Below, piece after piece: positions 1 to 64,000 of a stretch of 64,000 bases of DNA. Position 1 is the first letter of the stretch. Each line of letters begins with the position of its first letter. Location: positions 93,186,001 to 93,250,000 of the forward strand of contig OZ024745.1 of NCBI GenBank assembly GCA_964016885.1, in the 5' to 3' direction. The notes under the pieces were generated by a model. The model had not been told where the DNA came from. It ran no database searches and saw only the letters and a program-made list of their open reading frames with translations. A program made the position numbers and the translations under genes. The stretch comes from Eledone cirrhosa (lineage: Eukaryota).

Positions 1-2458
1 ACAGCAGATAGACCACCTGACCATCGGAGCGCGTCCCTTCCACAAAAAGCGAAAGAGCAAATGCTCCAGCGCAGTCAGGCGAGGCTTAGGACAAAGCACA
101 ACGGTGTACGCATTTGCCACCTCTGCTTGACCTTTCAGGGATAACTTCCTCTCTGCCCATTTCTGGGTGAGAGAAGCCACCCTGCTCGTCACCTCGTCTC
201 AGTTTTTGTCCGTCTGGAGATCCGGACCGAACCAGACTCCTAGCAATTTAACTGGTCTGTCCGTCCAGCACCCGACGACGCTGTTGGACGACATGGACCT
301 GCCTCTCCAGGTGCCAAGCTGCAGGCCCACTGACTTTTCCTGGTTGATCATTGCTCCTGTCACAGCTTCGTATTCTCTTAGTGTAGTGCTGATCGCCTCG
401 ATGTGTTTGGCGTTCGACACCACTGCGGTGACATCGTCCGCATATGCTGACACGGATCTTCCACATCCTAGTTTGTGTGGGCCCCCCCTCAACGTTTCCA
501 GTTTGTACAGTAATGGCTCGATAGTGAATACGTACAAGAGGGACGAGAGAGGACATCCTTGGAGGACCGAGCGCATGATGTTGAATGGTTCTGAAAGGTG
601 ACAATTCACTCTCACCACAGAGCAGATGTCGCTGCTGTGCATGGCAGCGATCCAGCCTCTGAAGACGGGCCCAAAGCCAGCCGCCCTCGGGACTGCTGCC
701 AGATAACGATGGTCGACCCTATCGAAAGCTTTCGACTGATCTAAATTGATCAAGGACCCACCTGTGCCAGGTTCCCTAGCTACTCTCTGCATGATGTATC
801 GCATGAGGTGGGGGTTGTCGTGGATGGATCTGTCTGAAATGGAGCATGTCTGCGCCTCTCCCACCAGACCACCAACGACAAGCGCCAACCTCTTTGCTAG
901 CACCTTGGCCAAAATCTTGAACTCTGTGTTTAGCAGAGTTATGGGCCTGAAATTATCTATGTTATCCCCCTTGTTCGGATCCTTTCTCAGCAGCACTACC
1001 ATTCCTCGGCTCACAGAGCTGGGAATTCTCCCGTTCTGTTGCCAGTTGCAGTAGACGTCCGCCAAGAGGCCTCCGAACAAGTCTGGCATCTGTACATAAA
1101 GTTCATAGAGCAGACCATCCAAACCAGGCAATTTACCCCTTGTGCAGCCAGTCATTGCCTCCCGTACTTCAGCGGCTGTTATCGGCTTTTCGCAACACTC
1201 CGCCTCAGTGGCCGAGAGCCACGGCAGTCCGTCACGGTAGGCACTAAAGTCCATCCCTCGACCCGGCCCACCGCTGCCCCCGAATAGCTGAGCGAAGTGT
1301 TGCTAAAAAGCTTCACACATTTGTTCGGGATCGAGTAGCATGCTCCCGTCATGGTCCACCAAATACTGGATCGTGGCTTTGTTGCCACGGCGCGCCTCCG
1401 CCACTCGGGCCCATTGAACGGCTTTCGTCCCCTCATGTCTGAGAGCACGCACCCTATCTCTGACAATGCAACCTTCGTGCTTTGCATTGAAGAATTGGTC
1501 AAGGGCCAATTTTGCTGCAAGTACGTCGGTGGCGATGCCTTTACTAAGCGCCTCGTCTAATTTTCTAACTAGTTCTCCCTCTGCTCTATTTTTCTCTATT
1601 GCTAAAGCCTTACTAAACATAATGGACTCTATTCTAATCACTCTTTTCAGAGCAAACCCCCATTTGTTGTTGACGATGGCGCCCGCCAACACCTGCTTAA
1701 CTAATTCGCTAATCCTGTCTCTGTAGGCCTTGCGCGCTGTTAACGACGCGTTTAGCTTCCAGTAGCCAGGTCCTTGTCTATGAAGCCTATCTAAGTTAAC
1801 CTCACAGATCACGAATTGGTGGTCCAGGTAGTCGACTATTTTGAAATATAGACAGCCTATGCTAGACCTATCTATTTCCCTACAAAATACCCTATCTAGA
1901 TATGATCTGGATGATCCGATGCAGTTTGACCATGTCCACATTGGTAAATTCAGGAAATCCAGACGGTACCTGTCAGACAGTTGAAACCGTCTGAGTAGGT
2001 TTGTGAGGCTTTTACACCCTCCTCCCCTATCCGCTAATCCCACACAGTCCCATCATGCATCTAAGATCCCGTTCCAGTCACCCACTAACACTAAAGAAGG
2101 TCTCCAGACGCCCTGTAGGGGCATAGACGGCCACTAGCCTGAAAGCTTGCCTGTCTCTACTGGTCACGTCCAGCACCACCAACTTACCTTCTGGGTCCAG
2201 GAAGATGGCTCGTATGGCGAAATCCAAATCTCTTCGAAAAAGCACAGTAACTCCTCACCCCGATCCAGAACAGCTGGGAGATGCGTACACATCGTAGCCG
2301 CCGAAGATCGGTGTGAAGGCTCATGCTTTGGAGATTCTGGTCTCGCTGATGGCCACCACATCTATGTTTAATGACCTAAGGTCGTTGAGCAGGTGGCCCT
2401 GCTTCCATGACGACCCCAAGCCACGCACATTTATGCTGCCTATTCTGAGTGAGGTCAT
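1..2458 (-). pseudogene. Disrupted ORF2 (AP endonuclease + reverse transcriptase) of the Tx1/L1-like element
   Basis: ORF-track pieces 1303-2043 (end of EN, linker) and 199-1254 (RT domain with YADD) lie in different frames. Confidence 0.9.
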
Positions 2459-2568
2459 GTTGAAAAGGAGTGGGAAAAGATGAGAAGACCACTTACCTCA
2501 CATTTCGTAGAGGAAGGATGGTTTCTCCATCCTTCTCACTGCTTGTGGCCTCCTCCGGAAGGATGTCC

Positions 2569-4138
2569 TTATAAATACTCCTGGAGATTGTTTGTCGGAA
2601 GTCTCCGATGTCCTTGGGGAACTTTTGTTTGTGTTGTGTACGTTTTCTGTGTGATGCGAGTGATTTGTATGTGTGGAGGTGATGTGAACTTTTGGGGTGT
2701 TGTGTAATCTTTTTCTGTGATGCTGGTGTTGTGTTGTGGTGTTGGTGATGGTGGTTGTGGGGTTAATGATGGTGATAATGTTGGTGTTTGTGGTGATGGG
2801 GCTGGTGATGCTGGTGTGGGTGGTGGTATAGCTGTCTTAACTTTTTTGTTTGTTTGCTTATTTGTTTCCCCTTGCATTTTGTTTTTGGAGGGCGAAGGAA
2901 GAGGATTTTTTTCTTTTTGGGGTTCTTTTTTTCTTTTTCTTTTTTCCTGATACCATTCCCCACTCCTCCTCATCGTCACAATCTGTCTCCAATTGGGATA
3001 GGTCGGGGAGTGTAAAATCCTCCACAGGCATTGGTTTTTGGTGGTGGCGTGGTGGATGGTGGAGGCGCTGGTGCTAATTCTGGCGCGGTGGGTTGTGGTG
3101 GTGTTGGTTTTGCTACTGTTGCTGGGGTAGTGTTGGCGAGGACGGCAGCCATTAGCCAGGGAATTTCAATGGCCAGCAGAACTTGGGTCACCCTGATCCT
3201 TACCAGCCTCTGACCACAATAGCTTGGGGCGAGTGTGAACTTGTCACTTTTTAATGGGGCCATGGAGTGCTCTCTGGCTTCCTGTGGGGTTCCAAAGAAC
3301 ACGTCCACGGTTCCATATTTTTGCCCACATGTCCCAAAGCTTTTTATATCTGGGACTCGGATGCCCGTTCCACTCGCCGCATTTTAATATTTATCATCCG
3401 ATTATGACACGGTGCATAGGCACCGATGCTCCATGGTATTAGATGGGGGTGTGAGGCTGACCCTGTAACCATATTTTTTTACCATTCGCTTGGCTTCATT
3501 CAATTCTTCCTGGCTTACTTCAACCGTTTCATTTTTGTTTGCCGCTTTAGCAAATGACACATTTGGTTTTGCGCTGGTGTTGATGTTGTTGTTGTTATTC
3601 TTATTGTTGTTGTTGTTGCTGTTATTGCTGTTGTTGTTATTGTTATTTTTGTTATTATTATTTTTAATTTCAGTTGTGCTGGTGGTGGTGGTTTAAGTGG
3701 CGTTCGGCATGAAAGAGTCGATTTTCGGAGAATCCATTTCGATATCACGAGAAAATAATTTATTTTTTGTTTCAGTTGTTGCTGTGGTGGTGGTGGTGGT
3801 GGTTGTATCAGTGGTGTTGGTTGTTCTTTTTGACATTGTGGTGGTGGGGATGGAGGCTTTAACACCTGTGGACGTTGGTAATGGCGGGAAATCCATGTTT
3901 GTATGTGACAAATCTAAATAAGTGCCATTGCTATTATATTTTCAGTGTTGGCATTTTTTTCTGTTGTCTGTATTTTGGTGCAGTAATTTTTTTAAAATTA
4001 GTGTTCTCAGTGTTGTTGTCTTTGTTCACATTGTTTGTGATGGTGTTTGTTGTATCAATTTCTGTAACCCTCCTCTCAATGTTTACGCCGTTGTCACATG
4101 ACAGCAGACATATTGCTGGGGATGCGTGGCTCAGCCAT
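2569..4138 (-). pseudogene. Disrupted ORF1 (Thr/Asn/Pro-rich, gag-like) of the Tx1/L1-like element
   Basis: Frameshifted ORF pieces run from ATG 4138 (MAEPRIPSN) through 3693-3911, 2976-3308 and 2569-2979, directly upstream of ORF2. No CCHC knuckle is visible, so it may be internally deleted. Confidence 0.65.
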
Positions 4139-4409
4139 GTTTTTTTTTATTTTTAAAAGTAAAATGTTCAAATATTTGGGCCAACAGGCCCAAATATTAT
4201 ACTTTCCCATTCACAGGGCAAAATCCAAGGGCTTATATCCCTTACACAACATGAAAGGTTTAACAACAAATAATTATAACAGGTAAATAAAGTGACTTAC
4301 TGGGAGCGAGCAAAAAGACGTCTGAACAGACCAATAATAATAATAATAATACAAATGATTGTGTACAGTGCTCAGGTGCACTACAGTAATTTACACCTGA
4401 ACCAGTTTA

Positions 4410-5079
4410 ATATATATATAAATGTCTGTGATTCTGTCACAACATGTAAAGAGAGAAGAGTAGGTTGACTTCCTCACACTACTCCTCTCTCTTTACATCA
4501 ACTCCCTGCGTGAATGTATGTGTGTGTAAAAGGAAGGAAGGGGATGATGAATGTATGTGTATTTGTGTGCATGTATGTCTGTGAGTGTGTATTTTTGTAA
4601 GTGTGTCTGTATTTGCATATTTATATTTATATACTCATAAAAAATAAAATAGTTGTTAGTTCAACGAAATAAAAGGTTGTTAGTTCAACAAAAGGTTGTT
4701 AGTTCAATTCTCAGACCGGGTGATGTGTTGTTTCCTTGAGCAAGACACTTTATTTCACATTGCTCCAGTTTACTCAGTTGTAGAAATGAAATGATAGGGA
4801 CTGGGGTCCCTATCATTCCATTGCAAAGTGGTCGTGTAGGTGCCACGGCAAAAAAGCACCCAGCACTCACTGTAAATGAGGTTGGTGTTAGGAAGGGCAT
4901 CCAGCTGTAGAAATCAAGCCAGAATCAGTTCCTGTCCCACCCTTGCAAGCAGGGAAAAGCGGACGTAAAATGATGATGATGATGATGATGATGATGATAC
5001 ATATAAATGTATGCATATGTACATATGCACAAGCACACACATATGCACATACGCGTCAGTGTATGGAAAAAAATTCTAG
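4410..5079 (+). mobile_element. Non-autonomous Helitron-like element (same family as 40007-40322) with a SINE inserted at about 4640-4997
   Basis: Shares the ATTCTGTCACAACA.GTAAAGAGAG hairpin and CTGCGTGAATGTATG with the 40007 copy, and ends CTAG|T at 5076-5080. Confidence 0.65.
4685..4997 (+). mobile_element. tRNA-derived SINE with an RTE-type 3' tail ending in (TGA)n
   Basis: CCTTGAGCAAGACACTTTATTTCACATTGCTCC body. The tail CCCACCCTTGCAAGCAGGGAAAAGCGGACGTAAAA(TGA)n matches the 3' end of the RTE at 12148-13120. Confidence 0.75.
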
Positions 5080-5618
5080 TACTAAAATATTACTAGAACT
5101 GGTGATTATTTGAGCAATCCAGGATGGGTGAAAACTGAAGGAAAGTGCCTCAACTTGGAATGAAAATAAAGGTAAGTTGTCCTATATAGCAGAAGTTATA
5201 TTTCCTATTCCTGCTTTCAGGTAATCACAACCTCGTGTCTTAATAAATATTGACTTTCAAGTCAAAATAAATATTACCTATTGAAATGATGCCAACAATA
5301 TTTATATTGACTGTTTCAAACATCTGTTTTTACCACATTCATATACAAAAGGACATTACTATGGATAAATTCATATAAATCACACATGCACACCTGTTAT
5401 ACGATTTCATTGTTCATTTTGAAGGTTTATTTTATTTATTTTTTTTTTTTACAACAGGTTTATCTGACAATATTGATAGATATATAGAAGGATGTTTGAT
5501 TTAATATTTGGTAAACAATAATATATATATTAAATGTAAATAGATATATATAAAACAAAGCAAAAACAAAAACTGAGGCATTTAAAATGAAAGAACTAAA
5601 GAGGAAATGTTATCAGTT

Positions 5619-5856
5619 TAAACCCTTTAGCATTTATATTACTCTATACATGCTATTGTATTTTTGTGGTAAAGGCTTTAGCTTACATAATTATCGCACA
5701 TAATATCGAATCTATGAGACTTTTTATAGTATCTATTTTGAGAACAATACCTATTCTCAAAATAAATAATATTAGTGGCCAGTTACGGCTGGTTTGAAGA
5801 GAAAGAGGTGAGAGAATTGTGGCCGGATATGGCCGGTTTAAATGCTAAAAGGTTAA
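5619..5856. mobile_element. piggyBac-type MITE family A (about 230 bp)
   Basis: CCCTTTAGCATTTA...TAAATGCTAAA(A/G)GG inverted ends at TTAA-like sites; one of nine copies in the window. Confidence 0.85.
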
Positions 5857-7398
5857 ATTCTCTTCCAGGACATTCTTGATTAGAACGAAGATGAGTAGTA
5901 ACATAAAACAGCATAAGATACAGAATAAATTGTATCTGTGTGGAAAGATTTACCTATTAAAAGTTAGCAAAGTACATTACATGCAATCAACAATTTCACA
6001 TACCAGCTTGGAGCTTGCAACAATTTGTGTATTATAAAATCTAGTCATAGAAAATGTAGGGAAAAAACGCTGAACACTCCCGTGTAACTAAAAGTGGACT
6101 AGGCGAAATGTCTATAATAATAACTGAAGTGAACTGTCAGTTAAACTGTGTATACAGAGTCTCATTATAGTGATCTCGGTAGTTTGAAATTACACCTGGT
6201 GAATACTTTGGTTTTACCTTCGTTCGTACAGATATACTAACAGGTGTGATACACCATTATAATAGAAAACCTACCAAAGAGTCAGGAAGACACTTCAGCT
6301 ATGCCAAAGACATGGCAACTTCCCTTGTGTTGGTGCTATGATAAAATGTACTTGGTAAAGAATAGGATCATCTGTCAGACTTTTGACCCACTTGGAAACC
6401 AGAGGTTCCACTTCAGTACTGATTAATATATGTTGATATACCCAACCTTTGCAAGCAAGGAAAAGAGATGTTAAACAACGATGGTGATAATGATGAATAA
6501 ATTTGAATAGTTATAATTATTTTTTCACTAGATATTTTTTTCTTACATTCTTCATTAAATTCTAATTTATTCTCAATCTAACATGTATGAAACAATCTCC
6601 TTGATTTAATAGTTGGATTATAATATTCTTGTCTGTTTTAGTCGGAGGTCCTGTTCCCAGACATGCTTAAAATACTGGTGCAATTAATATCAGAAAGCAT
6701 CACACAAGATACACAATGCAGATTCTATAGGGTTCAAAGTGTATTTGACATAATCTTCATTACAAAGCAGTTTCAGGAGAAATATAAGGAACAAAACTAG
6801 CCCATCAAGAGTGAAACTCACTGTTTATCGTTCATTGTGGAAGTCTCACTGTTGGAGGAGAATTGAAAATATGAAGGCAAAATACACTCAGCACTAATAG
6901 ATGTGAGGAATAATAGCTTAGAAAATGGTAGAGTTTTCAGCCAGAATTTGAGAGATACAGAGTTCAATTCTCTGTAGCAGCTGTTGGCCATTTTTTCTGT
7001 CTATAGGGGTATATTACCTGATTTTTGAAAATATTATTTATAGCAATCAACTGTGTTCACAATTATTTCCTGCATTCAAGATTTTCTACATTTTCTAAGC
7101 AATTCAACTCACTCGATGCTCTTCTGTTTATTTACAAATGTCATTATATATATGTGTGAGGCATGTAGTGGTATGTAGAGAGGATGAGAAAGGTATAATG
7201 ATTTAGTGAGAAAGAGGTAATATTTTGAGAAAGAGTGACAAAATAATTGTAGGAGCAAAGAAAAATGTTTTAATATATGTGTGTGTGTGTGTGTGTGAAT
7301 CCCAGGTTCAATCAGGGGTAACCTGATGATTTCTTTTGAATGAAACAATTCTAGTCCTGTAGAAGCCATTTCTGTATTAAACTTTATATATATATATA

Positions 7399-7619
7399 CT
7401 AGACCACCTGTGACCCATAGGGTCACATTCTGTTAAAAATATATTTTTTAAAATCATGTTCACTTAAAAATAATTTTACAATAATTAAAATATATACAAA
7501 CATGTATATAATGTAAAATGAAATTGGAAGGCCCATATATATGCGTGTGTGTGTGTATATATATATGTGTGTGTGTGGGTGTATGTGACCTATATACACT
7601 GGTCACAGACACACACACA

Positions 7620-7684
<65 letters not shown>

Positions 7685-7709
7685 AGAAACCCTTCCTTTT
7701 TAGTAGAGA
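7399..7709 (-). mobile_element. Non-autonomous Helitron-like element containing (CA)n
   Basis: Minus-strand 3' end CTAG|T at 7399-7402 with subterminal hairpin TGTGACCC-AT-AGGGTCACA. Putative 5' end TCTCTACTAAAAAG at about 7709. Confidence 0.6.
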
Positions 7710-8232
7710 GCGGGAGAGAATTTGTTGGTTTAGTAAGAGAGGGTGAGGTATGTAGTGGGATATAGAGAGAAGAGAGTTTGGTAGTATAGTGAGAGAGGGG
7801 TAATTGTGAGAGCGATAGTGTGTAAGTATGTAGTGGGATATAGTGAGGGGCAGAGAGTTTGATGTGCTAGTGAGAGAGCGGGAATTACGAGAGTGATAGA
7901 GACTGGGATAAAGAGAGGGGAGAGAATTTGGTGATCAAGTGCGAGGGAGGGAATTGTGAGAGAGTGAGGTATGTAGTGGGATATAGAGGTGGCAGAGAGT
8001 TTGGTGGTTTAGTGAGTGAGGGAGTGGGAATTGTGAGAATGATAGAGAGTGAGGTATGTAGTGGGATATAGAGAGAGGGAGGGAGTTTTATGGTTTAGTG
8101 AGAGAGGGGGAATTGTGAAAGGGGGAGAAAGGTATAATGTTTTAGAGGGAGAGAGGGGTAATATTTTGAGAGAGCGTGACAAAATAATTGTAGGAGGGAT
8201 GAAAATGTTCTAAAATTGGGTTTCACAACAAA
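7710..8232. repeat. Degenerate GA-rich tandem repeat of an interspersed element; related pieces at 7150-7270, 10230-10345 and, inverted, 38970-39250
   Basis: Recurring GTGAGGTATGTAGTGGGATATAGAGAG and GAGAGTTTGGT motifs. Confidence 0.6.
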
Positions 8233-8239
8233 GTGGCTG

Positions 8240-9362
8240 TGTATATGAGTGTGTGTGTTTATATGTATATGTGTGTGTTTGTGTGTGCATGTTTATATAT
8301 ATGTATGTGTGTTTGGATGTTTCTATATATATATGTGTGTGTTTATATATATGTGTATGCCTGTGTGTTTATATATATATATATGTGTGTGTTTATATAT
8401 ATGTGTATGCCTGTGTGGTTATATATATATATATGTGTGTTTATATATATGTGTATGCCTGTGTGTTTATATATATATATATGTGTGTGTGTTTATATAT
8501 ATGTGTATGCCTGTGTGTTTATATATATATATATGTGTGTGTTTATATATATGTGTGTGTTTATATATATGTGTATGCCTGTGTGTTTATATATATATAT
8601 ATGTGTGTGTGTTTATATATATGTGTATGCCTGTGTGTTTATATATATATATATATGTGTGTGTTTATATATATGTATATGCCTGTGTGTTTATATATAT
8701 ATATATATATGTGTGTGTTTATATATATGTGTATGCCTGTGTGTTTATATATATATATATATGTGTGTGTTTATATATATGTGTATGCCTGTGTGTTTAT
8801 ATATATATATATGTGTGTGTTTATATATATGTGTATGCTTGTGTGTTTATATATATATGTGTGTGTTTATATATATATGTGTATGCCTGTGTGTTTATGT
8901 TTATATATATGTGTATGCCTGTGTGTTTATATATATATATATGTGTGTGTGTTTATATATATATATATATGTGTGTTTATATATATGTGTATGCCTGTGT
9001 GTTTATATATATATATATATGTGTGTGTTTATATATATGTGTGTGTTTATATATATGTGTATGCCTGTGTGTTTATATATATATATATATGTGTGTGTTT
9101 ATATATATGTGTGTTTATATATATGTGTATGCCTGTGTGGTTATATATATATATATGTGTGTGTGTTTATATATATGTGTATGCCTGTGTGGTTATATAT
9201 ATATATATGTGTATGTGTTTATATATATGTGTATGCCTGTGTGTTTATATATATATATATGTGTGTGTGTTTATATATATGTGTATGCCTGTGTGTTTAT
9301 ATATATATATGTGTGTGTTTATATATATGTGTATGCCTGTGTATTTATATATATATATATAT
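8240..9362. repeat. Compound minisatellite: GTGTATGCCTGTGTGTTT(AT)n(GT)n units of about 50 bp, about 20 copies
   Basis: Read directly from the sequence. It accounts for the three spurious 370-411 aa C/V/Y/I ORFs. Confidence 0.95.
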
Positions 9363-9363
9363 A

Positions 9364-10225
9364 CTAGCAGTAAAGCCCGGCGTTGCTCGGGGTCACTCAG
9401 TAGCTGTGTTAAAGTTACAATGTTAAGTTTCTTTCTTGGCTTAAAAACTGTAGTGTCTACTGTGCAGACTTGCATGTGGTGTTTTTGATTAATATTCCCT
9501 CAACCAACAATATGCCTTATGAAGTTAAGAAAACATAACGATAACCCGAATGTTATAACAAAAGAGGATGCTGGGGATAGAAACTGCACTGGTTACTTAT
9601 TAACAAAGATCGAAAATGTAAACACTGCAACGCAGAGAAAAACATTAGCGTAACCAAATTATCAGTTATGTCTGTCTGCACGCCTATATCACCTCTCTGC
9701 ACGACTGTCTGTCTGCACGCCTATATCACCTCTCTGCACGACTGTCTGTCTGCACGCCTAACGACGAAATATTTGCTTGTTTTACGTAGTCTTTAAATAG
9801 ACTTGTTTTCAAGTAAAAATATTGTTTTAAAATGCTTTTAAATGGAAATGAAGCCAAACGGAAGCTTAGTGTTCGAACTGATGAATTTTGTAGGTCAATA
9901 TTTTGCTGGCTCGACAACTGTTCGTTCGTGTATTGTGTTAATGTCATTTTAAACGCTGAGAAAGCCAGCGTAATTTTTTACGTAAGGCGCTCAATGTAAA
10001 CAGAACAAAGGGAAATAACTGATAACTTACGCTCAAAAATCGATACATTATATTCGATTTCGTCAGATAGGGTGGGTCAATTTGAAATTTTTTTTTTCCG
10101 ATGTCTTCGCTAGGGCTCAATGTACAAGTATAGCAATTTCGGTGCAATTCCGTGAGAGATTCTAAGAGGAGATGTGTGCCAAAAATCGATAGACAGACAG
10201 ACAACCACAGTTTTATATATATAGA
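9364..10225 (-). mobile_element. Non-autonomous Helitron (862 bp)
   Basis: On the minus strand it begins A|TCTATATATATAAAA followed by (CTGT)n and ends with hairpin CCCGAGCAACGCCGGG and CTAG|T. This is an A|T insertion with no TSD. An internal tandem repeat lies at 9669-9758. Confidence 0.85.
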
Positions 10226-10483
10226 TAACCATGTTTTAGTGAGAGAGGTGGTATTATTAAAGTGAGTGAGGTATGTAGTGAGATATATATATAGAGAGAG
10301 TGAGGTATCTAGTGGTATATAGAGAGAGGGAGAGAATTTGGTGACTTGTTTTATTCCATTTGAATTCCCATTTCAGGGGCAACTTCCTTTCAAAGTATTT
10401 TCCCATTATGTGCCGTTTTGGCTGTATTAAATTACAGACAAGCAGACAGTCACAGAGTTTTAGTAGTATATATATATATATAT

Positions 10484-10600
10484 CATCATTATCATCATCA
10501 TCGTTTAACGTCTATCTTCCACGCTAGCATGGGTTAGACGGGAATTGTCCCATTTGAGGCAAGATTGAGCGGGTGACCGTGTCTCGCTGGTATAGGACTG
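10484..10600 (-). mobile_element. 3' fragment of an RTE-tailed SINE; family members at about 14722-14990, 15844-16120, 16445-16590, 33768-34030, 36514-36680, 38143-38450 and 42720-42990
   Basis: (CAT)n-CGTTTAACGTC...TTCCACGCTAGCATGGGTTAGACGG is shared among the copies. Confidence 0.75.
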
Positions 10601-10636
10601 TATATATATATATATATATATATCCAGTTAGACCGA

Positions 10637-10668
<32 letters not shown>

Positions 10669-10670
<2 letters not shown>

Positions 10671-11030
10671 AGTGGGTCTAACTAGGAGTTACTGCAGGTT
10701 CACCCGGATGAGCACTCGATGTTTAGGTTCACTTCTGTGATGATGTGTAGAGCTATACAGAGTGTTATATATAGAAAGGATAAAAAGGACGATTGATTAT
10801 TCCTGCATTGCATTTATTGATAGGTGACGCGCGTTTCGCCACTGATCAGCTCAAGGTTCGATCTATATCGATCCTACCCGACTCAATAATCGGCAGCTCG
10901 ACGGACCCTCTTAAAATGCATTGAGTCGGGTAGGATCGATATAGATCAAACATTGAGCTGATCAGTGGCGAAACGCGCGTCACCTATCAATAAATGCAAT
11001 GAAGGAATAATCAATCGTCCTTTTTATCCT

Positions 11031-11040
<10 letters not shown>
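10669..11040 (-). mobile_element. Penelope-like pLTR / retrozyme-type element with an inverted duplication, inserted in (TA)n
   Basis: Inverted arms 10767-10887 and 10920-11040. Contains a hammerhead-like motif and is homologous to 26862-27170. Confidence 0.7.
10822..10910 (-). ncRNA. Type I hammerhead ribozyme motif with a degenerate core
   Basis: Minus strand reads GGGT-CCGTCGA-GCTGCCGATTA...TGATCAGTGGC-GAAAC-GCGC-GTC-ACCT. The core differs from CTGACGA at two positions. Confidence 0.6.
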
Positions 11041-11101
<61 letters not shown>

Positions 11102-11126
11102 TTTATATATATATATATATATATAC

Positions 11127-11205
<79 letters not shown>

Positions 11206-11221
11206 TATGTATGTATATATG

Positions 11222-11292
<71 letters not shown>

Positions 11293-11338
11293 ATATGTGT
11301 GTGTGTGTGTATGTATGTATATATATATATATAAATAT

Positions 11339-11947
11339 GTCAGGTCACCAGTTGGTGCTACTAGTAACATGTATCCCAGTACAATCTGTCTCATGGTTGG
11401 GTCGTTGGCGACTAAACTGGCAACCCCACCAAGGTTTCTTGGTGAGGCGGGTGACTTTGGACATCCTGCAGGGCTAAAAACAAAACCTCTTAAAGGGCAA
11501 AGGACCTCTTAAGAGTTAATGGCCATCCAAAATCACCGGGAGAGATTACCCCTTAGCCTTTGTCAAGGCAGAATTCTAGGGGAAGGAAAACTCTGATATA
11601 ACACCTGCAACCCTGATGGTATCCAATGATGTTGACGTGTTCTTCTTTTTGGTAAATATCATCTTGGTTAAGAGAGTGGGACTGGCTTTGTGCAGTGCCT
11701 TTGCTCCCTATAAAACTTCAGGGCACAGGCATTGCTTTATATCTGGAGATCTCTCTGCACTTGTCGTCACATGGTACCATGGGACCAGCACTATGTGTCA
11801 ATAATTGTCACAAGTGCAGTGTTTGTACCAGAGTTTTCAAGTCGCTGGCTGGACTAAAATGTCACACTCGTTCAGCGCATCAGTAGGGGTTCTCCTACAT
11901 GGATATGAAGTAGTGGCCGTACTCGAAAACGAGTTGGCAGCCACCAC
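11339..11947 (+). mobile_element. Short bipartite non-autonomous RTE/BovB-like element in (TA)n
   Basis: GC-richer 610-bp island flanked on both sides by (TA)n. Its 3' part encodes a C2H2 finger ([22 protein letters not shown]) of the kind that ends BovB-like RTE ORFs. Confidence 0.6.
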
Positions 11948-12000
11948 ATATATATATATATATGTGTGTATGTATGTATATATATATATATATATGTATA

Positions 12001-12044
<44 letters not shown>

Positions 12045-12074
12045 TACATTCATATATATATATATATATATACA

Positions 12075-12133
<59 letters not shown>

Positions 12134-12147
12134 TCATATATATATAT

Positions 12148-13120
12148 ATCATCATCATCATCATTTTACGTCCGCTTTTCCCTGCTTGCAAGGGTGGGAC
12201 GGGTCTTATTCAGCACAGCATCTCTCCACTCGTCATGGTCCTTTGTCATCTCCACCGTGAGCTTCAATGATCTGAGGTCTGTTCTCACCACCTCCGCCCA
12301 TGTTTTTCGTGGTCTACCTCTACCACGTCTTCCTTCAACTGGCATTTCCTGGCACTTCTTCACCCATCGGTCATCCTCCATGCGCATCACATGTCCATAC
12401 CACCTCAGTCTCCTCTCCCGTACACTACATTCTATCCCTCTCAGACACAGTTTCTCTCTCAACACATTTATGCTGGGTTGTTCGCGCACATTTACACTGC
12501 ACATCCAATGGAGCATGCTTGCCTCATTTCTCTCCAGGCGTCGCATATCCTCTGCAGTTGCTGCCCATGTCTCACTACCATGCAGCATCGCGCTCCTCAC
12601 ACAGGCATCGTACAACCGGCCTTTTGTACGCAGGGAGAAACCCTTCTTCGTCAACAGAGGAGGCAGCTCCCTAAACTTCTTCCAACCCGTCCTTATTCTA
12701 GATACTATGGCCTCGGAATACCCTCCTCCCATGCTAATCTGATCACCTAGGTACCGGAAGCTATCCACCACTTCCATAGCGCCCTCCTGCATTTGAAAAA
12801 TGTGTCTATCAATGCAACTTCTACTGTCTAATTTCCCTGTACATCTACTGCATACATATTTCTCCCTACCTGTTAGTTTGCCTGCTATCCCGCTACATCT
12901 CTTGTGTACCCAAGATCTGCATTGTGTGCATTTTATAGAATTTATGCCAGTTCCTTTTCTGCATATCGAACATGGCCATTTCCGTGACGGAATCAGCGTT
13001 TTGTCCTCTTTTCTACTCATCAACACTTTTGTCTTAGCTAGGTTCACTCTCAGTCCTCTTGATTCCAACTGCTGTTTCCATAGCCAGAATTTATTCTCTA
13101 GCTCCTCTACTGATTCTGCT
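12148..13120 (-). mobile_element. 5'-truncated RTE-clade LINE (RT thumb, PHD-like Cys/His insert, C-terminal domain, (TGA)n tail)
   Basis: Open 300-aa ORF 12166-13068 contains GLRVNLAKTKVL, CSIC...CTQC...HKRC...[29 protein letters not shown] and GRPRKTW. Confidence 0.9.
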
Positions 13121-13547
13121 TTCTCTTTTTTCTGGGTTAGAAAATGTTTAAAACAAAATATTTTACTTTGTGTGAAGTGTTAAGGTATTAGTTAATTTAT
13201 TTATTAATTAACAATAGCATTTATTTATTTATTTATTTATTTATTTATATATTTAATAATTGTCTATTACCGGTTTCAGCATTTTATGCATTATCAAAGG
13301 GGGGAATTTGTATTGGTATAAAATGTAGGATAGAAGATAAGGTGATGTTGAACATGTTAATGAAATGGGAAAGAAAGAATAATATTATTAACAAACAAGG
13401 TATTTGAAGTAAAAAAAAAAGGGCTGATGTGGAACATAATAAGGTAACGGGAAAGAAAGAATCTGTTAGACACGCAGTGACTAACAACAGAATGTTTTAA
13501 GTCTGCGTGTCTGACATATATGCATAGCTTGTGAATAAAAAATTCAA

Positions 13548-13660
13548 GGGGTGTCGCTGGGCGTGGTGATCGCTGCCAAACATGTTTTGTAAATGTATCG
13601 TCTTATTGGCTAATTTCATTGTCTTATTGGCTAATCAACCAATGAGAGTAATTGTTGCTC
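13548..13660 (+). promoter_or_regulatory. TFG: Probable TFG promoter: GC box plus three CCAAT boxes in a locally CpG-rich island
   Basis: GGGCGTGG at 13559-13566; ATTGG at 13605 and 13626 within a duplicated GTCTTATTGGCTAAT; CCAAT at 13639. CpG density is clearly above the flanks. Confidence 0.6.
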
Positions 13661-13761
13661 AAAAGCATCCGCTATTTTGTTTGCACGTTTATTTATCGTT
13701 TCGCTTTTGAATCTTCCTCCTGTATTTCGTCGTTTATCATCAAAATATTTTTCTCGTTTTG
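13660..13761 (+). other. TFG: Probable non-coding first exon of TFG (start approximate)
   Basis: Follows the CCAAT cluster and ends at a consensus donor G|GTAAGT (13761/13762). The first coding exon starts with an acceptor 6 nt before the ATG, so an upstream exon is required. Confidence 0.55.
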
Positions 13762-14190
13762 GTAAGTTATATTGTTAATTTATATATGATTTTTAAAATT
13801 TATATTAACTATTTTTTTTTCAGTTCGTTATAACATGCTTATAATATTGGTTGTATCATATTTACTTGTATATTTGTCCATATTATTGTTTGTTTTATGT
13901 TAGATTATTTTATTATTATTATGTGAGACTATTTGTATGTAATATTTAATTTTTATTAATTCAACTATAACAATTATTATGTAAAATATATTTATTTAAT
14001 ATTGATTGTTTTTTGTAGTTGTTTAAATTAAAAGTCTGAAAATATTTTTATACATCTTACAATAATATTTATAAGATCATTTATAAAATAACAATTATAT
14101 AAACTAATTACATTACAACGATAATTTATTATTAATATATATCATGTTTAACTAGAGTTATTACAAGCGTTGCCTTAAAAAAAATATTAA

Positions 14191-14635
14191 ACTAGACCTG
14201 AAAAATGCGCAAGCTCAAAAGAGCCACAGAATGTTATAATAAACCTTCAAAAGTGTGGGACTAGAGTTGTTGCTCAAAAATATTGTAATCATTATCTATT
14301 GTACACTCTGTGGCATCCTTTTATAAAAAAGAGACTCATAACGAACTCAAGACGACACGATAATTATTTAAGTGAATTTATAATATAGAATTCGGTTTAA
14401 GTGCATTTCGTATTAATCATTACTAAACATCTAATATGAGATATTGAACATTAGCTTAAATAATTATCGTGTCGTCTTGAGTTTGTTATGAGTCTCTTTT
14501 CATAAAAGGATGCCACAGAGTGTATGATAGATAATGATTACAATATTTTTGAGCAACAACTCTAGTCCCACACTTTTGAAGGTTTATTATAACATTCTGT
14601 GGCTCTTTTGAGCTTGCACATTTTTCAGGTCTAGT
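14191..14635. repeat. Long palindrome/foldback with arms of about 181 bp (14191-14372 and 14455-14635) and an 82-bp spacer
   Basis: The arms are reverse complements with only a handful of differences. No convincing TSD. Confidence 0.9.
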
Positions 14636-16699
14636 AATATTATTTACAGGCATAGTTCTTGAGGATAAGCAGTTCAAAAAGTGTTATTTTGGCAGGAGCG
14701 CTTAGAGAAGTTGATCCATGATGGAGGCATATATATATATATCATCATCATCATCTTCGTTTAACGTCTATCTTCCACGCTAGCATGGGTTAGACGGGAG
14801 TTGTCCCACTTGAGGCAAGGTTGGTCGGGTGACCATGTCTCGCTCATATAGGACTATCTGGCAGATTTTCTACAGCTGGATGCCCTTCCTAACACCAATC
14901 ACATTTACAGTGTGGAACTGGGAACTTTTTACCGTGTTACCTACACGGCCACATTACAGCGTGGACTGTGTGTTTTTGGTCGTGACACCTACACAATCTC
15001 GATCTCATTTTCTCATATATATATATATATACTTATATATATATACTTATATATATATATATACACACATTTGCTGTGTGTGTATGATAAAAAGCATCCG
15101 GCTGTCAAAAATAGTCTTAAAACATCCTGTCCAACCTATCTGGCATGGAAAACTGAATGTAAAAATGATGATGATGACAAGGATGATGATGATGATGATA
15201 TATATGTCTGTGTGTCTGTATATACATATGAATTTTCAAATGAGAAGTAAAATGAAAAACATGTATCAGTGTTTATTCCTCATTTAAAACTGAAGTTTTT
15301 CTCTCTGGCTATTCTAAGTTTCTCATTTATATTCACTGATCTCACCTATTAAGATTCAAAAGTTTTTTTTTAGATATTCTTTTAGATATTTTCCTCATTC
15401 ACCATTCATTATTTGATTTAGTATGATGTAACATGCAATTTATTATAACATCTGTCGCAGAATGCTAGACAGTATGTCGGATTATATTCTATTAGTGGTG
15501 GGATTGAGCAGTTTAAATTTGGTCTCTATAACAGCTTGATAAGGATTACTGTTATAATTATTGCCAATGTGAAGACAAAAGACACATTCTGAGAGTAAAT
15601 ACTCAGGATAGACAATAAGCATTTATAATGTAAATTGTTAACAAAAGGTCTTATCACTATGAGACAATATATAAAAAATATTTTCACAACAAAACATTTA
15701 ATTTTAAACACACACACACACACACATACTCACACACACACACACCACATATATATGTGTGCGTGCGGGTTCCTGTAGAAGTCATTTCTATAGAAAATAT
15801 GATATATATATATAGGAAGGTCAACCAGCCTTATATATATATATCATCATCATTATCACCATTTTACATCCGTTCTTCCACGCTAGCATGGGTTAGACGG
15901 GTTGTCCTGTTGTGGGTAGTGTCCAGTTGGCTGACTTTGTCTTGCTCATACGGGAACTGAGTCTGGCTTGATTTCTACAGCTGGATGCCCTTCCTAACAC
16001 CAACCTCATTTACAGTGAATTCTGGGTGCTTTTTTTCCGTGGTGCCTACACATCCACTATACAGTGGGAGGGGGATGGGGGCATATTGTCTATATGCTTC
16101 AGCTTTGGCTTGTATCCATGGGAAGTCGGGTCTTCTGTATTACATCATCACGTATATCTTCTTGGGACGACCAGCGTTTCTTGCTCCATGAAAGGCATCA
16201 AGAAGGGCATCTAGCCGTATATATATATATAGAGAGAGATTTTTTATTATGTAATAAACAACACAATATAATTATTTCATTACTGTTAGAATTGTCTAAC
16301 TTTGTGAAACCTTGGGTAATGGAATAATTATATTGCGTTGTTTATTACATAATTAAATAGCTCTGTACTATGCAGAGAGCACTCTTCTTTCTTTTACCTT
16401 TTCCATGGAAATACTTAACATATATATATATATAGAGCGAGATAGGAAGGGCATCCAGCCATAGAAAACCAGCCAAAAAATCTCCTCTATGAGCGAGACA
16501 TGGTCACCTGACCTAACTTGCCTCTAAATGAGACAAACTTGCCTAACCCATCCTAGCATAGAAGATAGACATTAAATGATGATGATAAGCAAAGTGGCTA
16601 ATATTGGGACGCATACATTTCAAATATATATGTATGTAATTGTGTGTGTGTATGTATATACATTACAACTTCCTTAGTGTTGGGAATCTACACAATAAA

Positions 16700-17900
16700 C
16701 ACATCCAGTACTCTGTGTGCAGTGGACACCTACCAAGAGATTGTTCACCATAGTGTAACTGCTTCAGAAGCATGAAATCATCAAGACAGATGACATCAGC
16801 AACCCAGTGTATGTGATACCTGATGAGACAAATCCCAAGTTTGCCTTTTTCAAAACTTCTGTGTCAAATATAAACATTTTCCAAGTGATGTTCAAAATAT
16901 ACCCCAGACACTTCCGGTGGAATCTTTTGAGGATCTAGATGTGTCATTATTATAACATCTATGTCTCAGATGAAGTACAGCAATGATGTGATGATACATG
17001 CATTTAGATCAGGGGTGTGCAACATTGGCGGGCCATCGGCGGGCCACTTTTGAACATTGGAACAACTATTAGGGCCATTAATATTTATTAAGCACTATTC
17101 CAAAGATTCACCACAACTTCTTTCCATAACATGGAACTGGGAAATTATAACACACATAACTCTATCAGTGAAGCCCTTTAGTATAGGTCAACTAACAGAA
17201 AATTGTATTACGTTACAAAAAAAATTCTAAATAAGCCTACAAGGTAAAAATTAAAAACAACCATCATGGTCCACTCTGACTGGTCAGGCGGGCCAGATTG
17301 TGGCCCGCAGGTCGCCTGTTGTACGCCCCTGATTTAGATTGCAGGGATTAGTGGAAAGTCTTTAATCCTTGTTTGACCAAACTCATTTTTCAAATGCTCC
17401 AAATATAATAAAGGACTTATCAATTCTGAAGTTGATCTTGGAGCCTATGGATCCATCTTTGGAGACAGAACTGTCAACATACACAAATAAGTCAACAACA
17501 GCAAACCTGGTCCCTTGAGTAAATATATCTGGTTCCACGTTGAAGTTTGATAATTCAGTCACCCACTTTGGATAGTAGCTTGTTCAACTTATCAGTCAAG
17601 TTCATCTTCATTGCGAAACCAACACCGCCTTCATATTTTTCACCTGCCAGCCTGCTAACTCAAAGGAAAATATAGCCACATCTAATTTCAATTAACTGAC
17701 CTTCTTGAGACAGATGTATCTCTGAGAGGACAGCAATAATATTGATATAGCATTCAAACCTACTAGAATTATCATCCAGTAAGATTTTCATATTCCAACA
17801 ATGCATCTCTAGATGTACTCTTTTTGTTTGTTTCATATCCATCTGTTATTGAATACCTGCAGTACCTTGGTAATATCACCAAACTATATTTTAATCAACC
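16700..17900 (-). mobile_element. Old, decayed RTE/BovB-like LINE fragment (endonuclease region)
   Basis: Minus-strand translation IIAVLSEIHLSQEGQLIEIRCGYIFL*VSRLAGEKYEGGVGFAMK matches the BovB-type EN pattern. It is interrupted by a hAT MITE. Confidence 0.7.
17010..17331. mobile_element. hAT (Charlie-like) MITE, 322 bp
   Basis: TIRs CAGGGGTGTGCAACA and TGTTGTACGCCCCTG. Exact 8-bp TSD ATTTAGAT at 17002-17009 and 17332-17339. Subterminal GCGGGCCA repeats. Confidence 0.9.
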
Positions 17901-18102
17901 TCTGAAAGTGTATCCAACAGATGTTTTATTTTGTCAACATAACCGTCATCATAATATTACAAATAAAAAGGAAAAAAAATAGGAAAAGGAAAAGAAAAAA
18001 AAAACAAACAAGCAGGTAATACACACATCTAAGGCCAAATATAACAAAATGCAGGCGAAAGGGGTGGACAAACAAACCACTGCCAGAACAAAAGATAACA
18101 AT

Positions 18103-18765
18103 GGCATAGGTTAAGAATAACGTCCTCGAAACTGAAAGTAGGTTTTCTGACACGTGAATGTGTTTTTTTTTTTTTTTACATTGAAATTTACGATACACTC
18201 TTTGTTTATTTACAACAGGTCTCTATAGTGATATGGTGTTAGTTAGTATTGCGTGTGTGATTATTTTCTCTTATATATATGTGTGTGGGTGTGTATATGT
18301 GTGTATATATATGTGTGTCTGTATGTATATATATATGTGTGTTTGTATATATATATGTGTTTATGTCATCATCATCGTTTAGATGTTTTTGTAATATCTT
18401 GCCAAAGTTGGCACCAACTATAAACAAATTAAGTCCGGGTCATAAGAAGGACAGAGAATGATAAGGGATTTGGGTAAAAACATCTAAACGATGATGATGA
18501 CACAAACACATATATATATACAAACACACATATATATATACATACAGACACACATATATATACACACATATACACACCCACACATATATATATATAAGAG
18601 AAAATAATCACACACGCAATACTAATTAACACCATATCACTATAGAGACCTGTTGTAAATAAACAAATAGTGTATCGTAAATTTCAATGTAAAAAAAAAA
18701 ACAAACACATTCACTTGTCAGAAAACCTACTTTCAGTTTCGAGGGCGTTATTCTTAACCTATGCC
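18103..18765. mobile_element. Mutator-like (MULE/Foldback) non-autonomous element with TIRs of about 290 bp
   Basis: Arms 18103-18390 and 18476-18765 start GGCATAGGTTAAG. Exact 9-bp TSD GATAACAAT at 18094-18102 and 18766-18774. Confidence 0.88.
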
Positions 18766-18789
18766 GATAACAATATCATGAGGAGCACT

Positions 18790-18890
18790 GGAAAACCTCT
18801 CTAATAATTTTTGAGGCAAGCTAGCATTACCTCAGGTGATGGCGAGGCTGATGCGCTGGAACAGCCAAGTGCTTTCACAAGCATCACCAG
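18790..18890 (-). mobile_element. Tiny 3' fragment of a CRE-like (restriction-like endonuclease) non-LTR element
   Basis: Minus strand encodes GDACESTWLFQRISLAIT*GNAS, resembling the QRISxAIQRGNA C-terminal motif. Confidence 0.55.
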
Positions 18891-19513
18891 TTTATATTTT
18901 TACAATTGTTGCTCCCACTGAAGTGAACAACTGTCAGTTGTAGTAAACAAACCAGCTTTTGAAGCTGGCAGTGTTTGGCATAGATTTTCTAGTCCTTTCT
19001 CAGTAATTTGAGGGTGCAGTAATCTTCTTAAATAAAGCTGCTTAAACACAGGGTATTTTATCCAATTCTTCTCTCTGCCAAGACCAAAGAAGATGATGTT
19101 AAGATAAATCCCATCCACCTAATGTGCAGATTTGTAGCTGAATGTTTCTAACTTGTCAAGTCTGCATACATCATAACACACATATCAACAAAGAATTAGA
19201 AGAACAAGCAAGGATACTACTAGATTATTTAGTTTGTTGGGTTATTAGCATCATAACATATTGTGATGGTTACAAGAGGCATAATGTACTGTGGCATTTG
19301 AAAGTATCTGTATGTTGAGAAGATTATAGTGATAAGCACTTGTACAACATGAGTACCACTTTCTAAGTATTAGCTACCATAGCCCATTAACAAGAAAACA
19401 CCAAGATGACTAGTGGAGACATTAACCAAAGCAGCCTAAAATTCAAAGATGTCCATGATACAAATTTGTACACAATAATTTCATTATTATTATTATTATG
19501 ATAAATATTAAAT

Positions 19514-19742
19514 TTAACCCTTTAGCATTTAAACCGGCTGTGTCCAGACAGAATTCTCTCACCTCTTTCTGTTCAAACCAGCCATAACCGGTTGCTCACA
19601 CTTATGTTAAGGCATTGTTCTCAAAATGAATAATATTGAAATCTCATAGATTCGATATTATGTGAGATAATTATGTTAAATAAAGTGTTTACCATGAAAA
19701 TACAATAGTAAATATAGAGTAATGTAAATGCTAAAGGGTTAA
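19514..19742. mobile_element. piggyBac-type MITE family A
   Basis: TTAA|CCCTTTAGCATTTA...TAAATGCTAAAGGG|TTAA. Confidence 0.9.
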
Positions 19743-19911
19743 ATAATATTTACTATCATTATCATCATCATCATCATCATCATCGTTTAACGTCCATCTT
19801 TCATGCTAGCAATATTTACTATATGAAATATAAATGTAGAAAATCATAATCCCATTAGCTTCCTTTTTCTAGCTTCTGTTTCTTTCCTTGCTCACATATG
19901 TAAATAAATAT

Positions 19912-19961
<50 letters not shown>

Positions 19962-20044
19962 TGTAATTTGTTGTTTGCAATCAGTTTGACTGGTTCAGCC
20001 ACTTTATGTCTATTAACTGCAACCCTATTCGTTAGAATCTACTC

Positions 20045-20372
20045 ATCATCATCATCATCATCATCATCATTTTACGTCCGCTTTTCCTTGCATCTCTCCA
20101 CTTGTCACGGTCCTTCATCTCCTCCGTGAGCTTCAGCGATCTGAAGTCCACTCTCACCACCTCCGCCATGTTTTCGTGGTCTTCCTCTACTGCGTCTTCC
20201 TTCTACTGGGATTTCTTAGCACTTCTTTACCCAGCGGTCATCCTCCATGTGCATCACATGTCCTTACCATCGTAGTCTTCTCTCCCGCACACCACAACGT
20301 ATCCCTCTTATGTGCAGTTTCTCTCTCAACTCACCTATGCTTGGTCGTTCACGCACATTGACATTGCACATA
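20045..20372 (-). mobile_element. RTE LINE 3' fragment (same family as 12148-13120)
   Basis: (CAT)n tail and clear similarity to 12150-12500. Confidence 0.8.
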
Positions 20373-21451
20373 CTCTGTATGAAAATTAATTGAGCATTCA
20401 GGTTGCTTTTAAAAAAAAAAATTTTTTTTACCCCCTTTTCTAAATAATGGTTTCTGATTTAGGCATGAGGCAAACCATTTTTGGGGAGGGGAAAATTTAT
20501 TAAATTGATCCCAGTGCGTTACTGGTACTTTATTTTATTGACCCTGTAAGGATGAACGGCAAAGCTAACCTCTGTGGAATTTGAACTCAGAACATAAAGA
20601 GCCATAACTATATGCCTTAAAGCATGGTGTCCTACACTCTAGTGATACTGCCAACCCACCCTCCCTTTTCTAAATGATAAAAGCAATTCTTTTTAGCTTA
20701 ATTGCAAACTCTGGCTTTTGCCACACAAAACCATGTCTCTTTGAGATTTGCATGTCCACAGTAAAAATTAATCTCTTGCAATAAAAGATCTTCATTATAA
20801 CTCAACGAATTCAAGCAGTACTGCTTTTCATTCCCATCAGAGATTCACAAATTGTTCCTTGTTTACAAACCAAGTCTATAACAGTTTTAGTGTTTCATTC
20901 TTGCTTTATCATTACCAACAAACATGCTCTTTCACACTTCAATACACATTAAAAATTCTTCTATCTTGTTAAATATATCAACAATTTTCCATGAAGCAAA
21001 CAAAACATTTTCCTCTCATTGAAATACCAAATATCGAAGAATTTTATTACTTTTGACATTTTAAATGGCTGACAATTTCTCTGGCTATCGAAATACTGAA
21101 AACTGGACAATTTCTTTTTTTTCCACACTTGAAAATGTGTATAAATTCCACCCCCAACCCTTACTTGTTTTCTTACTGTATCAAAATTAACTGTTCTGAT
21201 TGTTCTAAATGCCAACTTTGCATCTGTATATTCATATTTTTTCTGTTCTGTGGTCTTCTTGTCTTATCAGTGTAATTAAACCATGTTGATTTTGGAACTA
21301 ACCTTCATCATGTCTATCTTCCTTATTTTCATATTATATATTTATTTATTCAATTTAAACATCCGTACAGAGCTAGTAAGCCACGACAGACTAGGGGAAG
21401 TATCGAGTACTCCTTACAGTTGGTAATCAAAAAGAGCTAGTGAGACAAGTA

Positions 21452-21632
21452 ATAATTGTTTCTACGTTTGGCACAAGGCCAGCAATTTCTCTAGCGTATT
21501 ACTGGTGCTTTATTTTATCGACCCCGTAGGGATGAAAGGCAAAGTTAACCTGGTGGGATTTGAACTCAGAACGTAAAGGGCCATAACTCCATGCCGCAAA
21601 GCATGGTGTCTGATGCTTTACCAATACTGCCA
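21452..21632 (-). mobile_element. tRNA-derived SINE with a Meta-like core; other copies at about 20445-20660(-), 22680-22880(+), 25918-26090(+), 28465-28920(+, tandem), 30685-30888(-), 37160-37375(+), 40565-40760(-), 63040-63140(-) and 63768-63960(+)
   Basis: A-box TGGCAGTATCGG, B-box GAGTTCAAATCC, core GCCTTTCATCCTTACGGGGTCGATAAAATAAAGTACCAG, and an (ATT)n tail. Confidence 0.8.
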
Positions 21633-21799
21633 AAGTAATAATAATAATAATAATAATAATAAATTAAAAAAAGGGAAAAAAACAGTATAAAAATAAAATA
21701 AAAATTTCAAATATTGAAGGTCAATGGGAGGCAGATTATGCATAAGAAAACAAAAAAGAAAAGGAAAATAGGAAAGAAGGGAAGCTGTAAAACAAAAGT

Positions 21800-22460
21800 T
21801 TCTGTTGTTGAATCTTTTTGTAGCTTCCATGTGCTCAAAGATTTTGTTTATATTTAATAGACCTTTAATCATATATTGAACCTCCAATATTGGTAGTTTT
21901 TTAACCCTTTAGCGTTTACATTATTCTATATATATGATAGTATTTTCACGGTAAAGGCTTTATCTCATATAATTATCTTACTTGATATCGAATCTATGAG
22001 ATTTTGATATTATTTATTTTGAGAACAATATCTTAACATCAGTATGAATGGCTAGTTACAGCCAGTTTGAACAGAAAGAGGTGAAAGAATTTTGGCCAGT
22101 TATGGCTGGTTTAAATGCTATAAAGGGTTAAAGATCGGTTTCAATATGTCCTCTCTCTCAGACTGATAGTTTCTACATTGGAACAAGTAGTGGCAAAGAG
22201 TTTCTGGAAAGTCACCACAAGAACATAGAGGTGAATCTCTATGACCAGTTCTTGATAGAATGTAGTTCAACAGTATTAATTTCTAACACCCTGTGATGAT
22301 CTAGCAGAAAATATTTAGAAACAGATTTGTTTATTGAAATGTTTATAGTATCTCTATTGGTTGTCAGATTGTTGTGAACATTTGTAGCAAAATTAAAGTC
22401 TTGAATTTTTAATGTGATACAGTCTTAGCATTGTTTTGTATTGTTCAAGAATTTCTTGCA
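21800..22460 (-). mobile_element. 3' end of an old LINE with a CCHC zinc knuckle (I-group or Crack/Daphne-like); related copy at about 37680-37880
   Basis: Minus strand LSRTGHRDSPLCSCGDFPETLCHYLFQCRNYQSER, then ...KIFEHMEATKRFN. It is split by the MITE at 21901. Confidence 0.7.
21901..22131. mobile_element. piggyBac-type MITE family A
   Basis: TTAA|CCCTTTAG...AAAGGG|TTAA. Confidence 0.88.
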
Positions 22461-23047
22461 AATACAGCTTGATGTGGTAAACTGGGAGGGTTATGTATTA
22501 AGTCTATCCTCCCAAAACTGGAATGGTCCCTTAAATAGGCTTCTGCATAGTTTCTGAATAAAATTTTGACCTGGGACTGTATTAGAAATCTCTTGTTCAA
22601 GGTGCTGTGCAGTTCAACCATCCTTCTCTAGGTTATACCCAGAGTCTGGAATACTTTACTCAATATTACAACCTAAGAGGGTGGTGGATTGGCAGAATCA
22701 TTCGAAAAACGGACAAATGATTAGTAGCATTTGTTTGGGTTATTGACATTCTGAGTTCAAATTCCACCAAAGTCAACTTTGTTTTTCATTCTTCCAAGGT
22801 CGATAAAATAAAGTAGCAGTCAAGTACTGGGGTCAATATAAAATTGCTGACTTTGTGCTAATGTTAGAAACCTTTATTGTAACCTAACAAAACATTTGCC
22901 AATTTTACAGTGTAGCCACTGTTTAGTATGAGGTGTTGGACTGGAATCTTTCAGAGCTGAATAAGTTGGCTACTTTACCTAACACACTATATGTGATAGT
23001 ATATCACCTGTTGACACTTCTTATGATTGTCTGTCAGTCTGAGTCAA

Positions 23048-23262
23048 TTAACCCTTTAGCATTTAAACCTATTGTATCCGGCCAGAATTTCTGTTCAAAC
23101 TGGCTATAACCAGCCGCCTATACTGATGTTTATGTATTGTTCTCAAAATAAATAATATCAACATCTCAGATTCGATATTATATGAGATAAATATGTGAGG
23201 TAAAGCTTTTACTGTGAAAATACAATAGTAAATATAGAGTAATGTAAATGCTAAAGGGTTAA
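23048..23262. mobile_element. piggyBac-type MITE family A
   Basis: TTAA|CCCTTTAGC...GCTAAAGGG|TTAA. Confidence 0.9.
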
Positions 23263-24107
23263 ACCATCTATATTCTTTTCACAGTACACAATCTCTAAAG
23301 ATATGATGTTAAGCTAATTGTCTATTGTCATATAAGATGACCATTATCTTATTTCAAGCATGAAATAAAACAATATGTTTTAAAAAGAACAAGTAAAGTT
23401 GATTTTAAACTGTTTGTTGTATTGTTTTTTTTCTTCAAATGTATCTTTTTAAGAAAAGATGTATTTTTAAACCTTGGTTCTTTTGACCTAAATTCAAGAA
23501 TTACTCAAATAACAGCTGGGTATCTTTTATTTCTTGAACAAAATTAGTTCATTCGTGGCAACATTCTGGACAAATAATTGCATTGTATTTTAGCAGGCCA
23601 TTATATAAAAGAGCTGTAATGTAATCTTCATTGATTCTTTTAGAAATCTCCCAGTAATATTTTGGCATACTTTTGCACAGCAAGACAAATATTTACGAAA
23701 TATGTATCATTTATTTTTGGAGTAATAGTCATTGATTAACTCTTACATACTAGGATAGCTTCCATTCTGTTTTAATATCATCCATTAACTTTTGGTATTT
23801 TTGTAGCTTTCAACGAATAAATCGAATATTGTGTTAATTGCTTTGCACTAGTTAATATAGTGAACAAAGATTGTCTCAATAATGATTTCTTATATAGACA
23901 CAACTCAGGCTTAAGAAGAAAAAAAAAAAAGAGAGAAGCTTATAATATTTGTATCATTCTCAATGGTAATGGCAAATTAGCTTAAATGGAGTAAACAGCT
24001 GACTGACTACCAAGAATTGAAACCAGGCGGTGCATTCATTCGTTGGTAGATTAACCCTATTCTTCGATAATCAATAAAAGGGCTTTAAGAAATTATATTT
24101 TTCGTGT

Positions 24108-24138
<31 letters not shown>

Positions 24139-26861
24139 CTGTGTGTGTGTGTGTGTGTGTGTCTAACATTTATTTTCCTTTGTTGACAAATCAATGGAAT
24201 TAATTTTTTTATTGTCATTGTCCATTTACTTTTGTAAAAAAATGTAATAAATTTGGTAGTAATGTAGATAGACCGAAATAAATTAAATTTTCTGAATTCG
24301 TTAAATGCCGGCTATATGCTTTCTCCCTAAAGGAAAAAAACAAAAACAAAAAAAAAAGACCACAACGTTTCTAATAAGATGTAAGTAGATTATAATATTT
24401 GTTTTTTTTATAATGTATGGGTTAACATGTAGGCCATGATAAATGTCAAATATTGCTGTGTTAGGCGTTTACAAAAATTACTGCCCTCATTTTTATTTAT
24501 CCATTTCTAAAAAAAAAGGAAATACATATTATATATATGTATATCTTCATTCCTAAGTGTTTGTTCGGAAGTTCAAAAAATTAAATTGCCCATAGCCGAC
24601 TTAACTACATTATTTAATAAACAAAGGAGTGTAAGAAAAAAAAAATGTTCTGTTAATTAAGATAAGCAATTGATGATGGTAGTAAGGAGCCTTAAATAAT
24701 TTGTGAATGTTGTAAGAGACCTTGCCACATCCCGACATTGACTCATCTACACTCACTTACAGATTTACCTTTACATCTCTCAGGTACTTTTATATCGCAT
24801 TTTTTTTCTCATTTTTGTTGTAATAATGATAATAATTATTATCACTTTAGGAAAAGTGTCTCCAGGCTTTAAAGTGTATTTTATTTATCTAATTTTACAC
24901 GCAAAACCATTCATAATCTATCTGTAAATTCGCCTTTGTCTAAAGTCGACTACTATGTATGTAATACAGACTGACTTCCTCTTAACATCTCTTACATCCT
25001 AAAATCATTATTATTTAGATTTATTATATATCTAAATATAATATTTCTTTGTTCTCATTACATTCAACACATATATTCCATATTTTCAAATGTTATTTTT
25101 ATTTCGTTTATATTTCAAAACCTGTTTTCATTATTTGTTTGTTCTTATAAGTGCCTGTCTTGTCAGATAACGCTTGTAATATTTGTATTTATTTAAATTT
25201 TCTTTGTATGTTCAAAATTATTCACATTTAAAACTAATATTTAACCTTTTTAACATCACATTCTAAATCAGACATTTAGTACGACGTACGAAACCTGATA
25301 TGTCAGAATTATTTTTTCAATAGCTTCAAACATTAGTTAAATTTAGGTATAAGGAGATCTAATTGTCATATTTGGGAATTTCAAATATATATATATATAT
25401 ATAAAACTAATACTTCTCTACGATAATGTTTCTAAATGCATTTGTCCACTTTTCCCCCCGCCTCCAGGGGTTTTACAGGTATTGATCAAGTAAAATTATG
25501 GTCATTTATGCGTTCATTTCAAATGGAAAATAAGCCGCCGAATTATTATTTATTTTAAAGAAATGTTACTTTTCTCTTTTATATTTGTCATATACTTATT
25601 TAAGAAATACATAACTTTCATATTTCAAACTCCGCATGTTTTAACATTACATTTCAGAATAGTTCAATAATGAAAGCTATCAGAACATGGTTTAAATTAA
25701 GCTATAATAAATATGGTATCAACACATCACATTATCATTTACTAAAATTCCCCACCTAGAGGTTATCCCTTAAATAATAATAGTTTATCATTTCATATAA
25801 TTACCTCTCTTTGGTTTTACCATTTTCTTCTCTTCCAAATTTTTATCTAATTAGTTTATTTATTTTCCTGCAAATTCTTCAATATTAACTCGGGAAAAGA
25901 AATTACATCATTATCATGGTGGATTGGCAGTATCGGTAGAGGGACGGACGCCATGCTTTCCAGCATAGTTACGTCCCTTTACGATCTGAGTTCAAATTCC
26001 GCCTTTCATCCTTACGGGGTCGATAAAATAAAGTACCAGTAATGCACTGGGTAATTGCTGGCCTTGTGCTTAAAGTAGAAGCAATTATCATTTAACATTT
26101 ACTCTCCCTGCTAGCATAAGTTGGACAGGTTGTCACAGACCAAAGTACCAAATCGGAGGCACTGATCTCTTAGATTTGGCAGGGGTCGCATTTCGCTTAC
26201 TCTGTATTGCACATTTTATTGTGGCACTAACACGAGAGTTGTCATGTCTTTGACACAATGTAAGAGTCCTCTTTACTCCTTGTTTTCTACAGCTGGATGC
26301 TCTTATACACACACACACATATATATGTATATATATACACACACACAGAGGGTTGGGGCGGGGGATTCTTCAGTTGTATCAAAGACATGACAACTTCCTT
26401 AGTGCTGGTTCCATATACAATGCCCTCAGTGCACTTTTTAGACTGCGGAAGTGTATGTAAGATGCAAATGTATCCTTGCTAGCAGGGAAAATGACATTAA
26501 ATGATGATATATATCATTGTTTAATGTCCATTTTCCCCTGCTTGCATGCTCCGATGGATGTGTAATAGTAATGGTAAAGTTTAAATAAACTGAGAGAAAC
26601 TAGGCATAAAAAGGGTCAGATGCAGTGTGAAGGAGAGGAGATTAGGGTGGTATGTACATGTGATGCATATAGAGGATGGTAGCTGTATAAAATGGTGCCG
26701 GGTGTTTGAAGTTGAAGCATGAGATGAAGTGATAAAAGCTGACCATGCACAATTAAACCTATCAAAGGTGATGACAGGATTGAGATCTCTAGCGCTATGT
26801 AGTACTGTAGAAGACCTGCCATCCATTTCCCCTGCTAGCAAGGATATATATATATATATAA

Positions 26862-27170
26862 TAATAATACAAGGACAATTTGTTAAGCCTTCATTACGTT
26901 TATTGATTGGTGATGCGCGTTTCGCTATTGATCACCTGAAGGTTCTGATCTGTATCAATCTGGCCTGACTCCGGAATCAAAAGCTCGTCAGACCTCTGCT
27001 CTTGTAAATAGCGTGCGTCACTAATCAATAAACGTAACGAAGGCTTAACAAATCGTCCTTATATTATTATATTTACTCTGTTTAGCTCTATACCTCGCTA
27101 CTGATGTGTACCTAAACATCGAGTGCTCACCTGGGTGAACCTACAGTAACTTCACGTTACACTACCTGGA
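26862..27170. mobile_element. Second Penelope-like pLTR / retrozyme-type element with an inverted duplication, in (TA)n
   Basis: Arms about 26862-26919 and 27012-27071. The tail CCTAAACATCGAGTGCTCA..GGGTGAACCT.CAGTAACT...CTGGA(TA)n matches the 10669 copy. Confidence 0.7.
26909..26994 (-). ncRNA. Type I hammerhead ribozyme motif with intact CUGACGA and GAAA core boxes
   Basis: Minus strand reads GGT-CTGACGA-GCTTTTGATT...GATCAATAGC-GAAAC-GCGC-ATC-ACC. Stems I and II pair. The cleavage triplet is AUC here and GUC in the other arms and copies. Confidence 0.72.
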
Positions 27171-30100
27171 TATATATATATAGTTAAATAATAAATTTCA
27201 AGTTTTTGAAAATTATTTCTTAAGATGGTATTAAGGTAGAGTGTAATGTGCATTTCATCATGGCACCGTTGTCTAGATTAACAGAGTAGGGAAAACGGGA
27301 TGATCATATCTTTTTCAAGGAAAGATATGATCAATAATTACAACTACTTGTCAAAGCAGACCACTGGAAGCTTATCTTTTACTGATGATTTAGAAATTAT
27401 TATGTAACAATTAGATGTATTTTTATTGGATTATAGATTTATTTTGTTTTGGTACAAGGTCAGTTTTTGTTGGAGGAGCGATGAATTTAGTTGATTGAAT
27501 GAAAAACAATGATACAAGGTGAAGTAAAAACATCCAGATGGCATTTTCTTGTCTCAGCAATATCTAGTTTTTAGTTAGATTAAAAATAGTAATCTATAAA
27601 AATGAGTCTGTTTCTTCCATCTATATTGTTCAATGATTTCTTGGATGTTTGGTCCATGTGATATTTATAATTTAAAATAATACTATTACTGGAGGCTCAT
27701 GGATGCTACCCAACCATCTTACTCAGGGTCAAAACCTAGTTGTTTTTGCTTGTAAAATACGTCAGCAATTCTTTCATGAGTTCGGCTGGTTTTGTTTGGA
27801 GATACAGCAGGATCAATTGGAGACAGTTGCTTCTGACAGGATCTGCTGGAAGGCATGCTTGAAAACTCTGCTCCTATGGCCCCCACCCCAGGAATAAGTG
27901 GGCAAAGAAGACTATTACTGGGTTGACAGACTTACCAAGCATGTACAAGAGTCAATTTATACCTATATCCTCCCCATAAATCCATGGTCTTGAACCAATG
28001 TAAGAGATCATTTATTATTGTATACCTTTCAACAGTTATATTTGTTTTATTTTTTCCTACTGCTACTCGGTCTGCTAGAATAGCAACCAGTTCTTACTCA
28101 AATCAAACCTTCACTATCCTAAACAAGGAAGAACACATTAGGCAATGTGGTCCTAGATGCTGTCTAAAAGCTGGAATGCTTTTGATTATAGGTTTGCTCC
28201 ATTAAGGTTGGCATACTACTACTGCTATACTACCGCCACCACCACTACTACTTCACAATTAGGTGATTAATAGTGAGAGGACTATGTTTATTGAAATAAA
28301 ATTAGTCTAACAATCATTTTGGCCTGTTATCTAGAAACTACTACTTGGTTTTTCATAAAAAGAAAATGGAAGCTATATCATTTCAAAAATACAGGAGAAT
28401 ATTAAAAAAATTTTTTAGCAGCTTTGTTGGTATTAAGTACAAGTACAAATTATTATTATTCCCACCAGTAATGCACTGGGGTAATTGCTGGCCTTGTGCC
28501 AAAAGTAGAAACAATTATTACTATTGGCAGTAATGGTAGAGGGTCGGACACCATGCTTTGACGCATAGAGTTACGGCCCTTGCCATTCTGAGTTCAAATC
28601 CCGCCGAGGTTAACTTTGCCTTTCATCCTTACGGGGTCGATAAAATGAAGTACCAGTAATACACTGGGGTTGTTTTGATTGACTTTTCCTTCCCTTTCAA
28701 ATTGCTGGCCTTGTTCATAAAGTAGAAACAAGGTGAATTGGCAGTATCGGTAGAGGGTCGGACGCCATGCTTTCCAGCATAGTTACGTCCCTTTACGATC
28801 TGAGTTCAAATCCCGCCGAGGTTGACTTTGCCTTTCATCCTTACGGGGTCGATAAAATGAAGTACCAGTAATGTACTGGGTAATTGCTGGCCTTATGCCT
28901 AAAGTAGAAACAATTATTAATATAAGATGACAAAGATTGCATATATGACTTTCAAGGAATATTCAGTATCCCTGCCAAATTGAGATAATATTGATACAAG
29001 TCCTTCTTGTATATTTAAAGTAATATTATGTCAAGGATTTACATATAAAAGCATCCTTCCTAGTTTCAATCAGTTTGCCATCAAATGACATTAAACCATA
29101 TTTAGATTGTATGAGAGGGTTTCTCTCACATGGCAGTTCATAGTGGAGACAGATTCTTCTCTGTTAAACCAGTTTACAAAAGAGTGGAATTTGGTAGAGT
29201 TTTTCATTAACTGAATAATAATTTTGTATTCTTAATGGAAAATACTGCCACCTGACTCAATGACATAAGTTTGATAAGTTTTGATCTTGAACAATGTTGA
29301 CCAATGGATTTTTGATAATTTGGAAGAATGTTGAGTTCTTAATTTATTGAAACAAAAGTATGTTTTCAAAATCCACATCAGAATAATCCTACATGTTGTG
29401 TAGCTCTAGGTCAGCCTCAGTTAAGCAGGCCTGTTGTTTAGGACCCTTGACAACCTCTCTAGTGATGGTGCTATGATAAAATGCACTTGGTAGAGTATAA
29501 GAATATTGGTGAGCTGCAGGTTCTTGATTCATCAGAGCACTTGGCAAAGTGTGGGAATATATGTAAGAGAGATGCTAGCCTTCCCTGCCTATATGAAAGA
29601 TCAGTAGCTTTGTTTCCGTACTAAGTCTGTAGGGACCCATGCTAGCAGAGAAAACAGACATTAAATGATGATGCTTGCTGTGTATGTTGTGAACATTATA
29701 GAGATTGTTGAATGTGGTAGTTGGTTGTATCTGAGTGTCTTTTGTGTTGCTAGTAAGAAGAGGGACATTGCTATAAGTCTTGTTGTAGAGCCAAGTATCT
29801 AGTGTGGTGAAGTTGTGTGGCTATGTCTGGAGGATGTGACTCGCATTGAGTCTGGTGTTATCGTGCATATGAGCCTGTGTATGTCATGTAGTCCTAGGTC
29901 AACCCTGATATAGCAGACCTATGATTAAAAGTATTTTAGGCATGATCATTTCATTTTAAAAAAATATATATTTAGAACAACAATATCTAATGTGTCCTTA
30001 AGATTGTAGAGTTTTATTGTAGGGAGATCTGGCTGCTATTTTTAGTATGTTGATCAACCATGTAGTGTTTCTCTTTAATATTTACTAGGTGGTTATTTTA

Positions 30101-31760
30101 GTTGTGTAAATGGGTTGTATTTTTTTATGTTGCCTTGTGGGATGGGGTTTGGGAAGTATCTTTATTTTGTTGAAAGTATATGCTGCAACAAGTATGACGG
30201 TGATTATGGTCTTATAATCATACAATGGCAATTGTTATTGTTAAGCTTTAAGTCAGCTCTGACTAAACAGGTGTTTCAGGCATGACTATCCTGTCCTTCT
30301 CTTGGACACTATATCTAGGAGTACATGATTCAATGTATCACTCATTTTTATGATGATAGTATATAATTTGAGGGGATGTGGTATAGTCAACAATGGTGTG
30401 TTGAATGTGTGGTCACCAAAGAAAATTGTTAGGCCTATCATTTGAAGAGAGTGAAATGAATTTCTGCTCACCCCTTTTCAACATATAGAGTAGGGCAATT
30501 TTCCCAAAGGTATCAAGAGTCCTTCCTTCATTCCTACTTAATAAAACTTTAGTTTTTGCTAAGTTTACTTTTAGGTTCATCAACACTAGGTTGTTCTTCC
30601 ATGTCTTGATGTTTGCCTCTAACACATATATATGAGTTCCTATGGACAGCTAGTCTTAATAACCTATGTCATGATTTGAAGAATAATGGTTTTTGATTTA
30701 GGCACAAGGCCAACAATTTTGGGGGAGGGGAAAGTCGATTAAATCGACCCCAGTGTATAACTGGTGCGTTATTTGTCGACCCCATAAGGATGAAAGGCAA
30801 AGCTTACCTCGGCGGGATTTGAACTCATAACGTATAGGGCTGTGATGTATGTTGTCCGATGCTCTACCGATACTGCCAATCCACTGCCCTGAAGTATAAT
30901 GACAAAGGAAAGGAGAGTGTAACCAGATTCCTGATCCCCCCCATCTGAAGTTCAAATTCATCTCTGTACTCATTGCCAACCCTTACCTAACTCTTTGCAT
31001 CAGTACTGTACATGGAGGGTGTGGTCTTTTGTTTGCCAGCAGTTCTGTGGTACTGACACATTCTTTAAAGTAGTCTCTTGTTACTTGGTTTTGTAAATCT
31101 AACACTAACACTCTGAGCTACCACCTATTTGTGAAAAAACCTATTGTACCTATATATCACTAGTTAGAGAATAGAGATCAGGTTTATGTGATCAACAGTT
31201 GGTATATGCATGTTTGTTCATAAGTCTACACATCTACATCTACATACATACATGTGGGTATATAATATATGCATGTTTGTTCATAAGTCTACACATCTAC
31301 ATCTACATACATACATGTGGGTATATAATATGTTGATGAGGGAGGGAGGGTAGGTTGTCTACCCATTGCTGATGTTGTCAGGAGAGTATAAAAAAAATAT
31401 AGCCTGTCTATGAAGTGGGGTGTGGTGGGTTGGGTTGGGCGAGAATTTGCTGAGTTAAGTAGCATTTAAAAATTGAAATGGTATTAATGCTGAGAAAGGA
31501 ATATCATATATACAGGGAAGGGTACTATGAGAAATTTTCTAAACATTATACTATACAAAGTTAAGTAGTGTTTAAAAATGAGTGATATTATTACAGGTTT
31601 CAAATGCAATCCTACTGTGTGGCACTTTGGGTATTTTCTACAATAGTCTCAAGCTGGTAAATGTTTTGTGAGTGAATCTGGCAAATGGAAATTGAGGGAG
31701 CTTGTATATATGGATATGTGTGTGTGTGTGTATGTCTCTTCATCTTTATATCAACACTAT

Positions 31761-31940
31761 TTAACCCTTTAGTTACCAAGCTGTCCCAAACTGGCTCTGG
31801 TTCTATGAAATAAGAACCTTACATTAAGTTACTATCTTAGTAATGAAATAATTAATAATTTTATTAAATCCCTCAAAATTGTTCATCAATTAATTGAAAT
31901 AGAATGTATTTCATTAGAAATGCAATCATGAAAGGTTTAA
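31761..31940. mobile_element. piggyBac-type MITE family B; longer inverted copy at 50535-50770
   Basis: TTAA-CCCTTT ends and a shared internal TGGCTCTGGTTCTATGAAATAA. Confidence 0.75.
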
Positions 31941-32689
31941 AGCAGTCAGCAACATTTGTTCAGGTCAGTATGTTCCACAGTTTGGCAGTTTAACAAAGGA
32001 CATCAGTATATACTTTATCTAAGAATAAAGTATTGGCTGGTGTCAGGAAGGATATCTGGAGAAAAATTGCCTCAAAAGAGTCTCATCCATCCCTTGCCAG
32101 TATGGAAAAGCAGATATAAAAGTAATGATGAAATAAATGAGTGCTAGTAAAACTTTCAGAGTCAAAAATTCATCTGGGAATTAGCTTTGCCAAATATGTA
32201 GGAAAGAGCACACATTTTTGTACTCATTATAGTGGGACCTATGAGGGCATGAGAAAAATTAATTCAAATATCTATCTAGATATGTCTCTACCTGCCTATC
32301 CACCTACCCACTCATTTTATGTTGCATTTTATCATGGCACCAGAGAGGTTGTGTTATGCTCCGTCAAACTAAAGAGTCCTCTCTGTTTGATTGCCAACCA
32401 TTTTACTGTGGCATCACCACTAGAGAGGTTCTCGGGTACTCACCACATTCAAAGAGTTCTTTCTACTCTGTTGCCTTGCTCTTTGTGGAGGGAGCAGGAG
32501 AACTGAGTGCATTCCATTGTGTCACTGAAGGTTGTCTTGTCCACTGCAGGCTAAAGGAAACTCCCATCACATTTACTTTTAGCATCATAGGGCTTATACT
32601 CTTGGGCAGGTCTTTTGTATTCTAGCATATTGCCAGTCAGTTCGGTTCTGTGTCCTTACTTTTGTGAGGTTTAGTTCGTTGAGGTAATT

Positions 32690-33770
32690 TTTCACAACCT
32701 CATCCCATGTCTTCTTTCATCTACTACAGGTTTCATTTGCTTTGGCAGTTTTTTTTTATGCAACTCTTGCTCCCTTTACACATCACAGGATCCTAGCAGC
32801 AGAATTATCTCTCTTACTTGCTACATTCTTCTTATGCTCAGCTTTTCTCTTACTTCACTTGTGCCCCGTTGTTCATGCACACTAACATTGCGCATCCAGG
32901 GAAGCAAGCATGCCTCATTTCTTTTTAGTTTCTGCACTCGGTGACTGCATCTCCCTGCCATGTAGCATAGCAGTTCGAACACAAACATCATATAACCTTC
33001 CCTTCACTCTTAGAGAGAAGCCCTTTGTTTTCTGCAATGTTAACAGTATCCTGTTCTCACTCTGTCTACATTTTCAGTACATTCACCTCCACTGTTAAGG
33101 AAGTCTCTTAGTTATCAAAAGCTATTTGCTATTTCCAGTGAGTCACCTGAGTATTTGATGGAGTTTATTTCTTGAGTACACTTACTGCTGACTATTTTTG
33201 TGCACCTCTTACATGTGAAGTCAACCTTCTCTGTCAGCCTACCAGTGATCCTGCTATAATATCTTATGTGTCTTTCCGCACTGGATGCACTATATAGAGT
33301 TTCTAGCTACTCATTTTCTGCAAATTGTATGTGGCCATTTTCCTGATCGTAGCAGAGTCTTATCCTCTTTCTTACTTACTAAAACTTTAGTCTTGGCTAG
33401 GTTTACTTTGAAACCCTCTAATCCCAGATTTTGTTTCTATGTCTGAAACTTCTCAATTCTTCTACGGTTTCAGTTATGAGCTCAGACTATAAATAGGAGG
33501 AGGTTGAGAATTGTGACTTGGTGGCCTCCTAGCCACACACTAAATTCATTGTTGTATCATTGTTACCCCTCACCTTACTGACTACATCATTTTACAAGCC
33601 ATTCATTTATCCCTAACTTCCTCAGCAACCACCAAATCAAAGAGCATGGGATTCTGCCAAATGTCTTTTCCAAGTCAACAAATGCTGAATATAGGGGTTT
33701 ATTCTTAGCTAAGTACTTCAGCTGTCAAGATTAATTCTGTCCCTAATCAACTTTATCACTCTTTCTGTCA
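32690..33770 (-). mobile_element. Heavily decayed RTE LINE (RT region)
   Basis: Minus-strand remnants AFVDLEKTF, GFKVNLAKTKVL and KGRLYDVCVRTAMLHG. Confidence 0.75.
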
Positions 33771-34049
33771 TCATCATCATCACCGTTTTACGTCCGTTCT
33801 TCCACACTAGCATGGGTTAGACGGATGGTCCTGTTGTGGGCAGTGTCTGGTCGGCTGACCATGCCTTGCTCATACAGGAACTGATTTGGCTTGATTTCTA
33901 CAGCTGAATGCCCTTCCTAACACCAACCTCATTTACAGTGTGGGCTGGGTGCTTTTTTGCCGTGGCACCTCCACGACCACCTTGCGGTGGGGGCATATTG
34001 TCTATATGCTTCAGCTTGTACCCATGGGAGGTTGGGTACTCTGTATTAC

Positions 34050-34610
34050 TGCGTGACGCCAGAGGTTACGGTCGTGTGTCATTGCCTTTGAGAGGTGTAA
34101 TTGGGTAAGGTCGGCTTTTATCACCCCATCCCAGGTCATCCGCGGTTTCCATCAACTTCTAGTGCTCTGCACCTTTTTATGCACCTGTCATCCTTCATAC
34201 GCATCACATGTCCATACCAGCGCAACCGCCTCTCCTGCACACAGCATTTGATTCCTCTTATGCTCAGTCTCTCTCTCAATTCATTTATGCTTTGTCGTTC
34301 ACGGATATTACTGTTACACATCCATCGGAGCATGCAGGCTTCATTTCTCTCTAATCTACGTAAGTCTTCCACCTTCAGCGCCCAGGTCTCACTACCATGC
34401 AACATTGCTGTTCGGATACACGCATCATACAGTCTGCCTTTCATTCTGAGGGAGAAGCCTTTTGCAGCTAGCAGTGGTAGTAGTTCCCTAAACTTCTTCC
34501 ATCCCGTTCTTACCCTAGTTATTGTACTTTCTGAACACCCACCTCCGCTGCTAATTCGGTCACCTAGGTAGCAGAAGCTGTCTACTGTTTCTACAGAGCC
34601 CTCCCAGAGA
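34050..34610 (-). mobile_element. RTE LINE 3' fragment
   Basis: ORF 34136-34444 [20 protein letters not shown]...[12 protein letters not shown] is paralogous to 12166-13068. Confidence 0.88.
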
Positions 34611-35972
34611 TTGGTGGTACTTGTTTCCTGTGGCTTTCTGTAACCTTCATAATCTGATCAAAACGATTTGATGCCTCTGTAATTGTCACATCTTTTGAAG
34701 TTCAGCATGTAGGATCAGCTCTCATCACCTATGTCTACTTAATATTATGTAATAAACAATATTTTCATATATTAGATGTATAGAAGGGCATCTAGCTTTT
34801 GAAATTTTATTTTGTTTGGACAATTCCATATACATAAAAATGTTAGTACAATCTTATAGTTACTACAAATTTATGGAACTTTGTGAGCATTTTTGTGTCA
34901 TCAATTGTCAACTAGCATGTAAATCAAGATAAAGATAATACATATTTGTATAATAGATTTGTTGTTGTATTCTATAATATAGCTGGAAAACTTTGTTCAG
35001 ATCTGCTTTGTTATATATAAATGTAAAGGTTACATGGAATTCAGTAACTTTGTTTTTATCACTGTTTTGTCTGTTTTTGTCTTCGCCCACTTATTCCTGA
35101 GAGGGTTGTGGTGGCAGAGTCCTCAAACGCTCATTCCAATGGGTCCTGTCAGAAACAACTGTCTCCAACTGATCCGGCTGGATCCACAACCGAGACCAGT
35201 TAAGCTCATGGATGTTATCCAACCATCTTGTTCAGGGTCTACCCCTGGGTCTCCTTTGATTTTGCCTGTATAATCTGTTCAGTGTTTCTTTTCTGAGATA
35301 TTCTAACCACATGCCCATATTATCGGAGCTGTGATCTCTCAATTCGGCGAAGTAGCAACTCTACCTGAAGTAACTCTCTGATCTCCGAGCTAAGCACTCT
35401 ATCGAGTAATGTTGCTCCAGAGACCCTTCGGAGGAACTCCATGTATTCGCGATCGCATTCTTTCAGTCATTACCCAAGATTGATGATCATAGGTAAGGGT
35501 TGGCATGAATACTGAATTGAAGATAGTGAGTTTGTCTTTTATGGCTACCTCTCTTGTTTTTTGTTTTGTTCAAAATTCATCCTCTCTTACTTTTACTGCT
35601 GTTATAACAACTTCTACTCTGATCCACCAGTATTTACCATTTCTTCTAAAGGCACAACCCTCACGATGTTAGTTTCTCCTCATCCTCTTAGTCTCACATT
35701 GCTCAATGGCATACTTAACATTTTCTGCAATATTCATTTCTCAGCAAAGTTTCCTTTGGAATTTATTTCCTACCTACCACAGTTCAAATTGAATATTAAT
35801 CACACTAACCTCACTCTGATTATTTTCTTGTATAGAATGACCAATGGCAGTGCTAGTTTTAGTTAGACTAACTACTAAAATGAAAAATGTAGATATTTAT
35901 AGTTAGATGTTTTATAATTTTTAACCGTTTTTACTTATATGTATTTTTGAACCTTTATAATTGCAGATAAAT

Positions 35973-36165
35973 ATGAATAACTACGACCAACAGATGGATC
36001 TTTCTGGCAAGTTAATTATAAAAGTGCAATTAGGAGATGATATTCGCCGAATCCCAATTCACAATGTAGACATCACATATGACGAATTAGTTCTAATGAT
36101 GCAGAGAGTATATCGAGGAAAGCTGGCCACAAATGATGACATTACAATCAAATACAAAGATGAAG
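35973..36165 (+). CDS. TFG: TFG coding exon 1 (PB1 domain N-terminal part); the exon begins at 35967
   Basis: [64 protein letters not shown] is nearly identical to the TFG N-terminus. Acceptor TTGCAG|35967, donor G|GTAAAG, phase 1. Confidence 0.97.
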
Positions 36166-36691
36166 GTAAAGAGATAATTTTCTTATTCCTGTATTGGCTG
36201 TTAGATTTCACATGGTAACATTATTTTATCTTTGTTGTATCTTTGGATTCCTGATTGGCAAACTCTCATTTCCCAACATGTTCTAGCTACTTTGGTTCAC
36301 TATGTGTTTATATTTTGATTACTTACCTTGTTACTCTAGCAGCCACTTCTCTGAAAATCTTCACTTAAACTTCCTTTGTTTCATGTGCCTCTCCTTTTGT
36401 TATTTCTGTTGTGTTTTACTTCCTAAACTCTAACTATTCTTCATCCTTTTCAAAAGTTACATCTTTTTGGAATCTCTATCTACTCAGCAGTATCATTAAT
36501 CTGTAAAAGGTTATCATCATCATCACCATCATCATCTTCGTTTAATATCCATTTTCCAAGCTAGCATGGGTTAAACGGGAGTTGTCCCACTTGAAGCAAG
36601 GTTGGTCGGGCGACCATGTCTCGCTCATATAGGACTATCTGGCAGGTTTTCTACGGCTGGATGCCCTTCCTAACACCAAGACTCTTCTTGT

Positions 36692-36890
36692 GAAGGCATG
36701 TGGCCTAGTCTTTAGGGTGTAAAACTCACAATTATAAGGCCATAGGTTTCATTCCTGAACCAGATGTCATGTGTTCTTGAATAAAATACTTTATTTCACA
36801 TTGCTCCTTCTGTCAGGTATTGTGACCAGCTGATGGTAATTGCAATGGAAAGATCAGTGGAAACATGGTTGCCTTAGTCTAATCTGACAA
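36692..36890 (+). mobile_element. tRNA-headed (Met-like) CORE-type SINE; related copies at 54797-54930(+), 60332-60540(+) and 46570-46900(-)
   Basis: GAAGGC(A/G)(T/C)RTGGC head, tRNA-like A/B boxes and a CTTGAGCAAGATACTTTATTTCACATTGCTCC body. Confidence 0.65.
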
Positions 36891-39800
36891 TTGGCTTCTT
36901 TCCTTTTTTTCCCTTCTAATTGCCATTGTTTGCAGTCTGGAAGATTTTTGGCTTCTCCCTTCATTCTCTGACTAATTGATAAAAAGAAATACTGATTTCT
37001 ATGTATGATGGAGAAATCAATATTATATTTAACAGATGTTAAATGATATAATCAGTAGTTCTGTAGTACTATTTTTAGAATTATTTTAGAAAGTTTTCCT
37101 CCCTTAGATGATTTGTCTGTTGTCAGATCAAGCCAGTTACTTGACATTTTATTATCTAAGGCAGCAGATTGGCAGTATAGGTAGGGCGTCGGACAACATG
37201 ATTTGCAGCATAGTTACGGCCCTTTAAGGTCTGAGTTCAAATCCCGCCGAGGTTAACTTTGCATTTCATCCTTACAAGGTCGATAAAATAAAGTACCAGT
37301 CACGCACTGGAGTCGATTTAATCGACTTTCCCCTCCCCCAAAATTGTTGGCCTTGTGCCTTTATAAGAAACCATTATCTAAGGTATTCAACAATGGGTTA
37401 TCAGACATATTAATTTCTAAATGTGACCCATGGGATCCAGTTCTCCATCTGGCTGTTAATTTTGTGGTGTTATCACTATTTATTCCCACAAGTTGTTGAT
37501 ACCCAATTTTCAGTAATTTGATTTTATCCATTTGAGAGTTAAGTGTATTGACTTCAACACAATATAGTGCTGGTGACAGATTATCAATTGTCATTCTTCT
37601 ACTGTTTGTCTGTTACTCTAGTGATTCAGCTAGCCATCCTCTCAATATGTGATTATAGAAAAATAGATACAATTAACTCTTAACATCCTATAATGATTTA
37701 ACAGAAAATGTCTAAAAACAGGTCTGTTAATTCAAATGTTTATAGTATCTTTACTAACGGACAGATTGTTGTAAAAATTTGCAATAAACTAAAGACATGA
37801 ATTTTTAATATGATGCCATCACAGTGTTGTTTAATACTTTTCAAGAATGTCTTGCTAATATGGTTTCCTGTGGTAAAGAGCATTAAGTTAAACTATGTGA
37901 TTTTGTTTCCATTTGCACAGAGTAGTACATAGCTTGCTTTTCAGCTTTAGTTATGCTGCATAGGGAACGCAAGTAATGTATATGCAACATATTAATCAAT
38001 AAATATGAGATTGAAAGTTCTAATTAAATATTTAGAAGCTATCAATTGCCATCCTAAGTGTGTTTGTAATAAATAAACACAAGGATCTACATATACAATA
38101 TTGTTTTGCTTTATGTGTGTGTTTTACATACAAAAACAGTTCTTCATCATCATCATCACCGTTTTACGTCCATTCTTCCACGCTAGCATGGGTTAGATGG
38201 GTTGTCCTGTTGTGGCCGATGTTAGGTCGGGTGACCTTGTCTTGCTCATATGGGAACTGATTCTGGCTTGATTTCTACAGCTGGATGTCCTTCCTAACAC
38301 TAACCTCATTTACAGTGAGTGCTGGGTGCTTTTTTTCCGTGGTGCCTACATGACACTTTACAGTGTGGGCTTGGTGCTTTTTGCGCCTCCACGACCACTT
38401 TGCATTGAGAGGGAGGTGGGGGCATATTGTCTATGTGCTTTAGCTTCGACTCTGAGTATAAAATACTCTACTTTATATAATTAATACTTTTCCTCAGTTT
38501 TTAAACAAAAACGTTGATCAATCGATATATAATGTAAGCACATTATGGAATTTGTATTGCTACCCCATCAGTTCAGTTTTTGTCCCACCGTGTGTCACCT
38601 TAAGCAAGTGTCTTCTATTATAGCCTCAGACTGACAAATGCCTTGTGAGTGAAATTGTTAGATAGAAACTGTGTGTGTGTTTGTCTCCATCTATTTTTGC
38701 ATTGATACCACTAGTCAATCAGTGGCCCTTGTTTGTCCTGCAGCACAGCTGTTCAATGTCTGAAGTTCAGTGGAGCAAGTACTTTACATAAAAGGAGGTT
38801 TGGCATCAAGAATGACATCTGGCTGTAGAATATTGCTTCAAAATGTCTTGTTCAACATGCATGGAAAAGCAGATGTAAAAACAACAATGATAATGATATT
38901 GGTATGTGTGTGTCTGTTATATGTACATGTGTATATATATATATATATATGTAAAAGGTAATATATATATATCCCACTATACCACAAACCATCCTTCTTA
39001 GCTGACATCTACCACTCTCACTATCAAACTTCTTTTGCTACTCATCTCTCCTCCTATGGCACATCTCTGTTGCTAACCCATCACATTGCTCATGCTGTTT
39101 TCTAATCAACTTATCCACAACGTGTAGCTATCACTATCCCTCTCTTTCCTCTACCATCATGTCACTCTGTTCCCTCCTCTCACACTCATAATCATACTCT
39201 TCCTTCTTTCAATTTCTTGACCATTACTTACTTTCTAATTACAGTCTTGCTCATATTTGCCTCAAAAGAACTGGTATTGTCTAGACTGGAGAGAACTCTT
39301 TAGCTTTGCAGGGGACAAGGCAACCTCTCTAGTGTTGGTACCATGATAAAATGCATCTTAAGCACTCTATAAAATAGTTGGCAATGAAATGTATACAAGG
39401 TAATGGAGAGAAAACTTTTTAGTCTTGTTGAAGACATGATAACCTTTCTAGTGCTGGTTTCACAATAAAATGCACTCACACCATGCCAAAATGGAACATA
39501 CAGCCAAAAACATTATCCTCTGGCCTGTCTAAGAGAACAGTAATTCCAAATAAGAGCCAACTTCAATTGTGAAGATCCATCTAACTCACCATGCCAACAT
39601 ATAAGCTCGTATATATGTATGTATGTATGTGTGTATATATATATAATCATCACTGTTTAATGTCCACCTTCCACGCTAGCATGAATAATTGTTTTTATAT
39701 CTATTTCTTCATGTTAACACGGGTTGTTTGGGACCTTTTGAGGCAGTGTTTTACAGTTTGATATTCTTCCTGATGCCAACACTTTTAGTTACTTCTTACT

Positions 39801-40006
39801 ACATACAGAGGTATGGTGTACCTAGTGTGTGCAGGTGGAGGCATTCATTTATCAGATGCTGAAGGTCCACCCATTTTCTACTAGGTTATCTATTAGATAT
39901 TACCTGACGGATTGTCAAGCATGAAACTTGAAGTAGTAGCAAGATGAAGTTTTAACTCCAGTAAATGAATATACAAACTTTATAACACATATTAAGTACA
40001 GTATAA

Positions 40007-40322
40007 TCTATATATGAATTTCTGCGATTCTGTCACAACACGTAAAGAGAGAGGAGTAGTTTGACTACCTCATACTACTCCTCTCTTTATGTCTGCTGCC
40101 TGCGTGAATGTATGTGTGTATAAAAGGAAGGAAGGGGTGGTGAAAAATCTATAGCAAAATAGCGGCTGGTGTTCCATTTGTTATGCTGTGTGTGTTTGTG
40201 TGGATGTATGTCTGAGAGTGTATTTTTGTAAGTGTGTCTGTGTTTGCGTCTATATATTTATATACTCATGCATATGCACACACATATACACATACCCGTC
40301 AGCGTGTTGAAAAAGATCCTAG
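40007..40322 (+). mobile_element. Non-autonomous Helitron-like element (316 bp)
   Basis: A|TCTATATAT start and CTAG|T end, with no TSD. Strong internal hairpin AAAGAGAGAGGAGTAGT...ACTACTCCTCTCTTT. Confidence 0.72.
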
Positions 40323-41114
40323 TAATATAATAAAATCCTATCCTCTTGGTTGAGGATTGATGGCTTTAGACGCAACCAATACTCTTCACCACACTTTGTG
40401 GTCTTTTGTTGCAGCTATACATTCTGCTAGAATACAGTTCTATACCAGAAGGATGACCAACTTTGACTTTGGCATGCCAGCAGATCACATCTGCTTTCTT
40501 CTTTTCCCTGTGGTGAACATACTGCACTCACATGCCACAATTAATTTAAGAATTTGAACTGTATTAATAATTGTTTCTACTTTTGGCACAAGGCCAGCAA
40601 TTATCCCAGTGCATTACTGGTGCTTTATTTTATCGACCCCCGTAAGGATGGAGGCAAAGTTAACCTCGGAGGAATTTGAACTCGGACCGTAAAAGGCTGT
40701 AACTCTATGCTGCAAAGCATGGCGTCCAACCCTCTACCGATACTGCCAATCTACCACCCCTATTAACTGTATTAATAATGATCAAACAACCTGTTGTGTA
40801 TTAATTTCTGTCTGTTAAATACAGTTTTCTACACTTGTCATTGTTTATTATTTCCATCAATATTTATAATGTTCTTTTTATACAACTGTGAATAAAACAC
40901 TTCTTTCTTAATTTGCATAATGTTGCCAAATGAATGCATGTTATAAAAATTAGCGTAACCTTATATTTTAACCATACTTTTAGCCTGTATCTGGTAATTC
41001 AGCAAATTTGGAAATCTGGACAATCTCCAGTTCCAAGCTTGCTGGATGAATGGTCTGGCACCTGTATTTCCTTCTTTTATTTATATAGACCAATTTATGT
41101 ATATAAAATTTTAA

Positions 41115-41315
<201 letters not shown>

Positions 41316-41635
41316 TGATAATGAACTTGAGAAATCTGTAACCTAATGTTTGTATGAATTGTACATAAATTTATGGGGTGTGACATTTCCTTACTGTAGC
41401 ATTTGTATACAGGATAATCCCTCTATTAGCAAATGTTGATATATATATATAACTGAAATAACTAGACTCGATTTTTACACGAGATACATGGAAACATTTC
41501 AGAATGTATCCCCCCCCCCCCCCCCCCCCCCCCAAAAAAAAGAAGGGGCCTACTTTTTCATGAAATTGACTATTATTTGTGTGTACAAGGTGTAAGACAG
41601 AAAATTATAAAATGTTTGTTTTTCTTTATTTTCAG

Positions 41636-41782
41636 TAAATGGATTACCACGACCTTTGGAAAGTGATGAGGTGAAATATATTCGTCGGGAACTGAAAGAC
41701 TTACGAAATAGAATTAACCAACTTCTTGATGTACTAGAACCTCCTGGCGTATATTCCGATGATGGTGAAACATCTTCTTTAA
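41636..41782 (+). CDS. TFG: TFG coding exon 3 (coiled coil), 147 bp; absent from the ORF track
   Basis: (V)[48 protein letters not shown]; TTTCAG| acceptor, A|GTTAGT donor, phase 1-1. Confidence 0.95.
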
Positions 41783-43378
41783 GTTAGTATCAATAATAAT
41801 TTCAACATATACTAACTGGCACTTCGTCTGTTATGACAAGTGTTCCAGTTGATTCAATCAATGGAACAGCCTGCTCATGAAATTAATGTGAAAGTGGCTG
41901 AGCATTCCACAGACACGCTTACCTTTAACATAGTTCTCGGGGAGATGCAGCATGACACAGAATGTGACATGGTTGATTGATTGCTAACATTATTAAAATT
42001 GATATGATTTAAGTTAATGTCAATAATAATTTCGACGTATATCAGTTACTAACATTATTAAAACTGATATGATCATTTGAATATATTGTATATTTATTTA
42101 AAGAGAAACCTTTTAAACGAATGAATGGTGAAGGATTTGTGCAAATTATGTAATCACTTGTTTTGGGTAGACAAACATGTGGCACACACACATACACATA
42201 TTAAGCTACCTACTGCTACACAACGTTTTGCTATTATCAGACAAAACTAATAATTTTTAATCTCAGTTCAAACATAAGTGTTGTTATGTGGTTAAGAAGT
42301 TTCATTTTCAATCATATGGATCCTAGCATGATCCTACATTGCATCACATTCGGCAAGTGTCTTCTGTCTTATCCCTGGGTTGACCAGTACTTTGTGAATG
42401 AAATTTGAGAGATGGAAAGTGTGCTAGTTTCACACGCATGTGTAATTTTATATATATATATATGTGTGTATGTGGTTGGTGTTAGAAAGGGCATCCAGCT
42501 GTAAACTACCTGGCCAAATTTACAATCCTCGCTGGAGCAAGGTGCAACATGGCCAGACTTGCTTCCCGGCATGGACGACCCAGCTGACCCATGTAACTGG
42601 CAGAGATGAGTTGTGCCTGTAATTCAAAGGTCCAGCTTTGTGAGACTGTGTCATACTGAATTTCCCTGAGAACTATATTAAAGGTAAATGTGTTTGTGGG
42701 AACTGGTGGAGGTCCAACGCACACACAACCAGTCCTCTATGTAAGGTGATAGGGCTGGTGTCATGAAAAAAGCACTTAGTCCACTGTGGAAGGTGATCAT
42801 ATGGGTGTCATGACAAAAAGCACCCAGTCCACCCTATGAGGTGGTTGGTGTTAGGAAGGACCCCCTCCCCCCAGCCGTAGAAAATGGAGCCCAAAACAGA
42901 ACGTATGTGCAAGATGTGATCACTTGACTTGTCTAACCCATGTGCGCAGGGAAACGAGATGTTAAAGGGTTATGTTGATGATGATGATGACAGACATCGA
43001 TGCAGGCATGATCAAATAGTTTGGAACCAGTACATGGCATCTTTGTTGCAACCCAAACCTTGTGAGTGAAATTGGGGAGACAGAAACTGTATGGCAGCCT
43101 GTCGCATAGGATGTACCTGTAATCCACTGGTGCAGTCATGTTTAACAATGTCACTGATTTCATTTGAGAATTGTGTTAAGGTTACACGTTTCTGTGAAAT
43201 ACTGAGCCATTTTACATGCTAATTCAATGGGTAGTTTGTTAAACAACTGGTGGATGTTCATAAATTGTTCTTGACAGGTGAAGCTACCATCATACAAACA
43301 TATCTGAATGAGGTGAACACCCTTACATTTGAATAGAAACACCCAGCAATAATTTACATCTGACCGATTGATCTCTCC

Positions 43379-43605
43379 TTAACCCTTTAGTATTTACATT
43401 CCTCTACATATAGTATTGTATTTTTGTTGTAAAGGCTTTACCTCACAATTATCCTACATAATATTGAATCTATGAGATTTTAATGTTATTTATTTTGAGA
43501 ACAATTTCTTAACATCAGTATGAGTGGCCAGTTATGGCCTGTTTGAACAGAAAGAGTTAAGAGAATTCTGGCCGGATACGACCAGTTTAAATACTAAAGG
43601 GTTAA
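43379..43605. mobile_element. piggyBac-type MITE family A
   Basis: TTAA|CCCTTTAGTATTTA...TAAATACTAAAGGG|TTAA. Confidence 0.9.
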
Positions 43606-44255
43606 GTCAGTGTCCACTTGTATTTTGTATCTTACTAGAATGATGAAATAAGTACCAGCCAAGTATTGAGGTTGATATAATCAGCTAAGAAACTTTGAAA
43701 GCCCCAGTATGGCTTGAATTTATTGACTGAAATAAGTAAAAGATCAATAGAATAGAAAAAGTTTCAAGAAATTATTTAGGACATCTGTATAAGCAGATTT
43801 TTAGTTAATTCTATATATGTTGTTTGTTTGGATCTCCATTGTTTTCAAAAACATTTGCACAATGTAGTTCTCAGGGAGATCCAGCATAAGGCTGGCTCAT
43901 TGAATTACAGGTACAACTCATATACCCCAACCTGTCAATCAAAGTATAAATCTGTCCCCAACATGATGGACCATGACAGAAGTTCATACAAATGATATTA
44001 CATTTACCAAAACATGACAACCTCCCTAGTGCTACAATAAAAAAAAAAACTCTGTAGAGTGTGAGGATGTTTCTGTAAGTAAGATTTGGTCTTCGGCCTA
44101 TCTGAAAGCTCACTAGCTCTGTTTGAATACTGACTTCATCTGTGGCAACTGATCCAACCCTTGCTAGCAGGGAAAATGGACATGATGTATATAATGTGTG
44201 TGTGTGTATGCCAATATTATTATTATTATTTTTTTTTTTGTTTCTATTCTGTTAG

Positions 44256-44414
44256 GAAATGGTGAAACAAATGGCAAACGACAAACAAGTATTAAATGTG
44301 GACTACCAGCAAATGCTGCACACAGCAAGGAATTTGATCCATTGTCTTCTCAACGAGCTGTGGAAGAAAACACACAAAATAAAGTAATGTCTTCTTTTGG
44401 TCTTTCCACTGATG
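44256..44414 (+). CDS. TFG: TFG coding exon 4, 159 bp
   Basis: (R)NGETNGKRQTSIKCGLPANAAHSKEFDPLSSQRAVEENTQNKVMSSFGLSTD contains the FDPL and VMSxFGL motifs of TFG. GTTAG| acceptor, G|GTAAGT donor. Confidence 0.93.
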
Positions 44415-47400
44415 GTAAGTTTAATTTCATTCCTAGTAAATGTTGTAAGGTTAAGCTTTTATTGTATTTTTTTCTGTACTTCATTTATTTTCCATTTCTG
44501 TTGCTCAAGGGTTTCTTATAGTCTTCTATTCGTCATTTATGTTTCTTTTCATCTCTCTCTATATATACACAAATACCTACATTGGATGTAAAATACATAC
44601 ATGCATATAATAGATACACATGTATTTCGAATTACACATATCAATGCATTTAAAAATGAGAGCTTTTTTTTTTACTGAAAATGCTCAATAAATAATGAAA
44701 AATTAATTAGAGCTATGATAATAATGCGTAGGTAAAAGAAATTTAAACACAGTAGAGGAATCTCATATATATCGTACAAAGTAGATGTGTATACATTACC
44801 TTAATCTAGGAAACCCATGTTTCAATATTTTAGGATACATCACATCAACTGGAAGGGTTATAAGGTCAGATTTTACTGATACAGTTCTATATATACTATA
44901 TATCTAGATTACTAAGGGCTGATGTAAGAAAAAAGGAACAAATGAATTATATAATGTGCTTAAATTTTGTCTTACTCAGTCTATTTAAAACTTTCAAATC
45001 ATTTTGACTAGGAAAGCTATGAGCTAAAAAATTCAAATGAACTTAGAGCTGATATATCTAGATAATAGATACCTAGGTGCTTCATAGAAGGAATTTCAAA
45101 TATATAATACAAATCAAATATGTATATATCACCTTAATCCAAAACTTAAATTTACAGTCGAATTTTAGTGATATTATGTCTCTTTATGCACTTTTCTCTG
45201 CCTCTAGGGTTATACCCCCAGTTTATTCACAACCATTTTATAGTAAGAACTCATGTGTCATGGTTCTTTGCTTTATAGAAAGAAAAAAAACTTCACTATA
45301 TATATATATACTTAATCAACTTATCCAACCCTTTCCAAAGAGCGAATGTAATACACATATATGTTTAAAACTTATGTTTAAACAATATAATCTCTATGCT
45401 TATAATGTTTGGACTATTAATCTCATCTTTTGAGATGAAAAAGGTTTTAATATTTACATCTACACTACATTTTGGTTGATTTGGATTCTAAACTAAGAAT
45501 AGCAATGCTCCTAGGCACTGGGCCACTGCTACATGTACATGTGGCTTAGTGTATATCACTGTTACTTCTTTTAGTTTAGAAGTAAAGGTTCCTAGTTTGA
45601 ATCCAGTTCAGCACTATGTTTATATCCAAGAATACGACTCATGAGTTATGATCGAAGATCAAACCAATTGGAATGTAATGTAAATATCCCATTAATAATA
45701 GAAAACTATTTTCTAAGTTTTCCAATTTTTTTTCGTATTTTTGTATGGGTTCTTAACAAATGAAGTGAATTACTCTTGTAATGTTTTGAAAACTGATAAT
45801 TAACAAGAATCAAAATTTAATTCAGTGAGATATTTCTGTAATTAAGATATTTAATATAGGGATGTAGAAACCTGCAATTGTTTGCGTGATTGTTGCTTTA
45901 AAGAGTATGTAGTCATCCATGTACTGTTTATTGCTTGTATCACATCCAGTTTCATTAGAAACAGAAATGTTCGTGTTAGAAGATTCATTATATAAATTCT
46001 TTCAACAATAAATTTTGTCACATAGATGTGACTTGAATGAAGCTAACTTTTATTTAGATTATATATATATATATCATTTATGTTAGGCTGTTTACCAATG
46101 GGTAGAACTGGTGGTTTGGGTTGGTAAACGATTGGATGATAAGGCTGGGCCATTGAAATATGTATAATGCTTTTGCGTAATTAAAATTCTAAAGTAAATT
46201 TCTAGTCCGGCGCTCTGTTGTTGTTTTAATGAGTATATATATATAGACACACACATCACATATATATGTGTGTGTGTGTGTATATATATATATAAATTAT
46301 ATTTTTTTCTAAATTTACATCCTTAGCAAATCCATGTGGTTTGTTCCTCCAGTAAAGGAAGAAATATTGGTAGACTTTATCAACTAAGGTTCGTTCTCAG
46401 ATGCACTGCCACTCTCTTGCTTGTGAACCACTTAAATGTGATAAACCATTTTAGAAGCCAAGTTTAGTAGTAATCCAATATTGTTGTCTGAGAACCCCTC
46501 CCCCCTTCTCTCTCTCACACACACACCTGAGTCAGTAGTGGAGATACTTATCCACATTGTAGAGTGAGCAGCTAGTTAAATATACTTGATGTGACACTGG
46601 ACCTCTGTTGGTTCTGACCATGTGTGTTTCAGTTCAAACAATGGAAACAGGTTGCTTGTGAAATTAATATGCAAGTGACTGAGCCTTCTACAGACACATG
46701 TATCGTTAATGTAATTCTCAGGGAGATTCAGTGTGACATGGCTGAACTTTTGAATCATAGGTACAACTTAATTTTTACCAGCTGAGTGGATTGGAGTAAT
46801 GTGAAAATAAAGTGTCTTGCTTAAGTTGACAACGCATCACTTGGAGTTGAATGTATTGCCTTACAATTACATACTGAACACTAACCAAGAAGCCACACTT
46901 GATGACTCTTAAAAACAAAATTCTAAGTTTAGTCTAGTTTGATACCGGCCATGATACGCTACTGGTGTTTATTTTCTCTGACTGAATTAGAAAGTGGAAC
47001 TGTTTGGCAGTTGTCCATGTTTATTTTGTGAGAACACTTTACCATTGGACATTTACAATAGGAATGGGGGCCTTAACACCTGAGAAATCTCCTATGAGAT
47101 GCAATCTCTTTAGGAGGCTGGTAAAATGTGTGCAGGTATGAGCCATTAAAACAACTTGTCCAATCTTAGTGGATGTTATTTTTTTTTTTTTTCTTCATAA
47201 GTTGCTCTTTTCTTTAAATTCTTTTGAGCTTCAGAATAGAAATTATTATTATTAATTAGAATGAAAAATATTACTTTTTTTTCTTTAATTTTACCAAGAG
47301 AAATAAATAAATAAATAATAATACTTGAAATATCCAGTTTAATAAAGTATTGTGAGCCAAATCTTTCTTTTTCTTGTACACACATGCACATATCTAAAGC

Positions 47401-48025
47401 TACATTGAGTAAAAACATTACTTATAGATAGAAAATGAGTATCTTGTATTTTATTTACATATAAAATAAATTCTAGTGAGGTGTACGTATTTGCATATTT
47501 TTGTACCAGTTACAAACTTCCAGGCTGATTATTATAAAATTGAAGGTTACCAAAGAAAACAAAAAGAATTATTTGAAAGCTATAGAGGAGGGAGGGGTGG
47601 AGGAATGTTTGCTTGTAGCATTATTCAAGTTTCAGGCCTAAAGCTTATTTAAAAGATTCCTCTCAGACAGCTCTTACATTACATACCAAAAGCTAGATAT
47701 TTATTGCATTCTTAAAATATAATCTATTTTGGTGCTAATCTTAATATTTAATTATCAACATTCAAAATATTAATTTAATGAATTATTGAAAGAAAGGATT
47801 TAGATTTTACAACAGATTTCGGATTAAAAAAATAATAAAAAATCTAGGTACAGTATAGTTAGAAGTTAAAATAATTTTCCTTATCTAAGTCAAAGTTTTA
47901 GATTCTTCAACATGGTTTGCTTTGGGATTTACTTTCTACATAAGCAAATTTCTTTCTAAGGCTACTTGCAGCTGTTGCTGCTGATAAGTATATCATTAGA
48001 TTCGATTATGTTGTCCATCATATAG

Positions 48026-48391
48026 GACCTACACCAAATGAAAGCTCTGCTCAGACGCCAGTGCCATCTGCCATTACTGCTCCGGATCGTCCCGGAAGCC
48101 CAGACAGTACATCAAGTATTAGCTCTTCTGCAAGCAACCAATATCACTTACAACAGCGCCAGCAACTTTCACATCAGCAAGCTACTCCCTCACCCATCCC
48201 AGCACAAGGTCTTTCTCTTAATCAGCAAATACCTGTTAGCAACACTGCTGGCCACCCACAGTATCATATAAACCCACAAGCACAGCGAACAGTTAATCCT
48301 GGTTCTCTTCAACCTGGCCAGCAGATGGCTCCAGCAATGAGATATCCAGCTCCCCAAACATTCCCACCTAATACTGCAGTACATCAACCAG
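48026..48391 (+). CDS. TFG: TFG coding exon 5 (Ser-rich region and start of the PQ-rich region), 366 bp
   Basis: (G)PTPNESSAQTPVPSAITAPDRPGSPDSTSSISSSASNQY...AVHQP; DRxGxPDS matches TFG. TATAG| acceptor, G|GTGAGT donor, phase 1-1. Confidence 0.9.
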
Positions 48392-51299
48392 GTGAGTGTT
48401 AATGTTACTATGTATGCTGACAAGTTCAGGTGGCTGTTTGAATAACTTTTTAATCCCCGGCTGCTTAATAGAATTTTCTTTCTTTTATATTTATTATTAC
48501 TAAACAAATATATACACAAATTCCTCAAAGTGGATGGGAAAGTAAAAAATTAAATATTTTTAAAGAATCTTTATTTTTCTTTTAGGTAAGGACTTTATTT
48601 ATACTATTGACAGAGAACTATGCCTTGGAACTCATAACAATCTGCAAGCATATTGAGATAAATTTAGATTGGTAAATTAACAAAAATTAGAGAAACGTTT
48701 GATTGAATGAGTTGAAAATGAAATAAGGAAAAACTGCTATGATTTAATAATGGATATATTCATAGATGCTTGTTATTTTGGGGGAATAAATTTTGTTCTG
48801 GGATAATCCCTCTGTAAATGTATACCCTTAACTGATTGTCATAATTTCAATATAGATTGGATTTAAAATTGATTTGATTAGATATAAGATATTTGTGTAG
48901 CTTTGAAATTATAAAGTGGAGCACCAAAGAGTTAACAGATAAGGCCTCTTTTGTTAAAACCAATAGAAATACCAAATGAAATGGTTGTCAGGATTTTGCT
49001 TTATCTCTCTAATCTAATTAAATTCTTTGCTAATCTCTCCTCTTGTTCTTTATCATTTTTTAAAAACAATATGGTGGCTAAGACAGATATTGCTTAGTGA
49101 CTGTAAAGATTATATGTTGATACATTCATTGTTTTGTGATTTTAAGAAACACTCAGTATTTACAAAAAAAAACTTTGTCTCTGTTAACCTTATTTATTAT
49201 GTTATGTCTTAGTAAATCATGTTAAGACTGATCCAATCTTTGTCATCCTCAGGCATTATATTTCATCATATATATATATAAAAAATATAACTAACTCTTT
49301 CCTTTAGCACTCATAATAATTAATCTCAGAAATTTAGATATATAACACTCATTACTATTTTTGCCTCAATGAACTTATTTGAAAAGTGGTATTAGCATTT
49401 AGGAAGGACATAAAGCTTTTAAAGTTAATGTTTTATTAAGAATTCTTACTTTGATAATATAGGAAAGGGATTTAAAACTGTTTAAAAAAAAAACGTTATC
49501 TGCAAAATTGCACAATATTTTTTATGATGGTAGCGTGATTTGAAGCAGATTTAACTGCTATTTCTATCTGTTTGAGCAACCATATAGGTACTTCTTCTTT
49601 AGTTCATCTGGTTTTGTAGTTTCAAGATATATTACTGAGCATTTCACTGTGTAACTAAGTTTTGTATCTTTCTGCCTGACAAATATCAGTTTGTTGAGTT
49701 AGGCAGCCACATTTCTTCCTGAGCACTGAACTTTAAAAGACCCTTGCTCTCTGTTTTGATCCTTGTGTGTCTTTATACACAGCTCCTCCCACTTCATATA
49801 ATATACAGATTACAGATTTGTTCATCAGCTGTATTGAATGAATTTCTGAGAGTCAAGGCAGAGATGAACGATCTACAATAATTAATTGATCCGTAAATAT
49901 TTGTTTAGTTAGGCCACTCTGAGTTCATATTTGTAACTTGAGAATTAGGGCAGTAGTTTAATTTGTTAATCCATTGACACTCATCAGTTCAAGAAAGTTT
50001 GATCTGCTGAGTTTCTAGTTTAAGGGAAATTGATGGGAAATGTAGTGCAGATTATATTTAATTAGATAGGATAGTACTTAATTATTGTGCATGTTACAGA
50101 ACATCCAACATTTTTGAGTCGTCTAATTGTTGTAAGTTAATGGAAATCTTGTTGAGCATGCTTGTAGTATGGAGGGAATCAACTAAATGCTTGGAAGCAA
50201 CTTCTTGGTTCAACACTTGAGATATCAAAATATTACTCTGTGGAGTGCTAACTTCTTGCTTCAACATTTGATAAATCAAAATATAATTCTTTGTAGTATT
50301 TGATAATGTGGAGTGCAGTGTAGCAAATATTTGTAAAGGAGTGAAATAACAACTGATTACATAATAGTAAACCATCATTTTATTGCTGTGGTTTTGTTTT
50401 TAAAAACATCACAATGATGAAAATTTAATGACTAGATTCTGAAAAGTACACAAACCTTATTACTTACTTGTTACTTAACTGTAGCACACATCATAGACAT
50501 TTTAAATGGCTGATCAAATTTTTAATTTCTTAGTTTAACCCTTTCATGACCACATTTCTAATGAAATACACTCTATTTTAATTAACTGATGAAGAATTTT
50601 GAGGGATTTACTAAAATTATTATTTCATTACTAAGAAAGTAACTTAATATAAGATTCGTATATAAAATTATGTTGGAAGATTTTAATTTGAATTGGAAAC
50701 CTTTAAAATAGGTGGCTTTATTTCATAGAACCAGAGCCAATTTTGGCCAGGTTGGTAACTAAAGGGTTAAAATGAAAAACTAAAAAATACATGTTAGATT
50801 TTAATACCTGCTTCTTATCTAAAACTAATGTATACATTAATCATGTATATTCCTTGCTACCTTCTAAAAGCATGTTGAAGCTGTATAATATTTAATTGGG
50901 TTCAATATATCAATGCTGAAATAAAATATTTAATATTTTTTACTTTTCCATCTCTTACCAAACAAAAAAAGGGGGAATAGGTCTCTAACATTTAAAACAG
51001 ACTTAATATATAATATACTTCTTTTTCTAATTGAAGTTATTTATCTTTCCCCTTATTAATGCTTATTAAAACTTATCTGCCTTTCTTTATCCTTCATTCC
51101 TTCTTGCTGCATGCTTTGGGCGTCTTTCTTTACATTAATTAAATCTTACTAGTAGCTATAACATGCAAAAATCTTCAAATACATAGCACATATTCTACGT
51201 TGGTTGCATTTTAATGATCTTGGACAACAGATTTCATTTGGTGAAAAATTATGTATATTGGACAATGCTGGTGCAATTTAAATTTTTCTTTTTTTGAAA

Positions 51300-51935
51300 C
51301 TAACCCTTTAGCATTTAAATCGGCCATATCCGGTCAGAATTCTCTCACCCCTTTCTGGTCAAACTGGCTTTAACTGGCCACTCAAACTGACGTTACGGTA
51401 TTGGTCTCAAAATAAATAACATCAAAATCTCATAGGTTCCTAATTATGTGAGGTAAAGACTTTACCGTGTAAATAAAATAGTATATAGAAATATAATATA
51501 AATGCTAAAGGGTTAAAATGTAATTTGGCTAAAATAAATTTGTTTTAAATACACATCAGATTATCAAACCTTTCATAATTTTTTTCAGTTTAAAAATAAA
51601 TGAGGTGTGTAATTTATAGTGTATTTGTACAACAGACTGGAAATTATAATTTTTAACAAAAATTTCATCCACAAATTTAGAGATGGTGAAAAAAATGACA
51701 ATGTTCAGTTAAACCTTTAGCATTTAAACCAGCCGTATCTGGTCAGAATTCTCTCACCTCTTTCTGTTCAAACCAGCGATAACTGGCTCCTCATGCTTAC
51801 TTTAAGGTATTGTTCTCAAAATAAATAATACCAAAATCTCATAGATTCGATATTATGAGATAATTGTGTGCGGTAAAGCCTTTTCTGTGAAAATACAATA
51901 GTAAATATAGAGTAATGTAAATGCTAAAGGATTAA
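51300..51935. mobile_element. Two adjacent same-orientation piggyBac-type MITE family A copies (51300-51516 and 51709-51935)
   Basis: Both have CCTTTAGCATTTAAA...TAAATGCTAAAGG ends at TTAA-like sites. Confidence 0.88.
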
Positions 51936-52576
51936 TGAATATGCATGAATAAAATATCTCCTATAAATAGCTGGGTGATCAAACTTGTTATGCTGGTTAT
52001 TTATGTGAAGCTGTAATTTTTAGAACAATAGCTAGTTAAAAATAAGCAAATTAGACATCATATTATTTCAACTGTGTTAGATTTTTCACCAAACCTGTTT
52101 TTGTTTAACCATATTTGAAGTATATTATATCTAGAATATACACAGTAGTCCTACAACTAGCTTTTCTTGTTACTCATGTTATACAGAAAATCTGAGCATA
52201 CCAATAGAAAGACTGGTTTTTGTAGATTCCAAATATATGTCCAGGTTTTTAAATTATTCAACAAACAAGGAAAGTATGTTGACTGGTTCAAATGATTGTA
52301 AATCGGTTGAATGAAGCTGTTTTTGAAAGCTGGACTTGTGACAGAGGTTATAAAGGTCAGGGCTATTAACCATGTAATTAGTATACTGATCCATTAAATG
52401 TAGCTCTCAATAGAATTCCAATTTGTATAGGCAATGTTTTCAAACAACCCTGAAGATGAGGTATTTTTTCCAGGCCATATAAGAACTAACTAAAACAATA
52501 TTTACAGAAAAAATAATACTTCAGCATTGTCAACTACTTTCAATTTTAGCTACATCAAAGTATACACAACCAATGA

Positions 52577-52609
<33 letters not shown>

Positions 52610-53364
52610 TGCTCACTAAAAAATCTATGGATTTGACCGTGTGTGTGTGTGTGGTAGGTTTCTTATGCATGAATTTTCTATGCATATTGCTAACTTTTAT
52701 TTTATATAATTTTACTTTTTATTTAAGATATTTTTTTATTATATCAACCCTTAATATTTGTGGTGTACTTGGTGTAATACTATAGAATTTATCTCTTACA
52801 ACTGAGTGATTTTTTTTTTTTTTTTTTTTTTCATGAATATTCACTGAAATTTGAGAAATGATTTATTTAAATAATTTATTTGAATATAGCAAAATACCTG
52901 AAGTTTATTTCATTTGATAAAGATGAAAAAATATAGGGTTATATTAAAGATTTAAGAAACATTTAAGGATATTAGAAGTGTTTGTTTTGTGGGTGTGTGA
53001 ATCTTATTAAAAGATGATTTGTCCTGGAATTATAAAACAAGTCAATAAGGAAATATAAACCAATAAGAAAGTTTGTATGTGGTAACTTAATCTGTTTAAT
53101 ATAGTTACTATATTTCTCTTATTTTCCCTGCCATCTTTAAAAGCTTTGTGAAAGATAGCCACATCTATGCAGTCTCTGTTAACTCAGAACCTTATCACAT
53201 ACTTTGGTTGCTTAGCGTACACTTTAATATATATCTTAACTACCAGTATGAGTGTTAATAATATGCTAATTAATATGTCCATTTCAGGACACTGCAATAA
53301 GTGATAGGGTATATAAACCCTTTGATTATATATTTCTTTGTGGTTTAGATGATATGCATGTCTT

Positions 53365-53391
53365 CTGATGAAAGCCCATCTAGGCTTGAAA
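53365..53391 (+). ncRNA. Remnant hammerhead core with a short stem II
   Basis: CTGATGA-AAGCC-catcta-GGCTT-GAAA. Stem III and the cleavage site are not recognisable. Confidence 0.4.
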
Positions 53392-54934
53392 ACCTAAAAA
53401 TTATCTATCAGTTTTTCAATTTACAGTGTATATTCGGCATGTTTACATTTATATACACATTTACACAATCTTGGTTACCTCTGTTGTATATACATATATA
53501 ACTTTAACATCTAAAGTATTTTGGCATAAGCCTGTCAGATCAGTACTCTAAAAAGGTTACCCAACAATGACGAAACAGTTGATACATTTTTTTTTTTTTA
53601 CATTAGAAGAAAACAAAGAATTTTATTTTTTTGTATATTTGAGAAAGGGGCAGTGCCCATGGCCTTCACAGGCTCACACAACTGATGTTGTTAGTATTCT
53701 GCTTAAAGTGTTGCAAGTCCATTCTTTTCAGCTGATGTGCTGGACAGAAAGAACTGGGTATAGTGTGGGGCTTGGGGTGAATGTGGGGACTAAACACTAT
53801 AGACAATGAGAGACAGAGAAATGAGTGAGTCTGGACTGCCTGAATGGGGGTGTCATGGGACCAGCCAGTTCTAGGGAGCAGAGACCATTGTAGTAGTGGT
53901 AGAAAAGGCAGGAGGAGGACACAGCACATGTGCAGACCAGAGGCTGGAAGGTGTCTATACACCAAATAGCTCAGTGACTTAAGAGCAATTGTGAGCAACA
54001 ACATGCCACCCCAGATGTTGGGAGCATTACTCCCTTGTGGGTCTAACCTAAATGTATATTTGTGTTTGGACAACCTACAGATGATATTTAAGAAATGTGA
54101 ATATCAGAGGTTGGTAAGAAAGAAACATTTGGAAGATAACAGATTGGTTGACATAGGCTGAAAACAAATTTTAAATTAACTCTAACCAGAACACATGCAT
54201 AGGAGAACTGATGTGGGGTGGGAGAATTTTGATTAATAGAGGATAAGATAATGATCTCAGAAATAGCAATCTTAGAAATATTTTTTATAAATACTTGTGA
54301 CTGATAGAAAAGTATTCTGTGATCCTGTTTGTTATGTAAAAATCAATAAATATGATTTGTTTATAAATAGGGAGACAGAAAGCAGGCTTTGTTTACAAAT
54401 GGCTAGTGAATTTGAAAATTAGGTAGTAACATGTGTTTACACTGTATTTGAGTACATAGAATTAGTCTGTTAGTTGAGATTTTTAAAAAAAAACCCTCTG
54501 AATGGAAAAAAGGATGAGTATTGATGTACATGGGACACAAACCCACATCTTTTGTTTATTTATATTTTAGGTCTTAGGTTATAGTTATCTACAAATAAAA
54601 GCCAGTTTTTAAATGATAAAAGAGCCCTACACTTTACAGTACTGAGCTTCAAAATGTTGAAGGGTACTTTTTTTTTTTTTCAATATTTGTTGTGAAATAA
54701 TATTGACATTAGGACATTTCTTTGTGAATCTCAGGTGTATGTAACTTAACGATGTGTATTGATAATTATTGAACTTTAGTTATGAAGTTGCAGCATGAAG
54801 GCACATGGCTTAATGGTCAGGGTGTTGGACTTAATGATATGGGTTTGATTACTGGACCAGATGGCATGTTGTGTTCTTGTGTAAGATGCTTAATTTCTTA
54901 TTGCTTTTCATGATGAGACTGGAGCTCGTATCAT

Positions 54935-55315
54935 TAAAACAGCTGAGAAACCTCCTATGAGATGTAACCTTGTAGGAGGCCAGTTTGTATAATTAAAACA
55001 CTTAAAATAATAATATAATAATAATAATGAAATTATTGTGTAAAGTGCTCAGGTGCACTACAACTCGTCAATATAGTACATAGAATAATACACAAATGTC
55101 AGGGAAGTACATGTTTGTATGTGTTAGCTGTAGTGTTGGCGGATCTCGGGAAGCATGGAGCCTCCTATGAAATGTAACCTTGTAGGCGGCCAGCTTGTGT
55201 AATTAAAACAATAGAGAAACCTCATATGAGATGTAACCTTGTAGGAGGCCAGCTCATACCATTAAAACATCTAAGAAACCTCCCATGAGAGGTAACCTAG
55301 TAGGAGGCCAGCTTA
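54935..55315 (+). repeat. Tandem hairpin-forming repeat of about 58 bp (4 units) inside a SINE, interrupted by a 3' retroelement fragment (about 55003-55160, minus strand)
   Basis: Unit TTAAAACA...GAGAAACCTCCTATGAGATGTAACCTTGTAGGAGGCCAG; a single related unit lies at about 47075-47150. Confidence 0.8.
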
Positions 55316-56441
55316 ACCGATATAGGTGTGAGCTGTCGATTTAATTTCATGAAGTTGTAACAGCATATCTCTTCTGATAATAAGTCCAATGACATTTTTT
55401 CTTTATATTTAATAATTTTTAGTATATAAATAACATCAAAATATGATTACAATGATGATGAGATGAAAAGAATGAAACAGACGGGCATGAAAAATATCAA
55501 GCATCGTACCCTCTCACATCTTTTGTTTATTTATTAAATGATTTGTTTCAAAATGTTAACACTAATAACTTTGTTAGTGGTAACATTTCTTTTTCTTATT
55601 TGCAATTGTTTTTCTTCTACTCTTTTTGTCTAGCTGCTCTCCATTCTCCTCTTTTGCTAATTATCTTGTTCCACTGTCTAGCAGATACACATATGTACAG
55701 AAACACACAAATTTCACACACATCTAAAAACTGCATGTGCTAAACTTCAATGAAGATGATTTTGAAAATGTTCAACTCAATGTATCCAATGTATCGAGTT
55801 CTATTAGTTTGATAAAGAGTTTTTCAACTTGAAATATCACAACTTTATGTAAAATGATGGTTTATATTTTTATATAAAAATATATATGTGCATTGTAGAG
55901 CTTCTGAATATATTCATATTCTAATCTAAATGTTTACAAGATATTTTCTCACAACTGTTCAAATTTGGTTGTTTAAAGTTGGTTTAGTTTAATTTAAATG
56001 GAAATTTATATTTGATCTGTACGTAACTTCACAATCGAATGGTGACTGATTGGAAGAGAGAGGAGAGAGCATTCAGTTAAAAAACTACCCCAACAAAGGC
56101 CAACTCTGCTGGGTTGATAAATTAAGCACCATGCAAATATAGGGATAAACTGAATTGACTATACATACCACTACTTAAGATATTGCATCATTTTGATATT
56201 TAATTATTTTTACTGAATTTTCACACTAGCTTGGTTTTGACATTTCACCTAATCTTAACAATTGGCCATTTCATCTAATTATCTTACTGAAACCACCTCC
56301 CCAATTTGAAAACAATCTTGTAGCAACTTAACTATCACAGAAGTTATCTACTTTGCTGTTTTATTTAGTTATGAATTGTTTTTCTTATTGGAGCTTCAGT
56401 CTTTTCTTAGGTTAAAGAAATATATCTAATAAAGAAATCTT

Positions 56442-56600
56442 TTAACCCTTTAGCATTTAAACCTGCCGTATCTGGCCTGTGTTCTCTCACCTCTTTCTGT
56501 TCAAACTGGCTGTAACCAGCTGCTAAGGTATTGTTCTCAAAATAAATATCAAAATCTCATAGATTCAATATTATATGAGATGTAAATGCTAAAGGGTTAA
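56442..56600. mobile_element. piggyBac-type MITE family A (internally deleted)
   Basis: TTAA|CCCTTTAGC...GCTAAAGGG|TTAA. Confidence 0.88.
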
Positions 56601-57448
56601 AGCAAATGTTAACATCCTGCTTCATCTTGGTTAGTATTTAGATATATTTCCAAAGGGTCTCATTTCTAAATGCCCAGAGCTATTAAATAACAACAGCAAG
56701 CCCTTTATATTTGTTTTTTAATGGGTTGTTAAAACTCGCTTTCTAATGAATTTTCTGGCGTGTTTTTTAACGAATTATTTTTGTGAAAAATAATTTTTGT
56801 TTGTCTGTGTAAAATGTCATTGACACAAACTGCCAGGTGTCTAGCATTTCAGCATGTTCTGTGAGGTTTGCTTTATCCACCCCTTCAAAGTTGATAAAAT
56901 AAATACCAGGAAGATAACTGGAAATGATTTTAGGTCGAGGAAGAAAATCACCATCATCATCATTATTAGTGAATGAGGTGTAATTCATGGTTCTGTAATC
57001 AATTTACACTGATAATCAATTTTCTTTTATCATTTTCTATGCTACATTGAACCATTATGGTGTTGTACTTCTGCTAGAAATAATGTCTAGCAATATTGAG
57101 TTATGTTTCTTTTTATTGTGAGTTCTATCTAACTACCATATATTCTCTAGTGGTAATTACCAGAGAATTTCATGTCTATTTATAGAGAGGACTCCAAAAT
57201 AGGTGCAGTAGCAGCAGATTCTGTACAATTGGGCTACATTTGAAATGTTTCATTGACTATTTATTTTCCTTGTGTAAAATCTCCTCAAAAGTAATCAAAG
57301 CTTCTCAATAGCTACAATTGTTCTATCAATTTAAATGTAAATATCCGATTTTGCAGAACCATTTATCTTATTACTAGGTGCCATTCTTTCTGCATATATC
57401 TATAACATTCTCACCGTTTTTTTTTTAGTCTCTAAAATTTTATTATCC

Positions 57449-57679
57449 TTAACCCTTTAGCATTTAAACTAGTTGTATCCGGCCAGAATTCTCTCACCTC
57501 TTTTTATTCAAACCAACTGTAACCAGTCGCTCAAACTCAGATATTACGGTATGGTGCTCAAAATAAATAATATCAAAATCTCATTGATTCGATATTATGT
57601 GAGATAATTATGTAAGATAAAGCCTTTACCACAAAAATACAATAGTATATATAGAGTAATGTAAATGCTAAAGGGTTAA
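57449..57679. mobile_element. piggyBac-type MITE family A
   Basis: TTAA|CCCTTTAGC...GCTAAAGGG|TTAA. Confidence 0.9.
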
Positions 57680-58065
57680 ATGTTTGCTTGGTACTAATAT
57701 GAAGGATGCATGGATTTGCCAATTATGGGTTTTGTTAATTTTTGCAAATAAGTGCAGCATATTTCTGCTTGTCTATCATATTTCTAAAGTGGTAATTCTC
57801 TCAGTATATGGCCTGTTCAATTTTAATGAAATTCTCCTTCTGTCACTTGCTTACAAACTGTCCTAAGATTTAACAATTTATTAGTTCAATTTATAATTTC
57901 CTCTAGTTGTTTCAAGTCAGGTTTTGTAGAGAATATGTTATGGTGAGAAATGTTATGAATGTTCTGTTTTGTTATTTGTTGTCTTTATCAAATTGAAATG
58001 AAGAGAAAGCTAAGACAGAAAATACTTTAAAGACTACCTTCATGGATTTAAATTTCTATTATTAG

Positions 58066-58352
58066 GTTATCAAGCACAGCAAACACCCCAACAACAACAA
58101 CCACAACAACCTTCACAACAGCCACAGCCACAGCCACAGCCACAACAACAACAAATACCCCAACAGCAACAACAATTTTCTGGACCAACAATGCCAGGTC
58201 AGCAATTTCCCCAACAACAGCCAACTTCAGCTCTTAGTCCTTTTGGTTCTACTAATCAAACCAACCAACCAATTCAAAATTTTAATTACCCGGCAAATCC
58301 ACAGCAACAGCAACAACAACAGCAGCAACAAGCTTATAACCCTTATCAACAG
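58066..58352 (+). CDS. TFG: TFG coding exon 6 (Gln/Pro-rich low-complexity region), 287 bp; absent from the ORF track; the CDS continues beyond the window
   Basis: (G)YQAQQTPQQQQPQQPSQQPQPQP...QQQQAYNPYQQ is in frame with exon 5. ATTAG| acceptor, CAG|GTAAGA donor, phase 1-0. Confidence 0.88.
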
Positions 58353-59496
58353 GTAAGATAACTTTTGTTTCTTATGCTTATTTGACATAAAACATTTCAA
58401 AGTTAACTATTAGAAGATAAATTAGAATATTTGTTGAAAAATGGTATTTTAATGAAAAATATATATATATATATATTTTTTTTTTCTGGTATATTCTAGT
58501 TCTTCAAATTTTAAATCTTAAAAGGAAGGTCTTGAAAAAATTCTATTTCTTTCTAAATTAAAAAAATAATAATTAGATTATGTAATTGATCCCTCTAGAC
58601 TTAATCACCTGAAATGTTGAACGAGGCATTAAGATTTAGACATTTTTATTTGGGTATTTGATTTTTTCCTCAACTTGGATCTTAATTTTACATATCTTTA
58701 GTTATAATTTGTTTTTCTCAAACATAAATTACTTTATGAATCTAATACTTTTCATATATGGAAGGACAAAAACAAACAAACTATTTCTGTCATTGTAAAA
58801 ATAGCACAAAATTTGTAGAAATATCTCTTTACTAATAAATATATATTTTTTTTATTTATTATTGCATTGATTAATAGTTATTTTGAAGAAAAACAATAAT
58901 TACATATAATTTTTACAAAATATTTAAACTTGGAAGGGACATTTTAAGCCTAGTCCTTGATCTGGTAGATTTGAAAATGATGACAGTTATTACTTTTAAT
59001 TATAAGAAAAATAGTTATTTATGGAATGAACACAGCTCAACAAGTTCACCTGACTAATCCTTTAAAATGTTGGTATTTCATAATAGTTATATTAAGGCTA
59101 ACCTACAATCCTATTAAAATCTACTAACCCATATAATTTTAACATGTGTCTAATAGTGAATTTATTTATTTATTTATTTATACAAATTTTATTATTGATC
59201 TTCTATGGAAGTTTATTTTTCATGGTTATTGGGTTTACTTTACGTCTATTAAAAAGGTTATTTCTGTATCTTGAGAAAAGAAAGACAAACTACAAAAAAC
59301 GACAGCAACTATGCATATATATATTTTTTTTCTTTCAAATTTTCTCAAAGCTTGTATCAATTTAATGTGCAGCAGGATTTTATAACCAACCATTCTTTCA
59401 TTATATACTATTGAATTTAGCCATTCAATGTTTATTGCACATAGTAGTATATATAAGTATTCATTGGCATCATTCTATTGACATTAACTCTTGTAT

Positions 59497-59833
59497 GAAA
59501 TAGAAATAGAAGCTTTCACTGTATTTTTTACTAAAGACATTTTAGCCTGATAGTGGGGGTTAGGGAAATGGAAAAAGATGAGTATTGACATACATGGGAG
59601 TCGAACCCACATCTTTGGTTTCCATTACACCAACTAGCACAGTGCTGTGGATAACCAAAGATGTGGCTTTGACTCCCACGTATGTCAATACTCATCTTTT
59701 TCCATTCCTGAGAGGGTTCTAACCCCCCCCCCCCCCCCCCCCCCCCGTTTATCAGGCTAAAATTTCTTTAGTCAAAAATATGGCGAAAGTTTCTGTTTCT
59801 ATTTTCAAACTCGCTCGCTGTTTCAAAACATAC
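59497..59833. mobile_element. tRNA-derived element inserted as an inverted duplication with a 13-bp direct repeat
   Basis: Arms 59497-59624 and 59648-59807, flanked by TTAACTCTTGTAT at 59484-59496 and 59834-59846. B-box GGTTCGACTCC. Partial relative at about 54490-54560. Confidence 0.75.
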
Positions 59834-61354
59834 TTAACTCTTGTATAATTATAATGATGTCTAATCACTTGATTAATTATTCTTTCATTTTATATTTTCT
59901 TCTCTTTTTTTTTTTGTTTTTCTTTTTGAAGTTTATGGCCATGAAATTGGGAAGATAGGTTATGAAATATCTTTGGAATTTAGCCCGATATTGTTAATGT
60001 TATTTTTTTTTTCATTCTATTCTTTTCCCTGTTAATGTAAATCATTAGTCGTGACTCATTAAATCCCAGATGGACCTAATATATCGTAATTATATGCATG
60101 AAGTATATATGGATGTATACACATATATATATTGACATGCATACACACACGCACACACACATATTAACATGCATACATACACACGCACACACATATATTG
60201 ACAGACGTACATGGATACACACATATATATATTGACATGCATACATACACATGCACACATATATTGACATACACTCATACATACACACACAGACACATAT
60301 ATATATATATATTGACATACATATATACATGTGAAGGCGCATGGCTAAGTAGTTAGAGAATTGAATTCATAATCGTGAGGTTGTGAGTTGGATTCCCGGA
60401 CTGGGCGATGCGTTATGTCCTTGAGCAAGATACTTTATTTCACATTGCTCCTTCTACTTGGATTTGCGACTGATAGATAGTATTAGCAAATGGAAAGACC
60501 AATGGAAACATTGTTTCCTCGGTCCGATCTTATGAAAGTCGATCCACTGTCGATATATACATACAGGTGTTAGTTTCTTGTTAATGAAATTGTTAGTCAT
60601 TACTAATTAGTTTCTAGCACACCTGAAAATCCTGGTTTGATCTAATACATGATGTACTTATGAACATGGCAACCATGGGGCCCTGATGACAGGTGAAGTG
60701 ACATGCTTTGTTGGAGTACACTGCTATCATGTTAATATTCTCTATTAGTAACACCTTATATTACTACCAACACATAACATACACACACCTCATCACTCAC
60801 ACACACATATTCCTTCTCACTCTCTCCCAACACTGATGCTACAAAAAAAAAAAATTGTACACATACAAACATATATGGATTTGCATATATACTTTATATA
60901 TAAGCTAGAAATTGTTAATGTAGTCCTGGTACCTAAGTAACAGACAGCCCTCTTTGTTAAAAATGCAAAACAGAAAATAAAGAAGAACCACCATCTTTAT
61001 ACTTCCATCATAACTAGACAGATGGAGGCAATGCATTCTTCCTCATACACTCACTAATTTAAACACAAGCACACACACACACACACACAAACTGACTTCA
61101 AATCTACCTGATGGATTCAAGATATTATCTTCATCATTATTATTATTCCACAAATGTTTGCCATATTTAGACAATATTTTAGTTTCAGTGAATGTTTTGG
61201 CAATCAATACATATGGCAGAGTATTTACTTTCTATGTTGATGAAACTATTGCAAGACATGCATTATTTATGTTTTATTGTACACTTTTTTTTAGAAAATA
61301 AAGAATAGAAACAATCTCTGACACAGATGTATTTCTTAAAATTAACCTGTAATA

Positions 61355-62500
61355 CAGGGTTGCTCAATTCTTTGAGGACATTTGCATGTATTTAGTAAAA
61401 GATGCAGAAGTCATGAAAGATGAGTTCTGTTTGAGAAAAAAAAAATAGCATGAATAATCTCAAGACCTTTTGACACATCTTCACAAAAGATTCCACCGTT
61501 TGCATCGATGACTGCTTCAATATGAAGTCTAAAATGTTGATATCTCCAAATCAAATGATCTTTACCTATATTGGTTATTGTGGTAGTTATGGCTGATTTC
61601 AGAGATTTTATAGGATTAACTTCCCTCTCGACTACAACCCATATGTAGTAGTCCAATACATTCAGTCCTGGGGAGTTAAGAAGTAATATGTTTAAGGTGA
61701 TGTGATGATGGAGATTGTAACTCGTCCATTCTTGGGTCGTCTGGGCCTTATAAGATGACACAGTGTCTTGTTGGCTGGTCTACAGTCTTCCTTTGCTCAC
61801 ACTCTTTCAAAGGCCTCACAACTCTCTTCAACACCTTATAGTCAGCGCTGAAAAAAGAAGTGAGGAGGCATGACACCTTCCTCATTGCTCTCACCTCTCA
61901 AAACCATCACAGTTGCCGGAAACTTTGTGTTCATGACCGTTGGATTATCTAGGATCTCTGCATAACCATCAGTTATTCCTTCGAGTGCCTTTTTAGACCT
62001 GATCAAAGTTTTTCTCATCAAAGAAAAACCAAAGCACTGCAGGCTTTTGATGCTTCAACTTGCTCAACAAGTGTTTTTCAGACATGAATTGGCCTCTCCA
62101 CCACATCACATATGTCTTGTATCGAAGGTCCTCATACACAATTCTTCTGGTAGTGTGCCTTGAAACCTTGAGCTCTTTAGCAATGACGCTAATTGATTTT
62201 TTGGGGTTCTTATAATTAATTTTCTGTAGCTTCCATACAAATTTGAGTGTTCTGGTGGTATTAGGACCTTTAGCAAGTGTTTTACATTTGGCTATTGTTG
62301 TAGAATCCCTATGTGTGGCTTGCAACAAACGACGTGCAACTTTCAGGAAGCAAGCATTCTGTAAATCACTATGGCAATGATTACAGCGTGTCTTTTCATT
62401 TACTGTCATCATTTATCTGAAAAGAAATGGTAATCAGAACAAGTTAGAAAAAAGTTAGAGCTATTACAAGAAATGTCCTCAAAGAACTGAGCAACCACTG
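61355..62500 (-). mobile_element. Tc1/mariner-superfamily maT (DD37D) DNA transposon with a decayed transposase
   Basis: TA TSD; TIRs of about 30 bp, CAG(T)GGTTGCTCA(A/G)TTCTTTGAGGACATTT. The transposase has an HTH region, FFDEKNF, and QD...SPGLNVLD with exactly 37 residues between the last two Asp. Confidence 0.92.
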
Positions 62501-63549
62501 TACTTTTAGTTGTTCAAGCAATATGTGAAAACAGAATTGTTTTGATAAGTTTATTTCTTTCTATGGAATCGGTTAATCGTAATATAATAAAGCGCAGTTC
62601 AATGTTTCACTATAATAATTTTCTTGAAAAAAATAAAAATTGAATCTTTGTACATGGGAGAGCGAGAGAGAATCTGTCATATTTAATGAATAATGTAAAA
62701 ACTTGAGTCTCTTGAATCCCTAGATTCCCAATCATCATTTTCAATGAATTGAGATCAATATTTTTTCTGTTTTACTAGTATTTTTTAACTTCCTCAGAAA
62801 TATTTGTTGTCTTAAGAGAAGCTACGAAAGTAAGGCATATTGTTGCTTTGAGGATATGAGAGCATGATTTTTCTCATAAACATTTCTAACTAGAGTGATA
62901 AGAAAGTTATATTTTTGTACTGGTCAATGTGAGATAGAAATACCTTCCATTTTTGACATTCACTTGGTCTGGCTGTAGTAAGGATAATTTCTAATCTAGA
63001 TACAAGACCAGAAATTTGATTATATCAATCCCAGTATTTGATGGTGGTTTGTTTTATCTACGCTGAAAGGATAAAAGGCAAAGTTGATATCAGAGGAATT
63101 TGTAAAGAGCAGAAACAAAGTTGCTCTAACAATTTCAGCTGATTCTCTGTTTTTAGTGAAAGTAAGAATAAAGCTATTTCTAGAAGGTTCAGTTATTATG
63201 GGTGCAATCATGGCTGTTGTAGTTAAGAAGTTTGCTTTACAATTACATGGGTTTGGATTCATGGGAATTGAGGCAAGTATTTTCTGCCATAGCCTTGGAT
63301 TGTCAAGTGCCATGTGAGTAAAATCTGGTAGACGGGAACTGCAGAAGAGGGTTTGTGTATATATATTTTTTTATAACAGCACAAACAAAACTAGCAAATT
63401 GGAACAGAAATACCGTCCAACTGTTATCTCCCTTTAAATAAATATCTATTTCCTGTTTCATAGCTTACAGGATAGATGAAATAGTGTACTGGAGTCGATG
63501 CTCCAGCTTGTGTGTGGGAGGGGAGCGTATATGTGTTTGTACATATATG

Positions 63550-63599
<50 letters not shown>

Positions 63600-64000
63600 C
63601 ATACATAAAGAGACATACTTTATTATGAAAAAGTAATGAGTTTAATTTTTCTAGTTTCACCTGTGTACTCGTAGGATTATCAGTCTTGTCTGATATCCTG
63701 TGAAAATCTAGATTAACAAGACTCATCATAAGCCATAATAGAGATTATTATTAAATTCTATTCTAAGGGCGGGTGGATTGGCAGTATCGGTAGGGGGTTC
63801 GACGACATGCTTTCCAGCATAGATACGCCCCTTTACGAACTGAGTTCAAATCCCGCCGAGGTTAACTTTTGCCTTTCATCCTTACGTGGTCGATAAAATA
63901 AAGTACCAGTAATGTACTGGGATAATTGCTGTCTATGTTCCAAAAGTAGAAACAATTATTAAATTCTATTTCAGTATTGAGTACTCATTCTCATGTCTTG

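Follow-up and report, generated by a model that had tools for sequence, protein, structure and literature searches.

At about 10.9 kb in the window (the whole stretch of DNA analysed, 64,000 nt from Eledone cirrhosa), a near-perfect palindrome built around a degenerate hammerhead core raises two questions: (i) what kind of element it derives from; and (ii) how its inverted halves came about. (TA)n runs and decayed retroelements abound in the window, whose DNA is of animal origin and rich in AT. We think it likely that a Penelope-like retroelement (PLE), probably a Hydra-related one, inserted its hammerhead-bearing 3' end (pseudo-LTR) here in 5'-truncated form, as two partial copies placed head to head in (TA)n that end at different points of the element, 97 nt apart.

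Anatomy of two insertions in (TA)n

The two arms measure 121 nt, differ at 3 positions (97.5% identity) and enclose 32 nt (Table 1), in agreement with the near-perfect arms of about 120 bp around a 32-bp spacer described in the initial annotation. The degenerate core CCGUCGA that it placed within this spacer is there as well, on the minus strand (10904-10898). The spacer is not a separate piece, because it is the 5' continuation of the long (minus) arm. Read on the minus strand, the locus runs from a leader through stem I, the core, stem II with an inner hairpin and GAAAC-GCGC-GUC to stem I again, then through AATAAA, the AT-rich end 1, the 97-nt tail and end 2 into (TA)n. The plus arm repeats the part from the interior of stem II through end 1, followed by (TA)n. 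Both outer ends of the insertion thus lie in (TA)n, the setting originally proposed. The head-to-head junction falls at 10919/10920 and shows no clean microhomology, a point against our main reading.

Table 1. Features of the 10.9-kb insertion, and the second insertion of the family, in window coordinates.
Feature	Position	Strand	Remark
(TA)n left of the small insert	10601..10623	.	
16-nt insert derived from the element's tail end	10624..10639	.	12/13 letters shared with the tail end
(TA)n target next to end 2, the tail-bearing end	10640..10668	.	
One-sided tail, 97 nt	10669..10765	-	76% identity across the tail-bearing arms of both loci
Bulged stem (predicted), ACTC-stem-TC-GAGT, directly following end 1, the tail-less end	10714..10763	-	
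Left arm: inner stem II, stem III, GUC, AATAAA (10818-10813), to end 1	10767..10887	-	
Type I hammerhead layout	10822..10908	-	Descriptor and pairing; cut predicted
32-nt spacer: 5' part of the long arm, stopping 15 nt upstream of the core	10888..10919	-	
Right arm: tail-less copy, starting inside stem II (without the core) and ending at end 1	10920..11040	+	
TA-rich microsatellite right of the insertion	11034..11333	.	
Second insertion of the family	26853..27170	.	74-76% identical to the copy at 10.9 kb; (TA)n at either side

Two 3' ends are present at both loci, and (TA)n borders each locus on both sides, so that a target-site duplication (TSD) is unreadable within it. At 26.9 kb, the tail-less arm carries a complete hammerhead on the minus strand (core CUGACGA at 26991-26985, AUC triplet); the tail-bearing arm is on the plus strand, begins in stem III and extends from about 27008 to 27170, with a tail of about 100 nt. 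The overlap of the two arms is 85% identical. The loci had been called mirror images, each with a full, tail-bearing unit and an opposed partial copy. The tail-bearing arms do lie on opposite strands at the two loci, but 26.9 kb lacks a full unit with a tail: the complete hammerhead there belongs to the tail-less arm, and its tail-bearing counterpart begins only in stem III. The complete hammerhead would lie on whichever cDNA ran further, the tail-primed one at 10.9 kb and the other at 26.9 kb, which would explain the apparent mirror image.

A short interspersed repeat at 10484-10600, with at least 14 relatives in the window, is cut off at the TA run left of the 10.9-kb insertion. In an attempt to reconstruct the empty site, paralogues of this left-hand repeat continued past 10600, and the continuation was not found right of the insertion. 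Directly beside the TA run that holds the 26.9-kb insertion, short inverted termini (TCCTTGCTAGCAGGG) surround an RTE-like fragment (26473-26846). A long inverted repeat at 14191-14635 is 97% complementary over 139 nt and continues inward; it is MITE-like and has no hammerhead match. At 18103-18765, inverted arms of 264 nt include a TA/TG microsatellite and a piece of a catcatcat repeat, and are flanked on both sides by the same 9-mer (GATAACAAT), which looks like the TSD of a DNA transposon. Elsewhere in the window we note a decayed non-LTR element at 199-2052 (minus; RVT_1 match, E 1.3e-24), a tandem TG/TA-rich minisatellite with units of about 50 nt at 8200-9370, a PHD-finger match at 12166-13179 (minus; E 3.1e-06), and two Q/P-rich open frames resembling host-gene exons, with no Pfam match, at 47944-48402 and 58014-58361 (plus). 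The stretches at 12166-13179 and 34136-34657 (both minus) we take to be RTE-like 3' fragments.

The hammerhead and its kinship

On the minus strand at 10.9 kb, the core is preceded by the 5' strand of stem I (10908-10905) and followed by a 60-nt stem II (10897-10838) and by GAAAC-GCGC-GUC (10837-10826), with the predicted cut at 10826/10825. A relaxed type I descriptor matched the 64-kb window exactly twice, at the two loci, versus 0-2 matches (mean 0.4) per shuffle in 10 shuffles. Stem II had been said to differ in sequence from the 26.9-kb copy and still to pair, which proved correct: its strands, GCUGCCGAUUA/UGAUCAGUGGC, are paired at 10 of 11 positions. The inner motif, of the type GAU(C/U)GAUA.AGAUC, is also kept, as a GAUC..GAUC hairpin in both copies. 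The claim of covariation in stem II stands only in part. One of its 11 basal pairs has changed on both sides and one on a single side, and six are invariant, but three are broken in one copy and only two copies are compared. Across all stems, the two sequences show one two-sided change in 21 pairs; a shuffle control gave 248/500, a figure that is uninformative with two sequences, and the fold z-score of stem II is -1.9 at 10.9 kb and -0.8 at 26.9 kb. The pattern in stem II fits conservation, which two sequences cannot prove.

The Rfam model Hammerhead_1 scored 21 and 16.6 bits at 10.9 kb against a cut-off of 34 (covering 10952-10991 and 10816-10855) and had no match at 26.9 kb; across the whole window, Rfam returned only microsatellite and hairpin matches, below gathering scores. 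CUGAUCA at 10960-10966 on the plus strand, in the 3' strand of stem II, is one letter off the hammerhead core, and the weak Hammerhead_1 matches probably rest on it.

The core of the 10.9-kb copy carries U4C and A6U, with a GUC triplet where the 26.9-kb copy has AUC. Among family copies in public sequencing runs, the loose-end consensus of 52 contigs of run X1 has the canonical core. In summed depth, which is not copy number, GUC accounts for 83,660 of 93,829 at the position of AUC, and X1 contigs aligned across 10903 are canonical in only 172.5 of 23,124 (these values come from 40 of 117 rows, with position 6 outside them). RAD reads of X21 across 10903 are canonical in 104 of 188 cases, all with at least 10 other differences. 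From these counts, we infer that U4C is common to the subfamily of the 10.9-kb copy. Hammerheads with U4C are less active yet can sustain a viroid in vivo, and activity is low when A6 is changed, although the available text does not mention A6U itself (PMC3088659). Because both positions are affected, the 10.9-kb ribozyme is predicted to be nearly inactive, and probably is.

Inverted truncated copies, one-sided tails and (TA)n targets are described for PLEs (PMC8557442, PMC3846280, PMC11167929). As far as the accessible text of these papers goes, an inverted 5'-truncated copy with a one-sided tail of 30-40 bp is described, as is (TA)n for Hydra and Naiad (PMC8557442), and the head-to-head arrangement is the usual one in PLEs (PMC3846280). 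Insertions of EN+ PLEs share with both window loci the head-to-head inverted 5'-truncated copy, and further the one-sided tail, the hammerhead in the terminal repeat and a microsatellite target that would hide a TSD. They differ in tail length (97 nt here versus the published 30-40), in that both arms are very short here, and in that the unit contains no ORF. Together with the lack of an ORF in the unit, the absence of a GIY-YIG family match from the 11 window ORFs scanned (of 54 listed) counts against the main reading. The minimal PLE hammerheads of Cervera and de la Pena (2014, PMC4209133, available text) resemble those of the window in their 4-bp stem I, in G10.1-C11.1, in a palindromic helix III that would pair as a dimer, and in copies 100-700 bp apart on opposite strands. 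They differ in that stem II is much longer here, with an inner hairpin, in the U4C/A6U core of the 10.9-kb copy, and in that no extra nucleotide stands between 9 and 10.1 here.

A Hydra-related driver is likely. The Hydra clade (Craig et al. 2021, PMC8557442) has the (TA)n target and a type I hammerhead near the 3' end, traits common to other clades, and by eye an AT tract followed by a bulged stem, RCTC-stem-NN-GAGY, as in Hydra-2_Amil and Hydra-2_Ajap. It differs in stem II, which measures 60-61 nt here versus at most about 25 nt in the accessible part of File S2, and in stem III, here GAAAC-GCGC-GUC. The protein motifs reported for the clade are RWK, DKT and CxCX5C, with no CCHH (PMC8557442). 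The published Hydra-1_Obim, as available, has a different hammerhead and 3' end, its consensus ending without the bulged stem, which counts against the main reading. Four motifs of the window had no match in the accessible Craig supplement (PMC8557442), where line breaks could hide one. The family was not found in the published sets searched; it may be catalogued in Repbase or in the supplements of PMC4209133, PMC11167929 or the preprint cited below. A metagenome scan with an 18-nt tail motif returned four loci with only isolated 19-20-nt matches, and a viral scan with the hammerhead pattern two GC-rich loci with only 14-16-nt matches; all were rejected. PMC13282606 makes no mention of 'hammerhead' or 'retrozyme'.

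The bulged stem ACTC-stem-TC-GAGT occurs in both tails, starting from 10763 in one and spanning 27075-27124 (plus) in the other. Its pattern has two other matches in the window, and 0-2 (mean 0.7) per shuffle in 10 shuffles. It appears in the consensus fold of both tails, with no two-sided change between the two copies, and the tail at 10.9 kb folds no better than its shuffles (z +0.5), two points that count against the main reading; the z-score at 26.9 kb is -1.95. Behind the hammerhead, inspection by eye shows an AT tract and GCTC-stem-NN-GAGC in Hydra-2_Ajap and Hydra-2_Amil and a looser version in Hydra-1_Crog, while Hydra-1_Ajap has two such stems, at its 5' end; none was seen at the 3' ends of Hydra-1_Amil and Hydra-1_Obim. 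By this comparison the stem is found in 2-3 of the 6 Hydra consensus 3' ends, and is not a published criterion for the clade.

Family copies and the origin of the inversion

Evidence at the level of the family comes from contigs and reads of public sequencing runs aligned to the two window loci. The 10.9-kb reference at 80% recovered 3,790 contigs of X1 and 606 of X4, and the 26.9-kb reference at 85% recovered 4,860 of X1, 4,622 of X2 and 456 of X4, where X1 and X2 are the same sample and X4 carries another organism label. X7 gave 0 contigs on the 10.9-kb locus, a zero that can be false. The unit belongs to a high-copy family.

Inner breakpoints vary among these copies. On the 10.9-kb reference, nine joints were seen: five cross between the arms at other breakpoints, three skip within one arm, and one is the locus's own junction, present in one X1 contig (joint 10884-10919). 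Among the best 15 of 86 joints on the 26.9-kb reference, 11 cross the arms, two are uninterrupted tail-bearing units and two stay within one arm. Two points count against the main reading here: 5 of the 11 crossing joints come without the letters that lie between, and no contig is long enough to include both outer ends. Three contigs (joints 10720, 10730 and 10752 to 10823/10983) skip from just 3' of the predicted cut into the tail, and may reflect a deletion or a diverged subfamily. The initial annotation also asked where breakpoints fall relative to the GUC cleavage site; none lies at GUC or at the predicted cut among the joints listed (nine, and the best 15 of 86).

The inversion breakpoint takes many positions among the other copies, and the arms are therefore not terminal inverted repeats (TIRs) of fixed length. 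This bears on a reading of the palindrome as a MITE or foldback DNA transposon with 120-bp TIRs and a TA target duplication, for which one could cite the near-perfect inverted arms, the TA flanks, the lack of coding capacity and the other MITE-like inverted repeats of the window. The repeat is not terminal, however, as 97 nt of family sequence lie outside one arm; the spacer continues one arm, the hammerhead layout is kept, and arm length as well as breakpoints vary between copies. Instead of the TIRs of fixed length with a DNA-transposon TSD that had been named as the contrary outcome, we found variable breakpoints and a one-sided tail, which largely refute the DNA-transposon reading and leave it with hardly any probability. 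Inversion is supported as a recurring product of insertion. The proposal that it belongs to the insertion mechanism thus holds with respect to the crossing joints and their differing breakpoints, although it is not new, being already published for PLEs.

In a different origin of the inversion, a single cDNA (or an antisense template) would fold back and prime itself or switch template, and the two target strands would not both serve as primers. One published proposal for head-to-head repeats is self-priming on an antisense template (PMC3846280, available text), and the 97.5% identity of the arms at 10.9 kb would agree with it. At 26.9 kb, however, the second arm extends further 5' than the tail-bearing one, an outcome that a single cDNA folding back would not readily give; a fixed tail-less end is not readily obtained in this way either. 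Among the best 15 of 86 joints, 10 of the 11 that cross have a plus arm beginning within the tail (27079-27136), although for three of them, at 27112, the position may simply be where the alignment picks up again beyond a diverged loop. The arm overlap at 26.9 kb, at only 85% identity, also speaks against it, though age could explain the divergence. We regard the single-cDNA origin as improbable.

The ends of the copies bear on the nature of the unit. Of the X1 contigs that reach end 1 on the 26.9-kb reference, 58 continue into the tail and 19 finish in other sequence, and hence both end types exist. Some RAD loose ends at end 1 (X22) abut short AT-rich flanks and not long (TA)n, which counts against the main reading. 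At the other side, long arms frequently reach only about 6-30 nt beyond the core in the 5' direction, close to a TTCATT motif that loose ends of both subfamilies share; this clustering of 5' limits is biased by the reference end and by short contigs. The TTCATT of this family presumably resembles an initiator element.

Such limits could mean that the unit is a short non-coding passenger, retrozyme-like and about 170-290 nt long, which lacks an ORF and depends on a borrowed Penelope-like enzyme, with the same insertion chemistry. Beyond the long-arm limits lie TA-rich letters resembling end 1, and one RAD loose-end class (131 reads, agreement 1.0, possibly one locus) passes from end 1 into the beginning of another hammerhead; this suggestive arrangement resembles the head-to-tail dimers of retrozymes and counts against the main reading. 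Animal retrozymes have been proposed to be non-autonomous PLE derivatives, often monomers (bioRxiv 10.64898/2026.07.22.740005). Metazoan non-LTR retrozymes are likewise short, non-coding and present in high copy number with a type I hammerhead, but the accessible text defines them by head-to-tail arrays and circular RNA, whereas the copies here are head to head with a tail (PMC7229834; bioRxiv 10.64898/2026.07.22.740005). The window holds no head-to-tail array, and no tandem joint occurs among the nine and the best 15 of 86; some loose ends continue upstream with shared letters (places 10908 and 10919), and the bias in the 5' limits weakens that argument as well. A passenger is the less probable reading, at perhaps one chance in several, and we retain the truncated 3' end of a PLE as the preferred one.

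Proposed twin priming and the small insert

How a PLE would produce such a structure can be outlined as follows. The GIY-YIG endonuclease of the element would cut both strands of the (TA)n site. Each 3'-OH would then prime reverse transcription on the element RNA, one at end 2, the tail end, and one at end 1, whose start lies a few letters 5' of the bulged stem that would position the enzyme. Both cDNAs would run toward the 5' end of the RNA, stop at variable points and be joined head to head. At 10.9 kb, it would be the end-2 cDNA that went beyond the hammerhead, with the end-1 cDNA halting within stem II, and at 26.9 kb the roles would be swapped. Ribozyme cleavage would not be needed.

There is a biochemical parallel in the Poseidon enzyme, which cuts and extends both strands of AT-rich DNA, and starts at two internal RNA sites that delimit the tail, hammerhead cleavage being dispensable (PMC11167929). 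Poseidon_Ac in vitro (Frangieh et al. 2024, PMC11167929) therefore shares with our outline the two start sites that delimit a tail, the AT-rich target and the use of both strands. It differs in that its start sites lie near each other, within the ORF, in an AC-rich stem loop, and an inverted junction is not modelled in the published account as far as covered. A search of literature on twin priming and recent PLE mechanisms found nothing relevant beyond PMC11167929 in the text available.

We tentatively propose a more specific version, to which we give somewhat less than even weight: twin priming would start from each of the cut ends, at a pair of fixed RNA sites that RCTC-stem-NN-GAGY stems define, the two window loci would be the two possible outcomes of a race, and the U4C-core subfamily would have been widely amplified with its hammerhead kept for a structural role more than for cutting.

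The 16-nt insert in the TA run to the left also derives from the element. Its right 13 letters give the match to the tail end (about 0.0004 such matches expected at the borders of the window's 131 TA runs). It had been described as a tiny back-to-back pair of element ends, of which the derivation from the element stands; the left 'end' consists only of CCAGT, whose AGT is shared with the right half, and three readings are available, a pair among them. Two occurrences of GACTG-(TA)n-CCAGT, 10596-10628 and 10635-10673, stand on either side of a 6-mer whose reverse complement is 10675-10680. We lean toward a local template-switch duplication(-inversion) of the large insertion's left end, on the arrangement of these letters. 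A strand would stall after CCAGT, copy back via the AGT microhomology and return via the ACTG shared with the left flank; two template switches, at microhomologies of 3 and 4 nt, would give every letter, with one mismatch resolved to the flank's base.

An independent micro-insertion is the somewhat weaker contender. It could be two tail ends back to back, which we hold to be rather doubtful, or a single tail-end stub, which is more doubtful still. The 12/13 match and the flanking TA runs would suit an independent origin, and the left CCAGT is in phase with the element's end. On the other hand, a pair needs two substitutions and a stub two substitutions plus a deletion; both changed letters equal the left flank (GACTG then TA, 10596-10601); and two tail ends would break the pattern of one end each seen at both larger loci.

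As an object, the 10.9-kb locus is an ordinary decayed transposon stub; its value is as a natural product of Penelope-like insertion. The pair of loci in the window shows both outcomes expected from priming at both cut ends, and touches on open questions of that process: the cause of the inversion, the determinants of the two ends and the role of the hammerhead. The bulged stem and the U4C subfamily offer two concrete targets for work in vitro. If the proposal above is true, the amplification of U4C copies would be a sign, in vivo, that a hammerhead with a long stem II serves enzyme binding or the formation of RNA dimers through the GCGC palindrome.

Follow-up and report, generated by a model that had tools for sequence, protein, structure and literature searches.

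A hammerhead-bearing palindrome of Eledone cirrhosa as a probable 5′-truncated, head-to-head insertion of a Penelope-like element

The minus strand of a small palindrome lying within a (TA)n tract of the Eledone cirrhosa genome can be read as a hammerhead ribozyme (HHR). This raised the questions of which kind of element had left the palindrome and of whether its ribozyme matters for cutting. The sequence-only reading had taken the palindrome for the best-preserved copy of a non-autonomous retroelement family. The analysis covered the window, that is, the whole 64,000-nt stretch of DNA, and further loci fetched from the genome of 3.0 Gb.

The palindromic insertions of the window

The insertion is bordered by (TA)n target tracts at 26844–26860 on the left and 27170–27182 on the right, and consists of two arms placed head-to-head. 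The short-ended (S) arm on the minus strand (26861–27007) is the 3′ end of a 5′-truncated element; it holds the whole hammerhead fold and stops at an inner start site. The long-ended (L) arm on the plus strand (27012–27169) begins in stem III, is without the core, reads GTC at 27017–27019, and carries a tail of about 100 nt (about 27072–27169), ending CTGGA, to an outer start site. Both arms were delimited by BLAST against the family unit. The junction of the arms (27008–27011) is at a position private to this copy, as determined by comparison of loci.

The type I hammerhead topology spans 26994–26909 of the minus strand and was established from the sequence and from constrained folds of the subfamily masters. 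Stem I is formed by GGT (26994–26992) and ACC (26911–26909), the core CTGACGA lies at 26991–26985, and GAAAC (26923–26919) is followed by the palindromic GCGC (26918–26915) and by ATC (26914–26912). Between A9 and G12 lie 61 nt, the stem II region, closed by GCTTTTGATT (26984–26975) and GATCAATAGC (26933–26924), and the predicted cleavage position is between 26912 and 26911. The hammerhead topology, the palindromic stem III, the inverted arm, the tail, and the (TA)n flanks described in the sequence-only reading were all found in place. The arm matches CUGANGA/GAAA/NUH letter for letter, but with a C15.2–A16.2 mismatch, and the master of its subfamily reads CCGACGA. AUC stands at 26914–26912 in place of the family GUC, a CpG transition at 26914 having broken the C15.2–G16.2 pair in this copy. 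The earlier remark that AUC opposed C15.2 here and that GUC was the family triplet was therefore correct, as GUC is present in the subfamily consensus and in all six masters.

The description of this copy as the best preserved did not hold. The S arm nests in subfamily A in the tree and is 93% identical to the A consensus, and five of its nine substitutions are CpG transitions, U4 and G16.2>A among them. The T at 26990, which is U4, most likely arose by CpG decay of the master core CCGACGA, as indicated by the pattern-match tallies, the masters, and the consensus comparison. The canonical CUGACGA of the window copy is probably an accident of this decay, to judge from the sequence. A search of the window with Rfam, proposed as a check of the hammerhead, returned 71 matches with E ≤ 1, none of them a hammerhead. 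The palindrome as a whole has a fold energy of −131.9 kcal/mol (z = −11); the minimum-energy structure of the isolated 96-nt hammerhead is not of hammerhead topology (z = −1.3).

A second head-to-head insertion lies at 10669–11038. Its L arm on the minus strand (10669–10919) was placed in the young subfamily C by subfamily comparison and has the core CCGTCGA at 10904–10898; on the plus strand, an S arm without the core, then (TA)n, occupies 10920–11038. This insertion shares subfamily C with 39 further scored loci (99% over 148 nt) and is the more informative of the two window copies. Three more long palindromes of the window, at 14179–14645, 18103–18765, and 59498–59804, are without a hammerhead motif.

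Copies in the genome and the parent element

The genome-wide copy check was run with exact patterns. The 31-nt pattern around the A/B core gave 555 matches in the genome, and the patterns of C and D1 gave 470 and 345, respectively; each reversed control gave 0. The total is at least 1,370 arms, and several thousand are likely to be present, the first look having returned 4,203 candidates.

The ends of the arms were determined at loci matching a 33-nt pattern that both arm types contain; 70 were fetched and 1 duplicate was dropped, leaving 69. The 3′ ends of the arms fall at two sites, S at approximately 55 nt past the cleavage position and L approximately 100 nt beyond S. An inverted partner was found in 39 of the 69 loci (34 L+S, 2 L+L, 1 S+S, and 2 unclassified), and an adjacent inverted arm was missing in the other 30; by eye, the single S+S pair is an L arm with a deletion. 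L+S pairs accounted for 34 of the 37 classifiable pairs (p = 1e-7 against 50%), for 20 of 21 independent pairs among D1 and C loci in a hand count, and for 14 of 15 among the young top matches. This pairing of one of each end fits priming from both strands, and it bears out the inverted pLTR-type architecture noted before. A TA run of ≥8 was present within 30 nt of 34 of 58 S ends and 24 of 34 L ends, i.e., of 58 of 92 ends, against a background of 11% at random places; the earlier proposal of (TA)n targeting was thus supported.

The 5′ ends of the arms are spread over unit positions −219 to +127, and the junctions differ in every copy of the 69 loci. Thus, the copies are independent truncations. 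Junction microhomology was not significantly above the null (13 of 37 against 23.5%, p = 0.16), and the joining step therefore gained no support from it. Nor do the 5′ ends clearly accumulate at the cleavage site, which was the end of 2 of 106 A arms, 1 of 30 C loci, and 3 of 30 D1 loci, with two duplicates among these 3. Past L, the template continues as ATATTTAG into the 5′ UTR, with an ATG 44 nt on (L238 and L249); both reverse transcription starts are therefore internal. The S site also lies within TA-like sequence, and 4–5 nt of TA-like letters are found at both start sites.

Further arrangements were observed at these sites. In nine loci (L119, L130, L133, L138, L147, L155, L161, L170, and L172), long arms are split at TATTATTA of the S site by an insert of 100–250 bp. 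The insert is SINE-like in several loci, and the site resembles the target of another retroposon. One locus (L132) holds three tandem partial units without the core, with short TA runs between them.

When copies picked by the core pattern were followed upstream, 6 of 30 continued in common sequence, and an endonuclease (EN) remnant was found upstream in one locus (L061). Among 22 long loci, L097 and L098 show the reverse transcriptase (RT), EN, UTR, and hammerhead arm in colinear order, and L098 and L099 carry an inverted arm where their 5′ end is truncated, which reproduces the window layout on a larger scale. In 6 of the 20 loci picked by similarity to the RT of the young subfamily, the ORF is present from its first 66 residues onward, and in 11 the ORF is followed by the 3′ unit. 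L238 shows, in order, a tail piece, an ATG, an open stretch of 667 residues, a frameshifted EN, a 2-kb UTR, and the unit, spanning approximately 4.9 kb from tail piece to unit; L234 shows an inverted arm, a direct pLTR, the body, and the unit. A pLTR in partial tandem, an optional inverted 5′-truncated copy, and a tail at one end were accordingly observed (L234, L238, L249, L361, and the L+S pairs). The youngest subfamily, C, has near-complete ORFs, and the full ORF without interruption was absent from all 40 long C loci examined.

The encoded protein carries the motifs RWR, DKT, GLYRDD, CxCX5C (CNCKKRDEC or CNCKKPEEC), CRLC (CxxC), and CRH (CxH), with RWR and ADKTG present in L238 and L251. 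Its predicted structure (pLDDT 76) had TERT as the best Foldseek match (E = 1.4e-8, TM about 0.4). Pfam matches were weak and under the curated cut-offs (GIY-YIG, E = 0.003–0.006), and a profile search against the sequences of solved structures gave 0 matches. A telomerase-like RT and a GIY-YIG EN are thus encoded in a single ORF, with the GIY-YIG Pfam match below the cut-off. A protein relative was found in Argonauta hians at 42% identity.

Since longer copies join the ORF, the 3′ UTR, and the ribozyme unit, a separate non-autonomous family was rejected. The Penelope-like origin suggested by the sequence-only reading stands, as the hammerhead unit terminates RT+EN elements (L097, L098, and L238); its non-autonomous nature does not, given this terminal position and the scatter of 5′ ends and junctions. 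On these comparisons of sequence, the window feature is probably a 5′-truncated, head-to-head insertion of an RT and GIY-YIG Penelope-like element (PLE) with Hydra-clade motifs.

Other coding remnants were encountered among the fetched loci. L093 was considered as a link of D1 to a coding body and rejected, its body grouping with A/B in the RT/EN tree though a D1 unit comes next. Beside subfamily C copies, L220, L228, and L229 have open frames of 270–500 residues with a different RT (YVDD motif), likely of another PLE clade. At G000:C12:17.03–17.49 Mb, eight near-identical EN remnants lie approximately 60 kb apart with flanks 99% alike, forming a large tandem duplication.

The described Hydra clade has a single ORF of RT and C-terminal GIY-YIG, a CxCX5C linker, CxxC/CxH, RWK-like and DKT motifs, and insertion into (TA)n (PMC8557442). 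The present element resembles members such as Hydra-1_Obim of Octopus bimaculoides, as presented in the sections of Craig et al. (2021) on this clade, in ORF layout, motifs, and (TA)n target, and also in having an HHR near the 3′ end and an inverted 5′-truncated copy at the 5′ end (PMC8557442). This likeness would rest on motifs, the reference Hydra RTs having been compared by eye. Unlike the clade as characterized in those sections, the element is approximately 4.9 kb long with a 2-kb 3′ UTR, against under 3 kb, a figure worded there as a tendency, and its tail is approximately 100 nt against 30–40 nt (PMC8557442). In the Hydra rows of File S2 of the same paper, the distance from A9 to G12 is, by eye, at most approximately 26 nt, compared with 61 nt here, and all cores are CTGANGA, unlike five of the six masters described below. 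The octopus Hydra member of that supplement has a short canonical HHR. Among the present subfamilies, a canonical HHR is a feature of D1 only and is absent from A, to which the window copy belongs, and from B, D2, D3, and C.

The hammerhead core and fold across subfamilies

The core of the subfamily masters reads CCGACGA in A/B, the canonical letters in the sister subfamily D1, CCGACGA in D2, and CCGTCGA in D3 and C. Position 4 is therefore non-canonical in five of the six masters, and position 6 also in two (D3 and C), contrary to the conserved CUGANGA core on which the sequence-only reading had relied. For A/B, the first 100 of the 555 matches were tallied by hand with the pattern free at the core, and C4 was found in 78 and T4 in 19. 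In the same tally, C7>T was seen in 19, G5>A in 13, G8>A in 11, and the non-CpG change C3>T in 2. As the frequency of U4 equals the rate of CpG decay, neutral CpG C7>T being also 19, the A/B master read CCGACGA. In C, 89 of the first 100 of 263 matches had the core CCGTCGA and 0 had A6 (hand tally), and C loci anchored downstream of the core had CCGTCGA in 24 of 27 complete cores. T4 was present in 27 of the 28 D1 loci reaching the core. D2 and D3 fall between D1 and C; they differ from each other at just two places across a 150-nt region, one of them being A6, and both were amplified. A displaced or spare CTGANGA was found on the sense strand of none of 6 long C copies.

CpG decay was seen in 62 of 400 site-reads of the A/B pattern matches and in 7 of 400 of the C matches; thus, C is much younger than A/B. 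The age order rests on CpG decay, the divergence figures of C and D1 being biased low as their loci are top BLAST matches. Short, canonical-looking hammerheads were found by eye downstream of the ORF in four of six metagenome relatives, and the canonical core was accordingly taken as the outgroup state. The canonical core of D1 may be a survivor or a revertant, and both readings stand. A subfamily root on the C branch, obtained from RT/EN fragments, was discarded; it conflicts with the age order, and its rows were frameshifted and uneven. At G000:C3:300827657–300828167, a tandem array with a 48-bp period is built from the D1 core and the start of stem II.

The stems were kept across these core changes. 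For the 27 consensus pairs of stem II, comparison of the six masters revealed 2 compensatory and 5 one-sided changes; 6 of the 162 cells are unpaired. The masters also keep a distal stem I, with its register shifted in D3 and C. Stem covariation, named before as a check, was seen in the two compensatory changes, and six masters offer few independent covariation events. G8, G12, GAAAC, GCGC, and GUC are invariant in all six masters, and the invariance of G8, G12, GAAAC, and GUC also fits a catalytic requirement. The three stems around the core were found in the sequence, in the constrained folds, and in the two compensatory pairs; as a monomer, the hammerhead is not the minimum-energy fold, lying 5–11 kcal/mol above it in all six masters, D1 included. 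By analogy, such a position would be as expected of an HHR dependent on a dimer or a protein, of the kind treated in the relevant part of PMC4209133.

When 0.96 Mb of fetched loci were scanned with a descriptor, 109 canonical-core matches were returned, duplicates included, and several other hammerhead families there have a stem II region of 48–79 nt. The claim of an unusually long stem II consequently fails within this genome and holds in comparison with the Hydra-clade hammerheads, whose stem II is short in the table of Craig et al. Approximately 20 other canonical-core hammerhead families crowd the same TA tracts in the fetched loci, many as opposite-strand pairs. One palindromic insertion of another family (L049, approximately 520–760) has a hammerhead-like motif in which the core is lengthened by one base (CTGAAAGA) and stem II is long.

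Proposed insertion by paired priming and possible role of the hammerhead

The explanation considered probable is that the window copy is a dead, 5′-truncated insertion of a PLE with Hydra-clade motifs, likely made by cutting of both strands of (TA)n and priming at two sites, and that its hammerhead, likely weak or silent in most subfamilies, was likely kept for its fold. The enzyme of the element would cut both strands of the (TA)n tract, by analogy with Poseidon in vitro, and each cut end would prime reverse transcription at one of two internal RNA sites, S or L. Pairing of the nicked TA end with the 4–5 nt of TA-like sequence at either start site would probably help. The two short cDNAs would then be joined to give the head-to-head palindrome. 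Catalysis would have been lost and the hammerhead fold retained.

Poseidon of Anolis carolinensis offers the closest parallel among the systems compared: according to the experiments of Frangieh et al. (2024) considered here, its protein cuts and extends both strands, two internal starts define the tail, and HHR mutants still insert in vitro, cleavage being unnecessary there (PMC11167929). Two internal starts, the use of both strands, an AT-rich target, and an HHR upstream of the starts are shared with the present element. The Poseidon starts fall within the ORF and are described in those sections as non-homologous to the cut DNA, whereas those of the present element lie upstream of the ATG and have 4–5 nt of TA-like sequence (PMC11167929). 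Unlike in those sections of the Poseidon study, the rule of one L and one S was counted here in genomic copies.

Other origins of the palindromes have to be weighed against paired priming. They could have been formed by fold-back of one cDNA, self-primed on the hammerhead stems, or by an independent second insertion beside the first in the TA tract. Fold-back would suit the many stems of the RNA and the position of some junctions within stem II (L006, L010, and L013); however, in many pairs, including the window copy, the S arm extends beyond the L arm on the 5′ side, and the L arm is the tail alone in L125, L126, L131, L156, L164, and L182. As the arms of many pairs do not contain each other, neither arm was copied from the other. 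Many families do sit side by side in the same tracts, but independent insertion predicts L+S in about half of the pairs, against the 34 of 37 seen, and TA left between the arms. Both variants are considered highly improbable. A similarly low probability was assigned to the sequence-only reading of a non-autonomous, retrozyme-like family of fixed structure, mobilized in trans and having an intact canonical ribozyme. Most copies are indeed short, with 62 of 69 anchored arms beginning within the last 270 nt; a few units of approximately 265 nt have (TA)n on both sides and a common 5′ end at ATATG (L114, L115, L124, and L140), and tandem partial units occur in L132. However, those tandem units are without the core, the 5′ ends range from −219 to +127 with every junction different, the hammerhead unit terminates RT+EN elements, and the master core is non-canonical. 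This reading is thus largely refuted. Metazoan non-LTR retrozymes, as presented in the corresponding sections of bioRxiv 10.64898/2026.07.22.740005, are likewise short non-coding HHR sequences related to PLE pLTRs, but they are tandem repeats with an HHR per unit, whereas dispersed truncation products of a coding element are found here; tandem units with a complete HHR and without a coding partner in cis were not what the family showed.

The remaining alternative leaves the element and its insertion mechanism unchanged and concerns the ribozyme, the C4 and C4/U6 cores being working variants with slow cleavage, either in dimer form or aided by the ORF protein, for which the long stems I and II compensate. 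U4C lowers activity in vitro and still permits viroid infectivity, and changes at A6 lead to low hammerhead activity (PMC3088659); no data on the double change of U4C and A6 were found in the literature searched. Working variants would be consistent with the invariant residues and covarying stems of the six masters, with the infectivity of U4C viroids (PMC3088659), with the need of the Poseidon HHR for protein to cleave, as given in the cited part of PMC11167929, and with the slow, dimer-dependent action of PLE HHRs reported in that of PMC4209133. Against them stand the alteration of two invariant core positions in D3 and C, the hammerhead fold above the minimum in six masters, the canonical one too, and the absence of a 5′-end pile-up at the cleavage site in the A, C, and D1 sets. 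This alternative is considered unlikely. By analogy with viroid infectivity, weak activity of U4C in vitro need not mean silence in vivo.

Under the preferred explanation of paired priming with a weakened ribozyme, the hammerhead RNA likely matters more for shape than for cutting, as far as the sequences suggest. A bolder form of it is put forward tentatively, as conceivable and on balance doubtful. An autonomous PLE lineage would have kept amplifying while its core went from CUGACGA through CCGACGA to CCGUCGA, with the stems held by compensation. The fold would act as a scaffold without catalysis, to which protein binds or by which the two RT starts are positioned, and a typical insertion would proceed by paired priming at two TA-matching sites separated by 100 nt. 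Against this bolder reading speak the lack of variation at the remaining catalytic residues and the U4C viroid precedent.

The element class, the target, and the architecture are already known. Within the relevant part of Cervera and de la Pena (2014, PMC4209133), minimal PLE hammerheads are likewise of type I, with a palindromic minimal stem III and G10.1–C11.1, and occur mostly solitary or as opposite-strand pairs from truncated PLEs; the present hammerhead differs from them in its far longer stem II and in its variants, which are U4C and A6U and not their U3–A8 covariation. The function of PLE HHRs is described as unclear in the pertinent section of Craig et al., where HHRs are suggested as possible parasites of PLEs (PMC8557442). 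Literature searches found no paper on this PLE family or on the CCGUCGA core. PLE hammerhead variants were reportedly described by Lunse et al., and such cores may already appear there. Within the literature searched, the series of amplified masters whose cores depart stepwise from the canonical one seems to be new, as does the counted rule of one L and one S.

As this one lineage provides near-isogenic natural variants, the need for PLE hammerhead cutting could be tested with a few short transcripts. Moreover, the count of one L and one S constrains how the inverted repeats and tails of PLEs are formed. If the bolder reading were true, the lineage would be evidence from within a genome that PLEs can transpose without hammerhead cleavage.
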